The notes under the pieces: generated by a model
The model's database searches: none
What the model was told of the DNA's origin: nothing
The model's input: the letters and a program-made list of their open reading frames with translations, nothing else
Sequence record: ON286975
Origin: Escherichia phage I29
DNA: 64,000 nucleotides
Direction: 5' to 3' (one strand)
Translations under genes and position numbers: made by a program
Shown: positions 1-64,000 of the stretch, piece after piece
Layout of the letters: each line of letters opens with the position of its first letter
Position numbering within the stretch: position 1 is the stretch's first letter

Positions 1-373
1 GCTCCCACGATACCAGATCTCCATACGAGGAAATAGGATTACCGTCGATGAGTATGTCCTCTATACCTTCCAGAGGATGATTAGCAAGAACAATGGCACA
101 ATGGAGGGTTCTGTCTCTGTCCTGCTCCAAAAACGCAAGCAGTCCAGACGTGCGTGTCTTCCCATACACTACAGAGCAGGGTGCAGCAGAAGATCTGAGA
201 AGCTTTTGTCTATCTTGCTGACTTCTGTAAGATTTGTTGCCCTCAAAAATCTTATCCAGAGTTCTGGTGGTAACAGTGTTCAGGCTGTCAGCCAGAGCTG
301 CCTTGGATGCGTTCCAGTCATAACTTGAAGATCTTGCAGAAGCAACGATGTTATCAATCATTGCAATTGGCAT
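1..373 (-). CDS. hypothetical protein, 3'-truncated by window edge
   Basis: Own translation of minus strand: ATG at 373..371 overlaps the TAA of the upstream gene; frame stays open for 124 codons (MPIAMIDNIVASARSS...GNPISSYGDLVSWE) to the window edge. Absent from ORF track because there is no stop inside the window. Confidence 0.4.
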   Translation of the reverse strand, partial: MPIAMIDNIVASARSSSYDWNASKAALADSLNTVTTRTLDKIFEGNKSYRSQQDRQKLLRSSAAPCSVVYGKTRTSGLLAFLEQDRDRTLHCAIVLANHPLEGIEDILIDGNPISSYGDLVSWE

Positions 374-798
374 TAATACCTCCAGACATCAACAACGATA
401 GAATCTTTCATGTCGAACATAAAGACCCCTTTATCACCTTTCGCCCAAATCTGGTTGTTCCAGAACACACCAGCGGTGAGCCCGTTCAGACCTTCGAAGA
501 TAACAATATCGCCACGCTGAACCTGTTTAGGAGTATCTAGTCGAGTCATAAAGAGATCAAAAATAGTAGGCAGGTGTGTGGTTTTGAAACGGAGCATGCA
601 CCATCTTTTGCTTTCCAACTCTGTTTTATACGTTCCTTCGAAGTTAGAAAGAAAATCTGTTCCGTATTGGGCATCAACACACTTAGCTGCAAAGGTGCAG
701 CAATCGTGGAATCCCCATTCAAAAGGTATGGTGGCCTCTTCGTCAAACACTCTCCACAATCTTTCTTGCCAATCCACTAAACGAGGGTGTGTGCTCAT
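373..798 (-). CDS. NlpC/P60-like cysteine peptidase domain protein (lambda gpK C-terminal-like), putative tail-associated
   Basis: ORF track 373..810; ATG at 798 overlaps upstream stop (TAATG), whereas the track start at 810 is TTG. Motifs HDCCTFA ... GDIVIFEG ... TAGVFW match the Cys/His pattern of NlpC/P60 peptidases. Confidence 0.45.
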   Translation of the reverse strand: MSTHPRLVDWQERLWRVFDEEATIPFEWGFHDCCTFAAKCVDAQYGTDFLSNFEGTYKTELESKRWCMLRFKTTHLPTIFDLFMTRLDTPKQVQRGDIVIFEGLNGLTAGVFWNNQIWAKGDKGVFMFDMKDSIVVDVWRY

Positions 799-1349
799 TA
801 AACCTCCCAAATGATCGGGCGGCTCGCCACCTGATCCACATATTTAAAAAATCTGTCATTATCGTTTCTTGAGCTGTGGCTTTCCTCCGTGTACCGATAA
901 GGAAAACCTCTTAACCAGCTGTTGAAGATGGAAGAGATGGATATGGACAAAGCACTATTCTCACCTGTCTGAATAGCCATATCTGTTATAAGTCCGTCAA
1001 ACAAGCCATTAGTTGTAACAGGTAGACCATTCTCCATAGCGGTAATGTACAACGTGGCACGACAACCAGAATACTCCGTCTTCAGCAGATCACCCACATA
1101 CTTGGGATCAAACCCGTTTAATGTTGCTACCACAGATCCGAAGTTGGTGGCATCTTTCTCAGACACAGCAGTTAATGTTGCTGATCCACCTATCCCTATA
1201 AAATGTTGCCCCTCAATTACTACAACACCAGTGCCTGAGCACACTCTGACAGTTCCTGTCGGTAGCTCCAGCTTTGCAGCAATTAAGATCTCAACACCAT
1301 CAAGCTCCAGCTTTTCAAGAAATAAATTATCTAATGGCGCTCTGATCAT
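798..1349 (-). CDS. hypothetical tail-region protein
   Basis: ORF track 798..1364; first ATG at 1349 sits 1 nt after upstream TAA (track start is TTG). Co-oriented and tightly packed with tail genes. Confidence 0.45.
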   Translation of the reverse strand: MIRAPLDNLFLEKLELDGVEILIAAKLELPTGTVRVCSGTGVVVIEGQHFIGIGGSATLTAVSEKDATNFGSVVATLNGFDPKYVGDLLKTEYSGCRATLYITAMENGLPVTTNGLFDGLITDMAIQTGENSALSISISSIFNSWLRGFPYRYTEESHSSRNDNDRFFKYVDQVASRPIIWEV

Positions 1350-1350
1350 C

Positions 1351-1941
1351 TTAAAAATCCTCAAAGAAGTTGATAACTATATTATCACCTTTTTGCATAG
1401 CATCGACTTTTTGCTTAATTTTATAAATATCTCTGATATGAAACCTACCCTTCGGAGATTGAGTTATTATCTTCATGGTGTCCCCTGCGGCAATAGGTTT
1501 TCTAAGTCTTGGAGATATGCCTATAACAGCAGACCCAACACCATCACTACGCACTGGAGCTGTTACCACTTTCAACTCATCGTTCACAGATATTTTATCA
1601 CCAGCTCTGGCTATGTCTCTGTTTGGCTCCCACCCGACCGTCTTCAAAAAATCGTCGTTACCAGTAGGCCCAAGGGCGATTGGCTCGTTAGCTGTTACAG
1701 AGTGACCGTAAGTTTTAATAAGAAAGATGTTCCCATCTTTATACACCTGATCAACAAAGCTCTTAAGCTCTAGCAACTGTGACTCGCTGATATTGGAGAC
1801 CGTCAAAGTGCCTTTCCAGTTAGGTGTGGCATAGGTTACTTTTTGCGTTTTACCTGTAAACGGACTTTTAAACGTAACAATATCTGCCAGCAGCTCCAAT
1901 CTAATATCTGGAAGGTATCTAGGCCTTTCCCATAAAAACAT
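1351..1941 (-). CDS. hypothetical tail-region protein
   Basis: 196-aa ORF; ATG at 1941 preceded by GGAGG RBS on the minus strand. Confidence 0.5.
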   Translation of the reverse strand: MFLWERPRYLPDIRLELLADIVTFKSPFTGKTQKVTYATPNWKGTLTVSNISESQLLELKSFVDQVYKDGNIFLIKTYGHSVTANEPIALGPTGNDDFLKTVGWEPNRDIARAGDKISVNDELKVVTAPVRSDGVGSAVIGISPRLRKPIAAGDTMKIITQSPKGRFHIRDIYKIKQKVDAMQKGDNIVINFFEDF

Positions 1942-2002
1942 TGTGCCTCCAGGTTAAACAATCATGATAGTTATTTTACCAGATTTTGAGTTAATACGCA
2001 AT

Positions 2003-2033
2003 ACAAACAAAAAGCCCCCGCCGAAGCGAGGGC
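2003..2033 (-). terminator. intrinsic terminator downstream of long tail fiber gene
   Basis: Minus-strand reading GCCCTCGC-TTCG-GCGGGGGC (8-bp stem, one GU pair) followed by TTTTTGTTTGT. Confidence 0.65.
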
Positions 2034-2040
2034 AAAACAG

Positions 2041-5000
2041 TTACTTCAGTTTCTCTTGCAACCCAGTAACAACCTCTGTCAATTTTTTAACCTGCTCCTC
2101 AAGGGCGGTTATTTTATCGTCCTGTTCCCTGCAAACCTGGACAAGCAAGCCTGTTACAGCTGCATAGTCAACGTTATAGAATCTTTCCTCAGTCATCAGA
2201 GGGGTGCCGTCTTGAGTAGGCCCTGGAACCTCTTTCCTTTGCACGAAAGACCCAACCGCTTCTGGTAATGCTTCCATAACTTCTTGAGCAATTACCCCTG
2301 CGTAAGGCATACCATTCTCTTTTAAAGTATAGGTATAGCCTTTCATCTTCCGGATAGCTTCTACAGCGTTAGGTATGACCTCGATATTATCCTTCAGGTC
2401 ACGGTCAGAACTTTGACTAACAGTGGTGCATTCTACTGCACCATTGACAGCAAAATATCTTGATTTGGCCTCATCTGTCTTGGCCCCGCAATGGAATACC
2501 CAGTTGGAGAGTGTTGAGTTATCACTTATCTGGAACTCAAGCACATTCTTCCGGTCTGCACCATTGCCCCAATAATATAACCTACCTGTATTAGCAGGTA
2601 TGTTGGAACTGTTGCCAACAGTAGCTCCGCCGCCAGTGTGGATTATAAACTCTGGGTCAAGATTCGAACCTTGAGTTTTCAAAGTGATCCCTTTGCCACC
2701 AAGCTGCTGCCAAGGTCCCCATGTGAAAACACTACCTATTGTTGTTCCATAACGCAGGAATTTTTCCCCAAGATATGATACATATTCCTGCACACAGCTC
2801 TCAGGCACGTTGGCGTAATTCCTGTACACAATAAGTGTACCTGCCTGAGCACAAGGGTAGTTTCTCTCCGGAGTGGCCTGAGCATTGGCCTCTTGGTGAT
2901 AAAAACCCTCTCTATCCCCTTTGTAGTCGTTAAGGTCATTAGTTCCCAACCCTTGACCACGGTGCTGAATAACTTTGTTCCACGCTCTGTGGTTTCCCTG
3001 CTCTATGGAACGAGTGTACAGCTGGTCTAAACGACCTGCCATCTGGAAAGCGTAGTTTCCAGAAAAACCAACCGACAACCCTGCTACAACCATGGAACCT
3101 TCAGGTCCGTTGACGTTACCAGCCATTATTTTAGAAGGGTTGTTATTTCCGAACTGGTTGTTCCAGTCTGCACCTGTGTGGCATACAAAACCACCAGGAG
3201 CTGAGAAAGTGCCATCTTTGTTGAAGTTGTAGAATTTGTGAGCAGAACCTACAACATCACGAACAATAACTTGACCAGCCTCTGGAGTAGATCTGAACTC
3301 TGCCTGTCCTTTGAGACCAGCACCATTACCGCATTTAGAGGTAAACGTACCGTTAGTCAGATCCTCTGTCCCATCTGATGCACACTGGAAGCCTGCATTA
3401 GAGAATAACGCCTTTCTAGGACTGCCGTAGCACAAATAGTTAAGACCGTCTGCCCATAGCTCGACTTTTGGCATATTCATTTTGCTCATCACAGCATAGC
3501 GTTCAGCAGTGCCTATATAGTGCCACTGTGTGCCGCCACCAGTGTAGAACCCTGAAGTCCCTTTGAAGTCAACAATAGGTCTGGTGTTGGTATTATTATC
3601 TCCAAGAACAGCAAGATTCAAATCTGCTGACTGGAGAGGTGCAACGAACTTAACACCGTCCTGATTGTCTGTTACAGAGCCAACCTGGTAATCTTGCTCC
3701 CTGGTAAACACCTCGACAACATTTCTACTTGCGTATATGCTGACAGGGAAAGCACGCGCCTCTGCATAGAAAGCAACATATTCTTGTTTACCCCTTGTTG
3801 GAGCAACCATCCCAAGAAGTGCTTTTTCATTCTGGTAGAAATTTACTACCCCGTAGAAAGAGTCTCCTCTGTCTGTCCAACCACCAGTTCTATAGTGACA
3901 CTGTAAGGTCGCACAGTTCATAGGGTCATTTCCAGATGAAGACCTGGTGACTATAGTAATATCTGTACCTGTCGAAGGGGCGTAATACGGATCTGTTCTA
4001 ACGATGATTGGGTAGTATTTCCCATCTTCCATCCCTGCGGTTCTTGGCAGTGTTAAGAAGTCTTTTACACCTGCTGCTATAGGAACTTTGAACAGATTCT
4101 GAGCATCTGCTAAAGTTGTAGCCCCAGTGCCACCTGCGGCTTGAGGTAGAGGTTCCCACTTGGCCTTCCGGTTGTTATAAACACCCCATTCAAGCGTTCC
4201 TTCACCTTGCTCGTCCATACCGCCATCCCAGACAACCATCTTGGCGGCTTTCTTGGACCCCCAGAAGCCTCTTTCTGCCCCTGAACTACGGATCCACTCT
4301 CCAAGTCCCCAGTTTGCCAGCTGACCGTTCAGATCACCAACCTGCATATATTTAGGACAATCTAAGACCCCATCCTCACGGAAGCCTAAATAGCTATGAG
4401 TTTCAGATCCTTTTGCGCCTTTGTGCAGGTGGATTGTCAACCAAGCCTTATTGTCGTTTCTTACCTCAGAGTAGATCCTATACCCATGCTCAAGGACACC
4501 GTCAGCGCCGTATTTATCCCCATGGAGAATACCTGATGGAGACTTAACCTCAGAAGTGCTTTGAGATAGGTAAAGGTGCCCGAAGGTAGGGGTATTTCTA
4601 GACCCGAGACCGATGTGCGATCTAAAGGTATCATCGTTACGAGGTCTGACCATCGGCTGCCATGCAGTCCACTGATTTGTGTTGGCCTGATAGGTTCTCA
4701 AATACCAAACATCTACGTTAGAGAATGGATAGTATTCCTGACGACAACCTGTACCGCCGTTAGCATTGTTCTGCCAGACAATCAAGTGACCAGCACCAGA
4801 ACCTGCAGGGTAACCATTTGCCTCAGTTGCATAAGCAGTCATCGGCTGGTAGTATACACCATCCTGATTACCAGTCAAGTTATTGATATTGAAATTTGGC
4901 TCAAGGGCTGCACGTTGCTTATAGAAAGCACCGATATTGATACGGACTCCAGCGGCATCTCTAGCCCCTGTGCCGCCTTGCTCTATAGCAAGAGGTTGCC

Positions 5001-5841
5001 ACGAAGCTGTTTGTTGGTTCCACATACCCCAACGGCCTGTTGCATCAAGCTGCAAGTACCCTGCCGTATTTAAATCATCTCCAGCACGGATAACTGTTCT
5101 TGTTGGGTTGTTTGCCTCTAGGCGTTTAAATTCATCACGAAGTGCTATTCTTTTCGTTGTTGCTACACCGTTGGTTACTGCAATGGTGTACATGGCTCCG
5201 GTGGTAGCGCCACGGAAAATACCATCAACAGTTGTAGTATCACGACGAGATACCACACCGTTCAGAAATTTTTCACCAGCTGCTACAGAAGGGTAGTTGG
5301 TAGTTCTTCCCTCTTCAATAACTGCAGGGCCAACAAAGTTATCAAGGTGAATAACATCGCCTACAGTGTGCACTGTACCAAAATCTACACGCTGTGCAAG
5401 TGCTTTGGCATCGTTAGCTGTCTGAACAGTAACATCCATTACATCCTGGACAGACTGCCCTTCGGCTGTCATGATCATAGATGCGCCAATGGTAGATTCC
5501 AGCTCCTCCCTTAAGGACGGGTCAGTATATACCATCCATGCAGCATCAGTGATCCCACCATCGGAGTACGGTGAAGACAGTGCAGGAACAGTGTGCGGAA
5601 ATTCGCCTTTCCAACGTAGGTAGAGGTCTTCCTCTTCGAAGTAGGCAAAATCCATTGGGCCGTTTAACTTACCACCTTCCTTAAAGGAGATTACATGAGA
5701 AACAGTCCCATCAACATGGACAACATCGCCAATTTTTACACGACGGGTCAGGTCTGGTTGTTGAACAACCAGGTAATCATCCTCTGTCACTGCGGTAGTG
5801 GCAGGAAGAGATTCAATTCTGACAACTTTAATATCAGCCAT
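2041..5841 (-). CDS. long tail fiber / receptor-binding protein with C-terminal intramolecular chaperone domain
   Basis: 1266 aa; AGGAG RBS before ATG at 5841. N-terminal ~100 aa paralogous to the 8477..9145 product. C-terminal ~120 aa contains SDRDLKDNIEVIP...KMKGYTY, matching the conserved Ser-Asp-x-x-Leu-Lys autoproteolytic chaperone motif of tail fibers and tailspikes. Confidence 0.8.
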   Translation of the reverse strand: MADIKVVRIESLPATTAVTEDDYLVVQQPDLTRRVKIGDVVHVDGTVSHVISFKEGGKLNGPMDFAYFEEEDLYLRWKGEFPHTVPALSSPYSDGGITDAAWMVYTDPSLREELESTIGASMIMTAEGQSVQDVMDVTVQTANDAKALAQRVDFGTVHTVGDVIHLDNFVGPAVIEEGRTTNYPSVAAGEKFLNGVVSRRDTTTVDGIFRGATTGAMYTIAVTNGVATTKRIALRDEFKRLEANNPTRTVIRAGDDLNTAGYLQLDATGRWGMWNQQTASWQPLAIEQGGTGARDAAGVRINIGAFYKQRAALEPNFNINNLTGNQDGVYYQPMTAYATEANGYPAGSGAGHLIVWQNNANGGTGCRQEYYPFSNVDVWYLRTYQANTNQWTAWQPMVRPRNDDTFRSHIGLGSRNTPTFGHLYLSQSTSEVKSPSGILHGDKYGADGVLEHGYRIYSEVRNDNKAWLTIHLHKGAKGSETHSYLGFREDGVLDCPKYMQVGDLNGQLANWGLGEWIRSSGAERGFWGSKKAAKMVVWDGGMDEQGEGTLEWGVYNNRKAKWEPLPQAAGGTGATTLADAQNLFKVPIAAGVKDFLTLPRTAGMEDGKYYPIIVRTDPYYAPSTGTDITIVTRSSSGNDPMNCATLQCHYRTGGWTDRGDSFYGVVNFYQNEKALLGMVAPTRGKQEYVAFYAEARAFPVSIYASRNVVEVFTREQDYQVGSVTDNQDGVKFVAPLQSADLNLAVLGDNNTNTRPIVDFKGTSGFYTGGGTQWHYIGTAERYAVMSKMNMPKVELWADGLNYLCYGSPRKALFSNAGFQCASDGTEDLTNGTFTSKCGNGAGLKGQAEFRSTPEAGQVIVRDVVGSAHKFYNFNKDGTFSAPGGFVCHTGADWNNQFGNNNPSKIMAGNVNGPEGSMVVAGLSVGFSGNYAFQMAGRLDQLYTRSIEQGNHRAWNKVIQHRGQGLGTNDLNDYKGDREGFYHQEANAQATPERNYPCAQAGTLIVYRNYANVPESCVQEYVSYLGEKFLRYGTTIGSVFTWGPWQQLGGKGITLKTQGSNLDPEFIIHTGGGATVGNSSNIPANTGRLYYWGNGADRKNVLEFQISDNSTLSNWVFHCGAKTDEAKSRYFAVNGAVECTTVSQSSDRDLKDNIEVIPNAVEAIRKMKGYTYTLKENGMPYAGVIAQEVMEALPEAVGSFVQRKEVPGPTQDGTPLMTEERFYNVDYAAVTGLLVQVCREQDDKITALEEQVKKLTEVVTGLQEKLK

Positions 5842-5877
5842 TCTTTCTCCTGAAAGGGGGCAAACAGCCCCCCTATG

Positions 5878-8475
5878 TTAAAGGTACAATCCACGGTATT
5901 GAGCATAAAGGCCCAGACCGCGAAGGATTTCGCCAGAGTGATAGCCAACCGGATCAGAAACTGCCCAGCAGCCGTTTAAAATATTATCCCCATTAATGAA
6001 GTGGTGCTTTTGCAGTAGCTTCACACAGGCTTCCACAACAATATCTATTTGAGGTATTGTCTCTGAATACCCGCACAGACCTAGCCAGCAGCAACCTGCA
6101 AGCCATTCACCTACCACCCACATCCTGTCTCCTCTGTCCTGATAAGAATATCCCCCAGAGGTGTTAAAGTCTGTAGGCAGATTTCCTGAATGAGATGACT
6201 GGAATCTGTTGAGGAACCATGCCCATTTCTGGCAGAACAGGAATAGTCTTTCATCAACAGGTTCTTTATGTTTCTTGAGCTCATATATTGTGCGGCACGC
6301 AGCAACAAAAGATCTTGACTGGAGCTTAGAGTTATCTACCATCTCCCACCAACCAGTCAACCCTTCATTACCTCTTTGCCATACATAACGTGAGGCAACT
6401 GGACCCTCTGTCTTAAATGTATTATTATACCAGACTTGAGCGTCATACAGAAAGCCTATTGTATTTGACAATCTATGGCGATCTATGTTTTCTGCACCCA
6501 TGCAGTAGACTGCTGGGTATTGCATGCCAGGGTAGGGCCAATTTGGCCTTTCCTCTAAGAGATAGTTTTCCTTATCTATCACCTTTCCGGCAGGGAACAC
6601 ACCTGGTGTGTGCCTGTATGCACCTTGCTTGTAGTTTCTGACATAGCAATCACCAACCTTGGCGGTTGATTCTGTCTTGCTTGCCATCCATACGCTAAAC
6701 CAGATTAGATAAGCATCCCTATCTGCAATATAGAATTGCGGCAGTGTGTTGACGCAATATAGATCAAACAAGCCATTACCTATCTGCCTGTCGCTTAGGC
6801 TGAAATCTACAGAGGTGAGTCCCTTAGGATTAGCAAAGAAAGGTTTAATCTCTTCTTCAGTGTGATGAGGTTGTGTCGGATCTAGTTTGAAATCTCCTAG
6901 AGTAAGAGTTTCTGTTATCCATTGTCCATTAGTGGCATATAGATCAGCATACCATAACCACCTGTCTTTGTCAAGAAATTTGACCCTTACCATCTCATCA
7001 TCTGATCGATAAGTTACTGAGTTTAAAGAAATCTCTCTTCCAAAGTTGAAAGTTACTTTGCCTCTTGCTATATTACAACGGGTGAAGTTGTCAGAGTGGT
7101 TGTAAATGTCAGTATCGTACTGCATACTAACACTGGCACCACCGCTCACGGCAATGTTTTCCTCTTTAGGTAAGAGGTACGGATTACCGTCTTTACCAAC
7201 TACCTCTACGAAATCAGTAACCTTGGCAACTATTTCTGTTACCTCTGCCCCTCCAAAAGGAACCCCTATCCTGTACTGTTTTTTGTTATTGTTGCCATCA
7301 TTAAGGATGAAATGTGGCTGGAACAGAACCCCTTCTCCTCCGAAATTCATAACAATTTCAGCATCTCTGCCTATTTTGTATGTAGTCCCTTTTTGAATTA
7401 TTTCGCAAGGCTGGCGTGCGTTCATTCTAAAATTGATATACCCGTCACTGTCTCTGCTCATGACAGGAACTGTTCCTGCAACAAGACAAGTACCGTCTGT
7501 AAACGGTGCCTTAATCAACGTGGTCTTTCTAAACAACTTGTCGTAGGCGTTTATATCACTGAAATTAAGCAACTTGTTGTAAGACTGTTTAAACGCGGTG
7601 TAATACTTTTCCTCACCTGTCAAGGTGTAGAGTTGATAACAAGCGTCACACCACATTTCTTCCCCGTCCAACTCTGGGGCCTGATTATCTGCAACCACGT
7701 TTATAGGATTTACAATTACAGGGGATCCAGCAGGTATCACCGATCCACCCTGCTCTTGAGGTAATCTTACACAATAGGTCACCTTGTGGCTTCCTGTAAC
7801 ACCCTTATCTTGTAATTGGATTGTGCCGAACTCTATAGACGTATGCCCACTGTCGGCTATGCTCCCGTTAGCCCAATAGCGGTTACCATCCCATGCTATG
7901 TACCACTCAACCCACCAACTTAATCCTGATGTTGTCCAATCTGGGTTAGCATCTGTGCCACCGTAAACATCAGAGTCTACAGTGTTTCTTCCTAACACAC
8001 CGTTATACGCTTGGAATGCCTTGTCCAGGTATTCCCCCCATGTCGGAGATCCAGCTGGGATTTTTCCTCTACCGTTGGTAAAAGACACTACCACATCTTT
8101 AAACCCACCGTGTGATGGAACCCCATCTGTGGATAGAGGGTAGTGGGACAATCTTTGCATTTTACTTTCTACGGCATATGCACCCAGAAGATGACTATTG
8201 TAAGCTTCCCAAGCATCTTTTGCCCTATCCAGATAGAAATCGCTTTTCGATGCCCTGTATGCTTCAATGTATCCCAGAATCAACACAGCTTGGGACTCAT
8301 GCATTGCCCAATCGTTATTTATCTTATTACCTGCCCACCCTGCAGCTATAAGACCATCAGGGTTTACTAGCTTATTTTGTGTAGGTGTGTTGGTAATACC
8401 TGTGTTGTTATCGAGGCACTTCCTGTGCCCCTCAATCATCTGAAATACGTTATCAATGTTGTGTTGAATACGCAT
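5878..8475 (-). CDS. putative tailspike-like protein, possible glycan-degrading enzyme
   Basis: 865-aa ORF between two fiber genes; its ATG lies 1 nt after the TAA of the upstream 222-aa anchor-domain protein. No anchor domain of its own. Enzymatic assignment is inference only. Confidence 0.45.
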   Translation of the reverse strand: MRIQHNIDNVFQMIEGHRKCLDNNTGITNTPTQNKLVNPDGLIAAGWAGNKINNDWAMHESQAVLILGYIEAYRASKSDFYLDRAKDAWEAYNSHLLGAYAVESKMQRLSHYPLSTDGVPSHGGFKDVVVSFTNGRGKIPAGSPTWGEYLDKAFQAYNGVLGRNTVDSDVYGGTDANPDWTTSGLSWWVEWYIAWDGNRYWANGSIADSGHTSIEFGTIQLQDKGVTGSHKVTYCVRLPQEQGGSVIPAGSPVIVNPINVVADNQAPELDGEEMWCDACYQLYTLTGEEKYYTAFKQSYNKLLNFSDINAYDKLFRKTTLIKAPFTDGTCLVAGTVPVMSRDSDGYINFRMNARQPCEIIQKGTTYKIGRDAEIVMNFGGEGVLFQPHFILNDGNNNKKQYRIGVPFGGAEVTEIVAKVTDFVEVVGKDGNPYLLPKEENIAVSGGASVSMQYDTDIYNHSDNFTRCNIARGKVTFNFGREISLNSVTYRSDDEMVRVKFLDKDRWLWYADLYATNGQWITETLTLGDFKLDPTQPHHTEEEIKPFFANPKGLTSVDFSLSDRQIGNGLFDLYCVNTLPQFYIADRDAYLIWFSVWMASKTESTAKVGDCYVRNYKQGAYRHTPGVFPAGKVIDKENYLLEERPNWPYPGMQYPAVYCMGAENIDRHRLSNTIGFLYDAQVWYNNTFKTEGPVASRYVWQRGNEGLTGWWEMVDNSKLQSRSFVAACRTIYELKKHKEPVDERLFLFCQKWAWFLNRFQSSHSGNLPTDFNTSGGYSYQDRGDRMWVVGEWLAGCCWLGLCGYSETIPQIDIVVEACVKLLQKHHFINGDNILNGCWAVSDPVGYHSGEILRGLGLYAQYRGLYL

Positions 8476-8476
8476 C

Positions 8477-9145
8477 TTAGATAGCTCCTGCGATAATCAA
8501 TGCCCCGTACCAAGTTAACCCGTTGTCGTAGGTTTCCAACTTGAAAATGTCTGTTGCACCAGCTGTAAATGTTAGGATAGGATCTCTTCCGTAGGACCAT
8601 TTAACATTACCAGGCCAATAGACTTTGTTGCCGCCAGAGGTCTGAGTAATGCATACGGTTATAGTTCTCGCCACCCCTTCAAGACCTTCTGTTTGATTTT
8701 CAAAAGAGATTGTGGTATTTGAAGTTAGTCGAACCTTAAAGGTATCCGCAACTTCAAGATCCATATCAAGCTGACCACCGATAGATCCGTAATCAACTAT
8801 TCTGCCAGAAGAAGTTGCAGCAAGCTCACCAAAAACAGACCAGGCGTTTGCAGACACACCCCCAGCACCCTCTACAGTGGAGTCTGGGAGGATTATTTTA
8901 GGATAATCCCCGTTCCACGTGTAGTAGCGCTTAGTTTCTGGATCATAAGCAAAGTCCTTCTTGCTCTTAAGATAACCACCCTCTGTGAAATAGACTATCT
9001 TAGTAATGCTAAGATCGTTGACAACATCGTCAATCTTAGCCTTTCTTGTCCCATCAGTCTGGTTGACAACCAAGAAGTCATCACTCAGGACTGTTTCTGC
9101 ATCTTCAAGATCTGGAATTGGTATTGTAGGATAAGCTACAGCCAT
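8477..9145 (-). CDS. short tail fiber / adaptor protein with conserved N-terminal anchor domain
   Basis: 222 aa; N-terminus (DDFLVVNQTDGTRKAKIDDVV ... FTEGGYLKSKKDFAY ... WNGDYP) aligns with the N-terminus of the 1266-aa fiber. Confidence 0.55.
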   Translation of the reverse strand: MAVAYPTIPIPDLEDAETVLSDDFLVVNQTDGTRKAKIDDVVNDLSITKIVYFTEGGYLKSKKDFAYDPETKRYYTWNGDYPKIILPDSTVEGAGGVSANAWSVFGELAATSSGRIVDYGSIGGQLDMDLEVADTFKVRLTSNTTISFENQTEGLEGVARTITVCITQTSGGNKVYWPGNVKWSYGRDPILTFTAGATDIFKLETYDNGLTWYGALIIAGAI

Positions 9146-9154
9146 GATTTCTCC

Positions 9155-9871
9155 TTAGTTAACATCAATAGCACGACCAGACTGGTTGGCAATAGCCTCA
9201 TCATTGGAGGTAGCAATAACACCAGAGTATTCGCGCTCATCTGGAGCAAGAGTCCAGGTATTGCGGTTAATGGTTTGTTCTGCCTCGGTCATCAGCAGAT
9301 CTTTATCCTGAGTCAACAGAGAGCCTACAGGGATAGGGTTTTCCATCTCAGGACCAGCATACTGGTTCCACCATGTGGCATCTCCGGTTCTAGGCAATCT
9401 GAAGTTGATCAGGTAGTACAGTTTATTGGCCCACTTAATCCAACCTTCATCATCACAGAGAGAGGTTGTCCCAGAATCAGGCTGTGGGTAGGTAAACTGA
9501 TCAAGACCTACGAAAGCCAGCCTTACAATCTCGTTCTCTTTGGTAACAACCTCAAAGAACGCTTGGTATGTTCTCGATCTTCGATCCATGGTAGACTGGA
9601 AGTTTACGATGTTTAGCACATCCGGCTCTTGTCTTGCCACTTCCATAATCTTGTTATCAAGAACAGTCTTCATGACCTTCTTACTGAGAAAGTCCATATA
9701 AGGGAAGCCAAACAACTCGTCAAAGTACCAGCTCCCCTTCCACGTATTAAACCTCATCCACAAGCGCTGGCGCAGACTTACCTGGTTTGAATCTATCAAC
9801 TCAAGACCTTTGTCTATCGCCAAATCGCCTGTCTGTGGGTCCATCAATATATCACTATAAAGCGTAGCCAT
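9155..9871 (-). CDS. hypothetical baseplate/tail protein
   Basis: 238-aa ORF between spike-like gene and fiber genes; position only. Confidence 0.4.
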   Translation of the reverse strand: MATLYSDILMDPQTGDLAIDKGLELIDSNQVSLRQRLWMRFNTWKGSWYFDELFGFPYMDFLSKKVMKTVLDNKIMEVARQEPDVLNIVNFQSTMDRRSRTYQAFFEVVTKENEIVRLAFVGLDQFTYPQPDSGTTSLCDDEGWIKWANKLYYLINFRLPRTGDATWWNQYAGPEMENPIPVGSLLTQDKDLLMTEAEQTINRNTWTLAPDEREYSGVIATSNDEAIANQSGRAIDVN

Positions 9872-9883
9872 GAAAGCCCTCTA

Positions 9884-10561
9884 TTAGTGCGGTCCACTTG
9901 TCTCGCCATCAGGGCAAGAGTGGGTATGACCTTTATATTCTGCATAGAATGAATCCAAATCCACACCAGCAGCAGTTATAATTCTACCAGATGGGTCTAT
10001 TGTGGCACCATTCATTCTGATATTTCCATCCACAGCAGCTCGCAAATTGGCAGCACCGTTAGTGAAAGAAAACTCCCCGCTGCTGTCGCACCGTAATGTC
10101 CCACCCGGTGTTTGAAGCTCAAAATCTCCAGAAGGTGTCAGTTTAAAATAGACCTTATCATTCCATAACTCTACGTTATCAGGATCGATCTGTAAAGCGT
10201 TTGAGTCTGAATGAACAGAGGTTATTGCCCACCCAGGAAACAGGCCGTGAGTTTGTTGATCGTCGTTATTGTTTTCATTTCTCTCTGAAAACTGCAATCC
10301 TACAACATCACCAGCTTTAATAGGAAGTGTTAACCTTGCCTTTCCACTGTTTGCAGACATCACTTGAATTGGAACGTCATAGATAAGAGGGTATCTCTCC
10401 ACATCTCCATCATCAAACGTGGTTTCAGCTATTGGCTGCACGGCTGCAGAAGGGATACTGTAGTCTACACTGACAACTCTGGCCCTGATACTGGTGTGGT
10501 AGTCCCTCATTATTTTTTCTATAAAGGATCTTACAGCAGCATCTTTCCTATTTATTGCCAT
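9884..10561 (-). CDS. baseplate central spike-like protein (gpV / Mu gp45-like)
   Basis: 225 aa; C-terminal HTHSCPDGETSGPH resembles the His-rich apex of gpV-type spikes; located downstream of tape measure and hub-like genes. Confidence 0.5.
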   Translation of the reverse strand: MAINRKDAAVRSFIEKIMRDYHTSIRARVVSVDYSIPSAAVQPIAETTFDDGDVERYPLIYDVPIQVMSANSGKARLTLPIKAGDVVGLQFSERNENNNDDQQTHGLFPGWAITSVHSDSNALQIDPDNVELWNDKVYFKLTPSGDFELQTPGGTLRCDSSGEFSFTNGAANLRAAVDGNIRMNGATIDPSGRIITAAGVDLDSFYAEYKGHTHSCPDGETSGPH

Positions 10562-11565
10562 TATACCTCCTCAGTTTTGTCAACAACCCCACCGACTGTT
10601 TCCCCAAGGCCAAGCTCTGTGATGTAATCACCTCCTTCTATGGTTCCTTTATGATGCACCGTGATCACCTTATAGAAGCCTGTATATTGCTTGCTTTTAA
10701 GATAAATAGTGGACTCTGGGAGGATAGCTCCGTTAAGGCATGTGGTTACAGTAAGGCCAACATCCTCTCTCGGGTTTTTCTTTTTCTTTTTAGATGTCGA
10801 ACCACCTTTGGCAGCAGCTTTAGCTTTTCGTTTTTTAGCAGGTTCTGGATTTTTAGGGGTAGGAGATCCGTGCATCCCAGACTCTGCACTTATTTCAAAC
10901 ACAGAGTCTTTGAACCTTTTTCCAACCTTGGTCCAATACAAAGCCCCATCCTGAACGCTAAATGTGGAGTTGGTCAGCCTTGCAAACCTGCGGAGGTTCT
11001 CTGCAGTGTTTCCAGAGAAAGCCATAGAGTATTGTAAAGTCTGGTTTCCAAAACCAACAACCCTACCTTTTGGCAAGTTCATATCCTTCAGTAGGTCATT
11101 AAGCACAGAGTTCAGAGGCGTGCCTTTCTGATAAGATCTTGTGCTTTGGCACTTAATGATGTTCTCAGTGCCATCCCCAAAGATGAACTTAGTTTTTCTG
11201 GTAGGGCCTTCCCATCTGTCTTCAACAAACTCCACAGTTCCGGAGAATATCAACTGGTTCTCATTATCATAGCCAGCTTCAAACATAACTGCAAGGGCAT
11301 CAGCCTGATGCATATCCAAGTAGTTAACTGTATCGTCAGACAGGTTGTAAACTGTCACATAACCTTTGTTTGGCTCTTTGGTATTGTCCTTTTGTATGTC
11401 AAACTCTATATTGGCAGCACCAGTGTCCGAGCTAACTTCATAAACTCCGGAATCACTCTCCCCTTTCTTTTCAACAGATTTTGGGATATTGGTTTTTGAT
11501 TTGCCGCCATGTTCTACAGGACGACCAAACAATAATCGCCATGTTCTACGTCTGTACTCTGCCAT
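10561..11565 (-). CDS. baseplate hub-like protein (hypothetical)
   Basis: 334-aa ORF overlapping the spike gene start; Lys-rich internal stretch; assignment by position. Confidence 0.4.
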   Translation of the reverse strand: MAEYRRRTWRLLFGRPVEHGGKSKTNIPKSVEKKGESDSGVYEVSSDTGAANIEFDIQKDNTKEPNKGYVTVYNLSDDTVNYLDMHQADALAVMFEAGYDNENQLIFSGTVEFVEDRWEGPTRKTKFIFGDGTENIIKCQSTRSYQKGTPLNSVLNDLLKDMNLPKGRVVGFGNQTLQYSMAFSGNTAENLRRFARLTNSTFSVQDGALYWTKVGKRFKDSVFEISAESGMHGSPTPKNPEPAKKRKAKAAAKGGSTSKKKKKNPREDVGLTVTTCLNGAILPESTIYLKSKQYTGFYKVITVHHKGTIEGGDYITELGLGETVGGVVDKTEEV

Positions 11566-11945
11566 TATTCTAACCCTTGCTGTTCCTTGTAAAGATCAAC
11601 CGGGGTGCCGTATACAAGTTGTAGCTCAGATCTCGCCCCAAGGTTATATCTTCCAACCCTGCCCCAATATTGATCGTCTTTAAACGACAGCGCCATCAGT
11701 CTACCTTTCGGTAAATCATCTCTGTAATGCAGTCCGTCTAAAATATCTTGACAAGCTGTTACTTTTCTGGTTACTAAAGGACTGTCACCTACTGGACCAA
11801 GAGATAACCACCAGGACTCATCCCTCTCATTCCATTGCATACGCATTTCATACGTTTCATTGTCTAAAACAACACGCATGGTTTGATCAGGAAAGCCGTC
11901 AATGTCCCACACAAAGGTGATTATGCACCAATCTTTAAGCTCCAT
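11565..11945 (-). CDS. hypothetical tail protein
   Basis: 126-aa ORF, start/stop coupled to neighbours. Confidence 0.45.
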   Translation of the reverse strand: MELKDWCIITFVWDIDGFPDQTMRVVLDNETYEMRMQWNERDESWWLSLGPVGDSPLVTRKVTACQDILDGLHYRDDLPKGRLMALSFKDDQYWGRVGRYNLGARSELQLVYGTPVDLYKEQQGLE

Positions 11946-11957
11946 TATACGCTCCCC

Positions 11958-12842
11958 TTATTTCCCGTTAACTTTGTTGTAGTTTCCCTGCTCAGATGGG
12001 ACTATGGTAGAAGGTCTTCCATATTCCTGATAATACCAATCCGCAGCCGATTGGGTAACACCGTTTTCATCTGTCCACATCATAGATTTGTATGGCTGCC
12101 ACTCCTCTGCAGCGTTTGTGGATGCAGTGTCTGCGAATGCTCCTGTGTCCCTCTTGTTACCTACGTTACTACCATTCTTACAGTCGTTGACAGCGCCTTT
12201 TTGTTGGGTCTTGCCTACTTTCTTAGGATTGCTGTATACAGTTGCATTAACAACCTTATTCAAGTAGAATGTGCGGAACTCTGTAAGTTCTACATCAAAC
12301 ACCATTGCAGCGCCTTCACCAACAGACTTGTTGGCAGAAAGACTGGTTATGATGTAGTTCTCAAGAAGTCTCTCCTCGGTAACCAAAGAAACCAACTGGC
12401 GCTTATTAATGATCTCAGTCAAAGCCTCCAGTGCAGCGCCCGGTCGCATAGATGCTGCAGGGTTTTTAGAGTCAGTATTCCTGTCAATGTAGTTTTGCTC
12501 ATAGATTATATGTGGAGATGTATTTACCCTGCCAGTAAAAGAAAATACACCATCTTTAATTACAGCGTGGTCTGACAGGGTAGATTTATCTTCCACCGCA
12601 AACCCAGTCTTATCAACAGAATGTTTGAAAGAGTAATTCTCAACCTGATCGAAGATAATGGCAAGATCGTTAGTAAAGTTTTTACCCTTCATCTCCGTAT
12701 TGCGACCACCATAGTTAAGACCGCTGACAAACATAGTATACTTTACATCGCTTTCAGTTTGCTGCTCTGCCTTTTCAGCCTTTGGAGATTTAACCTCTTG
12801 AGGCTTGTACAGGTCTTTTTCATCAACTATATTGCTTGGCAT
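11958..12842 (-). CDS. hypothetical tail protein (immediately downstream of tape measure)
   Basis: 294-aa ORF; position after tape measure gene. Confidence 0.45.
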   Translation of the reverse strand: MPSNIVDEKDLYKPQEVKSPKAEKAEQQTESDVKYTMFVSGLNYGGRNTEMKGKNFTNDLAIIFDQVENYSFKHSVDKTGFAVEDKSTLSDHAVIKDGVFSFTGRVNTSPHIIYEQNYIDRNTDSKNPAASMRPGAALEALTEIINKRQLVSLVTEERLLENYIITSLSANKSVGEGAAMVFDVELTEFRTFYLNKVVNATVYSNPKKVGKTQQKGAVNDCKNGSNVGNKRDTGAFADTASTNAAEEWQPYKSMMWTDENGVTQSAADWYYQEYGRPSTIVPSEQGNYNKVNGK

Positions 12843-12946
12843 AACCTCTCCAGGACACTCCTATACCATCTAGATATTGTATCATAAAATAGCCGTTTTT
12901 ACAACACCGATAAAATAAAGGGGGCCGGAGCCCCCTGCACAGTTTA

Positions 12947-15283
12947 TTACCAAAGGTCGGTAGACATGAAGTTGATATCTTTATTGTTCTCCCACTCAAG
13001 TTTTGCATCAAATATTTTGTTAAACTCACCCTCATCTATTGAAATCGTGATTTTCCCATCACTGATCTCTAAAGGTAGCATTTCCATAGTTCTTAATTGA
13101 GAAGCAAAACCAGGGCCACCCGGCAACGGAAGAGTCCCGCCCGGTAAGGTGTCCAAAGGATTAACAAACCCGTTACCTCCCGATATGATATCTTTGCGAA
13201 TCATATCGCTGATAGTGTCCAGCTGCTGATTTCTTTCACTTAGTGGGTTGTAACGGTCATTAAATAATTCCCCGGCGCTTAGTATTGTACCGATAATGCC
13301 CAGCTTACCGAGCAGACCAACTTTGCCACCAGGTGTCTTGAGGCCACCCCCACCTTTTCCTGCCGGAGCTCCACCACCAGATCCTTCTGTAGTAGCGGCA
13401 CCCGCTGCTCCGGCTGCACCCCTTAGAGAGTTAAGGAATTTAAAGGTTTTTACAAGCATGGATGCCATGACAAAACCTTTTGTTAGGGCATTGACTACCA
13501 GCATGATGGCAGCAGCAAACCCTGCCCATTTAGCATAGCTAAAGGTGTCATGAAGCTCTTCAGAATATTCCTTCGTCTTAGCTGTTATGAATCCCCATTT
13601 AATCCCCCATTCAAGGAAAAACATGCGGATCTTGACTATGGTGTTGTTTAGTTCACCAACTACCCAGTTAAGGCCTCTCACAAACCCGCTAACAAAATCA
13701 CCAGAGGCATCCCACACAAATTGCAGAGTCTCACCAGTGCGGATTAGTGTATAATAGAACTCTGTTAGTTCGTCGGACCAACGGGTGAACAGTTTCTGAC
13801 GAGTCAGTTCGATGAAGGTTTTCAGTCTGTTTTCTGCCAGCACGTTAGACTTCTGCATTCTTTCATAACCAGCTGCAGATGCCTCGTTCATGTACTTAGC
13901 CACATACTTCATGATCTTGGCTGTTTTAACCTCACCTTTCTTCATCATGTCCATGAACTGATCCATGGAGAGTTCAGAAAGACCAAAAGCCTCTTTGGTG
14001 GCCTTGATAAAAGGTTCGTATGCACCGGGCAATGCTTCAGCAAGTTGTTGCTTCAGTTCTTCGGACATTACTTGTCCCTTGCCAAGCATCTGTTGGATAG
14101 CCATAATACCGCGCTGGTATTTTACCTCATCGGCACCATAAGCAGCAGCATACTGTGAGTATGCAGAAAACAGCTCATGCACTTCCTGATTTGTCATCTG
14201 GTTTTTGGCGTTTACCGACATCTGGGCGTAACCTTGAAGACCAGATTTGAGATCAAAACCAAGACGCATAGCCTCTTGCTGGACAAACGCAACCTCACTG
14301 TTGGCTTTGTTTGGATCTCCAGTAACAGCAGTAAGAGCAGCACTTGCCCCCTCCATCATGTGACCGGATCTGTTAACCGCAGCAAATCCAGAAAAAGCCG
14401 TATACGCAGCTGTTGCATTAATAACAGATCTACGTAAGTCTCTCATGGCATCGCCTAGTGTAAGCGTTTGGCTGGTGGCGCTTTTAAACCCAGACTGCAG
14501 CGCTGACAGGTGGGCGTTAAAGGTTGACTTCTTCATCTCCCCGCGAGCAAACCTGGACTCTAACTCTGAGTATCCTGGTAAGCTTCCACGGAATCCGGCC
14601 CCATACTTGGCAGAAAGTCTTATCGCGGAGTTGTAGAGGTGGGTTCTCCTTGCCTCACGATCCGACATAAGCTTATTATCCATACCAGCTTTACTGTCTC
14701 TTCTTAGCTGTCTATGATAACGATTCATAGCGGCTGTCTGAGCTTTCACAAGGTTAGGGTCGGAAGCCACACCACCCATATTAGGGTTACCGGGGATATA
14801 TTTGAAAGATTTGGCATTAGCCAAAACTCTTGCCTTAGGTGCCTTATAACCACCGTAAGACACTGGTGCAGATTTGGCAGCCTTTTTGGCCTCTTTAGCT
14901 TGCTGCTGGTAGAACTTACGCATCCTAGCCATTTCTGGATTTTTAGCGGTAAGATTACCTACAGCTTGTTTACGTCTCGCATTCTCCCTACGTTCTATTG
15001 CAGCCCTTACTGCAGCCTCTTTCTTGGCCTGTGCTACGCTCTCTCTGTGCAGTTTAGCATTTGCCTGAGATTGCTGTCTGGCAACCCGCTGCATTGTCTG
15101 CTGGGTTTTAACAGCTACCGCCTGCCATCTGCTCATGGGGTTGGCTGAGTTAAAATCTTCGCCCAGTTTCCTGAACTCCCTCCCAATACTGCGAATTTTC
15201 TCTACAGCTTTTTTGTAGGAGGAGTTCTCTATCTCAAAGCCAATCTTGTTGACTGTTGTGGCAACTATTTTGTTTGTAGCCAT
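12947..15283 (-). CDS. tail tape measure protein
   Basis: 778 aa, Ala/Gln/Lys-rich helical sequence with Gly-rich segment (GAAGAAGAATTEGSGGGAPAGKGGGGLKTPGG); located after the chaperone gene pair. Confidence 0.8.
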   Translation of the reverse strand: MATNKIVATTVNKIGFEIENSSYKKAVEKIRSIGREFRKLGEDFNSANPMSRWQAVAVKTQQTMQRVARQQSQANAKLHRESVAQAKKEAAVRAAIERRENARRKQAVGNLTAKNPEMARMRKFYQQQAKEAKKAAKSAPVSYGGYKAPKARVLANAKSFKYIPGNPNMGGVASDPNLVKAQTAAMNRYHRQLRRDSKAGMDNKLMSDREARRTHLYNSAIRLSAKYGAGFRGSLPGYSELESRFARGEMKKSTFNAHLSALQSGFKSATSQTLTLGDAMRDLRRSVINATAAYTAFSGFAAVNRSGHMMEGASAALTAVTGDPNKANSEVAFVQQEAMRLGFDLKSGLQGYAQMSVNAKNQMTNQEVHELFSAYSQYAAAYGADEVKYQRGIMAIQQMLGKGQVMSEELKQQLAEALPGAYEPFIKATKEAFGLSELSMDQFMDMMKKGEVKTAKIMKYVAKYMNEASAAGYERMQKSNVLAENRLKTFIELTRQKLFTRWSDELTEFYYTLIRTGETLQFVWDASGDFVSGFVRGLNWVVGELNNTIVKIRMFFLEWGIKWGFITAKTKEYSEELHDTFSYAKWAGFAAAIMLVVNALTKGFVMASMLVKTFKFLNSLRGAAGAAGAATTEGSGGGAPAGKGGGGLKTPGGKVGLLGKLGIIGTILSAGELFNDRYNPLSERNQQLDTISDMIRKDIISGGNGFVNPLDTLPGGTLPLPGGPGFASQLRTMEMLPLEISDGKITISIDEGEFNKIFDAKLEWENNKDINFMSTDLW

Positions 15284-15337
15284 GGTTTCCTCATAATAAA
15301 AAGGGCCAGATCCCAGAAAAGGAATCCGGCCCTTAGA

Positions 15338-15586
15338 TTATCCTCTCCTGCGCTTAGCTTTCGCAGCAGCTGCGGCAGCCTTCTGCTCCCGCTCCATTTC
15401 CCTGTTTTGGACGGTATCTAGGAATTCTTCGATATCAAGATACTCACAGAGCTTCAGGAAATACGCCATATCTGCAAGATTTAGCGATTCAAAATTTTCC
15501 CCTTTGAAATTCTTGAGCACCCTGCACCAAAGAAAGTCGAACCAGTTGAGTGAACTGTTCTTGGCTGCCCACTCACTGGCCCTCAC
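15338..15586 (-). CDS. tail assembly chaperone, downstream frame (possible frameshift extension)
   Basis: 82-aa ORF with GTG start at 15586; its frame is open upstream across the stop of 15598..16071 (own translation ...DSGRAGISKVV-MRA...), the usual G/GT arrangement before a tape measure gene. Confidence 0.35.
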   Translation of the reverse strand: MRASEWAAKNSSLNWFDFLWCRVLKNFKGENFESLNLADMAYFLKLCEYLDIEEFLDTVQNREMEREQKAAAAAAKAKRRRG

Positions 15587-15597
15587 AACAACCTTAC

Positions 15598-16071
15598 TTA
15601 TTCCTGCTCTTCCGGAGTCTGATCCAGGTTGTTCACCTGCTGAATCATACCCATCTGCTGTAACATCTCCAGAAGGCTTCCTAAACCGTCTTGTGTGAAA
15701 AAACAGCCGTAGTTAACCTCCAGAACCTTACCTGCCAGCTTAATCATCTCCAGCAGATGCCCTGCAAACACAACATCCGGGTTAAGCTTATCCACACCAT
15801 CTACGGTAATATCTTCGAACAAGATTTTAAATAACTCTTCAATAGAATTATCATCAAGTTCTTGGAACAGGTAAGCCAGAGCAGTAGGAAGGACCTCTGC
15901 CATATTCTGACCACCAGAGATAATAGATCCACCGATAGCACCTAGCGGGACAGCCACAATCTTACCGATTTTAGGCATGTTTTTCATTGCTTTCATCGGT
16001 CCCCAGTGGGTGATCACAAAGTTGTGCCCTGCTAAATCAATCTCTGTTGTAGGTCTAAAGTTTATAGCCAT
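15598..16071 (-). CDS. tail assembly chaperone (gpG-like)
   Basis: 157-aa acidic ORF directly upstream of the tape measure gene; RBS AAGGATG upstream of the ATG. Confidence 0.45.
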   Translation of the reverse strand: MAINFRPTTEIDLAGHNFVITHWGPMKAMKNMPKIGKIVAVPLGAIGGSIISGGQNMAEVLPTALAYLFQELDDNSIEELFKILFEDITVDGVDKLNPDVVFAGHLLEMIKLAGKVLEVNYGCFFTQDGLGSLLEMLQQMGMIQQVNNLDQTPEEQE

Positions 16072-16114
16072 TTTATAGCATCCTTATTAGTCATGTTGTG
16101 CACCATATTTGTGT

Positions 16115-16143
16115 ATTTTACCATGATTATGGTGCATTGTCAA
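16115..16143 (-). promoter_or_regulatory. sigma70-like promoter (TTGACA-17-TAAAAT) upstream of chaperone/tape-measure genes
   Basis: Minus-strand reading TTGACAatgcaccataatcatggTAAAAT. Confidence 0.5.
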
Positions 16144-16180
16144 TTTAACCTTTCAAGCAATTCAAGAACGTGTGTCAAAA

Positions 16181-16212
16181 CCATAAAAGCAAAAAGCCCC
16201 ACCCTAAGGTGA
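16181..16212 (-). terminator. intrinsic terminator after tube-like gene
   Basis: Minus-strand AGCCTCACC-TTAG-GGTGGGGCT (9-bp stem) followed by TTTTTGCTTTT. Confidence 0.65.
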
Positions 16213-16233
16213 GGCTTATGCTAAAATGTGCCC

Positions 16234-16707
16234 TTAGATAATACCTGCAAGACCTGCGAGGCCAGTGAGAGCACCAGTAATGTTATCACGGTTGAGCCAT
16301 GCATCCAGAATACCGATATCCCAGTCCAGTTGACCTACTTCGGTTCCGTAAGTCAGGTCAGGCTGTTTCTGGATCCAACCGATTGTGGAAATACCAGGGC
16401 CCTGGCTACCTTCCAGCAGAACCGGGAAGAATACCAGGCCAGTAATAGATGCCTGTTTCTGCCAGTCAGAAAGGTAAGCGTTCCATACAGAAGTGTTCTG
16501 CAAAGACACAGTCATAACACCAGATTGGTTACGGGACAGAGCTGCAGACATTTCACCATCCACACCAACGTGAGGATAAATGTTGTCTTCGTTTCTTGAA
16601 ACAACAATCTTGGTGTCAGCAGCGAAGCCAGTGACACGCTGCTGCATCAGATACAGTTTGACCTTTTTAGGGTCATACGCATAAGGAGTTAAAATTTGAG
16701 TTTCCAT
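16234..16707 (-). CDS. tail tube-like protein
   Basis: 157-aa ORF between the 458-aa sheath-like gene and the chaperone pair; assignment by gene order. Confidence 0.4.
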   Translation of the reverse strand: METQILTPYAYDPKKVKLYLMQQRVTGFAADTKIVVSRNEDNIYPHVGVDGEMSAALSRNQSGVMTVSLQNTSVWNAYLSDWQKQASITGLVFFPVLLEGSQGPGISTIGWIQKQPDLTYGTEVGQLDWDIGILDAWLNRDNITGALTGLAGLAGII

Positions 16708-16717
16708 CTAGGCTTCC

Positions 16718-18094
16718 TTATTCAGTCATTGCAACAGCATTGGTGGATTTAGAACCAACTTTGTCCAGAAGGACGTTGATCCGGATACGAACGAAGTGCA
16801 GGGCGTTGTTATACACCAGTTCTACTTTCACACCTTCCAGAACACGAGCAGCCAACTGATTGGTTGGGATTTCTGCACGTTTAGGAACTGTGATGATCGG
16901 GTCGTAGAACACATTGTTGTCTTCGTCAAAACCTGTCAGGATCGCGCCATTCTTAATGCCAGTATTGATCGGGTTGTTCATCAGAACAGACTTGATAACC
17001 GGAAGATCATCATCAGACATCTTCATGCTTAAACCCATGTTGGAGCGACGATGCATGTACCCAAACATAGATTCTTCAGATCTGAACTTGATCCAGTGTG
17101 CAAAACGAATAGCGTCTGCATACTGACCTGAAGCACACTTACCTTCCCAGAAAGCGCCAACACCGTTAATCATTCTGTAGAAGTTAACGTGGTTTTCCCA
17201 AATAGCCATACGCTGAGTTAAAGTCAGAGACGGTGCAATCACACCTGGCATCTGTTTTAAGTGCAAGCTGTCGCCGTAAGACGGATCGTTGGATGCCATA
17301 GCACCTATGATACCACCCTCCGGGAAGTCCTTATCTGCACGAGGATCGTACATGCCGACACTGTCATATTGTGCAGATTTCAGTTTGGTGGCGATGTTAT
17401 TATCTTTACCAGTCACATCTTCTGCAGTAGAGTAGACATGCAGCTTGTAGTTAGCCTGAGCCCACTTAGCACATGCTTCAATGTCGGTGTGGTCTTCATG
17501 GCACAGGAAGTACCAATTGTCACGCTCAGCATTGATCTTATCAACTACTGTAGAAGGTTTTTCAGCATTGGCGATATTTTTGATTGTATAGTTACCAGTA
17601 TGGTAACCAACAGTACAGTCACCAGTGATGGTGATAACACCATCAGCAGCCTCTACAGTGATATCGTCCAAGTTATCATCTGCTTCGATTTTAGTCTTCA
17701 TTGACTCTGCAATCTGAGTTGCAGCTGTTCCACCAGAGATAGGGACTATCAAAGAGGTATTGTAGCTACCTTTTGCAATAGTCATTACGACATCGGTATC
17801 AGCTGCGGCAGCAATACCTTTAAAATCTACAGTGGTCTTTTCTTTGGCCTGTCTGCCGATCATAACGTATTGTGGAGGGAATACACCACCAAAAGCTTTT
17901 GCTGCAAACTCATACGCTGCAGAGCCTTGTGCGAAACCATCTTCCACCATCTGATCCAGCTCTGCATATACGCGAGCTCGCTCAGTAAAGTTGTTGTGGA
18001 TAGCGATGAACAGGGGAGTTTCGAAACCTACAGTGTCAATAGGCTGGGTTCCGAGGTTAACTGTAACATCTACCACTTTATCTAAATATGGCAT
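16718..18094 (-). CDS. major tail protein, sheath-like
   Basis: 458-aa ORF followed by tube-size ORF, chaperones, tape measure and gpV-like spike, which fits a contractile-tail order; it could alternatively be a siphovirus major tail protein. Confidence 0.45.
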   Translation of the reverse strand: MPYLDKVVDVTVNLGTQPIDTVGFETPLFIAIHNNFTERARVYAELDQMVEDGFAQGSAAYEFAAKAFGGVFPPQYVMIGRQAKEKTTVDFKGIAAAADTDVVMTIAKGSYNTSLIVPISGGTAATQIAESMKTKIEADDNLDDITVEAADGVITITGDCTVGYHTGNYTIKNIANAEKPSTVVDKINAERDNWYFLCHEDHTDIEACAKWAQANYKLHVYSTAEDVTGKDNNIATKLKSAQYDSVGMYDPRADKDFPEGGIIGAMASNDPSYGDSLHLKQMPGVIAPSLTLTQRMAIWENHVNFYRMINGVGAFWEGKCASGQYADAIRFAHWIKFRSEESMFGYMHRRSNMGLSMKMSDDDLPVIKSVLMNNPINTGIKNGAILTGFDEDNNVFYDPIITVPKRAEIPTNQLAARVLEGVKVELVYNNALHFVRIRINVLLDKVGSKSTNAVAMTE

Positions 18095-18166
18095 TTGTTT
18101 CCTCTTAATATCTGTGCACGGATATCAAACACGCAGTGTAATCATTACACTACACAATTATAACGA

Positions 18167-18718
18167 TTACTGACCACTGTCTGTAACCGCTTTACCAGAA
18201 TTGGGTGAAGGGAAGTGTGTGGTTATTTCAGCCTTAATTCCCTGAAGATCCTCAAAAGCCCCAATGTCTGTTTCAACAAACCTTACGTTAAATGTCAGCA
18301 TCACAGTGGCTCTATTTTCATACGTCTGCTTATTCAACGGCACTCTTTGAGGTGAGATTGTTGAATTGTTAGAGTAGGCAAAGCACGATCCCAGAGGGAA
18401 ATACTTGTCATAAAACATTGGAAGGTTTATTGCTTGCAATACTCTGCTAAGTGCAGCATATGCCCTGCCACGATAAGCTGTTAACAGATAAGTAACAGTG
18501 TAGCTGTGGGTGACGTAAGCATTACCCTCCGCATCTTGAAACTCATTATCTTCCCAAGTGGTGGGATTGATCGCCAAGGTTTGTAAGAGTACAAACTCAC
18601 CTTCCGGCTTCGGTATGGTAGAGCTTTCTGCCAGAACTACAGTTCTTCCTGTGGCAACCTTGACAAGCTTAGCAATGGTTGTTTCAAGATCAGAAAAAAC
18701 TTTTTCGAAAGCTTCCAT
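18167..18718 (-). CDS. hypothetical head-tail joining/tail completion protein
   Basis: 183-aa ORF; position between head and tail genes. Confidence 0.4.
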   Translation of the reverse strand: MEAFEKVFSDLETTIAKLVKVATGRTVVLAESSTIPKPEGEFVLLQTLAINPTTWEDNEFQDAEGNAYVTHSYTVTYLLTAYRGRAYAALSRVLQAINLPMFYDKYFPLGSCFAYSNNSTISPQRVPLNKQTYENRATVMLTFNVRFVETDIGAFEDLQGIKAEITTHFPSPNSGKAVTDSGQ

Positions 18719-19143
18719 CAGTTTTCTCCTTCAGGCTCTTCTACCACAAAAAATCTATATCTCCCACCACCAGAGGTAACATATGCATCGCATTTTAAAA
18801 CAGTAAACCATTTCAAGTCACCACGGATGTCAGGCAGCTGAATTTGGTCAGCCATTGCATATGTTCCTTCGTCCGGACTATACAACTTGGTTGAGGAGTA
18901 AACTGTAAAAGCCTCGTACTGTCTGTCACCTTCAGGGTTTATTTGAGAGGAGTAATCTTTAGCTGCCCTTCCTGTCAACGGCTGCACAACACACTCTAAG
19001 ACATCAAACTCTTCATACTCAAGTTCTAACCCCTCGTTGGCAAAAGGGCCACCAACTGTTTTGTTATACACTCTGTGGCGACCTTTGAATGTTTTACGAG
19101 GTATTAGTCTGTTCTTTCCTATCAGCTTATAACCTGCTGCCAC
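18718..19143 (-). CDS. hypothetical head-tail protein
   Basis: 141-aa ORF overlapping neighbour by 1 nt. Confidence 0.4.
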   Translation of the reverse strand: MAAGYKLIGKNRLIPRKTFKGRHRVYNKTVGGPFANEGLELEYEEFDVLECVVQPLTGRAAKDYSSQINPEGDRQYEAFTVYSSTKLYSPDEGTYAMADQIQLPDIRGDLKWFTVLKCDAYVTSGGGRYRFFVVEEPEGEN

Positions 19144-19159
19144 TCAACCCCCTTATTTT

Positions 19160-19630
19160 TTACTGTCCGATTTTAAAGGTTGCAGATTCAAGCAGCACAT
19201 CGTAATGCCGCATAGCCTCGTTGAAGCCTTTCTCTTGTGCCCACTGCTCGCTAACAGTAGGATTACTAAACTGCCCAGCCTCAATAACAAACTGGATAGC
19301 TTTGGCCCCTGTGTCCCCCATCTGCTTAAGAATAGCCTCTGCACTTGATCCTCTAGCCATAGCTCTCAACAATTTTTCTGTCAAGGTCTGTAGTTGAGTG
19401 CTGTGAAATGCAAAGGCTGTCTCCATGAAATTGCGAACAGGCAGCCCGTTCCAACCGAAGTTGTGAATGGCTGCCAATGTTGCCATATTTAAGCCTGACG
19501 GGTGAGGTTCATCATAAAAGCCGTAGGTTATTGTTTTACTTTCAAGTCTCACAAGTTCTTTGTAGAAGCTATCTAAACGCTTTAGGTTGAACCTTGTTTG
19601 ACATTTAACCTTTAGCATTATATCCCTCAC
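19160..19630 (-). CDS. hypothetical head-tail connector protein
   Basis: 156-aa ORF; position. Confidence 0.4.
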   Translation of the reverse strand: MRDIMLKVKCQTRFNLKRLDSFYKELVRLESKTITYGFYDEPHPSGLNMATLAAIHNFGWNGLPVRNFMETAFAFHSTQLQTLTEKLLRAMARGSSAEAILKQMGDTGAKAIQFVIEAGQFSNPTVSEQWAQEKGFNEAMRHYDVLLESATFKIGQ

Positions 19631-19671
19631 TAATGTATTTTACCACAAAGATACATCAAAAGCAACAATTT

Positions 19672-20292
19672 TTAAAAACTGCGTTTGCGTCTTGGGTGGC
19701 GGGGAGGTTGGTTATTTAGACCACTGATAGGTGTAATACCCTGGACATCGAACGGCCCGTTGCTGTTTTCATTAAATTTAACCCGAATTCCTTCATCTAC
19801 ACGAACACCACCAATGATAATCATTCTGCTGTAAGCATCTAGCTCAGAATCTACATAGTCTGGGTGTGCCAGCAGCCAATCAAGGAAATCTTTCCATTGG
19901 GCGTAGGAAGATCCACCACGAATCTCTATGGTCTCATCACCTATTTTTTCCAGACGGGAAGTTATACTTGCATTACCGCTGGACACTTCCTGCATCATCA
20001 GCCACCGCACAAGCTGCACAAGCACATTGTACTTAAGCAGGGGCAGCTTATCAGGATCTGCCGGATAATTTAGTTTCAACTTCTCCATGTCAAGGAATGT
20101 TTTAATTACCTCATCAGGGAGGGTTTCCTCATCAACATTGCCAAGCAACAACCTCATAATATTAATAAGAGGTTGGTCTGGATCAGGTTCCGGAGGTACA
20201 GGATCTTCTTTTGGTGGTTCTTCTGGGGTATCGACTACACCATCATGGTTAGGCGGGGACGGGATAATCTCTTCATCTTCATACCATGCCAT
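19672..20292 (-). CDS. hypothetical head-tail protein
   Basis: ORF track 19672..20349 begins with TTG; ATG at 20292 (MAWYEDEE...) has a GAGG RBS and avoids overlap. Confidence 0.4.
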   Translation of the reverse strand: MAWYEDEEIIPSPPNHDGVVDTPEEPPKEDPVPPEPDPDQPLINIMRLLLGNVDEETLPDEVIKTFLDMEKLKLNYPADPDKLPLLKYNVLVQLVRWLMMQEVSSGNASITSRLEKIGDETIEIRGGSSYAQWKDFLDWLLAHPDYVDSELDAYSRMIIIGGVRVDEGIRVKFNENSNGPFDVQGITPISGLNNQPPRHPRRKRSF

Positions 20293-20351
20293 TTGAAAAT
20301 ACCTCGTAAAAATAAAGCCCCATTCCTGATTTGGAAGGGGCCTTAACAAAA

Positions 20352-21197
20352 TTATGCCAGTGCAGCCTCAAAATCTTTCATCATATTTTGGAAAGTTTTT
20401 GCCTTACTTAAGGTAACACCGTGCTCTTTGGCGAAGGTTTGGAGTGCATCTTTTGAACCACTTTTGTCATCTTCGTTGTTAAGAGCTGCGGCCTGCTGCA
20501 GTATGGCATCAATATCACTGCGAGAAGATCTTGATTCTTGTGCCTGTTCAGGATCCTGCTCAGTACCTCCCGGTGCAGCCGGATCTGGGGATTCTTCACC
20601 GTCACCACCAGGTTCAGTAGGACCTACAGGCAGCTCCGGTTCTGGTTCAGGCGGTGGAGCTATCGTAGAAACCAGTCCAAGATTTACAACCTGAGAACGT
20701 TTCTTAGGCCACTCAATGGTGAAAGTTTGGGTATCTTCTTCATAAACAATGTTGCATTGCTCATCGTTTATGGTCACTTTTTTAGGCATCCCTACAGGGT
20801 CCCATAGATGGCCCTCTGCCACGGAAACTTGGAAAGCAGCATCTACCTCTTTAAACACTGACGGGGTGAGGGTGATATTGACATCCCCGCTTTGCAGTGT
20901 TAAAGTGCTTTCATCAAGGTTCTCTGTGAAGAACAGAAGAATAACACCCATACGGATAGTTGAAATACCAGTATCAATTGGCAGGCCTGTATGTTTTGCA
21001 ATCTTCTCGAAGAAGTCTACAATCGTTCTACATGGATAGTGAACACTGCCAATAACGAATTCTGTTGGTGGCAGCAGAGCTGATAAACCAACATTGATTT
21101 CTTGATTGTATTGTGCTAAAAATTGATAAAAACTTAATTGATTGTTGAAAACTCTTAATAGAGGATCATACTCAACTGGATATACAGCTCTCTTCAC
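20352..21197 (-). CDS. hypothetical head protein with Pro/Glu-rich linker
   Basis: 281-aa ORF, GTG start with AGGAG RBS; internal PPPEPEPELPVGPTEPGG low-complexity linker. Confidence 0.4.
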   Translation of the reverse strand: MKRAVYPVEYDPLLRVFNNQLSFYQFLAQYNQEINVGLSALLPPTEFVIGSVHYPCRTIVDFFEKIAKHTGLPIDTGISTIRMGVILLFFTENLDESTLTLQSGDVNITLTPSVFKEVDAAFQVSVAEGHLWDPVGMPKKVTINDEQCNIVYEEDTQTFTIEWPKKRSQVVNLGLVSTIAPPPEPEPELPVGPTEPGGDGEESPDPAAPGGTEQDPEQAQESRSSRSDIDAILQQAAALNNEDDKSGSKDALQTFAKEHGVTLSKAKTFQNMMKDFEAALA

Positions 21198-21223
21198 GGG
21201 ACACTCCTGTTAAACCCTAATAA

Positions 21224-21254
21224 ATAAAAAGGGGAGGGGAGAACCCCCTCCCCA
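21224..21254 (-). terminator. intrinsic terminator immediately after major capsid gene
   Basis: Minus-strand GGGGAGGGGG-TTCT-CCCCTCCCC followed by TTTTTATTT. Confidence 0.7.
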
Positions 21255-21277
21255 TATGGGATGAATCACCTTAGTGA

Positions 21278-22288
21278 TTAGCCACCGTTTTTCAGAGTTA
21301 CTTTAACAACCAGCTCTGGGCGGGTGTTAACTGCCAGCATAGAAGTTTCAGATTCAATCTTCTCTTCACGCAGGTATGCAGAGTGTTTATACCACATATA
21401 CAGTTCCTGTGCTGGGGTATTTGCTTCGTTAACATCGTCTGCCGGAGCAAAGTGCAGCTGGAACATCTGATCAATACCCATCGGCAGAATGCGAGCTTCT
21501 TTCTTAGGAATATTGCCAGAGATATCTTCGATAAAGGTGATACCTTTATGCTCAAACACACGGTATACGCTGTCTTGACCGCCAGCACCCAGACGGCGAC
21601 GCAGAGGTTCCTGAGCAGAGCCGTAATAGGTGTATGCCAGTTCTACCAGCGGGTGATGGGTAATAGCACTGAAGAACTCTGGTGAGCACAGGGCTACAAT
21701 ACGATAGCCAGCTGCATTATCACCAGCTTGCAGTGCGATGTGCAGACGAGCTTCTTCCAGAACCTCCATAGGATCCTGATCTGCTTTTGCAGGGTCAATT
21801 TCAACAGATTTCTGAGACACACCCCACAGAGTGTAGTAATCATACTGACAGGTGGTGTCACCAGGTGCATAGGATTTACCCAGAATAGCCTGGAACAGCG
21901 CTTTCTCACGCAGTGCTTCATGAGAAACACGGATACGGCGAACAACGCGGGTTACTACGTCCTGAACAGTTTTCGGAGCATCAGGAGTGAAGTAACGACG
22001 GAAGTTCTGAACATCTGCGGCAGTGATGCCTTTGTCCAGAGGGAAGAACGGGATGTTCAGGTTTTTAACCTGAGCACGTTCACTACCAACGTAGTTACGC
22101 TCACCACCACGACGGCGTGCCGGAATGTCGGTTACAACTTCATCAACACGTTCGATCTGAGCAATTGTTGAGGTGCCGAGACGAGTTTCGAACAGATCCA
22201 TACCAGTAATCAGGCGGAATTGACGCGGAACAAGGTCCAGAGTAGCACCTAAATCAACAATGCCAAATTCATCTTTACGAGTAATCAT
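21278..22288 (-). CDS. major capsid protein
   Basis: 336-aa ORF downstream of scaffold and decoration-like genes and followed by a strong terminator; size and position typical for a major capsid protein. Confidence 0.6.
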   Translation of the reverse strand: MITRKDEFGIVDLGATLDLVPRQFRLITGMDLFETRLGTSTIAQIERVDEVVTDIPARRRGGERNYVGSERAQVKNLNIPFFPLDKGITAADVQNFRRYFTPDAPKTVQDVVTRVVRRIRVSHEALREKALFQAILGKSYAPGDTTCQYDYYTLWGVSQKSVEIDPAKADQDPMEVLEEARLHIALQAGDNAAGYRIVALCSPEFFSAITHHPLVELAYTYYGSAQEPLRRRLGAGGQDSVYRVFEHKGITFIEDISGNIPKKEARILPMGIDQMFQLHFAPADDVNEANTPAQELYMWYKHSAYLREEKIESETSMLAVNTRPELVVKVTLKNGG

Positions 22289-22336
22289 TTATTTCTCCAA
22301 AATAAAACTTAAATATTTTCCCGAACAATTTAGGGC

Positions 22337-22726
22337 TTACTCTTCACCAAGAGTCTGGACCTGAACCTTGTTGCCCAGAGCCTCAAGCTTGTCTAACACA
22401 GCCTGTTCTGCTTTAGCGCCACCAGTTGCCAGCAATTTATCCTTGGCAAAAGTAACACCACGCACAGCAACAACCAGTTTATATTTCTTTGTGCCAAGAG
22501 GTTCAGCGATATGTACTTTACCAGCAGAGTCTGGAATTAAAGCACGATCCACCAGAACGCCGTAGGCGTCTGAACCGTCCTGATTAGCAATGCTGCCATC
22601 TTTGGTCACAACCGTGCCAGCATGATGGTGCTCTGTCAGTGTAATTTCCATCTCTTTAAAATTGTAGCCAGCATCGCTAGAATCAACTTTGCCGAGCACG
22701 ATATCAGAATATTGAGCGGTAATCAT
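22337..22726 (-). CDS. head decoration-like protein (hypothetical)
   Basis: 129-aa ORF between scaffold and capsid genes. Confidence 0.35.
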   Translation of the reverse strand: MITAQYSDIVLGKVDSSDAGYNFKEMEITLTEHHHAGTVVTKDGSIANQDGSDAYGVLVDRALIPDSAGKVHIAEPLGTKKYKLVVAVRGVTFAKDKLLATGGAKAEQAVLDKLEALGNKVQVQTLGEE

Positions 22727-22746
22727 TTATTTCCCCCGTTAATGTC

Positions 22747-23724
22747 TTATTTGTTAGATTCTGCACGTGCACGAGCAAGTGCTTTTGCAACGTTTTCAGC
22801 AAGAATTTCTTCTGCGGATTTTGCAATATCATCCACAACAGGTTCGCCATCATTACCATGTTCAGTGGTGGCAAACTCTTCTTTGGTTTTATGAACCTCT
22901 GCTTCCAGCTCTTCAATTTTTGCTTGAGCTTTCTCCAGCATAGCTACGATAGGTTCGTTAGCTTTTTCCAGCATGAAGTCAACCAGGGTTGCGTGATCTT
23001 CTTCACCAACAAAGCTTAAAGCTTGAGCCTTAGTCAGCATTTTAGCTTTTTCAACTTCAACCTGGGCCTTGATAATTTCTTCAGCTTTACTCTGGGTTGC
23101 TTTCAGCTCTTCTACTTGCTTCAGCAGATCCAGATACTCTTTAGTTTTGGTTACGTCCACCGGATTCTCCTCGGTATTTGCGGATTTTGCAACATCATCC
23201 ACCTCGGTAGTTTTATCCACCTCAGCAGGTTCCTGTACCGCCTTGATCAGGTTCCCTTCTTTATCGAAGAGATCAGCGGTTACTTGTTCAAAAATCTGTT
23301 GTGTTTTTAACAGACTGTACTGATCTACCACACTAAGCTGCTTGCCTTCTTTTGCAGCTTTATGAATGGTCACGTTATCACAACGCTCTTCCAGCCATGC
23401 AATACAAGACTCTGCGTCAGCTTGCGCCCATTCCCAATCGGGGTGCTCTTTAGCCCAAGCCTCTTCTTCAATCTCAAAACCAAGCATGTGTGCAAGTGCT
23501 TTAGCATCATCATACCACATATCGAAGAAACGACGCAGGTATTCTTCAAAACTAAGCTCCACAGTAACTTGGCGAAGTGCCTTAACAATATCGTCTGTTA
23601 ACTGCTCCGGCTTAAGATCACTCTTCATCAAAAGAGATACAGGTCTGTTGTTAGCGCTATAGCCTTGCGCCTTATGGCACAGGGCGATCCCCTTCTCTTT
23701 AATAGTAATCGTTTTTTCAGACAT
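22747..23724 (-). CDS. scaffolding protein
   Basis: 325 aa, acidic, Ala/Glu/Lys-rich with coiled-coil character; located between portal region and capsid gene. Confidence 0.55.
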   Translation of the reverse strand: MSEKTITIKEKGIALCHKAQGYSANNRPVSLLMKSDLKPEQLTDDIVKALRQVTVELSFEEYLRRFFDMWYDDAKALAHMLGFEIEEEAWAKEHPDWEWAQADAESCIAWLEERCDNVTIHKAAKEGKQLSVVDQYSLLKTQQIFEQVTADLFDKEGNLIKAVQEPAEVDKTTEVDDVAKSANTEENPVDVTKTKEYLDLLKQVEELKATQSKAEEIIKAQVEVEKAKMLTKAQALSFVGEEDHATLVDFMLEKANEPIVAMLEKAQAKIEELEAEVHKTKEEFATTEHGNDGEPVVDDIAKSAEEILAENVAKALARARAESNK

Positions 23725-24155
23725 TATTCATTGCCCTCTTCTACAACACTGATCCCGAAGTTTACGTTGGTAATTTCACCAGTTTCTTCATCAACATTAC
23801 CTGTTGCCTGAATGCTTAGGCCACCGACAATGCCAGCCTTCTTAGCTTCCCATAGTTCAGGATTATTGTATTTAACTTTAGCAACCCAAGAGCCAGCCTT
23901 GATGACCTGCTCAGTGCCAATTACTACAACATCAAACTCTTCTTGAATCCACGTCTTTTCAATAGTGAAAGCATCTGTAGAGGTCAAGTGGAAAAGGTTT
24001 TCAGAAACTAGGCCTGCAGCGTATGCTGCGTCCCAGTTATCTTTAGCCTTTTTGATGGTGTCTTTACTCATCCACTCACCGTGAGCATCTTTAGTGTCAG
24101 GCTCGTAGATGATTTCGTAGGAAATCATTTCTTCCTGTGGCATCTTATTCCCCAT
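23724..24155 (-). CDS. hypothetical head morphogenesis protein (start uncertain)
   Basis: ORF track 23724..24299 overlaps the portal 3' end by 89 nt; internal ATGs at 24155/24143/24128 are more plausible starts. Confidence 0.35.
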   Translation of the reverse strand: MGNKMPQEEMISYEIIYEPDTKDAHGEWMSKDTIKKAKDNWDAAYAAGLVSENLFHLTSTDAFTIEKTWIQEEFDVVVIGTEQVIKAGSWVAKVKYNNPELWEAKKAGIVGGLSIQATGNVDEETGEITNVNFGISVVEEGNE

Positions 24156-24210
24156 GTGGATTATTTTATCACGCCAAAGGAGGTTTTGCAACCCCCTGTG
24201 TTGATAATTT

Positions 24211-25767
24211 TTAATTTTCCATGTTGGATATGGAATTATCTCTGGTTGATGATATCTTAGAAGTGCCGTTGCCAGTGGATCCTGCAGCCATTCCATCACC
24301 AGCTCTACTGATGTCCTGGCCCAAGAGCTTCATCAGCTCTTCCTGATCCATGTCCTCGTCAAATCTTTCATCAAACCCGCCTACTTCAAGAATCTTATTA
24401 ATTACTGCAGGAGTTTTTGGCAAGTAACCTACAGCACCGATCCTCTGGACAAACTTGGAGAAGCTCTCCATATCCACTTCTTCAATCAGACCAGGTTTCA
24501 GTTTAGGCATATCATCATCTTCAAGGATGATACCATTCAATGCCAGAAGCTGTGGAATAAGATCCTTATTGAAGGCTTCAGTGATAATATCTATATCACG
24601 CTGAACAAAATGACCATGGATAGACTGTTTTGACTCAGACAGAGAGAAGGATCCAACGTTATCGTTACCGAGGTTAATAAAGCCAGCACCGAAACGGTCA
24701 AGAATCGCCTTCTTACGGGCATCAATCAAATCTTTAGTGGAATACTGCTTACCCATACCGTCAACCCCCTTCAGGGTCATGGAGTAAAGCTCTTTACCAG
24801 ACTTATCTCTATCAGACGGAAGTATAAAGAAACTTTGCTCACCACTATGGGCGTTTGCTGCGTCAAGCATAAGGTCTGCAACCATTCTCCCTTCCATTGA
24901 ATTCGGGTCAATGCTGGCCTTGTTCAAAATATTGGAAGGAATTTTCAGCTCAAGCACACCACCAAGGTCTTTGGAACAGCCAACAACCTCAAGGTTTTCA
25001 ATCAGAACTTTCTCACGGAAAGATCTGTAGCAACCTATCATAGGTGACACACCTGCAGGGTTAGATTCTGTTCCTGACAGGGTCATGAGCATAAGCTTTT
25101 TAGCAGGGATGAAAATTTCAGGCTCATTAAAGCCTTTTGAAGGCATTGCAGCAAGAGGTCCAGCCCAGCGTGCATTCTGAGTGTTTAGAAATGCATTAGG
25201 TGACTGATAAATACCTGTCAGTGTTCTGCTATTCTTATCAAAAACAAACGGCTCTGATCTGGACAGGCTGGCCTGAGGCCGGAATGCAATTTTATCGATA
25301 AGAAGCATCCCGGCATATTTACCTTCTTTCTCTCTGCGGTATACTTTCTCAAACAGTGAAAAACCATACTCGTTAAAGGTAGCTGCGCTTCTTGCAATAT
25401 CTCGAAGAGTTTGTTGGTTTGCCAAATTACGCAAAGAATACTCTATAAGCTCGGCAGCTTTCTTAGAGTCTTCACTTTTAACATTATAAAGGATCTTAAA
25501 ATCATTGAATGCTTTCGTGATGAAAACATATTTTGTATCTAAGGCAGTAGCAACTGTGGAATCACATTTCATAGTCTCCACTGTGGCAATCAGCTGAGGC
25601 CAACGCAATTCCTCAACCATCATAGATTGCGATTCTGCCATAATTTGGGAAAGTGCGCCAGAACCGATCTCACTCATACGAACATTATGAGTTGGTGCGC
25701 CTGCGTTCCCAGATTTATTCACAGTTTTGGCTGTGGCGTTGTGTTTCCTGCGGTTCTTTTTGGACAC
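24211..25767 (-). CDS. portal protein
   Basis: 518-aa ORF immediately downstream of large terminase; size and acidic C-terminus typical of portals. Confidence 0.7.
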   Translation of the reverse strand: MSKKNRRKHNATAKTVNKSGNAGAPTHNVRMSEIGSGALSQIMAESQSMMVEELRWPQLIATVETMKCDSTVATALDTKYVFITKAFNDFKILYNVKSEDSKKAAELIEYSLRNLANQQTLRDIARSAATFNEYGFSLFEKVYRREKEGKYAGMLLIDKIAFRPQASLSRSEPFVFDKNSRTLTGIYQSPNAFLNTQNARWAGPLAAMPSKGFNEPEIFIPAKKLMLMTLSGTESNPAGVSPMIGCYRSFREKVLIENLEVVGCSKDLGGVLELKIPSNILNKASIDPNSMEGRMVADLMLDAANAHSGEQSFFILPSDRDKSGKELYSMTLKGVDGMGKQYSTKDLIDARKKAILDRFGAGFINLGNDNVGSFSLSESKQSIHGHFVQRDIDIITEAFNKDLIPQLLALNGIILEDDDMPKLKPGLIEEVDMESFSKFVQRIGAVGYLPKTPAVINKILEVGGFDERFDEDMDQEELMKLLGQDISRAGDGMAAGSTGNGTSKISSTRDNSISNMEN

Positions 25768-25782
25768 AAGCTTTACCCCTCA

Positions 25783-25817
25783 AAACAGTATAACAAAATA
25801 GCCCTCGTCAGAGGGCT
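25783..25817 (-). terminator. hairpin with T-rich tail after terminase gene (weak terminator or attenuator)
   Basis: AGCCCTC-loop-GAGGGCT 7-bp stem; minus-strand downstream sequence ATTTTGTTATACTGTTTT. Confidence 0.4.
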
Positions 25818-25867
25818 AGTATCTCCAATTACTTTATTGTACCACATCTAATTAAGATTGGCAACAC

Positions 25868-27415
25868 TTAGATAAAACGCTTGAACATAGAAGGTGATGA
25901 GATTGATGGAATCACACAAGGAAGTGCTACCTCCTCTTTCTCTAGGAAATTAATCGCAGAAGCTACACAGTCGGCCCAGTCGTCTTTTCTGTTAAATGTT
26001 GATCTTTCCCCGTTGAATTTTTCAAGTTCAGTCAGAAATGCTTCCAGAGTATCAGGATGGAAACTGGATTTTACAATCCTCACCATTCCTTGTTGGGCAA
26101 GATTGGCAAAAGGTGAGAACCTTGTCAGTTTAGACTTGTTGGAAGGCATTGGGTCTTCTTCAACCCTGAACCCTTCGGCAAGCAAGGATCTGGAGGAGGT
26201 TAAGAACTCACTCTTACCTGCCTGCCCTGGGTCCACAGAGAAGACGATTATGCAATCATCACCATCGAACTGCGCCTGTTTCCTGATGATCACATCTCGT
26301 TCACCAGCCTTTTTACAGAACTTGCCTTCCAGACCTGTGGAATACCTCCCGTCATCCACGTTCTCAGGACAATAATCACCGGACAGGTAATAAAAGCCGT
26401 CGCTATCTTTACTTACCTTAATACTGGCAGTAAAGTCAGGAAATTTATTACCGGAAGTTCTCTCGGTTCCTGCCTTATCCCATGCCCTGCAAGATACTGA
26501 CCCAAGAGGTACTCTATCGGCATCACGAAGGAAAGATCTTTGAAAATAGTTTGCACCCTCAGGCTTTGCAAACCAGTTACCATGGAGAAGCTGAGCTTTT
26601 TCCAGCTCTGGTAGACCTTCGAGGAAAGCAAGGTATTCTGGGTTGTCTCTCAAACAGACAGGATTATCGAATATTGTTGCGCCTATGAACGAGAATGACA
26701 ACGGTCTTGGCTTGATCTCTACGCCAAGTCCGTTAACCGTGGTGTATTTCTCTATCAACTCTTCTTTAGAGTCTCCCCAGATAAATTCACCGTCGCGTCG
26801 GATAAAATATCTTTTCTTACCGCATTTCTCCGGATCTGGATACCCTTCATCGTCCAACCACCATCTAACCAGTTTGGCAAGCATGTGTTCTGAATCGGGG
26901 TTACAGCTGATAACCATTCTTGATGGATACTTTGACTGAGATCGCAGACGAGACATCAGATAGTCTATCTGCTCCCATTCGAACTGCGTGCCCTCATCGA
27001 AGCAAACCATGGTGTACTCAAGCCCCTGATGGTTAAGCTTATCTTGTACATACTCCATATGGCAGTATTTTACAACAGCTCCCTTTTTGCTTCTATCCCA
27101 CTTACCAGTGTTCGGATCAAACCGTGGAAAAATGAACTTATGATCCTTCTCTCTGAACTTTGGCTTAATGTTTTCAGGCAGATCACTGTAAATAGCTACT
27201 GCTTTAGGCCATAGTCCACCCTCACCTTCCAACTGTGGGGTTGTTCTTCGGAACATAACCACAGAGCTGTGGGGGTCATCAATAATTTTAAGTGGCATCA
27301 ACTGCAAGAGGAACGACTTGCCAGACCCTGCGGCACCGCCGATTACCAAAATATCTGCATCGTTTTCTAGGATCATCTTCTGCTTTTCAGAACACGGTCC
27401 GTAAATCTTAGACAT
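25868..27415 (-). CDS. terminase large subunit
   Basis: 515 aa; Walker A GGAAGSGKS near N-terminus, Walker B-like VCFDEG, nuclease-type C-terminal half. Confidence 0.85.
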   Translation of the reverse strand: MSKIYGPCSEKQKMILENDADILVIGGAAGSGKSFLLQLMPLKIIDDPHSSVVMFRRTTPQLEGEGGLWPKAVAIYSDLPENIKPKFREKDHKFIFPRFDPNTGKWDRSKKGAVVKYCHMEYVQDKLNHQGLEYTMVCFDEGTQFEWEQIDYLMSRLRSQSKYPSRMVISCNPDSEHMLAKLVRWWLDDEGYPDPEKCGKKRYFIRRDGEFIWGDSKEELIEKYTTVNGLGVEIKPRPLSFSFIGATIFDNPVCLRDNPEYLAFLEGLPELEKAQLLHGNWFAKPEGANYFQRSFLRDADRVPLGSVSCRAWDKAGTERTSGNKFPDFTASIKVSKDSDGFYYLSGDYCPENVDDGRYSTGLEGKFCKKAGERDVIIRKQAQFDGDDCIIVFSVDPGQAGKSEFLTSSRSLLAEGFRVEEDPMPSNKSKLTRFSPFANLAQQGMVRIVKSSFHPDTLEAFLTELEKFNGERSTFNRKDDWADCVASAINFLEKEEVALPCVIPSISSPSMFKRFI

Positions 27416-27702
27416 TAACCTCTCTCCTTTGGAAACAGTGTTCTAATATAGTCTTGCAAAATGATCAATTTAGCTCTATCATTGCTACAAGACAGATTAT
27501 TATCCCTCATAATGCCAGAATTCACTGCATCTGGCGCACCTTTCTTCAAAGGCATAGCTTTAGCAGGTGGTTTCATGGCACCTTCCGGGGGTTTAACAAT
27601 CAACCTTCCTACATCCGGAGGGTCAATCTTGTATTCTCTCTCAACGCTGGTTGCACACCCACATAATAACAAGCACACAATAAACAGTGTAGCAACTCTC
27701 AT
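27415..27702 (-). CDS. o-spanin-like outer membrane lipoprotein (Rz1-like)
   Basis: 95 aa; signal peptide with Cys-containing lipobox-like LLLCGCATS; Pro-rich mature region; ends ...ERG as lambda Rz1 does; overlaps upstream i-spanin-like gene by 4 nt. Confidence 0.6.
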   Translation of the reverse strand: MRVATLFIVCLLLCGCATSVEREYKIDPPDVGRLIVKPPEGAMKPPAKAMPLKKGAPDAVNSGIMRDNNLSCSNDRAKLIILQDYIRTLFPKERG

Positions 27703-28097
27703 CTACCCTCCTGATTAATACTCTCATTATAAATATCTATAAGCTGATCAGGGAGTGTTGACTTCTTACCCTCAGGTGACTGGAGGTAAATAATCTGCTT
27801 TTCTTTACCTGCCTTCTCAGCCATATTTAATTTATCCTGTAGATCAGAAAGGGATTTTTCAAGGTTTTTAACCTCCTCTGCGTGGCCCATTTTAATTTTG
27901 TCGGCCTGCTTTTGTTGCTGATCAAGGATCCGTTCCCACTTTAACTCTGTTGCTGACACACCTTCTTGGTAGGCATCATTAAGCTTAGAGTTAAACCAAT
28001 ACACGGCCCCAAGATAAGCTGTACCTATCGCAGCTGCAAAAACTAAACCTTTTATGATCCATCTATACCTGCTCAGCCATGTTAAAACTGAAATCAT
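27699..28097 (-). CDS. i-spanin-like protein (Rz-like)
   Basis: 132 aa; N-terminal transmembrane segment (WIIKGLVFAAAIGTAYLGAVYWF) followed by charged coiled-coil-like region. Confidence 0.55.
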   Translation of the reverse strand: MISVLTWLSRYRWIIKGLVFAAAIGTAYLGAVYWFNSKLNDAYQEGVSATELKWERILDQQQKQADKIKMGHAEEVKNLEKSLSDLQDKLNMAEKAGKEKQIIYLQSPEGKKSTLPDQLIDIYNESINQEGR

Positions 28098-28113
28098 TTT
28101 AAGGCTCCAGAAA

Positions 28114-28148
28114 CGAAAAAACCCCGCAGCTATACAGCTAACGGGGCG
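28114..28148 (-). terminator. hairpin plus T-tract (terminator) upstream of spanin genes
   Basis: Minus-strand CCCCG...CGGGG stem enclosing AGCTGTATAGCT, followed by TTTTTTCGTTTCT. Confidence 0.45.
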
Positions 28149-28202
28149 GGTTAAAATTGAGTAACCTAAATAGATCGAAACTAACTAAAAGGAGACTAAT
28201 AC

Positions 28203-28472
28203 TTATCGAGGCACTCGGTGGATGATTCTAACAGTAACTGCATTTTCATTCATCAAGTATGCATCTACATCTCTGTAAATATAAAACTTCTGCTCACTAT
28301 CAACAACACAAGCTACCGCCCCTTCAGAGTTGTCTTCAAAAAAGACCACCACTGCATCGCAGCTGAGTTCATGATATGACTCTCGAAGATTTACAGCCAG
28401 AGGATTGAAATCGTCACGAAAATCTACGGTATGGGTTGGATTTACACGCTCTACAATTTTAAGTGTATACAT
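28203..28472 (-). CDS. hypothetical protein
   Basis: ORF track 28203..28562 would overlap tRNA-Pro; internal ATG at 28472 (MYTLKIVERV...) has an AAGGAAC RBS. Confidence 0.4.
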   Translation of the reverse strand: MYTLKIVERVNPTHTVDFRDDFNPLAVNLRESYHELSCDAVVVFFEDNSEGAVACVVDSEQKFYIYRDVDAYLMNENAVTVRIIHRVPR

Positions 28473-28518
28473 TTTAAAGGTTCCTTTTGTTTGTATATGT
28501 TTAAAGTATAACTGAAAG

Positions 28519-28595
28519 TGGTCTCCACGGAGTGATTCGAACACTCGACCTCCTGATCCCAAATCAGGCGCTCTACCAAGCTGAGCTACGCGGAG
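28519..28595 (-). tRNA. tRNA-Pro (anticodon UGG)
   Basis: Hand-folded: acceptor CTCCGCG/CGTGGAG (C1-G72), anticodon stem CCTGA/TCAGG, loop TTTGGGA, T-arm GAGTG-TTCGAAT-CACTC, encoded CCA. Confidence 0.8.
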
Positions 28596-28606
28596 TATTT
28601 ATTATT

Positions 28607-28681
28607 TGGTGGCCCTGGGTGGAATTGAACCACCGTCTGGCGATTATGAGTCGCTTGCTTGAACCTTCCAGCTACAGGGCC
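28607..28681 (-). tRNA. tRNA-Met or Ile2 (anticodon CAU)
   Basis: Hand-folded: acceptor GGCCCTG/CAGGGCC, anticodon loop CTCATAA, T-arm GGTGG-TTCAATT-CCACC, encoded CCA. Confidence 0.75.
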
Positions 28682-28682
28682 A

Positions 28683-28758
28683 TGGTGCTGATGGCAGGAC
28701 TTGAACCTGCAACCTATTGATTACAAATCAATTGCACTACCAATTGTGCTACATCAGC
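28683..28758 (-). tRNA. tRNA-Thr (anticodon UGU)
   Basis: Hand-folded: acceptor GCTGATG/CATCAGC, D-stem GCAC/GTGC, anticodon stem ATTGA/TCAAT, loop TTTGTAA, T-arm GCAGG-TTCAAGT-CCTGC, CCA. Confidence 0.8.
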
Positions 28759-28763
28759 AAAAA

Positions 28764-28862
28764 GGTGCTAGGTGATGGAATCGAACCACCTATGTATTCA
28801 ACGACTACCTCGTCTATTTTCAGGATTAAAAATCCTCGCCCTTGCCAAAGGGCTTACCTAGC
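28764..28862 (-). ncRNA. atypical tRNA-like element (possible pseudo-tRNA or small stable RNA); anticodon not assignable
   Basis: 7/7 complementary acceptor ends GCTAGGT/ACCTAGC, D-arm GCCC-TTTGGCAA-GGGC and T-arm GGTGG-TTCGATT-CCATC, but the 46-nt middle has no canonical anticodon arm and contains a tight AGGATT-TTT-AATCCT hairpin; 3' end is ACC-T rather than CCA. Confidence 0.35.
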
Positions 28863-28960
28863 TCAGTATGTTGACCATGTTGCTAGTCGGCGATGACGAC
28901 TGTAACATTTGATAATCCGGTTCTGCTTCCGGCTTTCGCTTAATTACAAGGTCAACAATA

Positions 28961-29051
28961 TGGCTGAGGGTAATGGAATCGAACCATCATCAAGTCATCC
29001 TCAACGGGACGGTTTTCAAGACCGCTTGAGCACCATTGCTCCCTACCCTCA
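28961..29051 (-). tRNA. tRNA-Ser (anticodon UGA), type II with long variable arm
   Basis: Hand-folded: acceptor TGAGGGT/ACCCTCA, anticodon stem GCGGT/ACCGT, loop CTTGAAA, long variable arm, T-arm GATGG-TTCGATT-CCATT, discriminator G, CCA. Confidence 0.7.
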
Positions 29052-29165
29052 TTTATAAACAATACTGATAATGACACTGATTTTCGAGCAGTTAGTGACT
29101 AGTATAAACGACGATAAATATCAATGCCATTATCTGTATGATTTATGCATTTAAAACTATAAATT

Positions 29166-29252
29166 TGGTGGGGAGTGGTGGAGTCGAACCACCCGAGTCG
29201 CAATGACAATAGATTTACAGTCTACACCGCTACCCCTACGGGATAACTCCCC
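29166..29252 (-). tRNA. tRNA-Tyr (anticodon GUA), type II
   Basis: Acceptor GGGGAGT/ACTCCCC, anticodon loop CTGTAAA and variable arm TGTCATTGCGACTCG closely resemble bacterial tRNA-Tyr; T-arm GGTGG-TTCGACT-CCACC, CCA. Confidence 0.8.
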
Positions 29253-29256
29253 AATT

Positions 29257-29331
29257 TGGCACCCCGTACTGGACTCGAACCAGTGTCAACGGCTTAGAAG
29301 GCCGCTGCTTTATCCACTAAGCTAACAGGGC
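29257..29331 (-). tRNA. tRNA-Arg (anticodon UCU)
   Basis: D-arm TTAGCTTAGTGGATAAAGC, anticodon stem-loop GCGGC-CTTCTAA-GCCGT, T-arm ACTGG-TTCGAGT-CCAGT, CCA; resembles bacterial tRNA-Arg(UCU). Confidence 0.75.
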
Positions 29332-29389
29332 ACTGGGTGGCTTTCTTTTACACCTTAGCCGCCAGAAAAGGTGGGAGACCATGTTTACA

Positions 29390-29419
29390 ATATTACACTG
29401 TTAAGCAAAGTTTGTCAAG
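29390..29419 (-). promoter_or_regulatory. sigma70-like promoter (TTGACA-18-TAATAT) upstream of tRNA cluster
   Basis: Minus-strand reading cTTGACAaactttgcttaacagtgTAATATtg, about 60 nt upstream of the first tRNA. Confidence 0.5.
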
Positions 29420-29427
29420 AAAATATT

Positions 29428-29766
29428 TTAGCTATTGCTAACAGGTTGTATTTCTGTGGTAAATGGCATAAAAGGTGCTGGTTTTTCAGCCTCTTCTACT
29501 ACCACCTCTTCCTCTTCACCAAACATCTCATCATATTCTTCCTGCATTCGGTCTGCCTTATCAAGAACATACTCTGCAATGCTTTGACGAATATTTTGTT
29601 TGGTTTTCGGGTCCAACATCAGCTCTCTTAAAACTTTGTGAGCTTCTGGAACCATCGCTATAAAAGATTCCTTCATATCAAGGATGTTCTTCTCTAGCTG
29701 AATGGCGTTGGACTCCTCTTTCAGAGGTCTGCCTCTACGGCGACGCTTTTTAGTTGTATCCGCCAT
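29428..29766 (-). CDS. small DNA-binding-like protein with AT-hook-type motif and acidic C-terminus
   Basis: ORF track 29428..29886; ATG at 29766 has a GGAGGAAAC RBS and sits downstream of the promoter at 29795..29823. N-terminus MADTTKKRRRRGRPLKEE contains an RGRP core; C-terminus is Glu-rich. Confidence 0.45.
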   Translation of the reverse strand: MADTTKKRRRRGRPLKEESNAIQLEKNILDMKESFIAMVPEAHKVLRELMLDPKTKQNIRQSIAEYVLDKADRMQEEYDEMFGEEEEVVVEEAEKPAPFMPFTTEIQPVSNS

Positions 29767-29794
29767 GTTTCCTCCATTATCACGTGATAGGTGG

Positions 29795-29823
29795 ATTTTA
29801 TCATAGCAAATACTGATTGTCAA
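29795..29823 (-). promoter_or_regulatory. sigma70-like promoter (TTGACA-17-TAAAAT)
   Basis: Minus-strand reading cTTGACAatcagtatttgctatgaTAAAATcc; same TTGACAAT...TAAAAT pattern as the promoter at 16115..16143. Confidence 0.55.
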
Positions 29824-30110
29824 GTTCGCCGCAGGGTGGTATTCCCTGCGACTTGTCCAGCGTCCTGGACCAGAAAGACCCAACAAGTGGGTTACCAGAG
29901 CCCATTACCGCACTTTGGCTCGACCTTATTACAGGTTGGCTGGGGTCACATCGTCATGTGCTGGCTGCCCCTACCATTTTAAGTGTGGTGCACTATCAAG
30001 CCCTCTAAGGGGAACTCAGCCTTCTCCGAACCCTGTTTCAAAGCATCCGGAGATAAAGCCATCAAATTCATCTTTAAATTGGATATTCATCATGATACAC
30101 GAAAACAACC

Positions 30111-30353
30111 TCATTGTAAAGCACAAATAAATAAAACATACTTAATTTGTTTGTTATCAGGCTCAGGGTAGAAGTAGAAGATCTTGCTATCACCGATCTG
30201 AACACCACCATCCCAACAGCATAGCCCATAACCCGTATTCATACAAGCTAAGTCGTTGGCAAAATCTATTGCATCATCCAGTGCACGAAATTCACCTTCA
30301 TCTTCTAAATAATCCTCATTCATGGAACGAAAAACGAGCTTAACCTTAAACAT
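30111..30353 (-). CDS. hypothetical protein
   Basis: 80-aa acidic ORF. Confidence 0.35.
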   Translation of the reverse strand: MFKVKLVFRSMNEDYLEDEGEFRALDDAIDFANDLACMNTGYGLCCWDGGVQIGDSKIFYFYPEPDNKQIKYVLFICALQ

Positions 30354-30429
30354 AGCATTACCTGTAGACCTCGTAAGTTAAAATTGCATCACATCATATT
30401 GCAGATCTTATCAGGTAACACTATTTTTG

Positions 30430-30639
30430 TCAACAGATTCCGGCCTTATCCTTCCTGTCTGCGTATTCTTTAATCGCAACCTCATCTGCATTAGTGACCA
30501 GGTCTTCAAAGTAACTCTCAAGCTCCTCGTCAATGTCAGGAGACCAGCTCTTTTTCCTGTCAGTGTGAATTGCAGACTTGTTGAACTTATTACAGTTCTT
30601 TGCTACCGGGTTGTTCATTAAGCGCTCCTCAGCGTTCAT
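30430..30639 (-). CDS. hypothetical protein
   Basis: 69-aa ORF overlapping the stop of the upstream gene. Confidence 0.3.
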   Translation of the reverse strand: MNAEERLMNNPVAKNCNKFNKSAIHTDRKKSWSPDIDEELESYFEDLVTNADEVAIKEYADRKDKAGIC

Positions 30640-31207
30640 AGTAAATCTTATTTAACATTACCTCATCCTTTGCAGAAAGGATATCAAGATATGCATCACC
30701 AAATCTTCCTGCAACAACCTCTGCATGATACATCACTTCGTTAACATCGTCAAGAGTGATAACCGGATGACCATATCTTTCTGAATATTGTCTCAGGGTG
30801 CGATGTAACGAGTCGTCATCATATGCAGACTTTTTAATATCACAAACACGACGAATAGCCTTGATGTCGAAAAAACCTGTGCGATACCACCCAAGAAAAA
30901 GGTTTCGTGCAGTGTCAACATCTACATTGATACCATCAAGAACCTTATCTACAAGATAGCTGTCATCCTTTGGACCAGCGTCCTTAGTGCGAATGTAGTT
31001 GCCATCTTTTCCAGGCGACATCTCCTTCTCATCCCCAACCTGCATGCCATCATTTGGCGGTGTTAGCCACTTATCCGGATGCTTACGATCACGAGCGTTA
31101 GAATGATTACGCTGGAAACCGGGCTTCCACTTGAAAGTTTTCTCCATCTGTTCTTCATTCTGATAACGTTTTGCAATCTTTTCACGGTCATCTTTGCGTG
31201 AACCCAT
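30629..31207 (-). CDS. hypothetical protein
   Basis: 192-aa ORF; first gene leftward of the iteron-containing intergenic region. Confidence 0.45.
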   Translation of the reverse strand: MGSRKDDREKIAKRYQNEEQMEKTFKWKPGFQRNHSNARDRKHPDKWLTPPNDGMQVGDEKEMSPGKDGNYIRTKDAGPKDDSYLVDKVLDGINVDVDTARNLFLGWYRTGFFDIKAIRRVCDIKKSAYDDDSLHRTLRQYSERYGHPVITLDDVNEVMYHAEVVAGRFGDAYLDILSAKDEVMLNKIYYER

Positions 31208-31711
31208 AGCTGCCTCCTCTTCAAGTTATAGAAAAACTAACTGTATCGCTTTGTAACGAGCTTTTCTATCAAACTGGTGCGATTGCATTACCTGGTATAG
31301 TTTATATAGCTGTGGAGCGATTTAGGGGCCTTCTTGTCAGTTTCCACACATAAACTTCATCCAAGCTCGCGCGGGAGACTCTCAACCGACTCCTTACGGC
31401 GCTGGCAAGCTTTCGTCGGTGGTCCACATCAGTGCTCGGCCTTTGGCCTGCGCTATCGCTTCGCTCCCACACATGTTAACAGACCTGTATGTATGAACTT
31501 CTGTTATTGTGTGCACCAAAGAGGCCCGGCATCTCGCCCCTCGTAGGCGAGTGCCAATGAAGGGCCGACACTGCCCATAGTAAGTAATAAATTTAAAACA
31601 TGGTACTTAGGATCTAGTATATTCTACATAAGTTAAGTATATGTACTTAGTACCATAAGTACTAGATCTTTTATTTTTTTATTATTTAGTTATTTTAGTT
31701 ATATTCTTTAT

Positions 31712-31820
31712 GTGTCCGTATCACGGACAGCTAGTGTCCGTATTACGGGCAGATGTGTCCGCGTGACGGACAGTAGTGTCCGTATCACGGACAGTTAATA
31801 GTATCCGTTCCATGGCGAAC
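31712..31820. repeat. array of four tandem ~21-bp direct repeats (iteron/operator-like), each with internal inverted repeat, plus one degenerate copy
   Basis: GTGTCCGTATCACGGACAG at 31712-31730 and 31776-31794 (identical), GTGTCCGTATTACGGGCAG at 31734-31752, GTGTCCGCGTGACGGACAG at 31755-31773, degenerate copy about 31800-31820; spacing 22/21/21 bp; each unit contains GTCCG...CGGAC. Confidence 0.8.
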
Positions 31821-31868
31821 ATAAAACATACGAATCCTTATAGTACAGATATTTAAGTTTTTACTGGT

Positions 31869-32219
31869 CTAACCAGTTGTTGACATCCGAATAACTTCTT
31901 CTGGTGGCAAAACTTTGGAAAATGTGCATCTTTTACCTCTCCCTTGTGTGGATGTTTCAACCACTCCTGCACATTCTAAAGTTTTAACGCACGCTGCTGC
32001 TTTTGTTTTCTTTATCCCAACATCTGCTGCAATTTTCCTTGTGCTTGGTGTGAAGCGTGAATTTCCTCCAAGCTTATACCAGTTGTGCAGGTAGCAGTAT
32101 ACGATCTTGTCATACAAGTCAAGAACAACAACCTCCCCAGTTGTGTCATTCAAAACTTTTGACATAGATAGTATTTCAAGGGGGACTTTAAGATATAGCA
32201 GCTTATCCCCATCTTTCAT
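31869..32219 (-). CDS. hypothetical protein, possible helix-turn-helix DNA-binding protein
   Basis: 116-aa ORF; segment STRKIAADVGIKKTKAAACVKTL has helix-turn-helix character (inference); 3' end abuts the iteron array. Confidence 0.35.
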   Translation of the reverse strand: MKDGDKLLYLKVPLEILSMSKVLNDTTGEVVVLDLYDKIVYCYLHNWYKLGGNSRFTPSTRKIAADVGIKKTKAAACVKTLECAGVVETSTQGRGKRCTFSKVLPPEEVIRMSTTG

Positions 32220-32266
32220 ATCTCCTGATTCTCCTTGTGTGGCAATTTTCTTTAAAATAGCAGGGA

Positions 32267-32821
32267 TTACTCCCTGCTGTCAATATCAAAACTCATTGCA
32301 ATACGGTATGCCTCTTCTAATGGTAAGAGTCTCCCCCACACATCCCAACCGACATCAAGCTGCCTGCCAAACAACTGTTGTGTGGTTCCGTGAGCATGAC
32401 CGAACAGTTGGACTGATCCGTGAGGCTTTCTGTTCCACTTTGCAAACTGGTAATGGCTCATACAGATCAAATTCTTGTTGTGGCGAAGCTCGTAATAATC
32501 TACAACCTCATGACCGAACTCTTTCATAATTCTGACAGTCGTCCTTGTGTCATGGTTGCCACGAACAAGAATAATATGTCCGTTCAACATATTTAGAATA
32601 TCTGGAAGTAAGTTGTTGATATTCTTATCATTAGTGCACGCAATATCTCCCAAGTGGAACACAGTGTCTGCAGGTGACACAACAGAGTTCCACTTGGCGA
32701 TGATTCCCGCATTCATACTGTCAAGATTGTGATCATACTGAGATCTGTGTTTTTGACATGAATCAAACTCCATGACCCGCTGGTGGAGAAAGTGTGTGTC
32801 GCTTGTTACAAAGTATTTCAT
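32267..32821 (-). CDS. calcineurin-like metallophosphoesterase (candidate RNA 2',3'-end phosphatase)
   Basis: ORF track 32267..32926; ATG at 32821 (MKYFVTSDTHF...) has a GAGGAA RBS. Motifs SDTHF, GDI, GNHD, GHAHG match binuclear metallophosphoesterases. Confidence 0.7.
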   Translation of the reverse strand: MKYFVTSDTHFLHQRVMEFDSCQKHRSQYDHNLDSMNAGIIAKWNSVVSPADTVFHLGDIACTNDKNINNLLPDILNMLNGHIILVRGNHDTRTTVRIMKEFGHEVVDYYELRHNKNLICMSHYQFAKWNRKPHGSVQLFGHAHGTTQQLFGRQLDVGWDVWGRLLPLEEAYRIAMSFDIDSRE

Positions 32822-32828
32822 ACATTCC

Positions 32829-33239
32829 TCATTTAAGTTTAATGCAGTTTTTAAGCTGGCGTTCCATACGATCCACAACCTTGTCTGGAACATCATGAAT
32901 GCTTTTATTACCGTGGCGGTTTTCAACCACGATCACGGTATAACTATACCCATGACTGATTGCCATGTCAACATATTCCTGCACATGTTTTTCTTTTGTA
33001 AACGTATTACTTACCACGATACGGTCGTATCCCATACGCATCATATCTTCTACGTTATCTTTGCACCATTTTGCTGCGAGTGTTACTTTACTTGCATCCC
33101 AGTTGTAATTGCCGTCATCGTCATACCAGAACATGTCGTTCTCAAAATGTGGATACAGACCCTCTAAAGATAGCGCATTTGCCAGTGTTGATTTGCCAGA
33201 CCCTGGTAGACCACGCACGATATATAGCATTTTAGACAT
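32829..33239 (-). CDS. P-loop kinase, polynucleotide kinase-like
   Basis: ORF track 32829..33296; ATG at 33239 (MSKMLYIVRGLPGSGKST...) has a GGAGGG RBS; Walker A GLPGSGKST at the N-terminus as in polynucleotide 5'-kinase domains; adjacent to phosphoesterase and RNA ligase-like genes. Confidence 0.55.
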   Translation of the reverse strand: MSKMLYIVRGLPGSGKSTLANALSLEGLYPHFENDMFWYDDDGNYNWDASKVTLAAKWCKDNVEDMMRMGYDRIVVSNTFTKEKHVQEYVDMAISHGYSYTVIVVENRHGNKSIHDVPDKVVDRMERQLKNCIKLK

Positions 33240-33339
33240 AGTGACCCTCCGTTTTAATTTCAACGGTAGTATACCTGACTGTTTTGTTAATTTCAAGTGT
33301 TGACACTAGGTTATTTGTGTGGCAGGATAGACTGACAAA

Positions 33340-34275
33340 ATGACAAATGAGGAACGTATGATGAAGTATTTTAATGCAGACGACCTAGTTGACAAAGGTC
33401 TTGTAACCAGTAGGTATTACCCAGATCTCGGGTTAAAGATCTATAAATATGCTAGAAAAGTATTTTACAACAATTTATGGCATTTGTCCCCTCGTTTACT
33501 GGAGTGCCGAGGCATTGTTGTAGGTAATGAAGGAAATGTTGTGGCATGGCCCTTCACAAAAGTGTTTAACTTGGGAGAAAACTCCACCAACCTGCCTGAC
33601 AATAAGCTTGTGACTGCGGTAGAGAAAAAGAACGGATTCCTTGGTGTGGTATCATCTCATAAAGGTGACCTATTGTTCTCAACAACCGGGTCTCTTGATT
33701 CTCCATATTGTAACCTTGCAAAGGAAACCATCCAAGAGCAATGTGGTAATTTAGATCTTATCAAGAAGGTTATGGGCAATGAAAACATGACATTCATGTT
33801 TGAAATTTGTCACCCTTCAGATCCGCATATTGTTCAAGAAGACCATGGCGCATATTTGATAGGTTGCAGATATAATGATTCTGGAATAATGCTACCAGAA
33901 GCAGCTTTAGATGGGATTGCCAAATACCTTGGTGCAAAACGTCCTCACACTGTGCGTGAAATCCCGTTCAGCTATGCAAAAGAATTAGCTGCAGAAACAA
34001 GGGGCGAAGGGTATATGATCCGTAAGCCTTACTACCCTTATGACCTGCAGCTGAAGATCAAGTCTCCATACTATTTGGCACGGAAGGCCGTAATGAGGGG
34101 TAAAGCTTGGAAGATTTGGGATGATGATATCTTTAAACGTATTGACGAAGAGTTTTATGGCATGGTAAACTTCATTCGTAGCAATTACACAGAAGATGTG
34201 TGGAACTGCCTCCTGGAGCAGGAACGCCGTGAGATACTTGATTGCTATTTTCACAACGAGGACTATATGCAATGA
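33340..34275 (+). CDS. RNA ligase-like nucleotidyltransferase
   Basis: 311 aa; covalent nucleotidyltransferase motif I-like VEKKNGFLG (KxNG); distinct from the DNA ligase at 36746; divergent from the kinase/phosphatase pair. Confidence 0.5.
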   Translation: MTNEERMMKYFNADDLVDKGLVTSRYYPDLGLKIYKYARKVFYNNLWHLSPRLLECRGIVVGNEGNVVAWPFTKVFNLGENSTNLPDNKLVTAVEKKNGFLGVVSSHKGDLLFSTTGSLDSPYCNLAKETIQEQCGNLDLIKKVMGNENMTFMFEICHPSDPHIVQEDHGAYLIGCRYNDSGIMLPEAALDGIAKYLGAKRPHTVREIPFSYAKELAAETRGEGYMIRKPYYPYDLQLKIKSPYYLARKAVMRGKAWKIWDDDIFKRIDEEFYGMVNFIRSNYTEDVWNCLLEQERREILDCYFHNEDYMQ

Positions 34276-34622
34276 AGAAGTTGATTGTGTGGCTAGATGA
34301 CTTGAGAGATCCGTCAAATTACGGAATCCAAGATGCTCTTTGGCTGAAGAACTCTTCTGAGTTCATGGATTTTATTAACGATAATAGAAAGCTCTACAGG
34401 CGCGTTTCTGAGTGGCATTTTGACAATGATCTAGGTGAAGTGCTTGAAGGGTACGACTGCTTCTCTGCGCTAGAGGAGAAACTTGTATTCGGAAAGCCAC
34501 CACTTATTGACAACGTGATTATTTTCGTGCATACTTCTAATCCATCGGCAGCTCGTAAATTTATGCTTGCTGCTGACTCATTCAAGAAGTTTGGAATAGA
34601 GATTAAACAAAACATCTACTGA
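34272..34622 (+). CDS. hypothetical protein, receiver (CheY-fold)-like residue pattern
   Basis: ORF track 34242..34622; ATG at 34272 overlaps the RNA ligase stop (ATGA). Pattern LIVWLDD ... HFDNDLG ... IFVHTSNP ... AARKF recalls the acidic/Thr/Lys positions of receiver domains (inference). Confidence 0.4.
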   Translation: MKKLIVWLDDLRDPSNYGIQDALWLKNSSEFMDFINDNRKLYRRVSEWHFDNDLGEVLEGYDCFSALEEKLVFGKPPLIDNVIIFVHTSNPSAARKFMLAADSFKKFGIEIKQNIY

Positions 34623-34630
34623 GGACACTT

Positions 34631-35392
34631 ATGCGACGACTGATTATTATCTCCGGTGCTGGTTTGAGCGCTGAATCTGGTATTCCCACTTTCCGATCTG
34701 GTAGCACTGCAATGTGGGAGAATTTCAGCATCGATGAGGTGTGCAACATCCACACCTTTGCCAAGAACTACTATAAGGTGCATGACTTTTACAATGCACG
34801 TCGTGTAGCTCTGGGCAGTGTTGATCCTAACCTTGCACATCTTCGGATCGCTGAGTGGTATTCCCGCTGGTCTGGTCGTGTGATCAACCTTACTACCAAT
34901 GTAGATGATTTGCTGGAGCGTGCTGGTGTAAAACATGAAGATATTTTACATGTCCACGGGTATTTGCCTGAAATCACCTACGAAGATGCTGAAGGTAATG
35001 ATGTAATTAAAAATATCGGATACACGGAGGTAGATACAGGCAAGTATACCTGGGTTAAGCCCAATGTAGTGTTCTTCGGTGAGGTTGCTCCTAAGTATAC
35101 AGACATGTATGACCTGTTGACATCTCTCACAAGCAATGATATGGTGATCCTGGTAGGTTGTTCTAACACAGTTATTAATTTTAACTGGGAATTGTTTCCT
35201 GCTACTTGTAAAGGCACAAAACTGCTGATTGTAAACAAGTATGATTCGCAGAGTGCAGATGGAAGTGGCATTTCACGTAGCGACCTTTATCAATATGAGG
35301 ATCGCGGGATCCCTGTATGGTTTAACGGTGCTGTTGACGCTTTCTCTGATAAAGCATTTATTGAAACTGTAGAAAACTTTATGGAACTTTAA
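34631..35392 (+). CDS. Sir2-family NAD-dependent deacylase/ADP-ribosyltransferase-like protein (zinc-ribbon-less)
   Basis: 253 aa; N-terminal GAGLSAESGIPTFRSG matches the Sir2 NAD-binding signature, with later HVHG; the canonical tetracysteine zinc module is not evident. Confidence 0.75.
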   Translation: MRRLIIISGAGLSAESGIPTFRSGSTAMWENFSIDEVCNIHTFAKNYYKVHDFYNARRVALGSVDPNLAHLRIAEWYSRWSGRVINLTTNVDDLLERAGVKHEDILHVHGYLPEITYEDAEGNDVIKNIGYTEVDTGKYTWVKPNVVFFGEVAPKYTDMYDLLTSLTSNDMVILVGCSNTVINFNWELFPATCKGTKLLIVNKYDSQSADGSGISRSDLYQYEDRGIPVWFNGAVDAFSDKAFIETVENFMEL

Positions 35393-35405
35393 AAGGAGAC
35401 CTTTA

Positions 35406-36119
35406 ATGCTGAATACTAAACTGATCGACAACCTGGAAAAACTGTCCCAGCCTGAAAACTACCTTTGGTCTGCCAACTGGGTGGAAAACTGGAACCGTGT
35501 GGCAGCTAAAGTGAAAAAATCATACACACCATTCGAATTACAGCTTAGCTTCATTGAGGAAGAGTTCAATGAGGTTTTGGAAGAGCTGGAGAAAGGTGAT
35601 GGTGGAGATCACCTGCTAAAAGAGGCCTGCGATCTTCACGTTGTCACAAGTTATGCAGCTTATCTTGTTAATGATAACCACGAAAAGTGGTCAAACCTGT
35701 TTGATAATCCGCGAGGTCTTAAGTTCAAGATCGGTGAGTTCTATGATACACTGATCGCTGCGAAAAACACATCCAAGCAAAGAGCGTCAGCTTACCGACT
35801 AGCGGAGTTATCAACAGCTTTGCTGTTCCAGCTTAGCGGGGATGTGTGTGGGATGATGCGGAAGGTTCTAAAATCTAATGACAGTAAGTTTGCACGGATC
35901 AACCATCTACGGCATTCACACGGTGCCAGTGCAGATATGCCTGCTGAACAACTCATCGAGTTGGAGATTAAAGATCTTGAGCGTCGTTTTGGTGGTCGCT
36001 ACGAAGGTTTCGTTGCTAAAGAGGAGTTCTACAACGGCAATAAAGTTATTATATTCCTTGACAGTAAAGGTAAGATTATGAAGCCTTCGAGCTTCAAGGA
36101 TGTAACAGAGTATATTTAA
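35406..36119 (+). CDS. hypothetical protein, possible MazG-like NTP pyrophosphohydrolase
   Basis: 237 aa; EEEFNEVLEELEKGD ... LLKEACDLH resembles the EExxE...D metal-binding motif of MazG-like enzymes (weak). Confidence 0.35.
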   Translation: MLNTKLIDNLEKLSQPENYLWSANWVENWNRVAAKVKKSYTPFELQLSFIEEEFNEVLEELEKGDGGDHLLKEACDLHVVTSYAAYLVNDNHEKWSNLFDNPRGLKFKIGEFYDTLIAAKNTSKQRASAYRLAELSTALLFQLSGDVCGMMRKVLKSNDSKFARINHLRHSHGASADMPAEQLIELEIKDLERRFGGRYEGFVAKEEFYNGNKVIIFLDSKGKIMKPSSFKDVTEYI

Positions 36120-36124
36120 CAACA

Positions 36125-36150
36125 TAGCCGGGATTACCCGGCTTTACTTA
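36125..36150 (+). terminator. hairpin terminator after 35406..36119
   Basis: AGCCGGG-ATTA-CCCGGCT 7-bp stem followed by TTTACTTATTAT. Confidence 0.5.
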
Positions 36151-36181
36151 TTATGGAAAGTATGCAGTGAGGTAGTCAGTT

Positions 36182-36490
36182 ATGTACAAGCATTCCAGAG
36201 ATCTTGAAAAAGATGCTGTGTTTGGCGACCAGATGAAGGAGCTGATCAAACTTATTGGTAGAATGGAAGATAAGTTTGACACTAAAATCTACATCGATAG
36301 CAAGGTCTTCAACCACAAAATATGGACAAATGTGTGTGTTGGGCTACATGGTGATAAAGATATTGTAAATTTGGTTGTAATAAAGTTCATAGTGTGGCAG
36401 AATAGGACTATACGTTATTACGACCCACACTTACTTGTTTATCCTATAAAAGACCTACTACAGAAGGAGGACTGCAATGCCGTTATTTAA
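36182..36490 (+). CDS. hypothetical protein
   Basis: 102-aa ORF. Confidence 0.4.
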   Translation: MYKHSRDLEKDAVFGDQMKELIKLIGRMEDKFDTKIYIDSKVFNHKIWTNVCVGLHGDKDIVNLVVIKFIVWQNRTIRYYDPHLLVYPIKDLLQKEDCNAVI

Positions 36491-36746
36491 TCTTGCTAAA
36501 CCTGTAGAAGCACATCAGTTTGACGGAAGCTCTTCATCAGTATCTGATCTGCAACGGTGGATTGATACAGGTGTGTTTACATCGTCACCTGTTCGGACCA
36601 GAGATCTTCGTCGCATGTGTGAGCTTGTCGAGCCTTTTGGTAACCTTGTCTTGTACCAGGGAGATTGGCTAGTTGACTTTATGGGAGACTGGTTGGTAAT
36701 GAGTAAAGAAGAGATGTTTAAAATTTTTAAGGAAGAGGCCGAGTAA
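36477..36746 (+). CDS. hypothetical protein
   Basis: 89-aa ORF overlapping neighbours at both ends. Confidence 0.4.
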   Translation: MPLFNLAKPVEAHQFDGSSSSVSDLQRWIDTGVFTSSPVRTRDLRRMCELVEPFGNLVLYQGDWLVDFMGDWLVMSKEEMFKIFKEEAE

Positions 36747-38029
36747 TGCATCAGATCAAAACAACACTGTACGCACTGAATAAAGATGGCAGCTACCAAC
36801 AGTGGAAAGTATTCACGGATGGTGATAAGGTTATCGTAGAGTTTGGCAAGCTTGATGGTAAACTGCAGTACAAAGAGACGGTATGCACACCTAAGAACGT
36901 AGGTCGTGCCAACGAGACTACAGCTGAGCAACAGGCCGAGCTTGAGGCTATCAGCAAGTGGGAAAAACAAGTCCGTCTGGGGTATGTTGAAAACATGGAA
37001 GATTGCGAGCAGGGTGTTGATCTTTTACCCATGCTGGTGCATGACTACCTGAAGCGTGGCAAGGCACTTAAATTACCTTGCTGGATCTTGCGTAAGTTAG
37101 ATGGCCTTCGTCTGCTTGTTGTTTTCCAAAATGGTGAGCCTAAATTTATTTCCCGTGGTAATAAGTCCTACCCTATTCAAGGAAAGCTTTTAGAGCAACT
37201 TCGTTCTTTCCATTCTACCACTGGGATTAAACAACTTGATGGGGAACTATACATTCATGGTCTTCCTTTGCAGAAAATAGTGTCTCTTGCTAAACGGTGG
37301 CGCACACAGGAAGAGATTCAGGCCGAGATCGATAAAGACTATGAGGCAGATAAAAAACGCCGTCATGCAGCAATTAAGGCAGGTTTATCAACATACAAAA
37401 ACTTCAACAAGGTAGATATTCCTGTCGATGTTGAGCCTGTTCGTGATGATTTGCGTTACGGTGGGTACTGTAGCTACGATCTGGAGTATCACATTTTTGA
37501 TATTCCTAGCGACAAGGTGTGGTGGGATCCAGAAACAGAGTCTGGACGCTGCAAGGATCTTATGGATGCAGAGGATACCGTTACCACTCTGATGCTTGAC
37601 CATATCAAGGTTGTTGACGCAGAGCTTGCGTACACAGTTGATCATTGCGAAGAATCTGTTGGTATATTCATGTCCGAAGGATATGAAGGTACTATCATGC
37701 GTAATTTCTGCGGTAAATACGAGTACGGTCAGCGAACATCTGAAGCATTGAAATGGAAAAAGTTCAACGACGCAGAGGTGAAAGTTATTGACGTTGAGAA
37801 AGATAAGAATGATGAAGGTGTTCTTATCTGTGTTGACAAGGAAGGTGTTATTGTTAAAATGAAGATGAAAGGCACGCACGAGGAGCGTAGCTATGACAGG
37901 ATGCAGGAAATGATCGGCAAGTTTGTCACCTTCAAATATCAATCAAGGACAGAAGACAACAACTACCAATTCCCTGTCGGTATCTGCGTCCGAAATGTTG
38001 ACCCAGACACTTGGGAGGTTCTGGAATGA
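36746..38029 (+). CDS. ATP-dependent DNA ligase
   Basis: 427 aa; motif I KLDGLR (KxDGxR) at about residue 118. Confidence 0.65.
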   Translation: MHQIKTTLYALNKDGSYQQWKVFTDGDKVIVEFGKLDGKLQYKETVCTPKNVGRANETTAEQQAELEAISKWEKQVRLGYVENMEDCEQGVDLLPMLVHDYLKRGKALKLPCWILRKLDGLRLLVVFQNGEPKFISRGNKSYPIQGKLLEQLRSFHSTTGIKQLDGELYIHGLPLQKIVSLAKRWRTQEEIQAEIDKDYEADKKRRHAAIKAGLSTYKNFNKVDIPVDVEPVRDDLRYGGYCSYDLEYHIFDIPSDKVWWDPETESGRCKDLMDAEDTVTTLMLDHIKVVDAELAYTVDHCEESVGIFMSEGYEGTIMRNFCGKYEYGQRTSEALKWKKFNDAEVKVIDVEKDKNDEGVLICVDKEGVIVKMKMKGTHEERSYDRMQEMIGKFVTFKYQSRTEDNNYQFPVGICVRNVDPDTWEVLE

Positions 38030-38153
38030 TGTAGGAAGGTTTAGTAGGTAACGGTAGCCAATCGAATGATGGTTTTTCAATTGGCACCTACATAACCACA
38101 CTGTGTAGTGTTGTTGATCTGGTTAGTTATGAGTAAACTGGAGAGTATGAAAA

Positions 38154-38624
38154 ATGAAACTTGATAAAAATGTTCAACGAAAAGCTTTCTTGGATATGAT
38201 CGCATATTCAGAAGGCACAGATAATGGTAGACAACCCACCAAGGATCGGGGCTATGATGTCATAGTTGGTGGCAAGCTGTTTAGCGATTACAGCAAGCAT
38301 CCAGGTGTGTACGTTAAGCTAAATGCTAAACTTACCTCCTCCGCTGCTGGGCGTTACCAGGTTTTGGAGAAGTTTGCTAAACACTACATGGAACAGTTAG
38401 GATTGCCAGATTTTGGCCCTGCCAGTCAGGACAAGATTGCGTTGCAACTGATCCGTGAGTGCAAGGCTCTCGCCGACATTGACGAAGGGCGTATCCACGA
38501 GGCTATCCATAAATGCCGTTCCCGCTGGGCTTCGTTACCTGGTGCTGGATATGGTCAGCATGAACAGAAGATTGAGAAGTTGATCGAGGTGTTTAAAAAG
38601 GCAGGCGGTGTTGTCCTTGATTGA
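38154..38624 (+). CDS. endolysin, lambda R-like lytic transglycosylase
   Basis: 156 aa; near-colinear similarity to lambda R as recalled: QRKAFLDMIAYSEGTDNGRQ ... GYDVIVGG ... AAGRYQ ... WASLPGAGYGQHEQ. Confidence 0.85.
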   Translation: MKLDKNVQRKAFLDMIAYSEGTDNGRQPTKDRGYDVIVGGKLFSDYSKHPGVYVKLNAKLTSSAAGRYQVLEKFAKHYMEQLGLPDFGPASQDKIALQLIRECKALADIDEGRIHEAIHKCRSRWASLPGAGYGQHEQKIEKLIEVFKKAGGVVLD

Positions 38625-38687
38625 TCATTGACATAACCACACGGACGTGGTATTGTTGCCTCATAGAATGTTCGAAAGGGTTTAACC

Positions 38688-38894
38688 ATGAAAGATTTTC
38701 TGTTGGCAATTTTGTTCATGGCAGCATGTCTGGCCTGTGGTGTCGTGTTTGCAGGTGAAACAGCGTATCTTGTCGATGTATATCGGGACAATGGTAAACG
38801 TATTTGCCTTTATGAGACAAGCCAAGGTGAGCTCTACGAGCTTGTGAAACAAGGCGAGGCTGGATCTTGTCCTCGCACCCATTTCTTTGAATGA
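38688..38894 (+). CDS. small secreted/membrane protein (signal peptide, Cys-containing)
   Basis: 68 aa; hydrophobic N-terminus FLLAILFMAACLACGVVFAG; immediately downstream of endolysin. Confidence 0.4.
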   Translation: MKDFLLAILFMAACLACGVVFAGETAYLVDVYRDNGKRICLYETSQGELYELVKQGEAGSCPRTHFFE

Positions 38895-38903
38895 GGAGAA
38901 TAC

Positions 38904-39368
38904 GTGGAAGACGGACGTTTAATGAAGTCTGAACGCAGGCTTATTGTGCAACTGATCCCAGAAACAGCTTGGTATAATAACCTACGAAACGCTGTGAAGA
39001 AGAGTGAGTGGGATAAGATCCGTAAGAAGTGCTACAGAGAAGCCAACTACACTTGTGAGGTGTGCGGAGGTAAAGGCAGCAAACATCCAGTGGAGTGTCA
39101 TGAACTTTACACTTTCGAAGAGGGAGTGATCCGGCTTGTCGGACTGATAGCGTTGTGCCCAGATTGTCACACATCTGTGCATCCTGGGTTAGCAAATATC
39201 CGTGGAAAGTATGCTCAGGCAGTTAATCAGTTGGCTAAGGTGAATAAGATCACCAAGGGTATGGCAGAGGCCTATTACCGAGACTGCTTTGCAGAGTGGC
39301 GTGAGCTTAGTAAAGTTCCAGAATGGAAGACTGACTTTTCGTGGATAGAAGGTTACCTTGATGGCTAA
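38904..39368 (+). CDS. HNH-like zinc-binding nuclease (putative)
   Basis: 154 aa; CEVCGG ... ECHE ... CPDCH...VH Cys/His pattern. Confidence 0.45.
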   Translation: MEDGRLMKSERRLIVQLIPETAWYNNLRNAVKKSEWDKIRKKCYREANYTCEVCGGKGSKHPVECHELYTFEEGVIRLVGLIALCPDCHTSVHPGLANIRGKYAQAVNQLAKVNKITKGMAEAYYRDCFAEWRELSKVPEWKTDFSWIEGYLDG

Positions 39369-39651
39369 GAAACCTGCAAAAGAGAAATTTGATAAGACAG
39401 CTTTTGTATTCGATACACCTCTGGACGATATCATCAGAGGTATGCAAGCCTTGTATCGGAAGTCTGAATCTGAGCAGTTGTCGGAATCAGAGCTTTACTG
39501 GTTGGGTTGGTGGGAGCTTAATCTACCTAAAGCTGAAAGCTCTGATCTAAAAACCGTTAAAACGTGTGCCCAAGAAAATGCTGCACTTGGAATTTACCAC
39601 AAAAGAAAAAGATCAACAAAAAGCTCTCCAAGAAAGACTAAAAAGTCTTGA
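39358..39651 (+). CDS. hypothetical protein
   Basis: 97-aa ORF, basic C-terminus. Confidence 0.35.
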   Translation: MMAKKPAKEKFDKTAFVFDTPLDDIIRGMQALYRKSESEQLSESELYWLGWWELNLPKAESSDLKTVKTCAQENAALGIYHKRKRSTKSSPRKTKKS

Positions 39652-39677
39652 CAAATGAGTCTCTGATCTGATATTAT
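39648..39677 (+). promoter_or_regulatory. sigma70-like promoter (TTGACA-18-TATTAT)
   Basis: TTGACA at 39648-39653, TATTAT at 39672-39677; downstream AGGAGAACTAGGT-ATG start of 39711 gene. Confidence 0.5.
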
Positions 39678-39710
39678 CAGTTAACTATTTATTAACTAGG
39701 AGAACTAGGT

Positions 39711-40019
39711 ATGCTTAAAATTTTTATTGTTGAAGATAAAGATATCGTCCAGTTGTATGCAAATGAGAATCACAAAGGTATGATTCTGAAGAAGGCAAGC
39801 AACCTTCATGAAAACACAATTCAACCTGGCGATGTAATTAAGATCTGTGGCTATCTGATACCAGACTCCTTGATGAAAATAACCCACCACTGGGGGTCTA
39901 ATCCGTTCCTTTTTGAAAAGTATTGGGATGTTGAGTCACTTATTGCAGAAAGTGATGATGCATTTCATTACAGCATCCAACCATCTTGCAGAGTAACTAA
40001 CAGGAGGGGCTTTGAGTAG
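39711..40019 (+). CDS. hypothetical protein
   Basis: 102-aa ORF with RBS. Confidence 0.4.
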   Translation: MLKIFIVEDKDIVQLYANENHKGMILKKASNLHENTIQPGDVIKICGYLIPDSLMKITHHWGSNPFLFEKYWDVESLIAESDDAFHYSIQPSCRVTNRRGFE

Positions 40020-41151
40020 AGAATATCCACTTATTGAATCTGTAGATTGTCTTGCTGATCTTCTCGAACCTGACGCTATAGTTTATTATGACTTCGACCA
40101 GGTTGCATATCAAGCTGCGGCAAGTTGTGAAAAAAGGACAATTGAGGTAACACACAAAGCCTCCGGACGCAAGAAGATGTTTAAAACACGAACAGAGTTC
40201 TGGGGGCGGCAGAAGAACACCGTTGGTGGTTGGTTAAAAGCTGAGAATACCAACCGTGAAGCCGCATGTAAAAAGGCTGGAAAGGAGTTTATTCCGTGGA
40301 CACGCGAAGATTTCGATGTCTTGGATATCCAAACCCCTGATCCTGTAGAGAACTGCTTACACACAATTAAGTGTAAAGCTAATGCAGTTCTTAACTATCT
40401 AGGTATTCCGGAAGAGCGATGTGTCGGGGTGTTGGGAGGCACAGGTAACTTCAGACTAGATCTTCCAATGCCGGAAAGATACAAGGCCAACCGTAACAAT
40501 ACTCTTCGACCACTGCTGCTTGGAGATGCAAGACAGTATCTACAAAAGCAGTATAATGCTCAAGTGATCAACGGTATCGAGGCTGACGACTGGTTAGCTA
40601 TTCAGCAATTTGAAGGTTGGAACCACTACCAAAAAACAGGTAAGTTCAACAAGTTTATTATCTCTATTGATAAGGACCAAAGAACACTACCTGGGCTTGT
40701 GTTCGATCCCATGCGAAACGATAAGGGGGATTTTGTAAGGGAAACCCCTATGCTGATCGATAACGGTATGGGGAACATCTTCATGAAGCCTAATGGAGAG
40801 GTTGGTGGTTACGGAATGCTGTTCTTCGGATACCAAATGCTGTGTGGTGACTCTGCTGACAACATTAAGCCGTATCAAGGACTTATCGGTAAGGGTAAGT
40901 TCGGGGATGCCTCAGCATTCTACCTACTGTCTCAGTGCAGCACTCCAAAGGAGATGTGGGTGGCTATTATTGATCAGTACAAGAAGTGGTTCCCGAAAGG
41001 TGTTGTTAAGTATACTGACTTCAATGGTGTTGATCGTAGAATTTCCGTAGGTCAATGGATGAGTATAATTTTTGACTGTTTGTATATGAAGCGAACATTC
41101 AATGATCAAACAAAACTTGTTAACGTTCTTAGAAATGTTGGAGCAATTTGA
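40012..41151 (+). CDS. 5'-3' exonuclease / flap endonuclease (RNase H-like, FEN family)
   Basis: 379 aa; H3TH-type motif LCGDSADNIKPYQGL. Confidence 0.6.
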   Translation: MSREYPLIESVDCLADLLEPDAIVYYDFDQVAYQAAASCEKRTIEVTHKASGRKKMFKTRTEFWGRQKNTVGGWLKAENTNREAACKKAGKEFIPWTREDFDVLDIQTPDPVENCLHTIKCKANAVLNYLGIPEERCVGVLGGTGNFRLDLPMPERYKANRNNTLRPLLLGDARQYLQKQYNAQVINGIEADDWLAIQQFEGWNHYQKTGKFNKFIISIDKDQRTLPGLVFDPMRNDKGDFVRETPMLIDNGMGNIFMKPNGEVGGYGMLFFGYQMLCGDSADNIKPYQGLIGKGKFGDASAFYLLSQCSTPKEMWVAIIDQYKKWFPKGVVKYTDFNGVDRRISVGQWMSIIFDCLYMKRTFNDQTKLVNVLRNVGAI

Positions 41152-41483
41152 TGACTAAAAATTCTGTAGATAATGCAATTATGGAAGCTGTTTTTGAGGA
41201 TGATCATACAACAGGGACCATTAAAACAAAAAATACATTTATTGTTGCCACAGGTATGTGGCGGTTGTATGAAGATGACACTATTTCATACATCCTGTAC
41301 ACGGATGATTACGCAGATGACCGTGTATGGTCTGCTGTTTTAAAAGAGGATTGTGAGCTGATTGAGGGCGAGCGGTTATGCATGTTCACCAGTGTGGAAA
41401 CAGATGTTAAGCTTTGCTCTCTCGTCCTGTTCAAAGATAAGGCTTATGCTCCTGATGAAGGAGAGGAGGATGAGGAAGCATGA
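41148..41483 (+). CDS. hypothetical acidic protein
   Basis: 111-aa ORF, Glu/Asp-rich C-terminus. Confidence 0.4.
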   Translation: MMTKNSVDNAIMEAVFEDDHTTGTIKTKNTFIVATGMWRLYEDDTISYILYTDDYADDRVWSAVLKEDCELIEGERLCMFTSVETDVKLCSLVLFKDKAYAPDEGEEDEEA

Positions 41484-42109
41484 GAGAGCGTCTATTATCC
41501 ATAGACCAGTCGTTGACACACACAGCTTGCGTTGTATGGGACGATGGAAAGCCTGTTCACAAGGTTGTGTTACGAACTCAAAGCTCATCTGCAAAAGAGA
41601 AGAAACCAGGGACGGTTTCTTTTGCAACAGCTGCTGAGCGTATTGACTGGATCTGCAAACAGGTCAGATATTATATCCACACGCACCACGTTGACACCGT
41701 GGTTATGGAAGGGCTTTCCTTTGGATCACGCGGGGATGCCACACGTGAACTGGCTGGGTTGTTTTACGGTCTCGAAGTTATGCTTTGGGATGCTTTAGCT
41801 GATTGTGAAAATGACGGCCTGTTTAAGGTTCACACAGTGACACCAACAACTGCCAAAAAGTTTGCTCGTAGTCATCTTCCTGAGGAACTTGCTTTTGAGG
41901 AGAAGAAAAAGCTTGACAAAAGGACAGGTAAAGAGCATACTGTGAAGAAACCTGTTACGATGGATAAAAAGTTGATGGTTAAGGCCTGCGAAGTATCTGA
42001 ACCTGGGTTCCTAGATGGGATCAATTTGGTACAAGGTAAGGCCGATCTTGCAGATGCTTATTGGATAGGCAGGGCGCATCTGGAGGGATTATCGCAAAGC
42101 GTAAAATAA
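41480..42109 (+). CDS. RuvC-like Holliday junction resolvase (putative)
   Basis: 209 aa; N-terminal LSIDQSLTHTACVVWDDG and C-terminal DAYWIGRA resemble RuvC-fold catalytic segments (inference). Confidence 0.5.
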   Translation: MRERLLSIDQSLTHTACVVWDDGKPVHKVVLRTQSSSAKEKKPGTVSFATAAERIDWICKQVRYYIHTHHVDTVVMEGLSFGSRGDATRELAGLFYGLEVMLWDALADCENDGLFKVHTVTPTTAKKFARSHLPEELAFEEKKKLDKRTGKEHTVKKPVTMDKKLMVKACEVSEPGFLDGINLVQGKADLADAYWIGRAHLEGLSQSVK

Positions 42110-42666
42110 GAAAGAAAGCTGTCAAAGCTCCCGTTCATAACGGGTGGTTAAAAGATTCTAAGGACATAGCCAACTTTCGAAAAGAATTGTCAGAGGAGCA
42201 GGATGGTCTTGATCCAATCTTGTGCGAGCCACTTCGTAAGCCTTGTTTAGATCATGATCATCTGACTGGTCGTTGCAGGGGTGTTTTGTCTCAATGCACT
42301 AATACCTTTGAGGGGTATGTGCTTAAATACTGGATGAAATACTGTAACGAGTATACAGATTGCAGTTTATCAGAGGCGTTGCGCCGGATGGCTGACTATT
42401 TGGAGAAAGACTACAGCGACTTCCCGCTCCACAAAAACTACAGAGATGATATGACAAAGTTCTTGAGGAGATGCTCTAAAGCTACGATCATTGCACGAGC
42501 AGAATCAGATCTCAATCTTGTCATTAATCCGGAGTGCACCAAGCATGAGGCTATTGAGTTCTACATGCAGGAGTTTATAAAGAAAACTGAGGAGAGAGAT
42601 TTCTATGGGGATGAAAAAGGTATTCAATCCTTGCGACTCAGTCCTGATCAGGATGAAATACCGTAA
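42061..42666 (+). CDS. endonuclease VII-like (T4 gp49 family) HNH nuclease
   Basis: 201 aa; CLDHDHLTGRCRGVLSQCTN matches the DHDHxTGxxRGxLCxxCN signature. Track start is TTG and overlaps the RuvC-like gene by 49 nt, so the true start is uncertain. Confidence 0.6.
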   Translation: MDRQGASGGIIAKRKIRKKAVKAPVHNGWLKDSKDIANFRKELSEEQDGLDPILCEPLRKPCLDHDHLTGRCRGVLSQCTNTFEGYVLKYWMKYCNEYTDCSLSEALRRMADYLEKDYSDFPLHKNYRDDMTKFLRRCSKATIIARAESDLNLVINPECTKHEAIEFYMQEFIKKTEERDFYGDEKGIQSLRLSPDQDEIP

Positions 42667-42826
42667 CTGGAAAGGTGTTGTTGCAGATCGCTGCGTTACT
42701 GAGCCTAATTTATGGTTTGGCTCTACAGAGTATCATAAAGAAGAGCAGTGGTTGATGCGTGCCTTCGATGTAGACAAGGGCGAATATCGTGACTTCGCTT
42801 TAAAAGACATTCTTCAGTTTTACTAA
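42605..42826 (+). CDS. hypothetical protein (start uncertain)
   Basis: 73-aa ORF overlapping the endonuclease VII-like gene; internal ATG at 42653 is an alternative start. Confidence 0.3.
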   Translation: MGMKKVFNPCDSVLIRMKYRNWKGVVADRCVTEPNLWFGSTEYHKEEQWLMRAFDVDKGEYRDFALKDILQFY

Positions 42827-42838
42827 GGAATCTTAACG

Positions 42839-43822
42839 ATGATGACAAAGTTAACTCTTGAGCAAATTTTAACACTAAAGCAACAGGGATACACTAATAG
42901 ACAAATTGCTCGTGAATTTTTAGGCCGTGAGTCACGTGAGAGCTGGATCCGACTACAGCTTAAACGTGCACAAGAGAATATGTCAGAGATTGTAGGAGAA
43001 GCAACGGAGCGCTTCCTTGAAGAGCACAAAGGCGCTAAAGTTTGGGTGTATGATACAGAGACATCCCCAACAAACGGCTGGTTCTTTGGGCACTATAAGA
43101 CCAACATTCAAACCTGTGGTATTGAAGTTATGCCTTATATGCTAACTTTCGCAGGTAAGTGGTTAGACAGCCCTAGTGTGGTTGACTGCGCTCTTCCCGA
43201 TTACAAAATGTGGGATGAGGATATTCACAATGATCTCGAATTGATTCAGGATTTGTGGTATTATCTGGATAAATGCGATGTCGCAGTAGCCCACAATTCA
43301 GGTTTTGACTGCGGGTGGGCCAACCAACGATTTGCATTTCACGGGTTGCCTCCAACAAGCCCCTACAAAGAGGTTGACACCCTTAAAATGATCAAGAAGG
43401 CATTCCGTTTGAATGCAAACACTTTGGAGTATGCATGCAAATACTTCCAACTGGCCAGACAGAAACTGATTGATCACACATTTGAAATGTGGATCAAGTG
43501 TGTCCATGGCGATCTTGAGGCATTTAAACAGATGCGGGAGTATAATGTTGGTGATATCCTGTCTCTGGAAGGACTGTATTTGCTGGCTCGCCCGTTTGCT
43601 AAGCAGCACCCAAACATGTCATTGTACTACCAGGACGAGGAGCCAAAGGTTCGTTGCCCACGCTGTGGTGGAGAACACCTTCACGAGGAAGAAGCTTTGG
43701 CATATACTCAGCTGAGTGCATTTAAAACATACCGCTGCGAAGGTTGTGGATCTGTTGTTCGTGACCGTAACAACATCCGTACCAGAGAAGAAATGAAAAA
43801 CACCCTGATTCAGATAATCTAA
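42839..43822 (+). CDS. DEDDh-type 3'-5' exonuclease (DnaQ-like) with N-terminal HTH-like segment
   Basis: 327 aa; Exo I VWVYDTETS, Exo II AHNSGFDCGW, Exo III YNVGDI; C-terminal CxxC...CxxC. Confidence 0.65.
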   Translation: MMTKLTLEQILTLKQQGYTNRQIAREFLGRESRESWIRLQLKRAQENMSEIVGEATERFLEEHKGAKVWVYDTETSPTNGWFFGHYKTNIQTCGIEVMPYMLTFAGKWLDSPSVVDCALPDYKMWDEDIHNDLELIQDLWYYLDKCDVAVAHNSGFDCGWANQRFAFHGLPPTSPYKEVDTLKMIKKAFRLNANTLEYACKYFQLARQKLIDHTFEMWIKCVHGDLEAFKQMREYNVGDILSLEGLYLLARPFAKQHPNMSLYYQDEEPKVRCPRCGGEHLHEEEALAYTQLSAFKTYRCEGCGSVVRDRNNIRTREEMKNTLIQII

Positions 43823-43837
43823 CAATTATAGGGAGGC

Positions 43838-44686
43838 TTGCGCCTCCCTTTTCCTTTTGGAGGCACTTTGAGCAAGAAAGAGTCCAACGACAAATATTAC
43901 ACAAACCCTGAGTATGCAGAATATCTTGTTGGTAAAGTAAAAGATAAGTATGGAAATTGTGCATACGTTGAGCCTTCTGCTGGAAGAGGTTCTTTTTCAA
44001 AACTATTTTCAGAGATACTGTCGTACGATTTAGTACCAGATCCTGAATTTGAAGGGCCAACACCGTGCATTCAGGCAAACTTCTTGGAGGTGCACCCCAA
44101 GGCAGATGTCTTCATAGGTAACCCACCATTTGGCAAGAATTCATCTTTAGCTTGCAAATTCTTCAACCATTGTGCATCATTGCTAGAGCTTGGAGGGGCC
44201 ATAGCCTTCATCTTGCCACGGACATTTGAAAAAATATTTTTTGCAAACAAATTGGACATGTCGATGCACCTTGTCTACAGCGAAAGGTGCCCTAAGAATT
44301 CGTTTTTACTTAATGGCAAACCTTATGACGTGCCGTGTGTTTTCCAAATTTGGGAGAAAAAGGCGTGTAATAGGGATCCTGTAGAGATTGGAGAGAATAA
44401 GTTATTTTCTTTTAGCACTCCAGATGACTACGACTTCTGTGTAAGACGTGTTGGGTATAATGCTGGAAAAGTATTGGGGGATGATGACCCAAAATCTGAA
44501 GAATCGACATATTTCATAAAATCTTTAGTTGACGGTGTTGACAGAGTGTTTTCTGAATGCTATTCTTCTTTTCAAGAAGAAGCAGGTAAGACTGCCGGAA
44601 TGAAGAGTATAGGCAAGAAAGAACTACAATACATTTTGGAGACCAGGTATGATCAAAAGCATAGACTTGACCAAAGAACTCACTGA
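43838..44686 (+). CDS. DNA amino-methyltransferase (N6-adenine or N4-cytosine), orphan
   Basis: 282 aa; motif I VEPSAGRGSF and motif IV GNPPFG. Confidence 0.7.
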   Translation: MRLPFPFGGTLSKKESNDKYYTNPEYAEYLVGKVKDKYGNCAYVEPSAGRGSFSKLFSEILSYDLVPDPEFEGPTPCIQANFLEVHPKADVFIGNPPFGKNSSLACKFFNHCASLLELGGAIAFILPRTFEKIFFANKLDMSMHLVYSERCPKNSFLLNGKPYDVPCVFQIWEKKACNRDPVEIGENKLFSFSTPDDYDFCVRRVGYNAGKVLGDDDPKSEESTYFIKSLVDGVDRVFSECYSSFQEEAGKTAGMKSIGKKELQYILETRYDQKHRLDQRTH

Positions 44687-45107
44687 TGCGAAAGCTTTTG
44701 GTGAGACAGCGGTACAAAGGGGGCAGGCAATGGGACTGGCACTACCTTTCGTCTTAAAAGAGCACTTTACAGATTTTCAACTTATCAAGGGCGATAAGGG
44801 AATGCTTATCCTGGAGCATAAGTTGAGTAAGAAACGCTATAAAGTTGTTTTTAATTCTAAAGCTCCAACAAAACTGGGATTCAGAACTTACAATCTTAAC
44901 CCATCCTACACTAAGGGTGTTGGAAGGGTAGAACAACAGCATTTCAGTGCCAGAGCTTCTTTAGCCCCTTTGATGCTAAATTTCTCAGGGGTGGCTTTAG
45001 GATACCTTGATAAGAAAAGAGTTCTTCATGTCCGTTTCACAGACTTTGTAACGCTTTTAGCTAACAACGAGGTTGATGAAAAGGGACGTGTAAAAACAAA
45101 CTTCTAA
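44649..45107 (+). CDS. hypothetical protein (start uncertain)
   Basis: 152-aa ORF overlapping methyltransferase end by 38 nt. Confidence 0.35.
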   Translation: MIKSIDLTKELTDAKAFGETAVQRGQAMGLALPFVLKEHFTDFQLIKGDKGMLILEHKLSKKRYKVVFNSKAPTKLGFRTYNLNPSYTKGVGRVEQQHFSARASLAPLMLNFSGVALGYLDKKRVLHVRFTDFVTLLANNEVDEKGRVKTNF

Positions 45108-45122
45108 TAACGCATAATATGA

Positions 45123-45326
45123 TTGGAGACCACAATGACACTAAAGTTAACAATTCCAGACAGCTTTTCAGAAAACTTTATCCCAGAAATGATGAGTAAG
45201 ATGCGATCATTGCTTGATCAGATTGAGGAGGCTGTTTGGGAAGACGATGCTGTAGTGGCTAACGAGCTGGTAGATAAGTGTAAAAGTATTATTGATGCAG
45301 TTGAAGAATACCACGGAGGTTTTTGA
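45123..45326 (+). CDS. hypothetical protein
   Basis: 67-aa acidic ORF. Confidence 0.35.
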   Translation: METTMTLKLTIPDSFSENFIPEMMSKMRSLLDQIEEAVWEDDAVVANELVDKCKSIIDAVEEYHGGF

Positions 45327-45940
45327 TGGATATTATTGTTCTTAACGCCCCACCCAGCAGTGGTAAGGATCACATTGCAGATCTCTTGTTGGAAGCTATT
45401 CCTAACTCACACCACCGTGAGGTTAAGGAGATGCTCTTCAGTGTGGCAATTAAGGCAGCTGGTGTAACTCCTCAACTCTGGAATGCCCTTTATGACCGCC
45501 ACTACAAAGAAGAGCCTTGCCCTTTCTTAATGATAGACGGCAAGCATGTTTCTCCGCGAGAATGGATGATCCATTGTAGTGAAAATCTGATTAAACCTAT
45601 CTTTGGTGAAGATGCTTTCGGTAAAGCCGCAGTCACATCTTTGAAGAAAGATTTCCCTGAAGGTAAAGGGGTTATTGTTTACTCCGATGGGGGATTCAAA
45701 GAGGAGCTGGCATGCCTTAGTGAGTACGCATACAGTACAGGTGGAGATCTGTTGTTGTTCCGTATTCACCGTGTAGGATATGACTGGGGAAATGATTCCA
45801 GAACCTACCTAAGTCTGGAAAAGAACGGAATAAAAGGGGTTGAGTTTGATGTTGTAAACCCTGAAGGTGCACCTTGGGAGTGTGCATCGGAGATTGTGTG
45901 CAAGTATATTGATGCTAAAGAGGCCCAAGAAGAATGTTAA
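45323..45940 (+). CDS. deoxynucleoside monophosphate kinase-like P-loop protein
   Basis: 205 aa; N-terminal IIVLNAPPSSGKDH resembles the phage dNMP kinase P-loop. Confidence 0.45.
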   Translation: MMDIIVLNAPPSSGKDHIADLLLEAIPNSHHREVKEMLFSVAIKAAGVTPQLWNALYDRHYKEEPCPFLMIDGKHVSPREWMIHCSENLIKPIFGEDAFGKAAVTSLKKDFPEGKGVIVYSDGGFKEELACLSEYAYSTGGDLLLFRIHRVGYDWGNDSRTYLSLEKNGIKGVEFDVVNPEGAPWECASEIVCKYIDAKEAQEEC

Positions 45941-46527
45941 TCGGAATTGATGTAGATCTGACACTGGTAGATTCAGGAACAGCATGGTGGGAGTGGTTGG
46001 AGCGTTTGTATGGTCCAGCCAGTAAGACAGTCGCTAAACCTTCTAATGGGTTAATGTATTACGATCTGTCAAAGTATTGGCCTGATCGCCCCAAAGAAAA
46101 CATCATAGGGCCTTTTGATTTCTGGAGTGACCCGTTCCTTTACGACTTTCTTAAGCCTGAAGAGGGGGCTATTGAGGTTATGAAAGATTTGGTGGCTCGT
46201 GGTCACAAGCTTGCGTTTATCTCGGTATGCAAGAAAGGTCACCTTGCATCTAAATCAAGGTTCTTAAAGCGTTGGACCAGTGATTTTATGGATCTGGACG
46301 ATCACACCCAGGGCCACGGATTCTACGCCACACATTTCAAAGGGAATGTGGCTGTAGATGTTATAATTGACGACAGGCATGAATACCTGAACCAATTCGC
46401 TTCACGACCTGAAGTTATTAAAATCCTAAAAGATACGCCTTATGAGCAATTCGAGGAGTTAAAGGTCAGTATTGACTATACCGCCAATAGCTGGTATAAA
46501 ATAGGAAAGTTTTTAGAAGGTATTTGA
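45934..46527 (+). CDS. HAD-superfamily phosphatase, 5'(3')-deoxyribonucleotidase-like
   Basis: 197 aa; motif I GIDVDLTLVDS (DxDxT) and later VIIDDR. Confidence 0.55.
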   Translation: MLIGIDVDLTLVDSGTAWWEWLERLYGPASKTVAKPSNGLMYYDLSKYWPDRPKENIIGPFDFWSDPFLYDFLKPEEGAIEVMKDLVARGHKLAFISVCKKGHLASKSRFLKRWTSDFMDLDDHTQGHGFYATHFKGNVAVDVIIDDRHEYLNQFASRPEVIKILKDTPYEQFEELKVSIDYTANSWYKIGKFLEGI

Positions 46528-46528
46528 A

Positions 46529-46729
46529 ATGGGCAGATGTTCTAAAGGTGGCGATCCTGTAGTCAGATACGGAGACTGGCTAGAGGTATATAATCTGGAG
46601 GGAAAGCTAGTGTATGCTTCCAGGATCACCCAGGATATGTGCTCTGATATGTTTAACAGGTACCTTGCATTTAAGGCCAACATAAACCCAGACGAAATTT
46701 CCAAAATTAAAACAAGGAGAGCTAAATAA
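46529..46729 (+). CDS. hypothetical protein
   Basis: 66-aa ORF. Confidence 0.35.
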   Translation: MGRCSKGGDPVVRYGDWLEVYNLEGKLVYASRITQDMCSDMFNRYLAFKANINPDEISKIKTRRAK

Positions 46730-47712
46730 TGCTAAAACTGTGCACTGCAAAGATTATTGCTGACAGCATTTCCGAGAAAGGTAAGCGTATAACCACTTTT
46801 GAGCTAGAGTATCCTAGAATCATTCACTCTGAACTCATGACACACCGAGTTTTCAGCAGAAACGCCATGTCCTCTCGTGCAGTACCTGTTAACAAAATGC
46901 TGCAGCAGGTTGTGGAAAATCCTGCAATGCCAGTTCGTTTTGGTGTAAACCAGCGAGGTATGGAGGATGGTGGCGATCACGATCAGAAGATCCGTGTAGA
47001 GTATACTGATCTTGAGTTCTCTCCTGAAGAGTTCTGGAAAGAAGCTGCCAAAAATGCAGCCTGGCATGCAGAGAAGTTCGCACTTGCTGGTTACCATAAG
47101 CAAGTATGTAACCGCTTAGTGGAGCCTTTTCAGCGCATGAAAACAGTTGTAACAAGCACCGAGTGGAATAATTTTTTCCACCTCCGTTGCTGGCACGATG
47201 CGGATCCTACGATTCAGATGTTGGCTAATTGTATGTGGGAGGCTCTTGGGAATAGCACTCCTGAAATCCTTAAACCGGGTCAATGGCACACCCCATATGT
47301 AGAGCACGTTTATTTGGACGGAGAGTTTAACTACGCTGTGCGTGACACAGAAGGAAAGCTCTGCATTCTCGATACTAAAGAAGCTCTGTCTATCAGTGCT
47401 AGTTGCTGTGCACAAGTATCTTATCGAAATATTGACAGCACGTTTGAAAAGGCAGACAGTGTGGCTAAAAAATTGATTGGTGGGGATCGTATTCATGCAA
47501 GCCCTTACGAGCACCAGGCAACACCTATGGATCACGATAACGCAATGGAACGTTTAAACTACTACCTGTCTTCATGTGAAATCACACAAGACATCAGTAC
47601 TTGGCAGGAAGGTGTAACCCATCAAGACCGTGATGGTAAATTCTGGTCTGCCAACTTTTGTGGGTGGGTTCAGCACAGACAACTGCTTAATAACCACTTC
47701 GTGAAAGGTTAA
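46729..47712 (+). CDS. thyX: flavin-dependent thymidylate synthase ThyX
   Basis: 327 aa; ThyX signature THRVFSRNAMSSRA (RHRxxSxxxxSxR). Confidence 0.85.
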   Translation: MLKLCTAKIIADSISEKGKRITTFELEYPRIIHSELMTHRVFSRNAMSSRAVPVNKMLQQVVENPAMPVRFGVNQRGMEDGGDHDQKIRVEYTDLEFSPEEFWKEAAKNAAWHAEKFALAGYHKQVCNRLVEPFQRMKTVVTSTEWNNFFHLRCWHDADPTIQMLANCMWEALGNSTPEILKPGQWHTPYVEHVYLDGEFNYAVRDTEGKLCILDTKEALSISASCCAQVSYRNIDSTFEKADSVAKKLIGGDRIHASPYEHQATPMDHDNAMERLNYYLSSCEITQDISTWQEGVTHQDRDGKFWSANFCGWVQHRQLLNNHFVKG

Positions 47713-47713
47713 T

Positions 47714-47738
47714 CCTATCACAGCGATAGGTAACTTTT
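47714..47738 (+). terminator. hairpin after thyX (weak terminator)
   Basis: CCTATC-ACAGC-GATAGG followed by TAACTTTTGTG. Confidence 0.35.
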
Positions 47739-47741
47739 GTG

Positions 47742-47770
47742 TTGACTAATAGTATCAGATAATCTATAAT
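47742..47770 (+). promoter_or_regulatory. sigma70-like promoter (TTGACT-17-TATAAT)
   Basis: TTGACT 47742-47747, 17-bp spacer, TATAAT 47765-47770; followed by GGCTCAC-TTTGTTA-GTGAGCC hairpin at 47774-47794. Confidence 0.6.
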
Positions 47771-47810
47771 AATGGCTCACTTTGTTAGTGAGCCAGAAAT
47801 GGAGACAGAT

Positions 47811-48272
47811 ATGAGTAATGTTATGATTCCTAAAAAGACATTTATTTCAGTTACTTTGGATTTCCTATCTACCGTTCCCGGGTTTAACGTTCGCACACGA
47901 AACGGTCTCCGAGCTGCACTCTTTGCCGTAGGGTTCGATTTAAAAAGTATTGATGTTCTTCGTGGAAAAAACGTTCGATGCAAAAATAAGCCAACACATT
48001 ATCGAAAGGCAGATGTATTTGCTGGTGTCATGCGTGCAGACTTTAGATATCCGCAAATGTATAACGGTGTAGATATTTTAGATGTAGATAAAGCACCCGG
48101 TGAGGCAATGCTTGTTCAAGATCTTCCGTATGATATCCCTGTAGAGGATCGTGTTAATGTAAGAAAGTATACAAAACAATCTGAAAAGGCTGAAGATATT
48201 CATATTGTTGATGAACCTTTCAATTTTGAAGATCTGCATCGCCTGGAAAAATTATTCGGTATTGAAAGCTAA
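47811..48272 (+). CDS. hypothetical protein
   Basis: ORF track 47772..48272; the ATG at 47772 lies inside the -10 region, so ATG at 47811 (MSNVMIPKK...) with GGAGA RBS is the likely start. Confidence 0.4.
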   Translation: MSNVMIPKKTFISVTLDFLSTVPGFNVRTRNGLRAALFAVGFDLKSIDVLRGKNVRCKNKPTHYRKADVFAGVMRADFRYPQMYNGVDILDVDKAPGEAMLVQDLPYDIPVEDRVNVRKYTKQSEKAEDIHIVDEPFNFEDLHRLEKLFGIES

Positions 48273-48285
48273 GGTGGTGAAGATG

Positions 48286-48513
48286 AGTCATAACTCCAAG
48301 TGGAAGGATCTTGGTTTTGCAAGCCGGGCAGAGTATGTTGGTTGGCTTTGGTTCAATGGCCTGACAAACGATATTAAAATGTATGATGATGTCTATTATG
48401 ACGAGTATACAGGTAAAATTATAAATATCTCTGTAGAAGAGGATACTTTTATCCAGCAAGATACTGATACCTGCCTTGATAAATACGTTAGTGAAGTGGA
48501 GGAAGCAAATTGA
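48286..48513 (+). CDS. hypothetical protein
   Basis: ORF track 48205..48513; internal ATG at 48286 (MSHNSKWKDLG...) avoids the overlap. Confidence 0.35.
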   Translation, partial: SHNSKWKDLGFASRAEYVGWLWFNGLTNDIKMYDDVYYDEYTGKIINISVEEDTFIQQDTDTCLDKYVSEVEEAN

Positions 48514-50825
48514 TCACCAAGGTAATTAAAAGCAACGGATGTGAAGTGGCATTCGATCCAGAACGTTTAAATAAGGCAGCTATTTTCGGTGACGACGGTA
48601 ACGGCAATTGGTCACACATTGCACTGGATGCATACAAACGACTGTATGATGGATGTACAACCAAAGAAGTTAACCAAGCTATCATAGACTCCTGTGTTAG
48701 CCGTAAAGACGAAGCACATTCCCGTATGGCTGGTCGTGTTCTTATTGGTCAGATTTATAAAGAGGCTTTTGGAGGGTTTACAAAGATCCCTTCCTTACCA
48801 TCATTTTACAATACCATGGTTGAGAAAGGGTATTGGGAGGATATGGGCTATAGCTTTACCGAGCTAAACACTTTAGACGCTGTTATTGACCACAGTAAAG
48901 ATCTCGGTTATGGCTATGCAGTCCTTAAACAGTTTCGCGACAAATACGGGATCAAGGATACTCTTAAAGACACCCTGTTTGAATCTCCCCAGATGATGTT
49001 TATGGGGATAGCAATGGCTGTCATGAAGAATATGCCGAAAGAACGTCGTATCAACGATGTTGTAAAATTGTACACTTATCTGTCCGACTTAAAGATCAAT
49101 GCCCCGACACCGTACTTAAACGGGCTGCGCACAGGTAAGACAGGGTATGCATCTTGTTGTGTAATAAAAGCTGACGATACAGCAAAATCTATTGGTGTGG
49201 CACGTGAAGTTGCGTACACAATGACGGTTAACCAAGCAGGTATCGGCTACTATTTATCATCAAGATCTGCAGGCGATGGTGTTCGTGGTAACACTATTAA
49301 ACATATGGGTAAGATTCCATATTATCGAGGTATTGATGCTGGGGTTAAGGAGAACAGACAACAATCACGTGGCGGTTCTGCAACAGTATCATTCCTTGCA
49401 CTGGACCCGCAGATTGATGAGCTAATCCGTTTGAGAAACCCTATGACTGTTGCTTCAAAAAGAATCAACACCATGGACTACTCCATCGGTATTAATAGGT
49501 CGTTTATCAACCGTGTGGCTAAGAATTTGGATTGGATGCTTGTTTCTTATAAGCACGCGCCTCAACTGCATGAGGGTATCTTCACCATGTCTATGGAGGA
49601 GTTTGATGCAGAGGTTGATCGTATCGCTAAAGATGACAGTATTCCTAAAACATGGATCCGAGCTAGAGATCTTGCTGTTGAGCTGATCACGCAGCGTACC
49701 GAGGTGGGAAGACTGTACGTATACTGGACAGATGAGATGAATAGACATACACCTTTTAAAGATGTGATCTATTCAAGTAACCTGTGTGCAGAAATAGCTC
49801 TCCCGACAAAAGGCTATTCAGATATGCGTAATATCTTCAAGCACGATGTTGATGATGGCGAAGTTGCATTGTGCTTCCTGTCATCTCTTGTAGCTGGAAG
49901 GGTTACCCCAGAGGAGTATGAGGATGTTGCATACTACACGGTGCTTATGATTGACAATGTTATGGAAATCATGACATATCCGTATGAAAATATGGAAAGC
50001 ACAGTTAAAAAACGCAGATCCATCGGGGTTGGCCTTACCAATGTTGCACATTTTATTGCCAGCCACAAGGTTACTTACGGATCTCCTGAAAGTAAACAGC
50101 TCGTTCACGATCTTGCAGAACTTCACAGCTACAGCTTGCATAAGGCAAGTTTACGGTTGGCAAAAGAGCGTGGTGTCTGCGAGTGGATGCATAAAACAAA
50201 ATATCCAGAAGGTTGGTTACCAATCGACACCTACAACAAAGAGGTCGATAGCGTGGTGAAAGATCCTTCTCTTAAACAGGATTGGGAAGGGTTACGTAAA
50301 GAAATCATTGAAAATGGTGGGCTACGTAATAGCGTTCTTGAAGCATATATGCCTAATGAAAGCTCTTCGCTGGCAACAAACACCACTAACGGGGTTTATC
50401 CTGTCCGTGAGCACATTATCTTTAAAAAGTCGCCACAAGGGCAGGTGCTGTTTATCGTTCCTGACTATGATGAGTTGAAAGAGTATTACACCTCGGCTTG
50501 GGACGTTGATACTAACGACATGATCGATATGTATGCTGTAATTCAAAAATTCACAGGTCAGGCAATCAGCGCGGATTTATACATAGACTACACCAAGTTG
50601 AAAGATGGTAAAATTTCAATGAAGGAGCAGTTAGGGTACCTTATCCGTGCCACTAAATTCGGGATGAAGACATGGTATTATTTAAACTCTAGGGTTGGTG
50701 CTGGTGACTCCTTGGCAGAGGAACTTCATGCCAAGAAACAGGCTGAAGATGAAACCAGAAAGAACTATCCTTTGATTGCAGATAGTTCAGTTGAAGATCC
50801 GTATTGCGAAAGCTGTGCACTATAA
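48510..50825 (+). CDS. nrdA: ribonucleotide reductase class Ia large subunit
   Basis: 771 aa; N-terminal ATP-cone (VIKSNGCEVAFDPERL), active-site SNLCAEI, C-terminal CESCAL. Confidence 0.9.
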   Translation: MITKVIKSNGCEVAFDPERLNKAAIFGDDGNGNWSHIALDAYKRLYDGCTTKEVNQAIIDSCVSRKDEAHSRMAGRVLIGQIYKEAFGGFTKIPSLPSFYNTMVEKGYWEDMGYSFTELNTLDAVIDHSKDLGYGYAVLKQFRDKYGIKDTLKDTLFESPQMMFMGIAMAVMKNMPKERRINDVVKLYTYLSDLKINAPTPYLNGLRTGKTGYASCCVIKADDTAKSIGVAREVAYTMTVNQAGIGYYLSSRSAGDGVRGNTIKHMGKIPYYRGIDAGVKENRQQSRGGSATVSFLALDPQIDELIRLRNPMTVASKRINTMDYSIGINRSFINRVAKNLDWMLVSYKHAPQLHEGIFTMSMEEFDAEVDRIAKDDSIPKTWIRARDLAVELITQRTEVGRLYVYWTDEMNRHTPFKDVIYSSNLCAEIALPTKGYSDMRNIFKHDVDDGEVALCFLSSLVAGRVTPEEYEDVAYYTVLMIDNVMEIMTYPYENMESTVKKRRSIGVGLTNVAHFIASHKVTYGSPESKQLVHDLAELHSYSLHKASLRLAKERGVCEWMHKTKYPEGWLPIDTYNKEVDSVVKDPSLKQDWEGLRKEIIENGGLRNSVLEAYMPNESSSLATNTTNGVYPVREHIIFKKSPQGQVLFIVPDYDELKEYYTSAWDVDTNDMIDMYAVIQKFTGQAISADLYIDYTKLKDGKISMKEQLGYLIRATKFGMKTWYYLNSRVGAGDSLAEELHAKKQAEDETRKNYPLIADSSVEDPYCESCAL

Positions 50826-50832
50826 TTTTAAA

Positions 50833-50851
50833 GGGGCTTCGGCCCCATTTT
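50833..50851 (+). terminator. GC hairpin with TTCG tetraloop between nrdA and nrdB (attenuator or RNA stabiliser)
   Basis: GGGGC-TTCG-GCCCC followed by ATTTTAG; lies in the 38-nt nrdA-nrdB gap. Confidence 0.4.
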
Positions 50852-50863
50852 AGAGGTAGAATA

Positions 50864-51952
50864 ATGGCTGTATTTAATGCTGAGAACACCGCTCATAAAA
50901 CTGGTGACTATCCGCTGTTTCTGGGACAGCAAATGGGTATGTACGACTCTATCAACAAAAAATATCCACAACTGTTTGAACTATACAAAAAACAAAAAGA
51001 GCAAGATTGGGCAGAGGATGAAGTGGATTTGTCGCAATCTATTTCAGATTTTGTAACATGCTCAAAGTCAACTTATGACGTGATGGTACAGACCTTGATG
51101 TGGCAATGGGAGGCTGATAGCGTTGCGGCAAGATCGATCATCTGCCTCTTTTCACCATTCATCACTAATAGTGAGCTTTTCACTCTATTGATGAAACAGT
51201 CAGAGATTGAAGTTCTTCACGCACTAACTTACTCAGAGATTGTTAGACAATGCCTCCCCAATGCCCGTGAGATTATAGAAGAGATTCAGGAAAACCAAAA
51301 CGTTCTGAGCAGATCCGGCGTTATTGTCAAATACATGCAAGAGCTTGAGGTTATTGGTGCAAAATACCGCCTGGATCCTTCTAGTGTTGAAGAAGATATT
51401 GTGCGGAAATGCATTCTTAGAGCGCTTTTTGCACTTTTAGCCCTGGAAAGTATTGAGTTTATTGCAAGTTTTGCATGCACTTTCGCAGTAGCTGAACAGG
51501 GTATTTTTGTTCAGGTGGCGCAGCTTGTTCAAAAAATCATGCTTGACGAAATGCTACATTCGAAAGGTGATTTTGCCATCATTGATATCTTGCTTAACGA
51601 TCCCGCATGGGAGAAAAGCTTCCTGGAGATAAAAGGGGAGTTAAAAGAGATTCTTGATGAAGTACGAACCAAAGAGTACGGTTGGAGTGACTATATTTTC
51701 AGCGAAGGAAGAGCGATTATAGGTCTTAACTCACCGTTGCTTAAAGAATGGGTTGACTATAACTGCTCACCGATTTATGATTACTACGACATCGACAAAG
51801 ACTTTGTGCCGCCAACAAAGGACCCGCTACCGTTTATGCAGGTGTGGATGAAACCTTCATTGCAACAGACGGCGAACCAAGAAATGTCGAACACTGACTA
51901 CCGCGTCAACACAACTGTTAACGACGCTGAAGAAGAAATTTGGGAGTTTTAA
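50864..51952 (+). CDS. nrdB: ribonucleotide reductase class Ia small subunit
   Basis: ORF track 50804..51952; ATG at 50864 (MAVFNAENTAHK...) follows the hairpin and an AGAGGTAGA RBS; helical di-iron type protein, adjacent to nrdA. Confidence 0.85.
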   Translation: MAVFNAENTAHKTGDYPLFLGQQMGMYDSINKKYPQLFELYKKQKEQDWAEDEVDLSQSISDFVTCSKSTYDVMVQTLMWQWEADSVAARSIICLFSPFITNSELFTLLMKQSEIEVLHALTYSEIVRQCLPNAREIIEEIQENQNVLSRSGVIVKYMQELEVIGAKYRLDPSSVEEDIVRKCILRALFALLALESIEFIASFACTFAVAEQGIFVQVAQLVQKIMLDEMLHSKGDFAIIDILLNDPAWEKSFLEIKGELKEILDEVRTKEYGWSDYIFSEGRAIIGLNSPLLKEWVDYNCSPIYDYYDIDKDFVPPTKDPLPFMQVWMKPSLQQTANQEMSNTDYRVNTTVNDAEEEIWEF

Positions 51953-51955
51953 TAT

Positions 51956-52234
51956 ATGAGCTGCGAAAAATCTTTTTTCATCATCATTTACGGTAAGGAT
52001 AACTGCCCACATTGTGTCAGAGCAAAAGAATTTGCAATCAGCAAAGGTCTGCCTTTTGTATATAAGACACTTGGCGAGGGCTACACAAAAGAAGAGCTTA
52101 TTGAGAAGTGTAGTCCAATCGTCCCCCGAACGTTGCCGCAGATCTTCTTAGAAAGCGATCTTGACAGTATCCATATAGGCGGTGCCGACGATTTCATCTC
52201 TTTTGTTAAGAATGGTTTTGGAGAGAAAAAGTGA
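51956..52234 (+). CDS. glutaredoxin/NrdH-like redoxin
   Basis: 92 aa; CPHC active site (IIYGKDNCPHCVRAKEF). Confidence 0.7.
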   Translation: MSCEKSFFIIIYGKDNCPHCVRAKEFAISKGLPFVYKTLGEGYTKEELIEKCSPIVPRTLPQIFLESDLDSIHIGGADDFISFVKNGFGEKK

Positions 52235-54369
52235 AAGTTGTAAAACGGGACGGTAGAGAAGAGTTCTATAACGGAATTAAGGTGATCAAGGCGGCAGAGT
52301 CCGCCTTACTTGAGTCTGGACATACTGAAGAAGAAGCTTACCGGATCGCTTGTGCGGTTAATGAAGTTGTTGCTAACAATCTGCCAACCGACCAGTGCAC
52401 GATCTCTGTAAAAAATATCCATATCCTTGTTGAAGATGCTCTTATGGATATGGGTTTAAAATGTGCAGCCAGAGAATACATCCAGTATAGACAGACAAGA
52501 GATAATAACAGAGAGGCAGGTGGAAAACTGCTTGCAGATATTAGTGGCTTCTTGGATCGAACTTGTGATGAATTTACAAAAGAAAACGCAAATAAGCCCA
52601 CTAATCATGTACACACTCATCGTGACCTGCTTGCAGGCATCCTTAGCAAACACCTTGCATCAACACAGATCCTGCCAGACCGTGTCTCCGAAGAGCACAA
52701 TAAAGGCTTCATCCATGTGCATGATCTTGACTACTTGATCAGTCCGTTAACAAACTGTTGTTTGGTAAATTATCCAGATATGCTGGAAAACGGATTCAAC
52801 ATTGGTAACGCCCATGTCAGTAAGCCGAAGTCAATAGGGGTTGCAACAACAATCCTTAGCCAAATCTCCAGTGCGGTAGCTAGTGCTCAATATGGTGGTC
52901 AGACTATGAGCCATATTGATCATTATCTGGCACAGTATGCTGAAGCGACCTATGAGAAGAACCTTAAATTTTGCCAGGAACATTGGTTGCCAGATGCTGA
53001 GACCGTTGCAATGCAAATGACAGATAAAGACGTGTTTGACAGCATGCAGACTTTGCTCTATCAAATCAATACGTTAACCTCTGTCAACGGGCAAACTCCA
53101 TTCATCACATTAAGTTTAGGACTGGATACCTCGGTCTTTGGTAGAATGATTACCAAAAATTACTTGAAAGTCCACAAAATGGGTCTTGGTGAAGAACGGA
53201 TCACACCTGTGTTCCCTAAAGTGCTGTTCTTCCTAGAAGAGGGTGTCAACATGAGCCCTAGAGATCCTAACTATGATTTGAAACGATTAGCTCTGGAATG
53301 CTGTGCAGAACGTATCTATCCTGACTTCGTATCTGTACCACTAAATAGAAAAGTGACAGGCTCGACAGATGGCAAAGTAACGAGCATGGGTTGCCGGAGT
53401 TTTCTTAGCAAATACAATGACTTGGAAACAGGCGAGGAGAAATACCTTGGCAGATTTAACTTAGGCGTTGTTAGCCTTAACCTGCCAATGATTGCGGCAA
53501 AAGCTAAGACGGAAGGTGTTGATTTCTTTGCAGTTCTTGACGAATACTTAGATCTTGCATACGAGGCTCACCTTGTAAGGGTTAACCGTCTAAAAGGAAC
53601 AAAGGCAGGGCAGAACCCCATCATGTGGTGTGAAGGCGCTCTTGCTCGCCTGGATCCTGAAGAAAGTATTGATAAACTCTTCTATGACGGGTACGCTTCC
53701 ATCAGCATTGGGTACATTGGTGTGTATGAAACCTGTCAGATTTTGGGCAGAGAAGGTGACAAGGCTTTAGCTCTTGGAATCCTTCAGCACATGAGAGATG
53801 CTTGTGAGCGATACAAGAAGGAAAGTAGACTAGCATTTAGCTTGTACGGCACTCCTTCTGAGAGTCTATGCTATAAAGCTGCAACCTGTCTGGATCGTGA
53901 ATATCCAGAAGTGTTAAAGCACGAGCATGAATATCTCACCAACAGTTTCCATCAGCCAGTATGGATCAATAGCTCTCCTTTTGATAAGTGGGAGTATGAG
54001 GAAGGTTTTGCTATGATCTCCTCCGGTGGCAACATCGGATACGTAGAGACACCTAACCTGAAAAACAACCTTGATGCTTTAGAGGCTCTTGTTGACTTCG
54101 GGTATAAACACATTATGTATTTTGGTATTAACCAACCTGTGGATAAATGTCTCAAGTGTGGTTTCTCTGGTGAGTTCAGTGCAACAGCTAAAGGGTTCTG
54201 CTGCCCTGCGTGCGGATGCCACGATGAACAATATATCTCAGTGATCCGAAGAGTGTCTGGCTATCTCTCCAGCCCGAACAGTAGGCCGTATAACACAGGT
54301 AAACAAGCAGAGGTTATCGAACGTGTTAAACATGTTGGGAATGTAGACTGTTGTCCGTTGAGTAAATAA
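52231..54369 (+). CDS. nrdD: anaerobic ribonucleoside-triphosphate reductase
   Basis: 712 aa; N-terminal ATP-cone, C-terminal Zn-ribbon CLKCGFSG...CCPACGCHD and glycyl-radical-type RVSGY. Confidence 0.85.
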   Translation: MKVVKRDGREEFYNGIKVIKAAESALLESGHTEEEAYRIACAVNEVVANNLPTDQCTISVKNIHILVEDALMDMGLKCAAREYIQYRQTRDNNREAGGKLLADISGFLDRTCDEFTKENANKPTNHVHTHRDLLAGILSKHLASTQILPDRVSEEHNKGFIHVHDLDYLISPLTNCCLVNYPDMLENGFNIGNAHVSKPKSIGVATTILSQISSAVASAQYGGQTMSHIDHYLAQYAEATYEKNLKFCQEHWLPDAETVAMQMTDKDVFDSMQTLLYQINTLTSVNGQTPFITLSLGLDTSVFGRMITKNYLKVHKMGLGEERITPVFPKVLFFLEEGVNMSPRDPNYDLKRLALECCAERIYPDFVSVPLNRKVTGSTDGKVTSMGCRSFLSKYNDLETGEEKYLGRFNLGVVSLNLPMIAAKAKTEGVDFFAVLDEYLDLAYEAHLVRVNRLKGTKAGQNPIMWCEGALARLDPEESIDKLFYDGYASISIGYIGVYETCQILGREGDKALALGILQHMRDACERYKKESRLAFSLYGTPSESLCYKAATCLDREYPEVLKHEHEYLTNSFHQPVWINSSPFDKWEYEEGFAMISSGGNIGYVETPNLKNNLDALEALVDFGYKHIMYFGINQPVDKCLKCGFSGEFSATAKGFCCPACGCHDEQYISVIRRVSGYLSSPNSRPYNTGKQAEVIERVKHVGNVDCCPLSK

Positions 54370-54380
54370 GGAAAGAGGTG

Positions 54381-54419
54381 GAGAGCAAGGATGCTCTCAT
54401 TTTTTTTTTTTTTGTTTTT
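54381..54419 (+). terminator. strong intrinsic terminator after nrdD
   Basis: GAGAGCA-AGGA-TGCTCTC 7-bp stem followed by a run of about 20 T. Confidence 0.75.
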
Positions 54420-54420
54420 A

Positions 54421-54449
54421 TTGACTTCTATTCCTCTTTTCTATAGTAT
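54421..54449 (+). promoter_or_regulatory. sigma70-like promoter (TTGACT-17-TAGTAT)
   Basis: TTGACT 54421-54426, TAGTAT 54444-54449, upstream of 54488 gene. Confidence 0.4.
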
Positions 54450-54487
54450 GCAATATAAAGTGAATAGCGGAAGGGTCTGGTCTGGTA

Positions 54488-55420
54488 ATGAGAAGACTAA
54501 CAACCGAAGAGTTTATAGAAAAAGCTCAGACTATACATGGTGACAAATATGATTACTTCAAAGTGGAGTATAAAAACAACAAGACACCTGTGTGTATAAT
54601 TTGTCCTGAGCACGGTGAGTTCTGGCAAACCCCTGTGGCACATGCTTTCAAGAATCATGGTTGTCCAAGGTGTGGTGGGTCAGCGAAAAAGAACACTGAA
54701 GAGTTCATAAAAGAGGCTATGGCTGTTCATGGGGACAAGTACGATTACTCATTAGTCAAATATGCGAACATGAGAACGCCTGTAAAAATTGTTTGCCCTG
54801 AACACGGTGTGTTTGAACAATACCCTGAAAACCACTTATACCAAAGAAACGGCTGCCCAGAGTGCTATGACTTAAGACGTGGGCAAAGTCAAGCGTTAAC
54901 CCATAAGGAGCATGCTGCAATTATCCACAAAGCCAACCCAGACATAGAAATATTAGAGAAAATTGCCAATGATAACACAAAAGTGCAATGTAGGTGCAAA
55001 ATTTGTGGGTATAAGTGGTCTGCTAAACCTAATAACCTAAAAAGTGGTCGTGGCTGCTGTAAATGCGCACAAAATGGATTCTTATCTCATGAGTACGGTA
55101 AACTCTACATTATGGTTGATGACTTAGAAGTGCCAACACTTATGAAAATCGGTGTATGCGTTAAAATGCACAGGAGGAAAAATGAGGTGCTTAACAGTGC
55201 TCGTAAATCTGGCGCAGGTGTCCACACTCTTCACGTAGTAAAAACATGGAGCGGATCAACTCAAAACATGGTAGATTTAGAAAAATCTGTGCATAAGGCC
55301 TTGAGCAAGTATAAAATAAACTTTCCTGTAAAATTTGACGGTAGCACTGAGTTTTTCTACTACAGGCCTGAAGTGTTTGACACGGTAGAAGAGGTATACA
55401 AGAAGATTTGTGGTAAATGA
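54488..55420 (+). CDS. homing-endonuclease-like protein (repeated Zn-finger modules plus T5orf172/GIY-YIG-like C-terminal domain)
   Basis: 310 aa; three repeats of HGDKYDY..V.Y.N..TPV.I.CPEHG.F.Q.P..H....GCP.C; C-terminal GKLYIMVDD...KIGVCVK...VHTLHVV...GSTEFF. Inserted between nrdD and nrdG with own terminator/promoter. Confidence 0.45.
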   Translation: MRRLTTEEFIEKAQTIHGDKYDYFKVEYKNNKTPVCIICPEHGEFWQTPVAHAFKNHGCPRCGGSAKKNTEEFIKEAMAVHGDKYDYSLVKYANMRTPVKIVCPEHGVFEQYPENHLYQRNGCPECYDLRRGQSQALTHKEHAAIIHKANPDIEILEKIANDNTKVQCRCKICGYKWSAKPNNLKSGRGCCKCAQNGFLSHEYGKLYIMVDDLEVPTLMKIGVCVKMHRRKNEVLNSARKSGAGVHTLHVVKTWSGSTQNMVDLEKSVHKALSKYKINFPVKFDGSTEFFYYRPEVFDTVEEVYKKICGK

Positions 55421-55472
55421 TTGTAGAAAGATATGCATATCTTAAACATGCTATTAACTAAGGAGGTGCAGT

Positions 55473-55589
55473 ATGTCATCAGGTATTTATAAAATTTGCA
55501 AGTGCGGCTGTAGTTGCAATCTTCGTTGGTGCAAGGCACTAGACGATTTTATTTGGCATTGCCCTAAATGTGATGCGGAGTATCTATGA
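55473..55589 (+). CDS. 38-aa Cys-rich micro-protein (zinc-ribbon-like), translationally coupled to nrdG
   Basis: Own translation MSSGIYKICKCGCSCNLRWCKALDDFIWHCPKCDAEYL; AAGGAGGT RBS 5 nt upstream; stop TGA overlaps nrdG ATG (ATGA). Below the ORF-track size cutoff. Confidence 0.45.
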   Translation: MSSGIYKICKCGCSCNLRWCKALDDFIWHCPKCDAEYL

Positions 55590-56059
55590 ACATTGTCGGA
55601 TACACAGAAATATCTTACACCGAAGGGCCAGGTATTAGAACTGCCTTGTGGGTATCTGGGTGCCCACACGCTTGCCCTGGTTGCTTTAATCAGGCATTTT
55701 GGTCAAAAGATAAGGGGAGGGAGTTCACTGAAGAAGACTTGCAAAAAATCTTGTCAGATTTAGATAACCCGTCTGTGTGCGGTATCTCTCTGCTGGGTGG
55801 AGAACCCTTAGCATACTATAATGAGCCAGATATTATTAGCCTGATGGAGAAAATTAAGGAAAAATTTGGTGACAAGAAAACTATTCTTGTATATACTGGG
55901 TTCACATTTGACCATATCTCTAGTGATGTTCTTAAACTGGCTGATATCATCATTGACGGTAAGTATGTAAAAGATTTACCAACCAAGAAACCGTTCCGAG
56001 GCAGTGATAACCAAAGAATGTTTAAAAAAGTATCAGGCGGTTGGGTTCAGGTAGACTAG
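55586..56059 (+). CDS. nrdG: anaerobic ribonucleotide reductase activating protein (radical SAM)
   Basis: 157 aa; radical-SAM cysteine motif CPHACPGC near N-terminus. Confidence 0.85.
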   Translation: MNIVGYTEISYTEGPGIRTALWVSGCPHACPGCFNQAFWSKDKGREFTEEDLQKILSDLDNPSVCGISLLGGEPLAYYNEPDIISLMEKIKEKFGDKKTILVYTGFTFDHISSDVLKLADIIIDGKYVKDLPTKKPFRGSDNQRMFKKVSGGWVQVD

Positions 56060-56062
56060 TTG

Positions 56063-56092
56063 TTGACAAAGCTTTGTTTAGATAGGTATAAT
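56063..56092 (+). promoter_or_regulatory. sigma70-like promoter (TTGACA-18-TATAAT)
   Basis: gTTGACAaagctttgtttagataggTATAATtatcg. Confidence 0.6.
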
Positions 56093-56123
56093 TATCGTAA
56101 AATGAAAGTAGAGGAGGTGCCAA

Positions 56124-56237
56124 ATGGCTAAAAAAGCCTTGAAGAAGGCGTACAAGAAAGAGATTGCGCTTGAGCTTAAGAAAAAACACAAGCGTGAAAA
56201 GAAACATCATGGAGATGAAGAGGGGGTGCAACAGTGA
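56124..56237 (+). CDS. 37-aa Lys-rich basic micro-protein (hypothetical)
   Basis: Own translation MAKKALKKAYKKEIALELKKKHKREKKHHGDEEGVQQ; GAGGAGGTG RBS; stop overlaps GTG start of next ORF. Confidence 0.3.
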   Translation: MAKKALKKAYKKEIALELKKKHKREKKHHGDEEGVQQ

Positions 56238-56584
56238 CACAAGAACGTATCGATTTGGCTAATAAGTTTGTAGATCTCATTTTGCCACGGTTAGTTACTC
56301 AACATGCAGATGCTATTTCTACTAATCTTGATGGCTTACGCCTAATGCTGAATCGCACAGATGACCCTCGTATTCGGGCTGATTTAGAAGCCTCTGCCAA
56401 CAAACTGGAAAAGTTCTTGCAAGTAGACACGCAAGAAGCCTTGCACAAGATTATGGTGGAAGGTTTCTCTAAAGAATTTACCATTAAAGAGCTTAAGGAG
56501 CTGATCCACCAAGAAGAGATGAATATCCGAGTTCAGGCTGTTGCAAGCAGCATGGAAGCGGCTATTGAAAAACTGTTGCAGTAA
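56234..56584 (+). CDS. hypothetical protein
   Basis: 116-aa ORF (GTG start). Confidence 0.4.
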   Translation: MTQERIDLANKFVDLILPRLVTQHADAISTNLDGLRLMLNRTDDPRIRADLEASANKLEKFLQVDTQEALHKIMVEGFSKEFTIKELKELIHQEEMNIRVQAVASSMEAAIEKLLQ

Positions 56585-56622
56585 AAGTACTTGGCACATC
56601 TCAATCTGAAAGGAGTCCCAAC

Positions 56623-57411
56623 ATGGGTCGAGCTAAAGAAACAAAACGCATGCGTGATGAAGCTAGAGAGGCTCGCAAATCTGATCGCTTGCGTAAGGCT
56701 GCTGAGAAATTTGCTGACGAAAGAGAGCACACCGCTCCAGCTCTCCGACCAATGAATAAGAAGCAGCAAAAGTATCTTGATTATCTAGGGTCACGTAAGA
56801 TTATTATTGTAAACGGTGTGTTTGGATCCGGTAAGACATTTATGGCATCTGCATATGCAGGTGATCTTCTGCGTAAGAACGAGATTGATAAGATCATTGT
56901 TGCACGTCCTTACGTCCAGACAGGAAAGACTTCAGGATTTAAACCCGGAAATGCAATTCAGAAACTGTGGCCCTATCTTCGAAGCATGATGGACACGATT
57001 TGTCGTCGTGTTGGCAAAGGTGCTTTTGCCGCAATGCTGGGAGACGGTCAGAACAGTCGTATCGAGATTTGTGAGGTTGAAAGCATTCGTGGTCGTAGTT
57101 TCGATGAGCGATGCTTTGTCCTGATTGACGAGGCACAGCAAACTAACCCTGAAGAAATGTTGTCAATTATCACAAGGATCTCTGATCAAGCCACCCTTGT
57201 AATTATGGGTGATAATAGCCAACGTGACATCCCTGGTAAATCTGGCCTTGCGTGGGTGACGGATTTCTTTACTCGTCATCCAGATCCTGAGGTTGGAATG
57301 ATCAGCTTTGATAGTCCAGACGATGTCGTTCGTTCCGGGTTGGGCCGTCAGATCGCACTCAATCTTATTGAGGATCGTGCAAATCATATTTGGACCCCTG
57401 TTTCCGAGTAA
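56623..57411 (+). CDS. phoH: PhoH-like ATPase
   Basis: 262 aa; Walker A VNGVFGSGKTF and conserved PhoH core (LIDEAQQ, IMGDNSQRD). Confidence 0.8.
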   Translation: MGRAKETKRMRDEAREARKSDRLRKAAEKFADEREHTAPALRPMNKKQQKYLDYLGSRKIIIVNGVFGSGKTFMASAYAGDLLRKNEIDKIIVARPYVQTGKTSGFKPGNAIQKLWPYLRSMMDTICRRVGKGAFAAMLGDGQNSRIEICEVESIRGRSFDERCFVLIDEAQQTNPEEMLSIITRISDQATLVIMGDNSQRDIPGKSGLAWVTDFFTRHPDPEVGMISFDSPDDVVRSGLGRQIALNLIEDRANHIWTPVSE

Positions 57412-57416
57412 TACAG

Positions 57417-57437
57417 AAGGGTGGTTATTCCACCCTT
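57417..57437 (+). terminator. hairpin after phoH (weak terminator)
   Basis: AAGGGTGG-TTATT-CCACCCTT 8-bp stem; downstream sequence is A-rich, so efficiency is doubtful. Confidence 0.35.
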
Positions 57438-57455
57438 AAATATCTAAAACAGTTG

Positions 57456-57484
57456 TTGACAAATAGGTAAGCTTTAGATATTAT
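57456..57484 (+). promoter_or_regulatory. sigma70-like promoter (TTGACA-17-TATTAT)
   Basis: gTTGACAaataggtaagctttagaTATTATcgg; shares the GTTGTTGACAAA -35 context with the promoter at 56063. Confidence 0.55.
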
Positions 57485-57512
57485 TATCGGACAAAACAGA
57501 GAGAAGGACAGT

Positions 57513-57824
57513 ATGGCTACAATACAAGAGAAACTGAATAAAATATACTGCCTGTTTGTCTATAACGGCGAGACAATTTTGGCAAATAAAGGATCCAAGA
57601 ATGTGTGGACCAAGGACAGCGGTGGTAATATAATTAACTTAGCGTTGCTACGTGAGCGCCGACACAGATTCTTTATCGAGTCTCGAATTATTGAAAGCAG
57701 CACTTGCTACAGAACAGGCGATAAAGTAATTGTTGACAATGATACGTGGTATGTGGTAGATTGGCAATCATTGAGTTGTGATGCTTCTGACAATCGTAAG
57801 TACTCCATAGTGATTGCTAAATAA
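57513..57824 (+). CDS. hypothetical protein
   Basis: 103-aa ORF. Confidence 0.4.
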   Translation: MATIQEKLNKIYCLFVYNGETILANKGSKNVWTKDSGGNIINLALLRERRHRFFIESRIIESSTCYRTGDKVIVDNDTWYVVDWQSLSCDASDNRKYSIVIAK

Positions 57825-57884
57825 AGGTAAATGTGAATCAGGTTTAAATAAATAGCTTTCAACTTCCAATATTAAGGATTTCTC

Positions 57885-58934
57885 ATGAATTTAACACCTC
57901 GCAGCACCATGGTACACGGCATGAAAGAAAAACAGAACGGTTTCGAACCTATGAGTAATAAAATGTTTGGTATGCCGGGCGGTATCATGGAAACATACAG
58001 CTACCCAACACCTGTTGTTGACCACGTTCTTTATATCGACGATTTGGAGGACCTGCAGGATCATATGTCTCGTCTGCAGACGATCCGTATGGCTCAGCCG
58101 GAAGAAAGCATTCGTGTGATCATCAATAGCCCTGGTGGTTGCGTGCACATTGCAATGGCTTATCTGCAGGCATTCCGCGAGTCTCAGGCAAGCGTTGTTG
58201 CACATGCTGAAGGGATGTGCTGCTCTGCTGGAACAATCTTATGGCTTGGTTGCAAAGAACGTACTGTGGCTCCGGACACAGAATTTATGTTCCACTACTA
58301 TCAAGGTGGCACTTATGGTAACGGTGTTAACATGAATACTCAGGTCAGCTACTGGAAAAAACGTTTTGAACACCTGATCGAAAAATACTACGGTGGGGTG
58401 CTGACAGAAGATGAGATCGCATCCATCACAGCTGGTGGCGAAGTGTGGTTGGACGGAGAAGAGTTGGCAGCACGCACTGGAGCTATTATTCTGGATGAAG
58501 GCAACATACAACGCATCCAGAACGGACAAAAACCGAAAAAGCTTCTGGCAAAAGGTGATGAAGAAGGCGTGTTAGGTGAAGCAGGTCTTCCGGAGATTCA
58601 TCAGTGCACATCTTTAGATGAGTTAGTTCATGCTGTTGAATCTGCAAAAGCGGGTGGTTCGAAAGGTGATGTTCACACTGTGTTCCTGAATCTGCAGATG
58701 GAAAGTGGCGAGACCGTCCGAATTGCCCTGGGTGAGATTACTTCAGAAGATCTGCAGAGATTCTCTGTCGTTGAACTTCAGGATATTCTGTCTCAATTGA
58801 AGACTACTCTGAACGGCGGTGAAGAGGTTAAGGTGAAAGATAAGACTCGCAAGCGTCTTGTGGACAATATTATTAAAACAGCAAAAGAGCTCAATGAAAA
58901 AATCCTGGGTGCAGGAATTGTCGAAGAAGCTTAA
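57885..58934 (+). CDS. ClpP-family (S14-like) serine protease homolog
   Basis: 349 aa; ClpP-like blocks VIINSPGG, AEGMCCSAGTIL (Ser) and FMFHYYQGG (His); long C-terminal extension; true start may be a downstream Met. Confidence 0.7.
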   Translation: MNLTPRSTMVHGMKEKQNGFEPMSNKMFGMPGGIMETYSYPTPVVDHVLYIDDLEDLQDHMSRLQTIRMAQPEESIRVIINSPGGCVHIAMAYLQAFRESQASVVAHAEGMCCSAGTILWLGCKERTVAPDTEFMFHYYQGGTYGNGVNMNTQVSYWKKRFEHLIEKYYGGVLTEDEIASITAGGEVWLDGEELAARTGAIILDEGNIQRIQNGQKPKKLLAKGDEEGVLGEAGLPEIHQCTSLDELVHAVESAKAGGSKGDVHTVFLNLQMESGETVRIALGEITSEDLQRFSVVELQDILSQLKTTLNGGEEVKVKDKTRKRLVDNIIKTAKELNEKILGAGIVEEA

Positions 58935-58947
58935 ACATTAATTCTAA

Positions 58948-58968
58948 AGCCCTCTTCGGAGGGCTTTT
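58948..58968 (+). terminator. intrinsic terminator after ClpP-like gene
   Basis: AGCCCTC-TTCG-GAGGGCT followed by TTTT. Confidence 0.6.
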
Positions 58969-58985
58969 ATGATCTGGAGATTTGC

Positions 58986-59519
58986 ATGACTTGTGCTAGA
59001 AAACCTGATGAACAACGTAACGCCTACGATGAGTATGTGACACCGGAGTGGTGTGCAGAAGGGCTGTATGACCTTATTCCGTTCCCAGAAGACTGGACCT
59101 ACTTAGAGCCTTGCAGGAATAGTGCCTCAGGTGTGTTCTACTCCCGTATGCCGTTAGGATCTGCATGGGGAGAAATCCAAGAAGGTGTTGACTATCTGAA
59201 TACAGAATACAACCATGTTGACTGTATTATCACCAACCCGCCGTACAGCCTGGCTCGTGAGTTTGTGGACAAGGCGTTGAAAGATGCCGACGTAGTTATT
59301 ATGCTTTTGCGTCTTAATTTTCTGGAAAGCAAGGCCAGATTTGAATGGTGGCTTGATAATGCACCTACCACTGTGATCACAATATCTAAGCGTCCGTCAT
59401 TCCAATCTAATGGTAGAACGGATGGGCAGGCATATGCATATTTTGTGTGGGATAAGAAAAACCGTTTAGACTTGCCGCCATTTATGTGGTTGGCACCCCC
59501 AGAGGTAGACCTGAAATGA
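58986..59519 (+). CDS. small DNA amino-methyltransferase (NPPY type)
   Basis: 177 aa; LEPCRNSASG (motif I-like) and ITNPPYS (motif IV). Confidence 0.55.
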   Translation: MTCARKPDEQRNAYDEYVTPEWCAEGLYDLIPFPEDWTYLEPCRNSASGVFYSRMPLGSAWGEIQEGVDYLNTEYNHVDCIITNPPYSLAREFVDKALKDADVVIMLLRLNFLESKARFEWWLDNAPTTVITISKRPSFQSNGRTDGQAYAYFVWDKKNRLDLPPFMWLAPPEVDLK

Positions 59520-59800
59520 AAATGAGTGCTAAGGACAAATTACACCAGTTAGCGCTAAAACGTCCTGTAACGCTCCCTGACGAGCTTAACTCCATTTATG
59601 ATGCGATTGTAGGGGAGATACAAAATAAAGCGTTAGCAGGCTTTCTGGGATGCGGATTTTCGATAAATCTACCGTCGCATCTCTCAGATTACTTCCCGCA
59701 CATTGTTGGAGATTTAAGGGCAGGAGGTTTGCAGGTAGATGTTGTCGGCATCTCTCCAGAGAAAAATAACACGGTTGCCTACTTGACAGTAACCTGGTAG
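59516..59800 (+). CDS. hypothetical protein
   Basis: ORF track 59486..59800; ATG at 59516 overlaps the methyltransferase stop (ATGA). Confidence 0.35.
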   Translation: MKMSAKDKLHQLALKRPVTLPDELNSIYDAIVGEIQNKALAGFLGCGFSINLPSHLSDYFPHIVGDLRAGGLQVDVVGISPEKNNTVAYLTVTW

Positions 59801-59807
59801 TTGTGTA

Positions 59808-60074
59808 TTGTTGTTCTCAACAAGGGGGTCATTTATGTACAAGTCATTCTCAATTTACTCAAGACAGGCGAAACACTACACAGAGATCCTGATTACTCAG
59901 AAAAAATCTGTAGAAGGTGAGTGGGAATATCACCATAAAATGTTGCGTCCAGATTGGGTTTTTGATAGACTTATTGCCATGATCCCTCTTGGGGAAGTAT
60001 ACCCTCTGACAGCCCATCGCGATGCTTGGGATTTAATTGATTACATAGATTCATTTAAGGAGCCTAGATTATGA
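59808..60074 (+). CDS. hypothetical protein
   Basis: 88-aa ORF. Confidence 0.35.
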   Translation: MLFSTRGSFMYKSFSIYSRQAKHYTEILITQKKSVEGEWEYHHKMLRPDWVFDRLIAMIPLGEVYPLTAHRDAWDLIDYIDSFKEPRL

Positions 60075-60472
60075 AGATTGAGATTACTAAAGAAGGTAAG
60101 AAAGTGTCCGGCAACTATGCAACAGTAATTCGGGATTTAATGTTTGAAGCCACCAAGATAGGTACATCTAAAGTTGGTCAAACTGTTAGTGTGAAAAGTA
60201 ATATCGCCACAGGAGAGAAGGTATTCATTGTGGTCAAAGGGCAGGATCCTGTGGAAGGAACAGTGGGCCGAGGAGGTTACCTGTGCATTTCTGAAGAGCC
60301 TCGTATGCTAGTGGCTGACTCCGCTACTATAGGTGGGAAACGTGTGTGCGAGGCGGATGAGGTAATGATTATCCAGCCTGTTGACCCAGATGATCCAGCA
60401 ACTTGGGTGGTAGGAAATGAAATCTTCTCTTTAGAAGAGTTATCCTTCCCAGCCCCGCGCTCTGTTCAGTAA
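60071..60472 (+). CDS. hypothetical protein
   Basis: 133-aa ORF, ATGA overlap with upstream ORF. Confidence 0.4.
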   Translation: MKIEITKEGKKVSGNYATVIRDLMFEATKIGTSKVGQTVSVKSNIATGEKVFIVVKGQDPVEGTVGRGGYLCISEEPRMLVADSATIGGKRVCEADEVMIIQPVDPDDPATWVVGNEIFSLEELSFPAPRSVQ

Positions 60473-60511
60473 TAATTTATCTTACCAGGGACGGTAGAAG
60501 CAGGAGGTAGC

Positions 60512-60745
60512 ATGAAAGTTAAATTTCTTACAGATTTAGGGTACCCTTCCTTGGTTGACTGTGTTGGTAAAATTGTGGAAGCAAAACGGCTATCTGCAAA
60601 CGAGAATGTTGTCCTGGTTAAAGGGAAGGATTTACTAGCTGCAGGTGCAGAGTCTGGCAGGATCTCTCCTGATTATATGTATTACCTATCTTTAAGTAAT
60701 CTGCCAGAGCGAGGCGGTAAAGGCCTTGAAGTTGTGGAGGAGTGA
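60512..60745 (+). CDS. hypothetical protein
   Basis: 77-aa ORF. Confidence 0.35.
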   Translation: MKVKFLTDLGYPSLVDCVGKIVEAKRLSANENVVLVKGKDLLAAGAESGRISPDYMYYLSLSNLPERGGKGLEVVEE

Positions 60746-61275
60746 CAGGTATGCTTCTGATTAACTGGGAAGACCTCTATGGGGACAAAGACCCTGTTGC
60801 GTTTGTTGATCGTAGGTGGAGATACACTGAAGAACAACTGGCGGCAAAAAATTTAACTGCAAAACGCAGAAAGATCATCCAGTGCAAGTACAAATACGCA
60901 CAGTTTGCTGCAAAAGTGTCTCCACAAATCGAGAGCTTTGTGCTTAAATTGTATGACGAGTACCTCAAATTCAAATTGGATTTTGTACAGGTGTACCGTG
61001 CACAGGTACGACCAGATACCAACATATGTAGATGGAAGGTTGTTTGTGACGGTAAAGATTTGCCGCTCAGCTTGACAATTGAGTGGCGTTATGGGTATCA
61101 TGAGTGTGGTCTGTATGATATTTGGGATGTCATTGTAGATCCTGCTAAGCATCTGAACACAGAGGAGCTGGAATATATCAATAAGGTTATTCTCGATATG
61201 TTTTTCAGCTACACCCATGAAAACTCTGAGAAAGAACGGGATAATTTTCTTGACACCCTCAGCTGCCATTTGTAG
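60742..61275 (+). CDS. hypothetical protein
   Basis: 177-aa ORF. Confidence 0.4.
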   Translation: MTGMLLINWEDLYGDKDPVAFVDRRWRYTEEQLAAKNLTAKRRKIIQCKYKYAQFAAKVSPQIESFVLKLYDEYLKFKLDFVQVYRAQVRPDTNICRWKVVCDGKDLPLSLTIEWRYGYHECGLYDIWDVIVDPAKHLNTEELEYINKVILDMFFSYTHENSEKERDNFLDTLSCHL

Positions 61276-61305
61276 TATACAATTTAACCTACAAAGGGAG
61301 GACCA

Positions 61306-61542
61306 ATGAGTATAAATGTTGTGCTAATAGGTTACCTGGTAATGTCCGTTATAACAGCGGTATTCTTGACAGGTGTATGCATCGTGTCCAGACGAAGGGT
61401 GAAGTTTGATGATTTTATCACCATCATCACTGCTGCACCTTTTTGGCCTGTTGTTATCTTCATCGTGATAATGTGCCTGGTTGATTACTACAAGAATATC
61501 CGTAAGGAGAAAAAGGAGGGTAGGGATGGAGACCGCACCTAA
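61306..61542 (+). CDS. small membrane protein with two predicted TM segments (holin-like topology)
   Basis: 78 aa; two hydrophobic stretches (VLIGYLVMSVITAVFLTGVCIV and ITAAPFWPVVIFIVIMCLV) and a charged C-terminus. Confidence 0.4.
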   Translation: MSINVVLIGYLVMSVITAVFLTGVCIVSRRRVKFDDFITIITAAPFWPVVIFIVIMCLVDYYKNIRKEKKEGRDGDRT

Positions 61543-61678
61543 AACTGTTTATACTGTTCTTAAAGAGATTGCGTTCTACGCAGATCTTAGTCAGGCACCT
61601 TTATGGGAAAAGAACATGTATTTAAAATGGTGCGTTAATTTAGGGAGACCTTCCAGTGTTTCAAGCCATGTTTATTGA
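61526..61678 (+). CDS. hypothetical small protein
   Basis: ORF track 61481..61678; ATG at 61526 (METAPKTVYTV...) has a GGAGGG RBS. Confidence 0.3.
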   Translation: METAPKTVYTVLKEIAFYADLSQAPLWEKNMYLKWCVNLGRPSSVSSHVY

Positions 61679-61743
61679 GATGCTATCTGGGGTATTGTTA
61701 CTGGTAGCCATCTTAGGTGGTGCAGTTCTGATGTATAACTATC

Positions 61744-61947
61744 TTGAAAAAGGAGACAGTAATGGCAAAAAATAAATCTTTAGAGCAGGCTGAAAACCTT
61801 CTCCACGAGCTGGTAAAGGAGTGGAAAGTCGAATACTCAGATTTTAATGCACGAGAGGGTGAAGATTATTGGCCTACGGAGCGCTCCGAGGGTGAATGGT
61901 ATCAAGATTTTATAGAGTGGTTATATCAGACGTGCGATGAGGGGTGA
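61744..61947 (+). CDS. hypothetical protein
   Basis: 67-aa ORF. Confidence 0.35.
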   Translation: MKKETVMAKNKSLEQAENLLHELVKEWKVEYSDFNAREGEDYWPTERSEGEWYQDFIEWLYQTCDEG

Positions 61948-62414
61948 CGATGTTTGTTAAATATGTAAAAACGTGCCTCAACAGCCTTGGCAGAGAGCAT
62001 TGGTACACCTTGCTTGAAAAAGGAGAAATTTTAACAAAATCTGGAAAGATAACTTTGATACCTCTTGATAGTAAAGGTAAAGACCCGTCACGACTTGTTA
62101 TAGATGATTACGTTACAGGTGTGACGTTCGAGGTCTCTGTGGAGAGGTTAATACGCAGAGCTGGCGGCCCTTATGACCGAAGAGAGTATGTTTTCGATTC
62201 CGTTACAGAGATGGGGGAGCATCCGTCTTTAATGTTCAGGATGGTAATCAGAGATATGAGGTCATCTATAGATAGGATCGTAAAGGACATTAAGGAACCT
62301 TTTAGAGTAAAAGTTAAGAAGTTTTTCGATTCTAAGATTAACATACTCGCCGTTGCACTAGGTGTAGTTCAACTTCTGTTAATTTTGCACTATTTTGAAC
62401 TGTTGTTTAAGTAG
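61944..62414 (+). CDS. hypothetical protein
   Basis: 156-aa ORF; hydrophobic C-terminus. Confidence 0.4.
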   Translation: MTMFVKYVKTCLNSLGREHWYTLLEKGEILTKSGKITLIPLDSKGKDPSRLVIDDYVTGVTFEVSVERLIRRAGGPYDRREYVFDSVTEMGEHPSLMFRMVIRDMRSSIDRIVKDIKEPFRVKVKKFFDSKINILAVALGVVQLLLILHYFELLFK

Positions 62415-62474
62415 TGTGCAACAAGGCACAAAGGATGTGCCATAATTAAACAAATTAAGAAAGAGGTAGAGAGA

Positions 62475-62822
62475 ATGTCAAAGATTAAATCGATATTAAT
62501 GTGGGTAGCTGTTGTGGCTTTTGTAGGATACTGGACTTGGGAAACTGAATTAAAAGATATCGGATATACCAGTCTTGAGAGCAAGGCGTGCATTGGCATA
62601 ACCGATGCATTCAGGCAAAATGCTATGGATCACGAATGTGTCGATGCAGATATAGATGAGAAACTGTCTAAGGACAAGGATTTTTACCATGGTCATGCCT
62701 TGCTTGATAGTGGTGACACTGTAGAATTCTGGTCGTGGTTCCGTGAAGATGGAACAATAAAGACAGCAGTAAAGATTTCCAACAAAGAGTTAATGCTGTT
62801 GCAGCAGAAGGAGGTGCAATGA
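62475..62822 (+). CDS. hypothetical protein with N-terminal TM/signal segment
   Basis: 115 aa; N-terminal SILMWVAVVAFVGYWTW. Confidence 0.4.
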   Translation: MSKIKSILMWVAVVAFVGYWTWETELKDIGYTSLESKACIGITDAFRQNAMDHECVDADIDEKLSKDKDFYHGHALLDSGDTVEFWSWFREDGTIKTAVKISNKELMLLQQKEVQ

Positions 62823-63106
62823 TTTGGATATCCTACACTGATGGCACCATGCTGTATACTGCAGGTACCAGATATGAAGTTCAGGAGAACGATAAAAAAT
62901 TTATCGTAAAAACATTTGACAAGGACGACAACCTTTTGCTAGAATTGACTTACAAAGTTGGAGAGGTATCCAATATCCAGTTGGATTGTGGTCATAAAGA
63001 TAATCCACTCAAAAAACCTGGAGTAGGTAAGGCTTCAGAAGAACGTCTGTCTCGTATTGCAGAAAGCGTTTCTCCCCAAAAATCTAAGAAGAGGACTAGA
63101 AAATGA
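62819..63106 (+). CDS. hypothetical protein
   Basis: 95-aa ORF. Confidence 0.35.
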   Translation: MIWISYTDGTMLYTAGTRYEVQENDKKFIVKTFDKDDNLLLELTYKVGEVSNIQLDCGHKDNPLKKPGVGKASEERLSRIAESVSPQKSKKRTRK

Positions 63107-63297
63107 AAAACTTACGTTTTAACACTTATTACTACAACACATTGAATGATTTGTATTATATTGTTCGAAGTAAAAGTCCTGAAACAGTCCTATTCTGCCG
63201 CGAACCTTTCAAAGGGGAGGAAGTAGAGTCTGAGATGAATGTTAGCCAGATCACCTCTTTGTTGCTCTCAGGCGCAATGGAAGAAGCAATATTCTAA
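63103..63297 (+). CDS. hypothetical protein
   Basis: 64-aa ORF. Confidence 0.3.
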   Translation: MKNLRFNTYYYNTLNDLYYIVRSKSPETVLFCREPFKGEEVESEMNVSQITSLLLSGAMEEAIF

Positions 63298-63315
63298 ACC
63301 AGGCGGGAGGGTTTT

Positions 63316-63501
63316 ATGAAGCACTATTGCCTGTCTGGTAGAATGGGTGCAGATTGTGATTGGGTTTTCTTAAAACTTGTCAGCATTCGAGAGTTCATCC
63401 CAGAGGAAGAGCAAGAAAGCGAGCTGATGTCATGGATCAACCATTACGGTAACACTTTTCGGCATGTTAAGGTGGAAGAGTTGCCAAGCGAGGCTGATTG
63501 A
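63316..63501 (+). CDS. hypothetical protein
   Basis: 61-aa ORF. Confidence 0.3.
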   Translation: MKHYCLSGRMGADCDWVFLKLVSIREFIPEEEQESELMSWINHYGNTFRHVKVEELPSEAD

Positions 63502-63596
63502 CTATGATTGCATCAATATTAACGTTTATGGGTGGCGTGGCATTCGGATTCATTGTTTGCCTGTTTATAGTGATTATGTCTATGCGAGGCTGAATT

Positions 63597-63893
63597 ATGA
63601 AACTTTTTGAGTGGTTTAAAAAGTTTAAATATAAAGCTGTAGCCATCGTGCCGTGGTCCATTCAGTGGGTTGATGAAGGTGGTCTACCAATACCTGGTGA
63701 CAAAGATACTGGGTACTGGATTATGATGGAGAACGGGTTTGGAAAGCGAAAGTATACGTGCACAAACTCTACTCGATCTGCACTTAATAGAGTGCCTGGT
63801 TACAAACTTATGGTTGTGTGGAAAATGTCAGGTGTGCCTCCAGCTAATGCTCAATTTCTTACTGACAATCCGACCACGGTGGAGGGAGATTGA
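63597..63893 (+). CDS. hypothetical protein
   Basis: 98-aa ORF. Confidence 0.35.
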   Translation: MKLFEWFKKFKYKAVAIVPWSIQWVDEGGLPIPGDKDTGYWIMMENGFGKRKYTCTNSTRSALNRVPGYKLMVVWKMSGVPPANAQFLTDNPTTVEGD

Positions 63894-63895
63894 TA

Positions 63896-64000
63896 ATGAA
63901 AAAGATTAACAGTGGTGAAGTTGAGTTTAAACTTGTCGGGAAAGGCACTTACTGGGAAGTTCGTCAAAAGGTATATTTGTTCGGTCTTATTCCCTATTGG
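63896..64000 (+). CDS. hypothetical protein, 3'-truncated by window edge
   Basis: ATG at 63896 preceded by GGAGGGAGA RBS; open to window end (MKKINSGEVEFKLVGKGTYWEVRQKVYLFGLIPYW). Confidence 0.3.
   Translation, partial: MKKINSGEVEFKLVGKGTYWEVRQKVYLFGLIPYW

Follow-up and report, generated by a model that had tools for sequence, protein, structure and literature searches.

Introduction

The tRNA cluster of phage T4 is a polycistronic operon that embeds small stable RNAs of unknown function (rnaC and rnaD) among its tRNAs. T4 also encodes the tRNA repair enzymes Pnk and Rnl1, and its Pnk includes a fused phosphatase domain of the HAD type. The tRNA region of phage T5 is served by strong early promoters and contains tRNA-Tyr, tRNA-Thr(UGU), and a Lys(UUU)-type RNA, all of which have counterparts in the locus described here (PMC11464382; PMC12409363; PMC11555353). 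In the P1 family, phages P7 and D6 carry a tRNA operon upstream of ban, and the operon of P1 and P7 is repressor-controlled. The closest described system is the cluster of the rV5-like coliphages, for which the rV5 genome paper reported six tRNAs together with a codon-usage rationale (Kropinski et al., 2013; PMC3606486).

The locus studied here belongs to Escherichia phage I29 (ON286975) and lies within a stretch of 64,000 nucleotides that was analysed as a whole and is called the window below. It is the same locus as the rV5 cluster, with 99-100% sequence identity (PMC3606486). The tRNA region is 100% identical to that of Escherichia phage A51.2, a Vequintavirus, and dozens of Vequintavirus genomes are at least 98% identical in the region and have the same tRNAs annotated. 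At least 80% of the cluster is covered by 112 records; among the 30 relatives listed, all 30 conserve the cluster at 98% or more, and divergence is seen in the outer spacer regions.

We read the region as a polycistronic tRNA operon on the minus strand of an rV5-like coliphage (Vequintavirus), mainly supplying tRNAs for codons that are enriched in the phage, and we give this reading a probability of about 0.8. Because the same tRNAs and the same codon argument were published for rV5 in 2013, the six-tRNA finding itself is already known. What is added is the identification of the CAU tRNA as tRNA-Ile2, the absence of a nuclease-evasion signature in the six tRNAs, and two RNAs that are supported by covariation. 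In the rV5 paper the CAU tRNA was entered as tRNA-Met, and the seventh tRNA-like gene, the RNA trailing tRNA-Ser, and the spacer hairpin described below do not appear (PMC3606486).

Six standard tRNA genes

A preliminary description of this DNA had recognized six tRNA genes. ARAGORN calls all six of them (6/6) in their places on the minus strand, but a seventh gene of tRNA type, at 28764-28862(-), had been overlooked. In the order of transcription, tRNA-Arg is followed after 4 nt by tRNA-Tyr, after 114 nt by tRNA-Ser, after 98 nt by the seventh gene, after 5 nt by tRNA-Thr, after 1 nt by tRNA-Ile, and after 11 nt by tRNA-Pro. The packing at 2-5 nt in places that had been described earlier is correct, as the Arg-Tyr and seventh gene-Thr gaps illustrate.

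tRNA-Arg(UCU) (29257..29331(-)) reads AGA, tRNA-Tyr(GUA) (29166..29252(-)) is a class II tRNA that reads UAC and UAU, tRNA-Ser(UGA) (28961..29051(-)) is also of class II, and tRNA-Thr(UGU) (28683..28758(-)) reads ACA. They are followed by the CAU tRNA (28607..28681(-)) and tRNA-Pro(UGG) (28519..28595(-)). Against the Rfam tRNA model RF00005, which has a gathering score of 29, the Thr, Arg, Pro, and CAU tRNAs score between 60 and 80 bits (79.5, 67.8, 66.4, and 60 bits, respectively). The Ser and Tyr tRNAs are called by ARAGORN only; in Rfam they come closest to the tRNA-Sec model, at 37.9 and 34.6 bits, short of its threshold of 47. The rV5 paper too relied on ARAGORN for tRNA-Ser (PMC3606486). 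This tRNA-Ser has an atypical D arm (5-bp stem and 4-nt loop) and discriminator G73; its assignment as a tRNA-Sec or an allo-tRNA was rejected, the tRNA-Sec score being sub-threshold. Rfam hits to YrlA, tmRNA, and Plastid-ycf2 are likewise sub-threshold and overlap ordinary tRNAs.

A near-identical atypical tRNA-Ser(UGA) is found in the P7 and D6 operon, which also has Thr(UGU) and Ile2(CAU) but differs in having Asn and in lacking Arg, Tyr, and Pro. Five of the eight T4 isoacceptor types (Arg, Ile, Thr, Ser, and Pro) occur in the I29 cluster, and T4 uses the same five anticodons for them. The tRNA-Pro is 82% identical to that of T4, whereas the Tyr(GUA) of I29 has no counterpart in T4.

ARAGORN labels the CAU tRNA 'Met', and the preliminary description had left it as Met or Ile. 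Ile2 is borne out and Met is not. Every E. coli match listed, with the ranking sampled from top to bottom, carries a tRNA-Ile annotation, and the core of the anticodon stem-loop (GCGACUCAUAAUCGC) is identical to that of ileX. The tRNA has G1-C72, which marks a non-initiator tRNA, and the TilS determinants C4-G69 and C5-G68; at 27:43, where a weak pair counts as a further determinant, it has A-C and not G.U. Judged by these sequence features, it is a tRNA-Ile2 that reads AUA and not a tRNA-Met, and host TilS would provide the lysidine modification.

Probable role in codon supply

tRNA-Pro(UGG) reads CCA and, by way of a modified U34, also CCU and CCG. The suggestion in the preliminary description that the tRNA set may compensate for codon usage is upheld by the enrichment of the cognate codons in phage genes, and the refuting outcome named there, anticodons whose codons are not enriched, did not arise. 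With phage genes taken by a greedy ORF rule rather than from curated annotation, and with an E. coli reference that is a single 50-kb stretch containing many ribosomal-protein genes, the phage to E. coli frequency ratios place AGA, AUA, and ACA at ranks 1, 2, and 3 among 61 codons, and UCA, UAC, and CCA at ranks 16, 18, and 19. CCU, another codon of this tRNA-Pro, ranks 4th. For the cognate codons, the rank-sum test gives P = 0.0005 on the frequency ratio and P = 0.011 on the within-family difference. Relative to E. coli, the enrichment is 4.4-fold for AGA, 3.0-fold for AUA, 2.8-fold for ACA, and 2.6-fold for CCU, and it is modest for UCA and CCA (about 1.4- to 1.5-fold).

Codon enrichment is a sufficient explanation for the Arg, Ile2, Thr, and Pro tRNAs. 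Synonymous codon bias does not explain tRNA-Tyr: UAC makes up 48% of the Tyr codons in the phage vs. 54% in the E. coli sample and is not favored in the within-family comparison.

Candidate promoters and proposed expression

The near-consensus promoter motif that had been described for the cluster is present, although its spacer is 17 nt long and not 18. The promoter scan places this putative sigma-70-type promoter at 29390..29418(-), with TTGACA at 29418-29413 and TAATAT at 29395-29390. The hexamers match at 6/6 positions in the -35 element and 4/6 in the -10 element (10/12 overall), and the predicted transcription start lies near 29383. The cluster has a predicted promoter of its own, as claimed, but not as its sole one, since a second, stronger candidate (TTGACA-17-TAAAAT) is found 400 nt upstream at 29823(-). 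No terminator-like site was called between 29766 and 29418. The match to the promoter motif exceeds chance. The window contains 13 copies of TTGACA-N17-TANNNT vs. 1.04 +/- 1.15 expected, 0/100 shuffles reach 13, and the sites match the orientation of the genes. The promoter is 100% conserved in a diverged contig, L008. The 58-nt leader that runs from it to tRNA-Arg (29332..29389(-)) has one substitution relative to L008 and contains no significant fold (z = +0.86).

We propose that host sigma-70 RNA polymerase would initiate at TTGACA-17-TAATAT (29418-29390), probably in addition to read-through from the stronger early promoter upstream. The resulting long precursor would be cut by RNase P and 3' processing enzymes of the host into the six standard tRNAs Arg(UCU), Tyr(GUA), Ser(UGA), Thr(UGU), Ile2(CAU), and Pro(UGG). 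Once aminoacylated, these would mainly supplement the host tRNA pool, to the presumed benefit of translation, for codons that are commoner by 1.5- to 4.4-fold in this phage of 43% G+C than in E. coli. The supplemented codons would be AGA, AUA, ACA, CCU/CCA, and UCA/UCU, and the tRNA-Tyr may serve a higher overall tyrosine content. Three more conserved RNA structures would lie on this transcript, namely the seventh gene, an 89-nt RNA, and a hairpin between tRNA-Tyr and tRNA-Ser.

The seventh, tRNA-shaped gene

The seventh gene (28764..28862(-)) encodes a 99-nt tRNA-shaped RNA that ARAGORN reports as 'tRNA-???' and that scores 35.5 bits against the Rfam tRNA model (vs. 29). The acceptor stem has 7 bp, and a D arm, a T arm, and an extra region of roughly 28 nt are also present. 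Unlike that of any class II tRNA, this extra region carries conserved single-stranded linkers of 8-9 nt. The 'anticodon' hairpin, of 4-5 bp, closes a loop of 7 nt, UUUUUAA, which includes U33, the anticodon UUU, A37, and A38; the hairpin stem has only four Watson-Crick pairs and a G-G mismatch at 27:43. A8 and U14 stand where U8 and A14 would be expected. At the 3' end the discriminator A73 is followed by CC without the final A, which gives ACC and then U5. Relative to host tRNA-Lys the gene shows C32U together with A41C, unlike the six canonical tRNAs, and an A41C-type change is also present in the Lys-type anticodon stem of T5 (PMC12409363).

The predicted fold has strong covariation support across the Vequintavirinae. 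In a set of 11 homologues pairing is kept in 99.2% of cells, and both sides have changed in 10 pairs, among them the tertiary pair 19:56 (G:C<->U:A). RNAalifold independently gives the same fold, with a 6-bp D stem and a 4-nt loop. The ARAGORN model, which has a 4-base anticodon AUCC and an AUUUU/AAAAU stem, was rejected, as the homologues lack the 5' strand of this stem; covariation is seen instead in the AGGA(U)/(A)UCCU hairpin. The homologues themselves receive no ARAGORN call. By its acceptor, D, and T arms and by the tertiary pair between D-loop and T-loop the RNA is tRNA-like, but it departs from a decoding tRNA in the 5-bp anticodon stem and in the conservation of U33 and the anticodon. 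No single anticodon is fixed in the loop, because in Av-05, a close relative, it reads UUUAUAA and the discriminator is U. Henunavirus-like versions have YAUCAAA (with A33), the loops of Seunavirus and Mydovirus have 6 or 8 nt, and the sister genera overall have loops of 6-8 nt and discriminator U. Exact-motif scans of viral and metagenome contigs gave no remote homologues of the gene, since they returned only Vequintavirinae-like contigs. In GenBank the gene is a tRNAscan-based tRNA-Lys in some records and a pseudo-tRNA in others; for it and for the RNA trailing tRNA-Ser, annotation is inconsistent or absent.

Allo-tRNAs and tRNA-Sec-like RNAs have an acceptor/T geometry of 8/5, 8/4, or 9/3, and tRNA-Sec has the anticodon UCA. 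The seventh gene resembles them in its long extra arm, in its long D stem with a 4-nt loop, and in an anticodon that varies between relatives. It is unlike them in its geometry of 7/5, in the 6- or 8-nt loops of most homologues, and in the 8-9-nt linkers that flank the extra arm; with this geometry, and with the anticodon UUU in place of the UCA of Sec, both assignments were rejected. T4 rnaC and rnaD show no similarity to the seventh gene or to the spacers (about 0.5 identity, which is the level of unrelated tRNAs). Codon supply does not explain the seventh gene. The use of AAA is near-equal in phage and host (ratio 1.11), and tRNA-Lys(UUU) is encoded more than once in the host, with five genes in the single locus examined.

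Structured RNAs in the spacers

An 89-nt structured RNA (28869..28957(-)) trails tRNA-Ser. It comprises a closing helix (TGTTGACC/GGTCAACA), two internal hairpins, and conserved linkers. The RNA is 83% identical to lambda 44866-44952, in the late leader, follows the atypical tRNA-Ser in P7 and D6, occurs in ST1UNAM, and is present in 146 phage records in all. Its closing helix is kept in at least six sequence versions, unrelated phages included, and one pair of an internal hairpin covaries. The helix was traced by a custom helix search, since the MAFFT alignment misregistered it across types. No Rfam family matched the RNA at E <= 1 in the window or at E <= 5 in lambda, P7, D6, and ST1UNAM, and the lambda and prophage records examined have no annotation of a structured RNA in the lambda late-operon leader. 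Its identification with the sRNA STnc100 was rejected, as the STnc100-like stretch of P7 and D6, which is itself sub-threshold, sits 3' of the element. A Pas sRNA is unlikely and was set aside as well; the published BLAST of Pas found only 43 phage genomes vs. the 146 phage records here. A scan of genome contigs was uninformative, its hits being apparent lambda-contaminated contigs of unrelated taxa (48.4-48.5 kb, low coverage; sequences unchecked).

The 3'ETS-leuZ of E. coli is a stable RNA that derives from a tRNA spacer and ends in the operon terminator. The trailer may be analogous in being a structured RNA that follows a tRNA immediately on its 3' side within a polycistronic precursor, although its own position is internal. 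Lying there, it would be released by tRNA processing.

The Tyr-Ser spacer (29052-29165) holds a long imperfect RNA hairpin (29055..29146(-); MFE -26.4 kcal/mol) with z = -4.2, and 0/200 shuffles fold as well. The arms still pair in contig L008 through compensatory and G.U changes. The hairpin includes a weak promoter-like sequence, ATGGCA-18-TATACT. No Rfam families were found in either spacer.

Anticodon loops and RNA repair genes

It had also been suggested that the tRNAs replace host tRNAs cleaved by anticodon nucleases, which would link them to an adjacent RNA repair locus. Phage tRNAs that evade such nucleases are reported to carry a mutation signature in the anticodon loop (PMC10264068, cited in PMC11555353). 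In the six canonical tRNAs this signature, a difference from the host isoacceptor at nuclease recognition positions of the anticodon loop or stem, is absent. Arg, Tyr, Ser, Ile2, and Pro each have the unchanged anticodon loop of their E. coli K-12 isoacceptor (argU for Arg and tyrU for Tyr; in Ser the whole anticodon stem-loop is that of serT). tRNA-Thr differs from thrU in the anticodon loop by C32U alone, and it keeps U16 and the AriB cleavage site U36AAUC|A41 (PMC12409363). The loops give replacement no support, and they do not refute it: resupply from a strong phage promoter can work even with a tRNA-Tyr of host sequence (PMC11555353), and UAC is not favored within its family. The tRNA-Lys(UUU)-like seventh gene is the best fit to the replacement idea.

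Pfam finds the RNA repair domains that had been described, but the genes are not adjacent, because they lie 2.9-5 kb upstream with about eight small ORFs between. A P-loop kinase ORF (32829-33296(-); AAA_33, E = 1.8e-10) overlaps a calcineurin-like phosphoesterase ORF (32267-32926(-); Metallophos_2 and Metallophos, E about 2e-6 to 6e-6), and the two (32267..33296(-)) belong to the same leftward early region as the tRNAs. The phosphoesterase ORF is annotated 'putative phosphoesterase' in phage ime. An Rnl1-type RNA ligase is transcribed divergently (33340-34275(+); RNA_lig_T4_1, E = 1.1e-14), and a protein with a cREC_REC cyclic-phosphate-processing domain is encoded at 34242-34622(+) (Pfam, E = 5.7e-14). 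At the level of predicted domains, the parts of a T4-type tRNA repair system are present. Unlike the fused domain of T4 Pnk, the phosphatase here would be a calcineurin-like metallophosphoesterase on a separate ORF (Pfam).

Competing explanations

Some or all of the tRNAs might mainly refill pools that are cut by host tRNA-cutting defences, with PARIS/AriB (Lys UUU, Thr UGU, and Asn GUU), Retron-Eco7 PtuAB (Tyr), and PrrC (Lys) as the opponents. Colicin D cuts Arg tRNA and is a further candidate. Such resupply would rely on early expression from strong promoters, alongside the nearby kinase, phosphoesterase, and Rnl1 enzymes for healing and sealing; we consider it possible but doubtful. The two tandem near-consensus promoters would suit it, as would the repair domains in the same early region and a tRNA-Tyr that synonymous codon bias leaves unaccounted for. 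Retron-Eco7 is overcome when a strong phage promoter overexpresses tRNA-Tyr, even one of host sequence (PMC11555353). Thr(UGU) and Lys(UUU) are prime AriB targets, and the seventh gene mimics the anticodon arm of host tRNA-Lys and has a C at 41, which 'substantially inhibits' AriB (PMC12409363). Yet five of the anticodon loops are those of the host, tRNA-Thr retains the full AriB site UAAUC|A plus U16, and the Arg, Ile2, Thr, and Pro tRNAs need no explanation beyond codon enrichment. Papers that deal with PARIS and Retron-Eco7 yielded no defence-assay data on rV5-like phages. Compared with the anti-defence system of T5, the AriB site is retained in the Thr of I29, its Lys-like RNA is non-canonical, and a defence role of the rV5-like cluster would be a prediction from sequence.

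The identity set of E. coli LysRS consists of the anticodon and A73. The seventh gene has both, in its loop UUUUUAA (U33, UUU, A37, and A38) and its discriminator, and sister-genus versions, with loops of 6-8 nt and discriminator U, lack both. Along with the tRNAscan-based GenBank annotations as tRNA-Lys, this would agree with a working, structurally aberrant tRNA-Lys(UUU) that, in this genus, is charged by LysRS and takes part in translation, as opposed to a non-decoding mimic. We lean against such a tRNA, given an anticodon stem with four Watson-Crick pairs and G-G at 27:43, a ~28-nt extra region with its single-stranded linkers, A8/U14, and a 3' ACC followed by U5. Av-05 has changed both the loop (UUUAUAA) and the discriminator (U), and the 6- or 8-nt loops of homologues in other genera cannot decode. 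The pseudo-tRNA label of some GenBank records and the incomplete encoded CCA would fit a different history, in which the cluster is a decaying remnant of a larger ancestral array and the spacers and odd gene are functionless pseudogene debris. Sister genera have arrays of 17-24 tRNAs, and Seunavirus, Mydovirus, and Avunavirus carry many more tRNAs in the syntenic region (PMC6563267). Decay is nevertheless very improbable in our view. The seventh gene keeps every helix through its 10 both-side pair changes, the tertiary pair included, in several Vequintavirinae genera, and unrelated phages preserve the closing helix of the trailer in its different sequence versions. The six retained tRNAs are those for the most enriched codons, and the cluster is conserved at 98% or more in every one of the relatives listed while the outer spacer parts diverge.

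Significance

The reading as an operon that supplies phage-enriched codons can be extended, in a proposal that we offer as speculative and rather unlikely, to one in which the codon supplement is joined by conserved non-standard RNAs in conflict over host tRNAs. The seventh gene would then be a scaffold with a rewritten loop, acting as a resistant Lys donor or as a decoy for PrrC or PARIS, and it would complement the kinase, phosphoesterase, and Rnl1 genes 3-5 kb upstream. The 89-nt RNA, a predicted three-way junction, would be a module exchanged between lambda, P1-family, and rV5-like phages. If the Lys mimic is indeed a resistant tRNA or a decoy, the T5/PARIS paradigm would extend to a common family of therapeutic coliphages, and the gene would be an example of a tRNA scaffold that is re-targeted through loop rewriting. 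A conserved structured RNA in the lambda late-operon leader would be of interest to phage RNA biology.

The tRNA Gene Cluster

ARAGORN calls seven genes in the whole window, and all lie within 28519-29331 on the minus strand. The preliminary description has six of them, Pro(UGG), a CAU tRNA, Thr(UGU), Ser(UGA), Tyr(GUA) and Arg(UCU), and its coordinates for them are exact. In transcription order, the genes and the gaps between them (in nt) are Arg-4-Tyr-114-Ser-98-seventh gene-5-Thr-1-CAU-11-Pro. On the Rfam tRNA model (gathering score 29), Thr, Arg, Pro and CAU reach 60-80 bits. For Ser and Tyr, which belong to the long-arm class II, the top Rfam match is tRNA-Sec at a sub-threshold score; the rV5 genome paper also needed ARAGORN for Ser (PMC3606486). 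The tRNA-Ser(UGA) gene (28961-29051, minus strand) has an unusual D arm with a 5-bp stem and a 4-nt loop, and its best-scoring model is tRNA-Sec, at 37.9 bits in the window and 46.6 in phage P7 (gathering score 47).

The CAU tRNA had been left as Met/Ile, and of the two only Ile is upheld. All 12 of the listed E. coli matches, sampled evenly from best to weakest, are annotated as tRNA-Ile. Its anticodon stem-loop core, GCGACUCAUAAUCGC, is that of ileX, and G1-C72, C4-G69 and C5-G68 are present. By sequence this is an Ile2 tRNA, which fits because AUA is the second most enriched codon of the phage; lysidine modification by the host's TilS would then be needed.

Across the 1,061 bases around the cluster, the sequence matches Escherichia phage A51.2 at 100% identity and dozens of Vequintavirus (rV5-like) genomes at 98% or more. 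Small early ORFs flank the cluster on one side in those records, and a hypothetical gene, i-spanin and terminase genes on the other; GenBank records annotate four to seven tRNAs in it. The spacer between Tyr and Ser contains a long hairpin (29055-29146, minus strand, z = -4.2). In the contig of a diverged relative (L008), compensatory and G.U changes keep its arms paired. This hairpin, which may be a processing site, has a weak promoter-like ATGGCA-18-TATACT inside it.

Promoters and the Early Region

A promoter precedes the cluster at 29418..29390 on the minus strand. Its TTGACA and TAATAT hexamers are as first described, with a spacer of 17 rather than 18. TTGACA-N17-TANNNT sites occur 13 times in the window versus 1.04 +/- 1.15 times in shuffles. 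Those left of ~33 kb lie on the minus strand, except for a plus-strand site at 20878, and those right of ~35 kb all lie on the plus strand, so that their strands match gene orientation. In L008 the spacers differ, and the cluster promoter and 58-nt leader are unchanged. Because of this class enrichment, orientation agreement and conservation, the promoter is more than a chance match. A second, better promoter lies at 29823 (minus strand, 11/12 matches, extended -10 TG). No terminator-like site was called between 29766 and 29418. Promoters of this class, 13-fold over-represented, span 6946-61278 and include 29823, 30433 and 32971 (minus) and 35117 and 38628 (plus).

The strand switch at ~33-35 kb marks a divergent early-transcription centre at RNA repair genes. 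The RNA repair locus was said to adjoin the cluster; its genes are upheld at the level of protein domains, and they share the early region with the cluster but are nearby rather than adjacent, at 2.9-5 kb upstream. They encode an Rnl1 ligase (RNA_lig_T4_1, 33340-34275, plus), an adjoining cREC_REC cyclic-phosphate-processing domain (34242-34622, plus), an AAA_33 kinase (32829-33296, minus) and a calcineurin-like phosphoesterase (32267-32926, minus). Near the ligase are a SIR2-family protein (34631-35392, plus, E = 7e-28) and an ORF (35406-36119, plus) that is Sir2-like by annotation in relatives and has no Pfam match. A repeat_region annotated by phage ime (8554-8638), in a noncoding gap upstream of an HTH regulator gene, corresponds to window ~31714-31798.

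Codon Supply and Possible tRNA Replacement

Codon use in the non-overlapping ORFs of the window (70 ORFs, 52 kb) was compared with that in 50 kb of E. coli K-12 sequence, all from one region with many ribosomal-protein genes. The most phage-enriched codons relative to this sample are AGA (4.4-fold), AUA (3.0-fold) and ACA (2.8-fold), followed by CCU (2.6-fold), which is read by tRNA-Pro(UGG) via modified U34. UAU is enriched 1.7-fold, and UCU and UCA ~1.5-fold. The six Watson-Crick cognate codons are enriched by rank-sum test, with P = 0.0005 for the frequency ratio and P = 0.011 for the within-family difference. The proposed codon compensation is borne out, with Tyr as the exception: the UAC share of its family is slightly lower in the phage (48% vs 54% in the E. 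coli sample), and only the higher tyrosine content (41 vs 26 per 1000 codons) argues for a supply role. The rV5 genome paper had described six tRNAs (Arg AGA, Tyr TAC, Thr ACA, Met ATG, Pro CCA and Ser) and proposed that phage mRNAs would be translated faster with the Arg and Pro tRNAs (PMC3606486). The cluster as first described holds up with minor corrections. The finding, as first stated, was therefore already known, and its codon-supply interpretation, already published, is supported here.

The cluster might instead replace host tRNAs cleaved by anticodon nucleases. When the phage tRNAs are aligned to E. coli K-12 isoacceptors, five of them (Arg, Tyr, Ser, Ile2 and Pro) have seven-base anticodon loops identical to those of the host. 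For tRNA-Thr the only difference is C32U; it keeps U36AAUC|A41, the site described for the host tRNA-cutting defence PARIS/AriB, and U16 (PMC12409363). The anticodon-loop mutations that would signal evasion are therefore absent from the six canonical genes; resupply with tRNAs of host sequence stays compatible with these loops. Azam et al. found that tRNA-Tyr from a strong phage promoter overcomes another such defence, Retron-Eco7, also when its sequence is that of the host tRNA (PMC11555353), and Tyr is the cluster gene least explained by codon bias. For the six tRNAs the nuclease-replacement link is unproven.

A Seventh, tRNA-Like Gene

The seventh gene (99 nt, 28764-28862, minus strand) was missed in the preliminary description. 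It scores 35.5 bits on the Rfam tRNA model with ~26 nt taken as insertion, and ARAGORN reports it as '???' with a 4-base anticodon. GenBank records call it tRNA-OTHER, tRNA-Lys, pseudo or tRNA-TERM, or leave it unannotated. Homologues occur across Vequintavirinae (Seunavirus, Mydovirus, Henunavirus, Avunavirus and metagenomic contigs), and wherever a relative's surroundings were inspected the gene comes after tRNA-Thr, directly or with one gene between. Among 11 distinct aligned sequences, pairing is 99.2% across the acceptor, D, 'anticodon' and T helices, ten pairs are changed on both sides versus at most two with partners slid, and the tertiary D-loop/T-loop pair G19:C56 becomes U:A in four. 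RNAalifold predicts the same fold unaided. On this comparative evidence, the seventh gene is a real, selected, L-shaped tRNA-like RNA. Its extra region has conserved single-stranded GAAAAUAG and (U)GAAUACAU on either side of a hairpin that varies in sequence and length.

The RNA could be a charged aberrant tRNA-Lys or a non-decoding mimic, and we give the two roughly equal odds. Its discriminator is A here and U in all other genera, and LysRS identity elements are A73 together with a UUU anticodon. The 'anticodon' loop is not conserved, varying in length and sequence by genus: UUUUUAA in the window, UUUAUAA in Av-05, YAUCAAA (with A33) in Henunavirus-like phages, and 6- or 8-nt loops (C-CAUCCA-G and variants) in Seunavirus and Mydovirus. 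ARAGORN makes no call on homologues with those differing loops. In this genus, loop and proximal stem copy host tRNA-Lys(UUU), GA-UUUUUAA-UC vs GA-CUUUUAA-UC in the host. The differences are C32U and A41C, and A41C is among the changes that blunt AriB (PMC12409363).

A Structured RNA Downstream of tRNA-Ser

An 89-nt structured RNA (28869-28957, minus strand), here called the trailer, lies directly 3' of tRNA-Ser(UGA). The 98-nt spacer that holds it is 83% identical to lambda J02459 44866-44952 (L003 701-787), an unannotated gap between orf-64/tR' and gene S in the late-operon leader. In the P1-family phages P7 (L025 1501-1565) and D6 (L026 1501-1566), the trailer follows a near-identical atypical tRNA-Ser(UGA) inside a tRNA-ban operon. 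It is also found in one Salmonella siphophage, on more than 100 prophage-like IMG/VR contigs (mostly the lambda-type version) and in 426 of 5,426 complete E. coli genomes. None of 40 sampled matches in those genomes has an annotated feature under it, nor do the records listed, bar a hypothetical protein in one Campylobacter phage record.

The trailer core of ~68 nt is nearly invariant, and the closing helix (7-15 bp) persists in six or more unrelated sequence versions. Two G.U pairs of the P7 helix are valid only on the tRNA-sense RNA strand, and one internal hairpin pair covaries, U-A becoming G-C in 4 of 12 sequences. No Rfam family matches the trailer. Pas and STnc100, recently described prophage sRNAs of the same late-leader region, were considered as its identity and rejected. 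In our reading, the trailer is a structured RNA module that tRNA processing would release. The near-identity of tRNA-Ser(UGA) in rV5-like and P1-like phages (window 28961-29051; L025 1390-1476; L026 1391-1477) implies that a Ser-plus-trailer module would have been exchanged between them.

The lambda version also occurs on low-coverage contigs of ~48.4-48.5 kb or on small contigs in assemblies of Pseudomonas, Shewanella, Bacillus-type bacteria and actinomycetes (L145-L166), which looks like lambda DNA contamination of assemblies from unrelated taxa. Some 18-19 GenBank 'Campylobacter phage' records match the cluster, the two listed over its full length at 99.9% identity, and in the 48-kb record CJLB-4 the trailer is the lambda version, 100% identical and at lambda-like coordinates. 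These records are probably mislabelled or contaminant.

Relation to Other Phage tRNA Clusters

The operon works like the T4 tRNA cluster, with which it has five isoacceptor types in common and a tRNA-Pro of 82% identity. Both embed RNAs of obscure role among their tRNAs; T4's stable RNAs, rnaC and rnaD, have no sequence relationship to the extra RNAs of this phage. Sister genera differ in carrying 17-24 tRNAs. Seunavirus relatives have a tRNA-Lys(UUU) of 84-87 nt, whose D arm carries an inserted hairpin, and a tRNA-Asn(GUU) of 85-89 nt, with a long extra arm (L010 5763-5848 and 5910-5994; L013 5242-5328 and 5498-5586; L014 5113-5196 and 5370-5458). Both isoacceptors are targeted by PARIS/AriB. 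Within the cluster, the seventh tRNA-like gene and the trailer RNA shared with lambda and P1 are the only parts possibly worth experiments.

Follow-up and report, generated by a model that had tools for sequence, protein, structure and literature searches.

Within its tRNA operon, an rV5-like coliphage (Vequintavirus) carries an element which is, on the evidence of sequence comparison, a real and probably functional gene for a tRNA-shaped RNA under selection for the L-shape. The RNA has 97 nt, including the discriminator A73, and is encoded on the minus strand at positions 28766-28862 of the window, the whole 64-kb stretch of DNA that was analysed. It is proposed that this RNA of about 97 nt works by tRNA mimicry, with a tRNA-targeting enzyme as lead candidate for its partner; the chances of this proposal are judged to be even. 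The closest known analogues are the allo-tRNAs and the RNAs RNAC and RNAD of phage T4. No description of this RNA was found in the literature searched.

A tRNA-like element inside the tRNA operon

An earlier note had placed an atypical tRNA-like element of 99 nt at 28764-28862, within the tRNA cluster. ARAGORN, Rfam and 29 covarying homologues agree that the element is real and located there, but the span is 2 nt too long, the excess being the two C residues beyond the discriminator (Table 1). The gene for tRNA-Thr starts 7 nt downstream. A consensus scan revealed a sigma-70-like promoter upstream of tRNA-Arg, where a promoter named 'P(tRNA)' is annotated in rV5. It is likely the start of an operon in the order Arg-Tyr-Ser-element-Thr-Met-Pro, and the element would be co-transcribed from it. 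The window also encodes a T4 Rnl1-type RNA ligase at 33361-34254 (PF09511, 55.4 bits). Ligases of this family are used by T4 to repair the damage caused by anticodon nucleases, and the gene is counted as context for a conflict over tRNA.

Perfectly complementary 7-nt acceptor ends, canonical D and T arms and a tight 6-bp hairpin in the centre had been described in the note, and all of them were recovered. The MFE fold is a cloverleaf in which AGGAUU/AAUCCU pair as the 6-bp hairpin around a 3-nt loop, and a further small hairpin is present. Its energy of -34.2 kcal/mol (z = -4.09) was equalled by none of 200 shuffles. The canonical features comprise the 7-bp acceptor stem, a D arm with G18/G19, the elbow pair 19:56, and a 5-bp T stem whose loop reads UUCRAUU. 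The D stem could be extended to 6 bp with a UGGC tetraloop through the predicted pairs U14-A21 and U15-A20, neither of which ever varies.

Table 1. Positions of the tRNA-like element, its parts and its surroundings in the window, listed 5' to 3' along the minus strand.
Feature	Position	Strand	Remarks
Sigma-70-like promoter TTGACA-17-TAATAT	29390..29418	minus	consensus scan; upstream of tRNA-Arg
Acceptor stem, 5' strand GCUAGGU	28856..28862	minus	perfect pairing with 28767-28773
D arm GCCC-UUUGGCAA-GGGC	28838..28853	minus	3 of 4 stem pairs covary
Anticodon-like arm AGGAU-UUUUA-AUCCU	28822..28836	minus	flanked by invariant G26 (28837) and G44 (28821)
5' linker GAAAAUA	28815..28821	minus	A-rich; G and AAA invariant in 22 aligned sequences
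Hairpin G-ACGA-GGUAG-UCGU-U	28800..28814	minus	predicted
3' linker GAAUACAUA	28791..28799	minus	AAUAC invariant in 22 aligned sequences; predicted unpaired
T arm GGUGG-UUCGAUU-CCAUC	28774..28790	minus	3 of 5 stem pairs covary
Acceptor stem, 3' strand ACCUAGC, and discriminator A73 (28766)	28766..28773	minus	
'CC' after the discriminator	28764..28765	minus	followed by UUUUU, then tRNA-Thr; CCA end incomplete in the window lineage

The programs and databases treat this element in conflicting ways. ARAGORN detects only the rV5-type copies, and calls the element of the window 'tRNA-???' with a 4-base 'atcc' anticodon, drawn on an all-A/U stem (AUUUU/AAAAU) with an 8-nt loop. This drawing was rejected as an artefact, since the 'atcc' bases form the 3' strand of a stem which covaries in the homologues. 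Against the Rfam tRNA model (RF00005) the copy of the window reaches 35.5 bits (gathering threshold 29), about half of the 60-80 bits of the neighbouring tRNAs, and does so only if 26 nt of the variable region are treated as an insertion; in a pooled Rfam search the Seunavirus, Mydovirus, Av-05 and muut copies had no tRNA match at E <= 0.01. The rV5 genome paper, based on tRNAscan and ARAGORN, lists six tRNAs and the element is absent from that list (PMC3606486). GenBank records label the family as tRNA-Lys, tRNA-OTHER or tRNA-TERM/suppressor, or do not label it at all; pseudo-tRNA and hypothetical protein are also in use. The 'hypothetical protein' features are likely mis-annotations: a coding function was rejected, as the only overlapping ORFs, of 59 and 29 aa on the plus strand, are mechanical, and the substitutions of the element represent compensatory base pairing. 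With the 'atcc' call and this disagreement among annotators, no program produced an ordinary type II fold with a clear anticodon, the outcome by which the note would have been refuted.

Covariation and distribution of the family

The homologue set consists of 29 distinct sequences from Vequintavirinae, phi92-like Stephanstirmvirinae, one N4-like Salmonella phage and metagenomes, and every stem is kept in all of them. In the rV5-like and phi92-like phages the gene is carried within tRNA operons. Standard pairs occupy 99.5% of the pair cells, and both sides have changed in 13 of the 20 pairs, five of them among the seven acceptor pairs. The elbow pair between D-loop position 19 and T-loop position 56 covaries as well (G:C in 19 sequences, U:A in 10). 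None of 500 shuffles matched the observed values, slid alignments fell to 31-47% paired, and RNAalifold independently recovered the cloverleaf. It follows from the covariation of every stem and of the 19:56 pair that selection maintains an L-shaped tRNA fold and that the gene is not a decaying pseudogene. The pseudo-tRNA considered in the earlier note is therefore apt in so far as the element is no standard decoder, but not in the sense of decay, since all four stems of the cloverleaf, the extra hairpin and the 19:56 pair have been maintained by compensatory substitutions in diverged phage lineages. A tRNA-derived small RNA was the closest of the three options offered there: the RNA is tRNA-shaped and, by model scores, belongs to a discrete family. 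The family covariance model gives 92-116 bits to the members, against at most 24 bits for ordinary type II tRNAs, and each genome carries one copy.

The variable region is 31 nt long in the window and 31-40 nt across the family. It is made of A-rich linkers on either side of a small hairpin. A hairpin occupies this site in every homologue, its sequence and length varying by lineage; the stem ACGG/CCGU of Av-05 is a compensatory change relative to the copy of the window. The unpaired linkers measure 7-9 nt on the 5' side, predicted to be unpaired in all members, and 9-11 nt on the 3' side. The linkers of usual type II tRNAs (Ser/Leu/Tyr) are very short, and the element differs from them in this respect. 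The linker flanks (GAAAA..., ...AAUAC) are the best-conserved single-stranded parts of the molecule. The idea of an insertion which needs processing was thus not borne out, as the extra 31-40 nt lie in the variable region, not in the anticodon loop, and are bordered by these flanks. No bacterial pathway is known to excise such a segment. An antisense regulator was rejected, as sites complementary to the conserved linkers did not exceed chance in the 64-kb window. Pseudoknot pairing of the anticodon-like loop with the downstream A-run and pairing with the D-loop were also discarded; judged by eye, neither is conserved across the groups, and the former is sterically implausible because the connector is only one nucleotide long.

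The conserved 3' motif gave no match in 185,579 bacterial and archaeal genomes, by which a bacterial origin and prophage copies were rejected for this collection. A second motif, GGCNATCAAAGCCNGNAAAA, recovered only the copies of phi92-like phages and of Henunavirus, apart from coding sequences matched by chance. All that Salmonella phage UTK0002 (Schitoviridae) has in common with an Erwinia Henunavirus is a unit of ~113 nt, with 88% identity, and one copy appears to have moved horizontally into this N4-like phage. That the unit is shared alone suggests that it works without a co-transferred partner gene. In phage V18 a deletion removed the 5' half of the element, which shows that growth in the laboratory, at least, does not require it.

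The 3' end varies among lineages. The discriminator is A73 in the window and U in nearly all other lineages, including the nearest relative Av-05, which is 93% identical and displays UAU at the triplet site. A full U73-CCA is encoded in Seunavirus, Mydovirus and Henunavirus, in the UTK0002 copy and in three metagenomic copies (L047, L053, L056). Elsewhere the end reads ACA (Av-05), UCA (phi92-like copies) or A73-CC-U (window).

The anticodon-like arm and decoding

The stem of the anticodon-like arm covaries (pair 4 is AU, UA or CG; pair 5 is UA, CG or C.A). Its loop has 5 nt in the window, where the loop-closing pairs reach probabilities of 0.96 and 0.67 in the predicted ensemble, and 5-6 nt across the homologues; the loop of the rV5 copy is predicted to close to 5 or 3 nt. 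The stretch enclosed by the invariant G26 and G44 is long enough for a stem of 5 bp and a loop of 5-6 nt, or for a stem of 4 bp and a loop of 7-8 nt. The anticodon helix is one base-pair layer short in all 29 sequences. The statement of the note that no standard anticodon arm can be folded holds with one qualification: the centre can be forced, as by Infernal, into a 4-bp stem and a 7-nt loop UUUUUAA with UUU as 'anticodon', a register to which the tRNA-Lys labels of GenBank also point. A canonical 5-bp stem with a 7-nt loop, U33 and purine 37 was not found.

The loops fall into three groups, AUCAA, CNKCCA and UUUUA/UUAUA. The AUCAA loop, with Y before it and A after it, is invariant across four diverged lineages. 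In the Seunavirus and Mydovirus copies a C-G pair closes a loop of 6 nt; a 7-nt loop cannot form there. Three Mydovirus-type copies are identical except at loop positions 2-3 (CAUCCA, CCGCCA, CUUCCA), corresponding to positions 33 and 34 of a tRNA. The triplet at the equivalent place, if forced, would be UUU, UAU, UCA or (U/G)CC depending on the lineage, so that no anticodon is conserved among the orthologues. The loop type tracks the phage lineage and not the host genus, all three types being present in E. coli phages. From the short helix and the changing loops we infer that the element would not be an ordinary codon reader.

An irregular tRNA which nevertheless works in translation, similar to allo-tRNAs, is the strongest of the alternatives and still a doubtful one. 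Its long variable arm would set the amino acid, e.g. serine via SerRS, and its changeable anticodon would let it suppress opal codons in the AUCAA/UCA lineages and serve as a missense or Lys (UUU) reader in rV5-like phages. Such a role is favoured by the pattern Y32-N33-NNN-A37-A38, which fits two of the three loop groups, by a 7/5 acceptor/T branch suitable for EF-Tu, by the CCA encoded in most lineages and by a CUA-anticodon tRNA in the tRNA cluster of a relative. The possible 6-bp D stem with tetraloop, the long variable arm and U73 recall tRNA-Sec and allo-tRNAs, and the UCA-type copies of Henunavirus and UTK0002 have tRNA-Sec as their best Rfam match (37.6-39.1 bits, below the gathering threshold of 47). 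The short helix, the C-G-closed 6-nt loops and the predicted closure of the rV5 loop speak against it, as does the A33 which the AUCAA group would carry, while U33 is present in 224 of the 235 ordinary tRNAs of the same loci. Another point against it is the length of the unpaired linkers in the variable region, which far exceeds that of type II tRNAs. UGA terminates 13 of 70 long ORFs in muut (UCA type) versus 19 of 71 in the window, hence it is not strongly avoided and the difference is uninformative for opal suppression.

The likeness to tRNA-Sec (RF01852) consists in the long variable arm, the possible 6-bp D stem with a 4-nt loop, and the YAUCAAA loop of some lineages, which resembles CUUCAAA of tRNA-Sec. 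In contrast, tRNA-Sec has an 8/5 branch (13 bp) where the family has 7/5, A33 stands in place of U33 in the AUCAA group, and the loop UUUUA of the window contains no UCA.

Proposed mimicry of tRNA and its alternatives

In the preferred model of a non-decoding tRNA mimic, the family would descend from a type II or tRNA-Sec-like tRNA. The RNA would be transcribed together with the neighbouring tRNAs, released by RNase P and 3' trimming, and would receive or keep a CCA end. This tRNA-like maturation is plausible because of the position in the operon, the promoter upstream of tRNA-Arg and the U73-CCA of most lineages. The mature molecule would then offer a tRNA-binding factor of the host (or of the phage) its tRNA-like acceptor end and elbow along with its anticodon-like hairpin. 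The lead candidate for such a partner is a defence or toxin enzyme that targets tRNA; the element may serve it as an uncleavable or competing ligand, i.e. as a decoy. We infer all functional steps of this model from sequence.

Several points count against mimicry, the loss tolerated by V18 among them. A stoichiometric decoy must compete with the very large tRNA pool of the host, and the distribution of loop types by phage lineage instead of host argues against a decoy adapted to specific hosts. The invariant AUCAA loop, of the form Y-N-NNN-A-A and near the CUUCAAA of tRNA-Sec, would fit decoding too. A U-U-UUU-A-A loop together with A73 represents Lys identity elements, and the rV5 loop can be read in this way.

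Allo-tRNAs are the first group of analogues. In these RNAs the long V-arm and G73 or U73 are taken as Ser identity and the anticodons are highly diverse; some of them or of their irregular relatives are inactive in translation and were proposed to be regulatory RNAs, and there are members encoded by phages and members that lie in polycistronic clusters of irregular tRNAs (Mukai et al. 2017, PMC5389517). The family shares with them the long variable arm and an anticodon that changes freely between relatives; U73, present in most of its lineages but replaced by A73 in the window, and a D stem that could extend to a long one with tetraloop are also reminiscent of them. Allo-tRNAs however display an 8/4 or 9/3 acceptor/T branch, whereas both stems of the 7/5 branch are supported by covariation here, and they have longer anticodon stems in place of a shortened helix with a 5-6-nt loop. 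The conserved A-rich linkers of 7-11 nt around the variable hairpin are also peculiar to the family in this comparison, which concerns features and not sequence homology.

RNAC (species 1) and RNAD (species 2) of T4 are likewise small stable RNAs within a phage tRNA cluster, and RNAC has a tRNA-like T arm and terminal stem, as the element does. They still have no assigned biological role (PMC3014915, PMC9697503). They are 119-139 nt long and lack a full cloverleaf, in contrast to the 97 nt and full cloverleaf of the element. Homology was rejected, as the family model run over the T4 tRNA region matched only the ordinary tRNA-Thr and tRNA-Leu (~20-21 bits). In mascRNA, the tRNA-like domain of tmRNA, YrlA and the tRNA-Other of Bacillus cereus, a tRNA-shaped acceptor/T/elbow module recognised by tRNA-processing enzymes goes together with an anticodon loop that is non-functional or missing. 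The element differs from these mimics by keeping all four arms of the cloverleaf and a large variable-region module; it gave no Rfam match to mascRNA, tmRNA or YrlA and none in the tmRNA search of ARAGORN.

A counter-defence or recoding device is an unlikely variant. Here the tRNA scaffold would uncouple amino-acid identity and processing from an anticodon-like loop that can be rapidly re-targeted, resembling Lys-UUU in rV5, Gly-(U/G)CC in Seunavirus and Mydovirus and an opal UCA elsewhere. The device would either act as a trap for anticodon nucleases and further immune effectors that attack tRNA, or cause deliberate misreading or read-through of particular codons in the infected cell.

Slightly less probable again is a degenerate tRNA retained as a signal for RNase P and 3' nucleases, with a functionless mature RNA. 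The element does lie between spacers and tRNAs of one operon, the acceptor, T and D elements, which processing enzymes read, show the clearest signs of selection, V18 tolerates the loss, and a neighbouring tRNA-Ile-like gene in Seunavirus and Mydovirus also has a 6-, 7- or 8-nt loop. This explanation does not account for the invariant G26/G44, the covarying anticodon-like stem, the invariant AUCAA of four lineages, the conserved A-rich linkers and the gain of an isolated 113-nt unit by an unrelated phage, and processing sites are already supplied by the adjacent tRNAs.

A plain codon-supplementing tRNA-Lys(UUU) with an unusually long variable arm, as annotated in the records of BASEL phages ('tRNA-Lys, codon AAA' in GenBank), agrees with the Rfam score above the gathering threshold, the loop aligned as UUUUUAA (U33, UUU, A37) and the Lys identity elements A73 and UUU, but it is highly improbable in view of the UAU and U73 of Av-05, the distant orthologues with UCA or 6-nt loops, a 31-nt variable region unknown in any tRNA-Lys, an anticodon stem of only 4 bp in the UUU register, a score near half of that of its neighbours and its absence from the six tRNAs of the rV5 genome paper.

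The tRNA clusters of phages are now known to matter against tRNA-cleaving defence systems, and the tRNA-like extra RNAs of such clusters, such as RNAC and RNAD of T4, have been without an assigned function for decades. The present family is clearly delimited, has covariation to back it and lends itself to manipulation. It is found in widely used coliphages (rV5, the Vequintavirinae of the BASEL collection and phi92-like phages), and one of its modules appears to evolve quickly. A covariance model would replace the conflicting annotations by one consistent label. The family could reveal the role of a non-decoding tRNA mimic of phages.

Location and cloverleaf fold of the element

The window originates from an rV5-like coliphage (Vequintavirus), and the 1-kb stretch around the element, a tRNA-like RNA gene, matches Escherichia phage ime at 100% identity and rV5 at 98.4%. 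ARAGORN predicted seven consecutive genes on the minus strand, namely Arg, Tyr, Ser, 'tRNA-???(atcc)', Thr, Met and Pro, the fourth of which is the element. A sigma-70-like promoter was identified upstream of tRNA-Arg, and a promoter is annotated at the corresponding place in rV5. The discriminator is followed by CC-UUUUU and then by tRNA-Thr, located 7 nt from the element.

Features of the window and of related loci (L numbers, collected phage and metagenomic loci)
Feature	Coordinates	Strand	Sequence or source
Element	28862 to 28766 (5' to 3')	minus	
Acceptor, 5' strand		minus	GCUAGGU
Positions 8-9		minus	AA
D arm		minus	GCCC-UUUGGCAA-GGGC
Position 26		minus	G
Anticodon-like arm		minus	AGGAU-UUUUA-AUCCU
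Variable region		minus	GAAAAUAG-ACGA-GGUAG-UCGU-UGAAUACAUA
T arm		minus	GGUGG-UUCGAUU-CCAUC
Acceptor, 3' strand		minus	ACCUAGC
Discriminator		minus	A
Sigma-70-like promoter	29418-29390		
tRNA-Tyr/tRNA-Ser spacer, 114 nt	29052-29165	minus	
tRNA-Ser/element spacer, 98 nt	28863-28960	minus	
CAU-anticodon tRNA	28607-28681	minus	
Rnl1-type RNA ligase ORF	33361-34254	plus	
Terminase large-subunit gene	~24570-27415	minus	position taken from the corresponding rV5 58027-60872
'tRNA-Ile(gat)'-like gene	L002:619-694, L003:618-694, L006:551-625, L004:553-626		Seunavirus, Mydovirus
Noncoding stretch 3' of element	L002:~820-996, L004:~752-929, L003:~818-995		Seunavirus
CUA-anticodon tRNA	L056:2791-2865, L047:7862-7934 (3' end)		metagenomic
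Weak tRNA-model matches	L027:879-957, L020:1074-1152		muut, KPP-1
Deletion remnant	L030:824-951		phage V18

The earlier note had described a perfectly complementary 7-nt acceptor, D and T arms of canonical form and a tight central hairpin. The minus-strand sequence bears out this description, and the minimum-free-energy fold (-34.2 kcal/mol, z = -4.09) is precisely this cloverleaf with its central hairpin. An ordinary tRNA fold with a clear anticodon was given by no program (Rfam, ARAGORN) or annotator (GenBank). With the Rfam tRNA model, the element scored 35.5 bits (gathering score 29; neighbouring tRNAs, 60-80 bits), a value reached only when 26 nt of the variable region are treated as an insertion and the anticodon stem around UUUUUAA is limited to 4 bp. 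The drawing by ARAGORN, which has another, all-A/U stem and a four-base anticodon, differs from this Infernal-type alignment and was rejected. GenBank labels on the identical sequence are tRNA-OTHER, tRNA-Lys (AAA), tRNA-???(atcc), tRNA-TERM and tRNA-Pseudo; other records display a 'hypothetical protein' over the element or no annotation. It is unannotated in the rV5 GenBank record and absent from the six tRNAs given in the rV5 genome paper (PMC3606486). No description of the family was found in the literature.

Distribution of the family and covariation of its structure

Using BLAST and motif scans, 29 distinct versions of the element were gathered. They originate from Vequintavirus and Avunavirus, Seunavirus (PVP-SE1, 4MG, GAP31 and Cronobacter phages), Mydovirus (Klebsiella phages), Henunavirus (Erwinia phages), the phi92-like Justusliebigvirus of another subfamily (muut, KKP_3264), several metagenomic contigs and one N4-like Salmonella podovirus, UTK0002. 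Since a unit of ~113 nt (88% identity) is all that UTK0002 and Henunavirus have in common, the RNA was transferred alone. The conserved 3' motif gave 0 matches in 185,579 bacterial and archaeal species, each represented by one genome. Based on 22 sequences, a covariance model cleanly set the family (92-116 bits) apart from ordinary type II tRNAs (24 bits or less), revealing a single copy in each genome and no further one within the window. In phage V18, tRNA-Ser and the 5' part of the element are deleted, so that the element's 3' third is fused to the 5' half of tRNA-Tyr, and this remnant scores 32 bits with the same model; the element is therefore non-essential in culture. About 18 'Campylobacter phage' records (GenBank MG0656xx; database hits H5, H6, H45-H48) share 99-100% identity with rV5-like phages of E. 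coli in the tRNA region, and may carry wrong host labels or derive from contaminated preparations.

Covariation was tested for 20 pairs on the model alignment of the 29 sequences. Standard pairs occupied 99.5% of the pair cells and compensatory changes were detected in 13 of the 20 pairs, with covariation values matched by 0 of 500 shuffles. Pairing fell to 31-47% in the slid-partner control, and RNAalifold independently produced the same cloverleaf. The most informative single structural result from the alignment is the tertiary elbow pair 19:56, for which 19 sequences have G:C and the other 10 have U:A. The T-loop UUCGAUU always accompanies the D-loop UUUGGCAA or UUUGGUAA, and UUAGAUU always UUUGUCAA. 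Because the two positions change in step, the molecule is under selection for the L-shaped tRNA fold, and this rules out a neutrally decaying pseudogene. Residues A8, U14, U15, A21 and A48 are invariant in the family and could interact as swapped tertiary pairs, 8:14 and 15:48; in the alternative reading, pairs U14-A21 and U15-A20 would lengthen the D stem to 6 bp and leave a tetraloop, a feature of tRNA-Sec and allo-tRNAs.

The variable region (31 nt in the window, 38-40 nt elsewhere) consists of an A-rich 5' linker of 7-9 nt (GAAAA...), a hairpin and a 3' linker of 9-11 nt (...AAUAC...). The hairpin sequence is lineage-specific and sometimes swapped between otherwise identical RNAs, and its stem covaries (e.g. 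ACGA/UCGU vs ACGG/CCGU). Among the unpaired bases, those of the linkers are the best conserved, which argues against a tRNA with an insertion to be removed. The observation made in the earlier note is confirmed, and its interpretation is partly supported.

The anticodon-like arm is always flanked by invariant G26 and G44 and has a 5-bp stem, in which pair 4 (AU/UA/CG) and pair 5 (UA/CG/C.A) covary. The loop is AUCAA in 9 distinct sequences (Henunavirus, phi92-like, UTK0002, metagenomic), C-N-K-C-C-A in 13 (Seunavirus, Mydovirus) and UUUUA or UUAUA in 7 (rV5, Av-05). Opening the innermost pair, which leaves a 4-bp stem, yields 7-nt loops in two groups (YAUCAAA and UUUUUAA/UUUAUAA); the Seunavirus/Mydovirus arm can adopt 6- or 8-nt loops only. 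In both registers the D/anticodon helix is one layer short of that of tRNA. For the pairs that close the loop in the window copy, the predicted probabilities are 0.96 and 0.67. The apparent 'anticodon' varies by lineage (UCA, UUU, UAU, (U/G)CC), and three otherwise identical Mydovirus-type sequences differ at loop positions 2-3 only. The AUCAA group would carry A33, whereas U33 is found in 224 of 235 ordinary tRNAs of the same loci. C33 occurs in 9 of the 235, and its replacement of U33 is recurrent in phage tRNA-Ile(GAU) with loop CCGAUAA (several loci, e.g. L008, L013, L014, L015, L034).

Ends of the RNA and neighbouring genes

U73-CCA is encoded in most lineages, and the 3' end is A73-CC-U in the window, ACA in Av-05 and UCA in phi92-like phages. 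With the encoded CCA incomplete in some lineages, 3' trimming and CCA repair would be needed there. E. coli trims and CCA-repairs T4 tRNAs without encoded CCA. From sequence, we infer that the element is expressed and matured within the tRNA operon, and its ends are probably tRNA-like.

Several further features were observed around the tRNA genes. For the tRNA-Tyr/tRNA-Ser spacer, a long and almost perfect hairpin is predicted (-26.4 kcal/mol, z = -4.2), with an energy reached by 0 of 200 shuffles; this spacer could represent an additional processed RNA of the operon or a site for RNase III. The tRNA-Ser/element spacer has a predicted multi-hairpin fold enclosed by a terminal stem (z = -2.6). 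The CAU-anticodon tRNA, tRNA-Met according to ARAGORN and tRNA-Ile reading ATA in BASEL record MZ501054, is possibly a lysidine-dependent tRNA-Ile2. Immediately upstream of the element, Seunavirus and Mydovirus carry a second irregular tRNA, 'tRNA-Ile(gat)'-like, with an anticodon loop of 7, 8 or 6 nt depending on the phage; an Arg(gcg)-like gene takes its place in 4MG/GAP31. The conserved noncoding stretch of Seunavirus (~180-270 nt) starts with GTGCATTAGCTCAGATTATTTGA, similar to the 5' part of a tRNA, and gave no Rfam match. Metagenomic relatives display very large clusters (17 tRNAs in 6.5 kb), and the CUA (amber-reading) tRNA of two of them has a weak anticodon stem and is called 'tRNA-Pyl' by ARAGORN. 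Weak, unannotated matches to the tRNA model within tRNA-cluster spacers of muut and KPP-1 (38.6 and 34.9 bits) may be further irregular tRNA-like genes. The annotation of the rV5 terminase gene in three joined pieces (ORF64ABC) suggests that it holds intervening sequences.

Possible function and relation to known RNAs

The comparative evidence supports a functional, tRNA-shaped RNA that is not a standard decoder, and for these reasons a non-decoding tRNA mimic is favoured as the best class of explanation, with a roughly even chance of being correct. As a leading guess, the RNA would serve a tRNA-binding host factor, e.g. a tRNA-targeting defence enzyme, as ligand or decoy. This guess is motivated by three observations. 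No part of the molecule changes faster than the loop. The loops are similar to anticodon loops of certain host tRNAs: the rV5 loop UUUUUAA to that of tRNA-Lys (CUUUUAA), and one Mydovirus-type loop, CUUCCA, to that of tRNA-Gly (CUUCCAA). Finally, an ORF for a T4 Rnl1-type RNA ligase (PF09511, 55.4 bits; 46% identity to a protein of phi92-like phage muut labelled 'putative RNA ligase') is located 4.5 kb from the tRNA operon; this ligase family is known to repair anticodon-nuclease cuts, and the ORF suggests a tRNA repair capacity close to the operon. Against the decoy guess, the loop type tracks phage lineage and not host genus, AUCAA is invariant across four lineages, and a decoy must compete with the abundant tRNA pool.

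The main rival, although unlikely, is an irregular decoding tRNA (opal suppressor or missense reader) with its identity set by the long arm, as in allo-tRNAs (PMC5389517). U73 and the 7/5 branch fit this proposal, as do the tRNA-Sec-like Rfam matches of UCA-type copies (37.6-39.1 bits), but the short helix, A33, 6-nt loops and long linkers do not. In one phage with a UCA-type copy, UGA is still common as a stop, ending 13 of 70 long ORFs (19 of 71 in the window). A role as processing signal only is less probable still, as it leaves the conserved linkers, the covarying arm and the stand-alone horizontal transfer unexplained. A plain tRNA-Lys is contradicted by the orthologues and is very improbable.

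Membership in tRNA-Sec was rejected on the 7/5 branch (8/5 in tRNA-Sec) and scores under the tRNA-Sec threshold, membership in allo-tRNAs on a branch that is neither 8/4 nor 9/3, and tmRNA identity by the ARAGORN search. No homology to T4 RNAC/RNAD was found with the family model on the T4 region. In its working, the non-decoding mimic proposed here is most alike to two groups: allo-tRNA-type 'irregular tRNAs', with which the family shares a long arm and a drifting anticodon and some of which are inactive in translation (PMC5389517), and the stable RNAs of the T4 tRNA cluster, which still lack an assigned role (PMC3014915, PMC9697503). The element represents a variant among phage-encoded irregular tRNAs and tRNA mimics, with strong comparative evidence for its structure and a function that is at present proposed; it is a well-defined RNA, testable in model coliphages and part of an active field.

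Follow-up and report, generated by a model that had tools for sequence, protein, structure and literature searches.

The window, that is, the whole 64,000-nt stretch of Escherichia phage I29 DNA that was analysed (sequence record ON286975), is assigned by its sequence to an rV5-type Vequintavirus. Positions 29700-30200 have 99.8% identity to Escherichia phage rV5 (V5, AC No. DQ832317) in BLASTN, and more than 100 further Vequintavirus genomes match the same interval. All genes in this region are carried on the minus strand in the rV5 record, where the interval under study (29824-30110) extends from ORF75 to the sigma70 promoter P74 of ORF74, and the tRNA cluster starts about 500 nt further downstream (rV5 record, ARAGORN, and Rfam). 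The ORF at 30111..30353 and the sigma70-like site at 29823..29795, both on the minus strand, are located as a preliminary description of this DNA had them. The GC-rich island that it reported was also recovered: 29700-29999 has a GC content of 0.50-0.52, and the flanking DNA about 0.38-0.42.

The interval had been described as about 290 bp of non-coding DNA. This is correct for about 29824-30015, but the upstream end was drawn too far, as 30016-30114 on the minus strand is an ORF of 32 codons. The records of phages bov10K2, HMD-6, and ime list the ORF as a CDS; it is probably coding and hence outside the RNA discussed below. In the distant relative L031 (loci are designated here by L numbers), it is reduced to a 7-codon ORF (MKDEFDGF*), and 21 nt of the region, AAAGATGAATTTGATGGCTTT, are still conserved there at the DNA level. 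Features of the region are collected in Table 1.

Table 1. Features of the minus strand at and around the non-coding region, in coordinates of the window.
Feature	Position	Strand	Remarks
Candidate sigma70-like promoter TTTACA-17-TATCAT	30092..30120	-	10/12 consensus matches, consensus match only; could drive the RNA
32-aa ORF MRLFSCIMMNIQFKDEFDGFISGCFETGFGEG	30016..30114	-	ATG overlaps ORF75 stop (ATGA)
Whole non-coding structured region, ~192 nt	29824..30015	-	from 32-aa ORF stop to P74 -35 box
5' domain (29982..30012), hairpin CCCC-UUAG-AGGG	30001..30012	-	
5' domain, hairpin AGUG-CACCA-CACU	29982..29994	-	
5' strands of two crossing helices, alpha and beta	29961..29971	-	read by eye
Crossing helix alpha, GGGG with CCCC	29968..29971 with 29942..29945	-	GGAAC/GUUCC in L031
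Crossing helix beta, CCAG with CUGG	29961..29964 with 29895..29898	-	GUGAGGG/CCCUUAC in L031
Peripheral hairpin CACAU-GACG-AUGUG	29947..29960	-	5' of core, GACG loop
Conserved core module, three-way junction and flanks	29891..29951	-	61 nt
Closing helix P-a, 5' strand AGCCA	29937..29941	-	next base is junction base A, 29936
Hairpin H1, CCU-GUAAUA-AGG	29924..29935	-	
Junction strand J1/2, UCGA	29920..29923	-	C and A invariant
Mini-hairpin H2, GCC-AAA-G(U)GC	29910..29919	-	3 bp, triloop, bulged pyrimidine
Junction strand J2/a, GGUAA	29905..29909	-	invariant
Closing helix P-a, 3' strand U-[G]-GGCU	29899..29904	-	near-invariant bulged G at 29903
Hairpin ACCCA-CUUGU-UGGGU	29878..29892	-	UCCCA/UGGGA in L288
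Hairpin GUCCAG-GACG-CUGGAC	29855..29870	-	compensatory GCUCAG/CUGAGC in L288
Hairpin CGCAGGG-AAUACCA-CCCUGCG	29830..29850	-	abuts P74 -35 box; stem invariant, loop variable among relatives

Both hairpins listed in the preliminary description exist. As read on the plus strand, GCAGGG-TGGTATT-CCCTGC lies at 29831-29849 and GTCCAG-CGTC-CTGGAC at 29855-29870, in each case 2 nt away from where they had been placed (29829-29847 and 29853-29868). The former can be extended by one pair to CGCAGGG/CCCTGCG, and the minimum-free-energy fold contains both. The fold energy is only modestly unusual (z = -1.95 to -1.98), and 7-9 of 200 shuffled sequences folded equally well. With z of about -2, the hairpins alone are not compelling, and the case beyond chance is made by the comparison across genomes. 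In that comparison the two hairpins proved to be real and conserved, but the element that bears the signal, the three-way junction of Table 1, had gone unnoticed, and the hairpins are lineage-specific 3' appendages.

The motif, as defined in covariance model R1, comprises a P-a of 3 bp or more in which a G is bulged after the first 3' base, an H1 of CCU-N6-AGG, a 3-bp H2 with a triloop, a J1/2 of (mostly pyrimidine)-C-N-A, and GGUAA as J2/a. Every one of these features can be read directly in the sequence of the core module, which is the sole copy in the window (70.2 bits, E = 7e-20). Both the R1 alignment and the structure test are based on 42 distinct core sequences. Their consensus is CCU-GURNNA-AGG for H1 and G-N-C / triloop / G-(bulged Y)-N'-C for H2; J1/2 has a pyrimidine in most copies, followed by C, N, and A, and the G bulged from the 3' side of P-a after the first pair is near-invariant. 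About 17 nucleotides are invariant and are concentrated in the junction strands and the adjoining pairs, while the distal loops vary freely.

When 29700-30200 was used as a BLASTN query, 804 phage records were found, 118 of them rV5-like and the rest mainly T4-like. The 43 nt at 29901-29943 match about 690 T4-like records with 90-97% identity and unrelated flanks; in T4, this stretch is located between denV and vs.8. The core was also recovered by pattern scans of IMG/VR in unrelated backbones of 38-371 kb. The carriers are T4-like contigs, a distant rV5 relative (L031, L288), 70-kb phages, contigs of 38-97 kb, jumbo phages of 360-371 kb, and 46-48-kb contigs with Klebsiella siphophages as the closest database relatives. 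Enterobacterial phages of 46-70 kb are among them. Two motif loci are represented by Pseudomonas phages KIL1-5 and pf16 (BLAST), and a metagenome scan added more variants, one of them from a TARA ocean sample. No match to 29824-30110 was found by BLASTN in 5,426 E. coli genomes, so at BLASTN sensitivity the region is not a copy of host sequence. A pattern scan of bacterial genomes gave at least 120 matches; among the matches listed, none passed the filter for CCU in the register of the H1 5' stem, and three were partial passes, each lacking a hairpin. Two loose patterns returned mostly noise, and a scan for the form with short H2 returned known copies only. A few T4-like genomes have two tandem copies of the motif. 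In L035 (5087-5258) and L037 (9013-9185), these lie upstream of vs.8 and are diverged, the second copy having a shortened H2 (GUC-CGC-GAC or GCC-CGC-GGC) and a 3-nt J1/2.

The structure is supported by covariation. In the 42 sequences, 89.8% of the cells assigned to pairs are paired, compared with 74.5% in shuffles and 28-45% when the 3' partners were slid. Both sides have changed in 66 cells versus 26.5 in shuffles, and the covariation score is 0.393 versus 0.100, with none of 500 shuffles as high. At each of the three inner pairs of P-a, pairing is kept in all 42 sequences and 4-5 pair types occur (AU/UA/CG/UG; CG/GC/UA/AU/GU; CG/GC/AU/GU). H2 is also 100% paired; its middle pair is CG, UA, or GC, and also AU in metagenomic copies, with a mismatch at this place in one metagenomic copy, L423. 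In H1, which is 99% paired, a single mismatch occurs, and phage KIL1 has the only double compensatory change (CCA/UGG). Not just the pairing but also the base sequence of the stem is conserved, and a scan in which the stem bases were left free found the known copies and a single chance match. On the proposed strand, there are 15 G-U pairs and five A-C pairs; because of this excess and the orientations of tRNAs, promoters, and terminators, the RNA is placed on the minus strand of the window. The preliminary description had suggested a small structured RNA of the kind present in phage tRNA regions and had named structural conservation in related genomes as the test for it. Such conservation was found, as the module is kept with compensatory changes in the distinct sequences from many phage lineages, and in most of these lineages tRNA genes are close to it on the same strand.

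These data also bear on whether one of the two strands of the interval could encode a protein, or whether the interval could act at the DNA level, for instance as what is left of a mobile element; we consider either alternative barely plausible. Identical 43-mers in unrelated phages could result from DNA transfer, and ORFs of 63-71 aa are mechanically predicted on the plus strand of the flagged region. The preliminary description regarded the latter as spurious, and rightly so: they are present, yet 1- and 4-nt indels among close relatives break them. In T4T (L002 1444-1553; AC No. HM137666, 64783-64892), the annotation adds 37 codons to vs.8 across the motif, but in most T4-like records the spacer carries no annotation, and vs.8 starts from the conserved MRTFLTG/MKFLTP codon. 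Both this N-terminal extension in T4 and the 'hypothetical protein' genes predicted across the motif are probably annotation errors. Moreover, the changes are compensatory in the helices and not in third codon positions, and the motif has neither flanking repeats nor mobile genes.

Around the core, the rV5-type RNA is conserved over the whole of 29824-30015 in rV5-type phages, with substitutions and indels located in loops and linkers. The peripheral pairings and their compensatory changes were read by eye in six sequences. The 5' domain is conserved in rV5-type phages and in L031, where the CACAU/AUGUG hairpin is replaced by CUACG-GACG-CGUAG. The CUGG strand of helix beta is retained in relatives though the spacers vary. 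The hairpin at 29892-29878 is the only terminator-like site, and a weak one. Its U-run reads CUUUCU in the window only, CUUGCU in rV5 and other rV5-type relatives, and CUUGCG in L288. The hairpin scores as a terminator because of the T at 29875, which makes the U-run; this base is G in rV5 and other relatives and is the sole difference from DQ832317 in the RNA region as aligned (195 nt). None of the other hairpins has a U-tract, and a hairpin with a U-tract kept in relatives, as in an intrinsic terminator, was not found in this region.

It is highly unlikely that the hairpins are only local punctuation of the transcript, terminating or stabilising the ORF75 mRNA and insulating P74, with no separate function of the RNA. 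The two hairpins noticed first are indeed at the 3' end, next to the -35 box of P74, and one hairpin is terminator-like in the window; however, none has a conserved U-tract, and the U-run is interrupted in relatives. Punctuation also cannot account for a 61-nt junction which recurs base for base in unrelated phages with compensatory changes.

The genomic contexts of the motif are diverse. In the rV5-type phages and in L026, L028, L029, L031, L032, L036, L042, L283, L423, L432, and L436, a same-strand tRNA gene is a few hundred nt to about 1 kb away from the motif. In KIL1 (L039) and L433 the motif is inside tRNA clusters, in L084, L443, and L463 it is 47-60 nt downstream of a tRNA, and in L135 it is just upstream of a tRNA, behind a promoter. 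Some copies are units in their own right. L031 has a TTGACA-17-TATACT promoter directly upstream of the motif and the ORF74 promoter directly downstream. In L032, L290, and L291, an intrinsic terminator follows the motif, with a gene after the terminator in L291 and L032; the order in L291 is promoter, motif, terminator, and gene. In pf16, the motif is placed between a CDS stop and an annotated terminator, and a phage promoter is next. In T4-likes, a spacer of some 140 nt is conserved and has the motif at its centre, always immediately 5' of vs.8; the spacer ends 15-35 nt before the vs.8 start, and the upstream gene varies. RNAalifold gave no clean global fold for full T4-like leaders. No Vs.8 homologue was found near the motif outside T4-likes by TBLASTN, and no informative function was obtained from Pfam or PHROG for Vs.8, ORF74, ORF75, and ORF76.

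The 3' part of the T4-type spacer (L004 4290-4345, L007, L025) carries a hairpin with the loop AUACAUGGAUGA, followed by CAAGGAAU and then by the Shine-Dalgarno sequence of vs.8. The loop is close to what we take to be the CsrA SELEX consensus, RUACARGGAUGU, and this suggests that vs.8 may be under CsrA control.

A ligand aptamer would fit part of these contexts, either controlling the gene that follows as a riboswitch (for vs.8 in T4-likes and for ORF74 in rV5) or serving as a small-molecule sponge. Conservation of the junction is high, as in aptamers for small molecules, the motif is always in the 5' leader of vs.8 in T4-likes, and it precedes an intrinsic terminator in the three loci named above. 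The T4 vs region presumably also holds the anti-defence sponge Acb2 (Vs.4), which we count for this explanation. Nevertheless, such a role appears unlikely. In rV5 and L031, a promoter of its own separates ORF74 from the motif, a terminator and a new promoter are interposed in pf16, and many copies are within tRNA operons, with no gene to regulate. The downstream genes are unrelated, Vs.8 being limited to T4-likes, and no alternative pairing with a ribosome-binding site or a terminator was found. The 5' UTR position typical of riboswitches is seen in T4-likes only, and a consistent one with a coupled expression platform was not found.

The location between operon genes or tRNAs, where processing is needed, could instead point to a new small self-cleaving or otherwise catalytic RNA, which would cut polycistronic transcripts (tRNA operons, denV-vs.8 in T4, ORF75-ORF74 in rV5) and so separate or stabilise their products. 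The architecture of three short helices with an invariant set of nucleotides and free distal loops is hammerhead-like. On the other hand, the stand-alone units of promoter, motif, and terminator (L291, L031) would not have to be processed, the helices, at 3 bp, are very short, the sequence alone reveals no cleavage-site signature, and there were zero matches to Rfam ribozymes with E up to 10. We do not expect that the motif is a ribozyme of this kind.

Several further elements were observed near the motif or in related loci. Contigs of 46-70 kb (L036, 1737-2320; also L026, L028, L029, L042, and L286) have a long non-coding operon with the order promoter, modules, and tRNAs, in which the motif is one of the modules. 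At the start of this operon there is a tmRNA-like tag region, AUAAAU-GCAAACGAAGAAAUGUAUCUGGCAGUAGCCUAA, which encodes ANEEMYLAVA*, and at its end a tRNA-like T-arm and ACCA; the modules are separated by inverted repeats cacaacaggtaagagca / tgctcttatcgttgtg. ARAGORN recognised no tmRNA in it, and the tmRNA models of Rfam match weakly. The tag region is present in about 790 phage records, mostly unannotated, including Felixounavirus, Klebsiella siphophages, and P1/P7, and also in Salmonella phages of about 155-158 kb (Marshall, Maynard). In the window, a second GC-rich stretch (0.525 GC) at 31290-31590 on the minus strand looks structured, and only the 56-aa ORF78 is annotated there in rV5. Just upstream of it, at 31700-31830 on the same strand, there are four palindromic GTCCGTGATACGGAC-like boxes with the look of an operator array; Rfam gave no match there. 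At 28764-28862 on the minus strand, ARAGORN predicted a 99-nt 'tRNA-???' with a four-base anticodon (atcc), and the Rfam tRNA model scored 35.5 bits. The GenBank record of rV5 has no annotation at this place, between tRNA-Thr and tRNA-Ser, and L288 gives the same ARAGORN call. Group I introns at the Rfam gathering threshold were found a few kb from the motif, three in L039 (5067-7951; Pseudomonas phage KIL1) and one in L032 (12784-13079; a 96-kb contig).

The reading that we favour, with a probability of roughly 0.55, is that 29824-30015 on the minus strand would be a structured non-coding RNA of about 190 nt, stable and trans-acting, whose 61-nt junction core belongs to a widespread phage family. 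Its expression, stability, and action in trans, as well as the identity of its partner, are what we infer from the sequence, the structure with its covariation, the distribution, and the genomic contexts given above. A stable trans-acting RNA is favoured because every context would yield a discrete folded RNA, by tRNA processing, by promoter and terminator bounds, or as a leftover 3' fragment. A cis-acting leader fits only the T4-likes, as the other copies sit in tRNA operons or in 3' UTRs before terminators, or have a promoter between themselves and the next gene.

The functional heart of this RNA would be the three-way junction. In rV5, it would most likely arise as the 3' part of the transcript of ORF75 and the small ORF, or from the weak promoter at 30120-30092, and it would probably persist as a compact stable species. 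In other phages, the module may be released from tRNA operons or made from its own promoter and terminator. The RNA would then act in trans as a folded species, with the invariant junction offering a surface or pocket to a partner that is conserved in hosts from the gamma-proteobacteria and beyond. Because of the linkage of the motif to tRNAs, our leading guess for the partner is a component of the translation/tRNA machinery, or defences aimed at such machinery. Some points speak against the trans-acting RNA: rV5 has no convincing terminator, the single candidate hinging on one window-specific base; the T4-like position 5' of vs.8 suits a cis-acting leader too; and an invariant junction with variable distal loops is as typical of ribozymes and aptamers as of RNAs that bind proteins.

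A more far-reaching proposal, which is tentative and rather doubtful, is that the junction represents a new class of functional RNA fold and serves as a small ribozyme, or else as an aptamer or decoy for a host immune signal or for a defence factor that targets tRNA or translation. If this were true, T4, rV5, KIL, pf16, and many other virulent phages would share an RNA-based device for counter-defence or processing, expressed with their tRNAs. Since the 1970s, small stable RNAs have been known from the tRNA regions of phages, with roles that remain unexplained. Here, a compact motif backed by covariation is present in T4 and in unrelated phages of Escherichia, Klebsiella, Salmonella, Yersinia, and Pseudomonas, as well as in environmental phages. 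A near-invariant junction in such different genomes implies a strongly constrained interaction, and since T4 has the motif, genetics and biochemistry can be applied to it at once.

For comparison with known families, the window, the T4-like loci, and the other loci were scanned with the 4227 models of Rfam 15 at gathering and permissive thresholds. At the gathering threshold, only tRNAs were found in the window; with E up to 10, just chance matches to snoRNA and sRNA models were obtained in 29700-30200, outside the core, and there was nothing on the motif in the T4-like and other loci. ARAGORN predicted seven tRNAs at 28519-29331, and neither a tRNA nor a tmRNA at 29824-30110, where no T-arm or acceptor stem is visible. 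The window has no counterpart of the tmRNA-like tag module that other phages carry beside the motif. The motif is nowhere described in the literature searched, a comparison that excludes a large catalogue of candidate phage RNAs (PMC10690425), and it defines an RNA family absent from Rfam 15 and from that literature, common to virulent phages of gamma-proteobacteria and environmental phages.

Likenesses noted by eye to the RNase P S-domain, the SRP Alu domain, the T-loop, PK1/PK4 of tmRNA, and mini-ykkC (GACG loops) were rejected, being unsupported in the Rfam scans. The 530 loop of 16S rRNA (helix 18), as we presume it to be built, shares with the motif the closing helix, C-N-A, the GC...GC mini-hairpin, and GGUAA, and differs in that the motif has H1 as an extra inserted hairpin. 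Mimicry of this loop was rejected, as R1 without filters misses helix 18 in E. coli rrsB, and the local likeness is no more than a lead. The motif resembles the hammerhead and other small self-cleaving ribozymes of phage operons in that short helices meet in a three-way junction with an invariant core, the distal loops vary, and the location is between genes or tRNAs, but it has neither CUGANGA nor GAAA core strands and no match to an Rfam ribozyme. Three-way-junction riboswitch aptamers, e.g., of the purine class, are likewise small with a conserved junction, and the motif is a 5' leader in T4-likes. However, its helices are far shorter (3 bp), many copies are outside 5' UTRs, no expression platform is recognisable with it, and Rfam gave no match to these aptamers either.

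Pseudo-ToxI of Pectobacterium phage PhiTE is a decoy RNA and a precedent for a large virulent phage with a trans-acting structured RNA directed at a host system. ToxI-type RNAs are tandem 36-nt repeats processed by their own toxin; the motif, in contrast, occurs once, or twice in a few T4-likes, and has no sequence in common with them. Another likeness is to the species 1/2 RNAs of T4 (RNA C and RNA D, genes rnaC and rnaD), which are also small structured non-tRNA RNAs in or near a phage tRNA cluster. They are co-transcribed with tRNAs and have no known role (PMC3014915). The T4 copy of the motif is about 6 kb away from them, between denV and vs.8, and RNA C has a tRNA-like T-arm and 3' end, whereas the motif RNA has neither. 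Kinship with RNA C and RNA D was rejected, since R1 had no match in L159, which carries rnaC, rnaD, and tRNAs of T4. In kind, the closest known counterparts of the motif RNA are the small non-tRNA RNAs of phage tRNA regions, with roles unknown (PMC3014915, PMC9697503).
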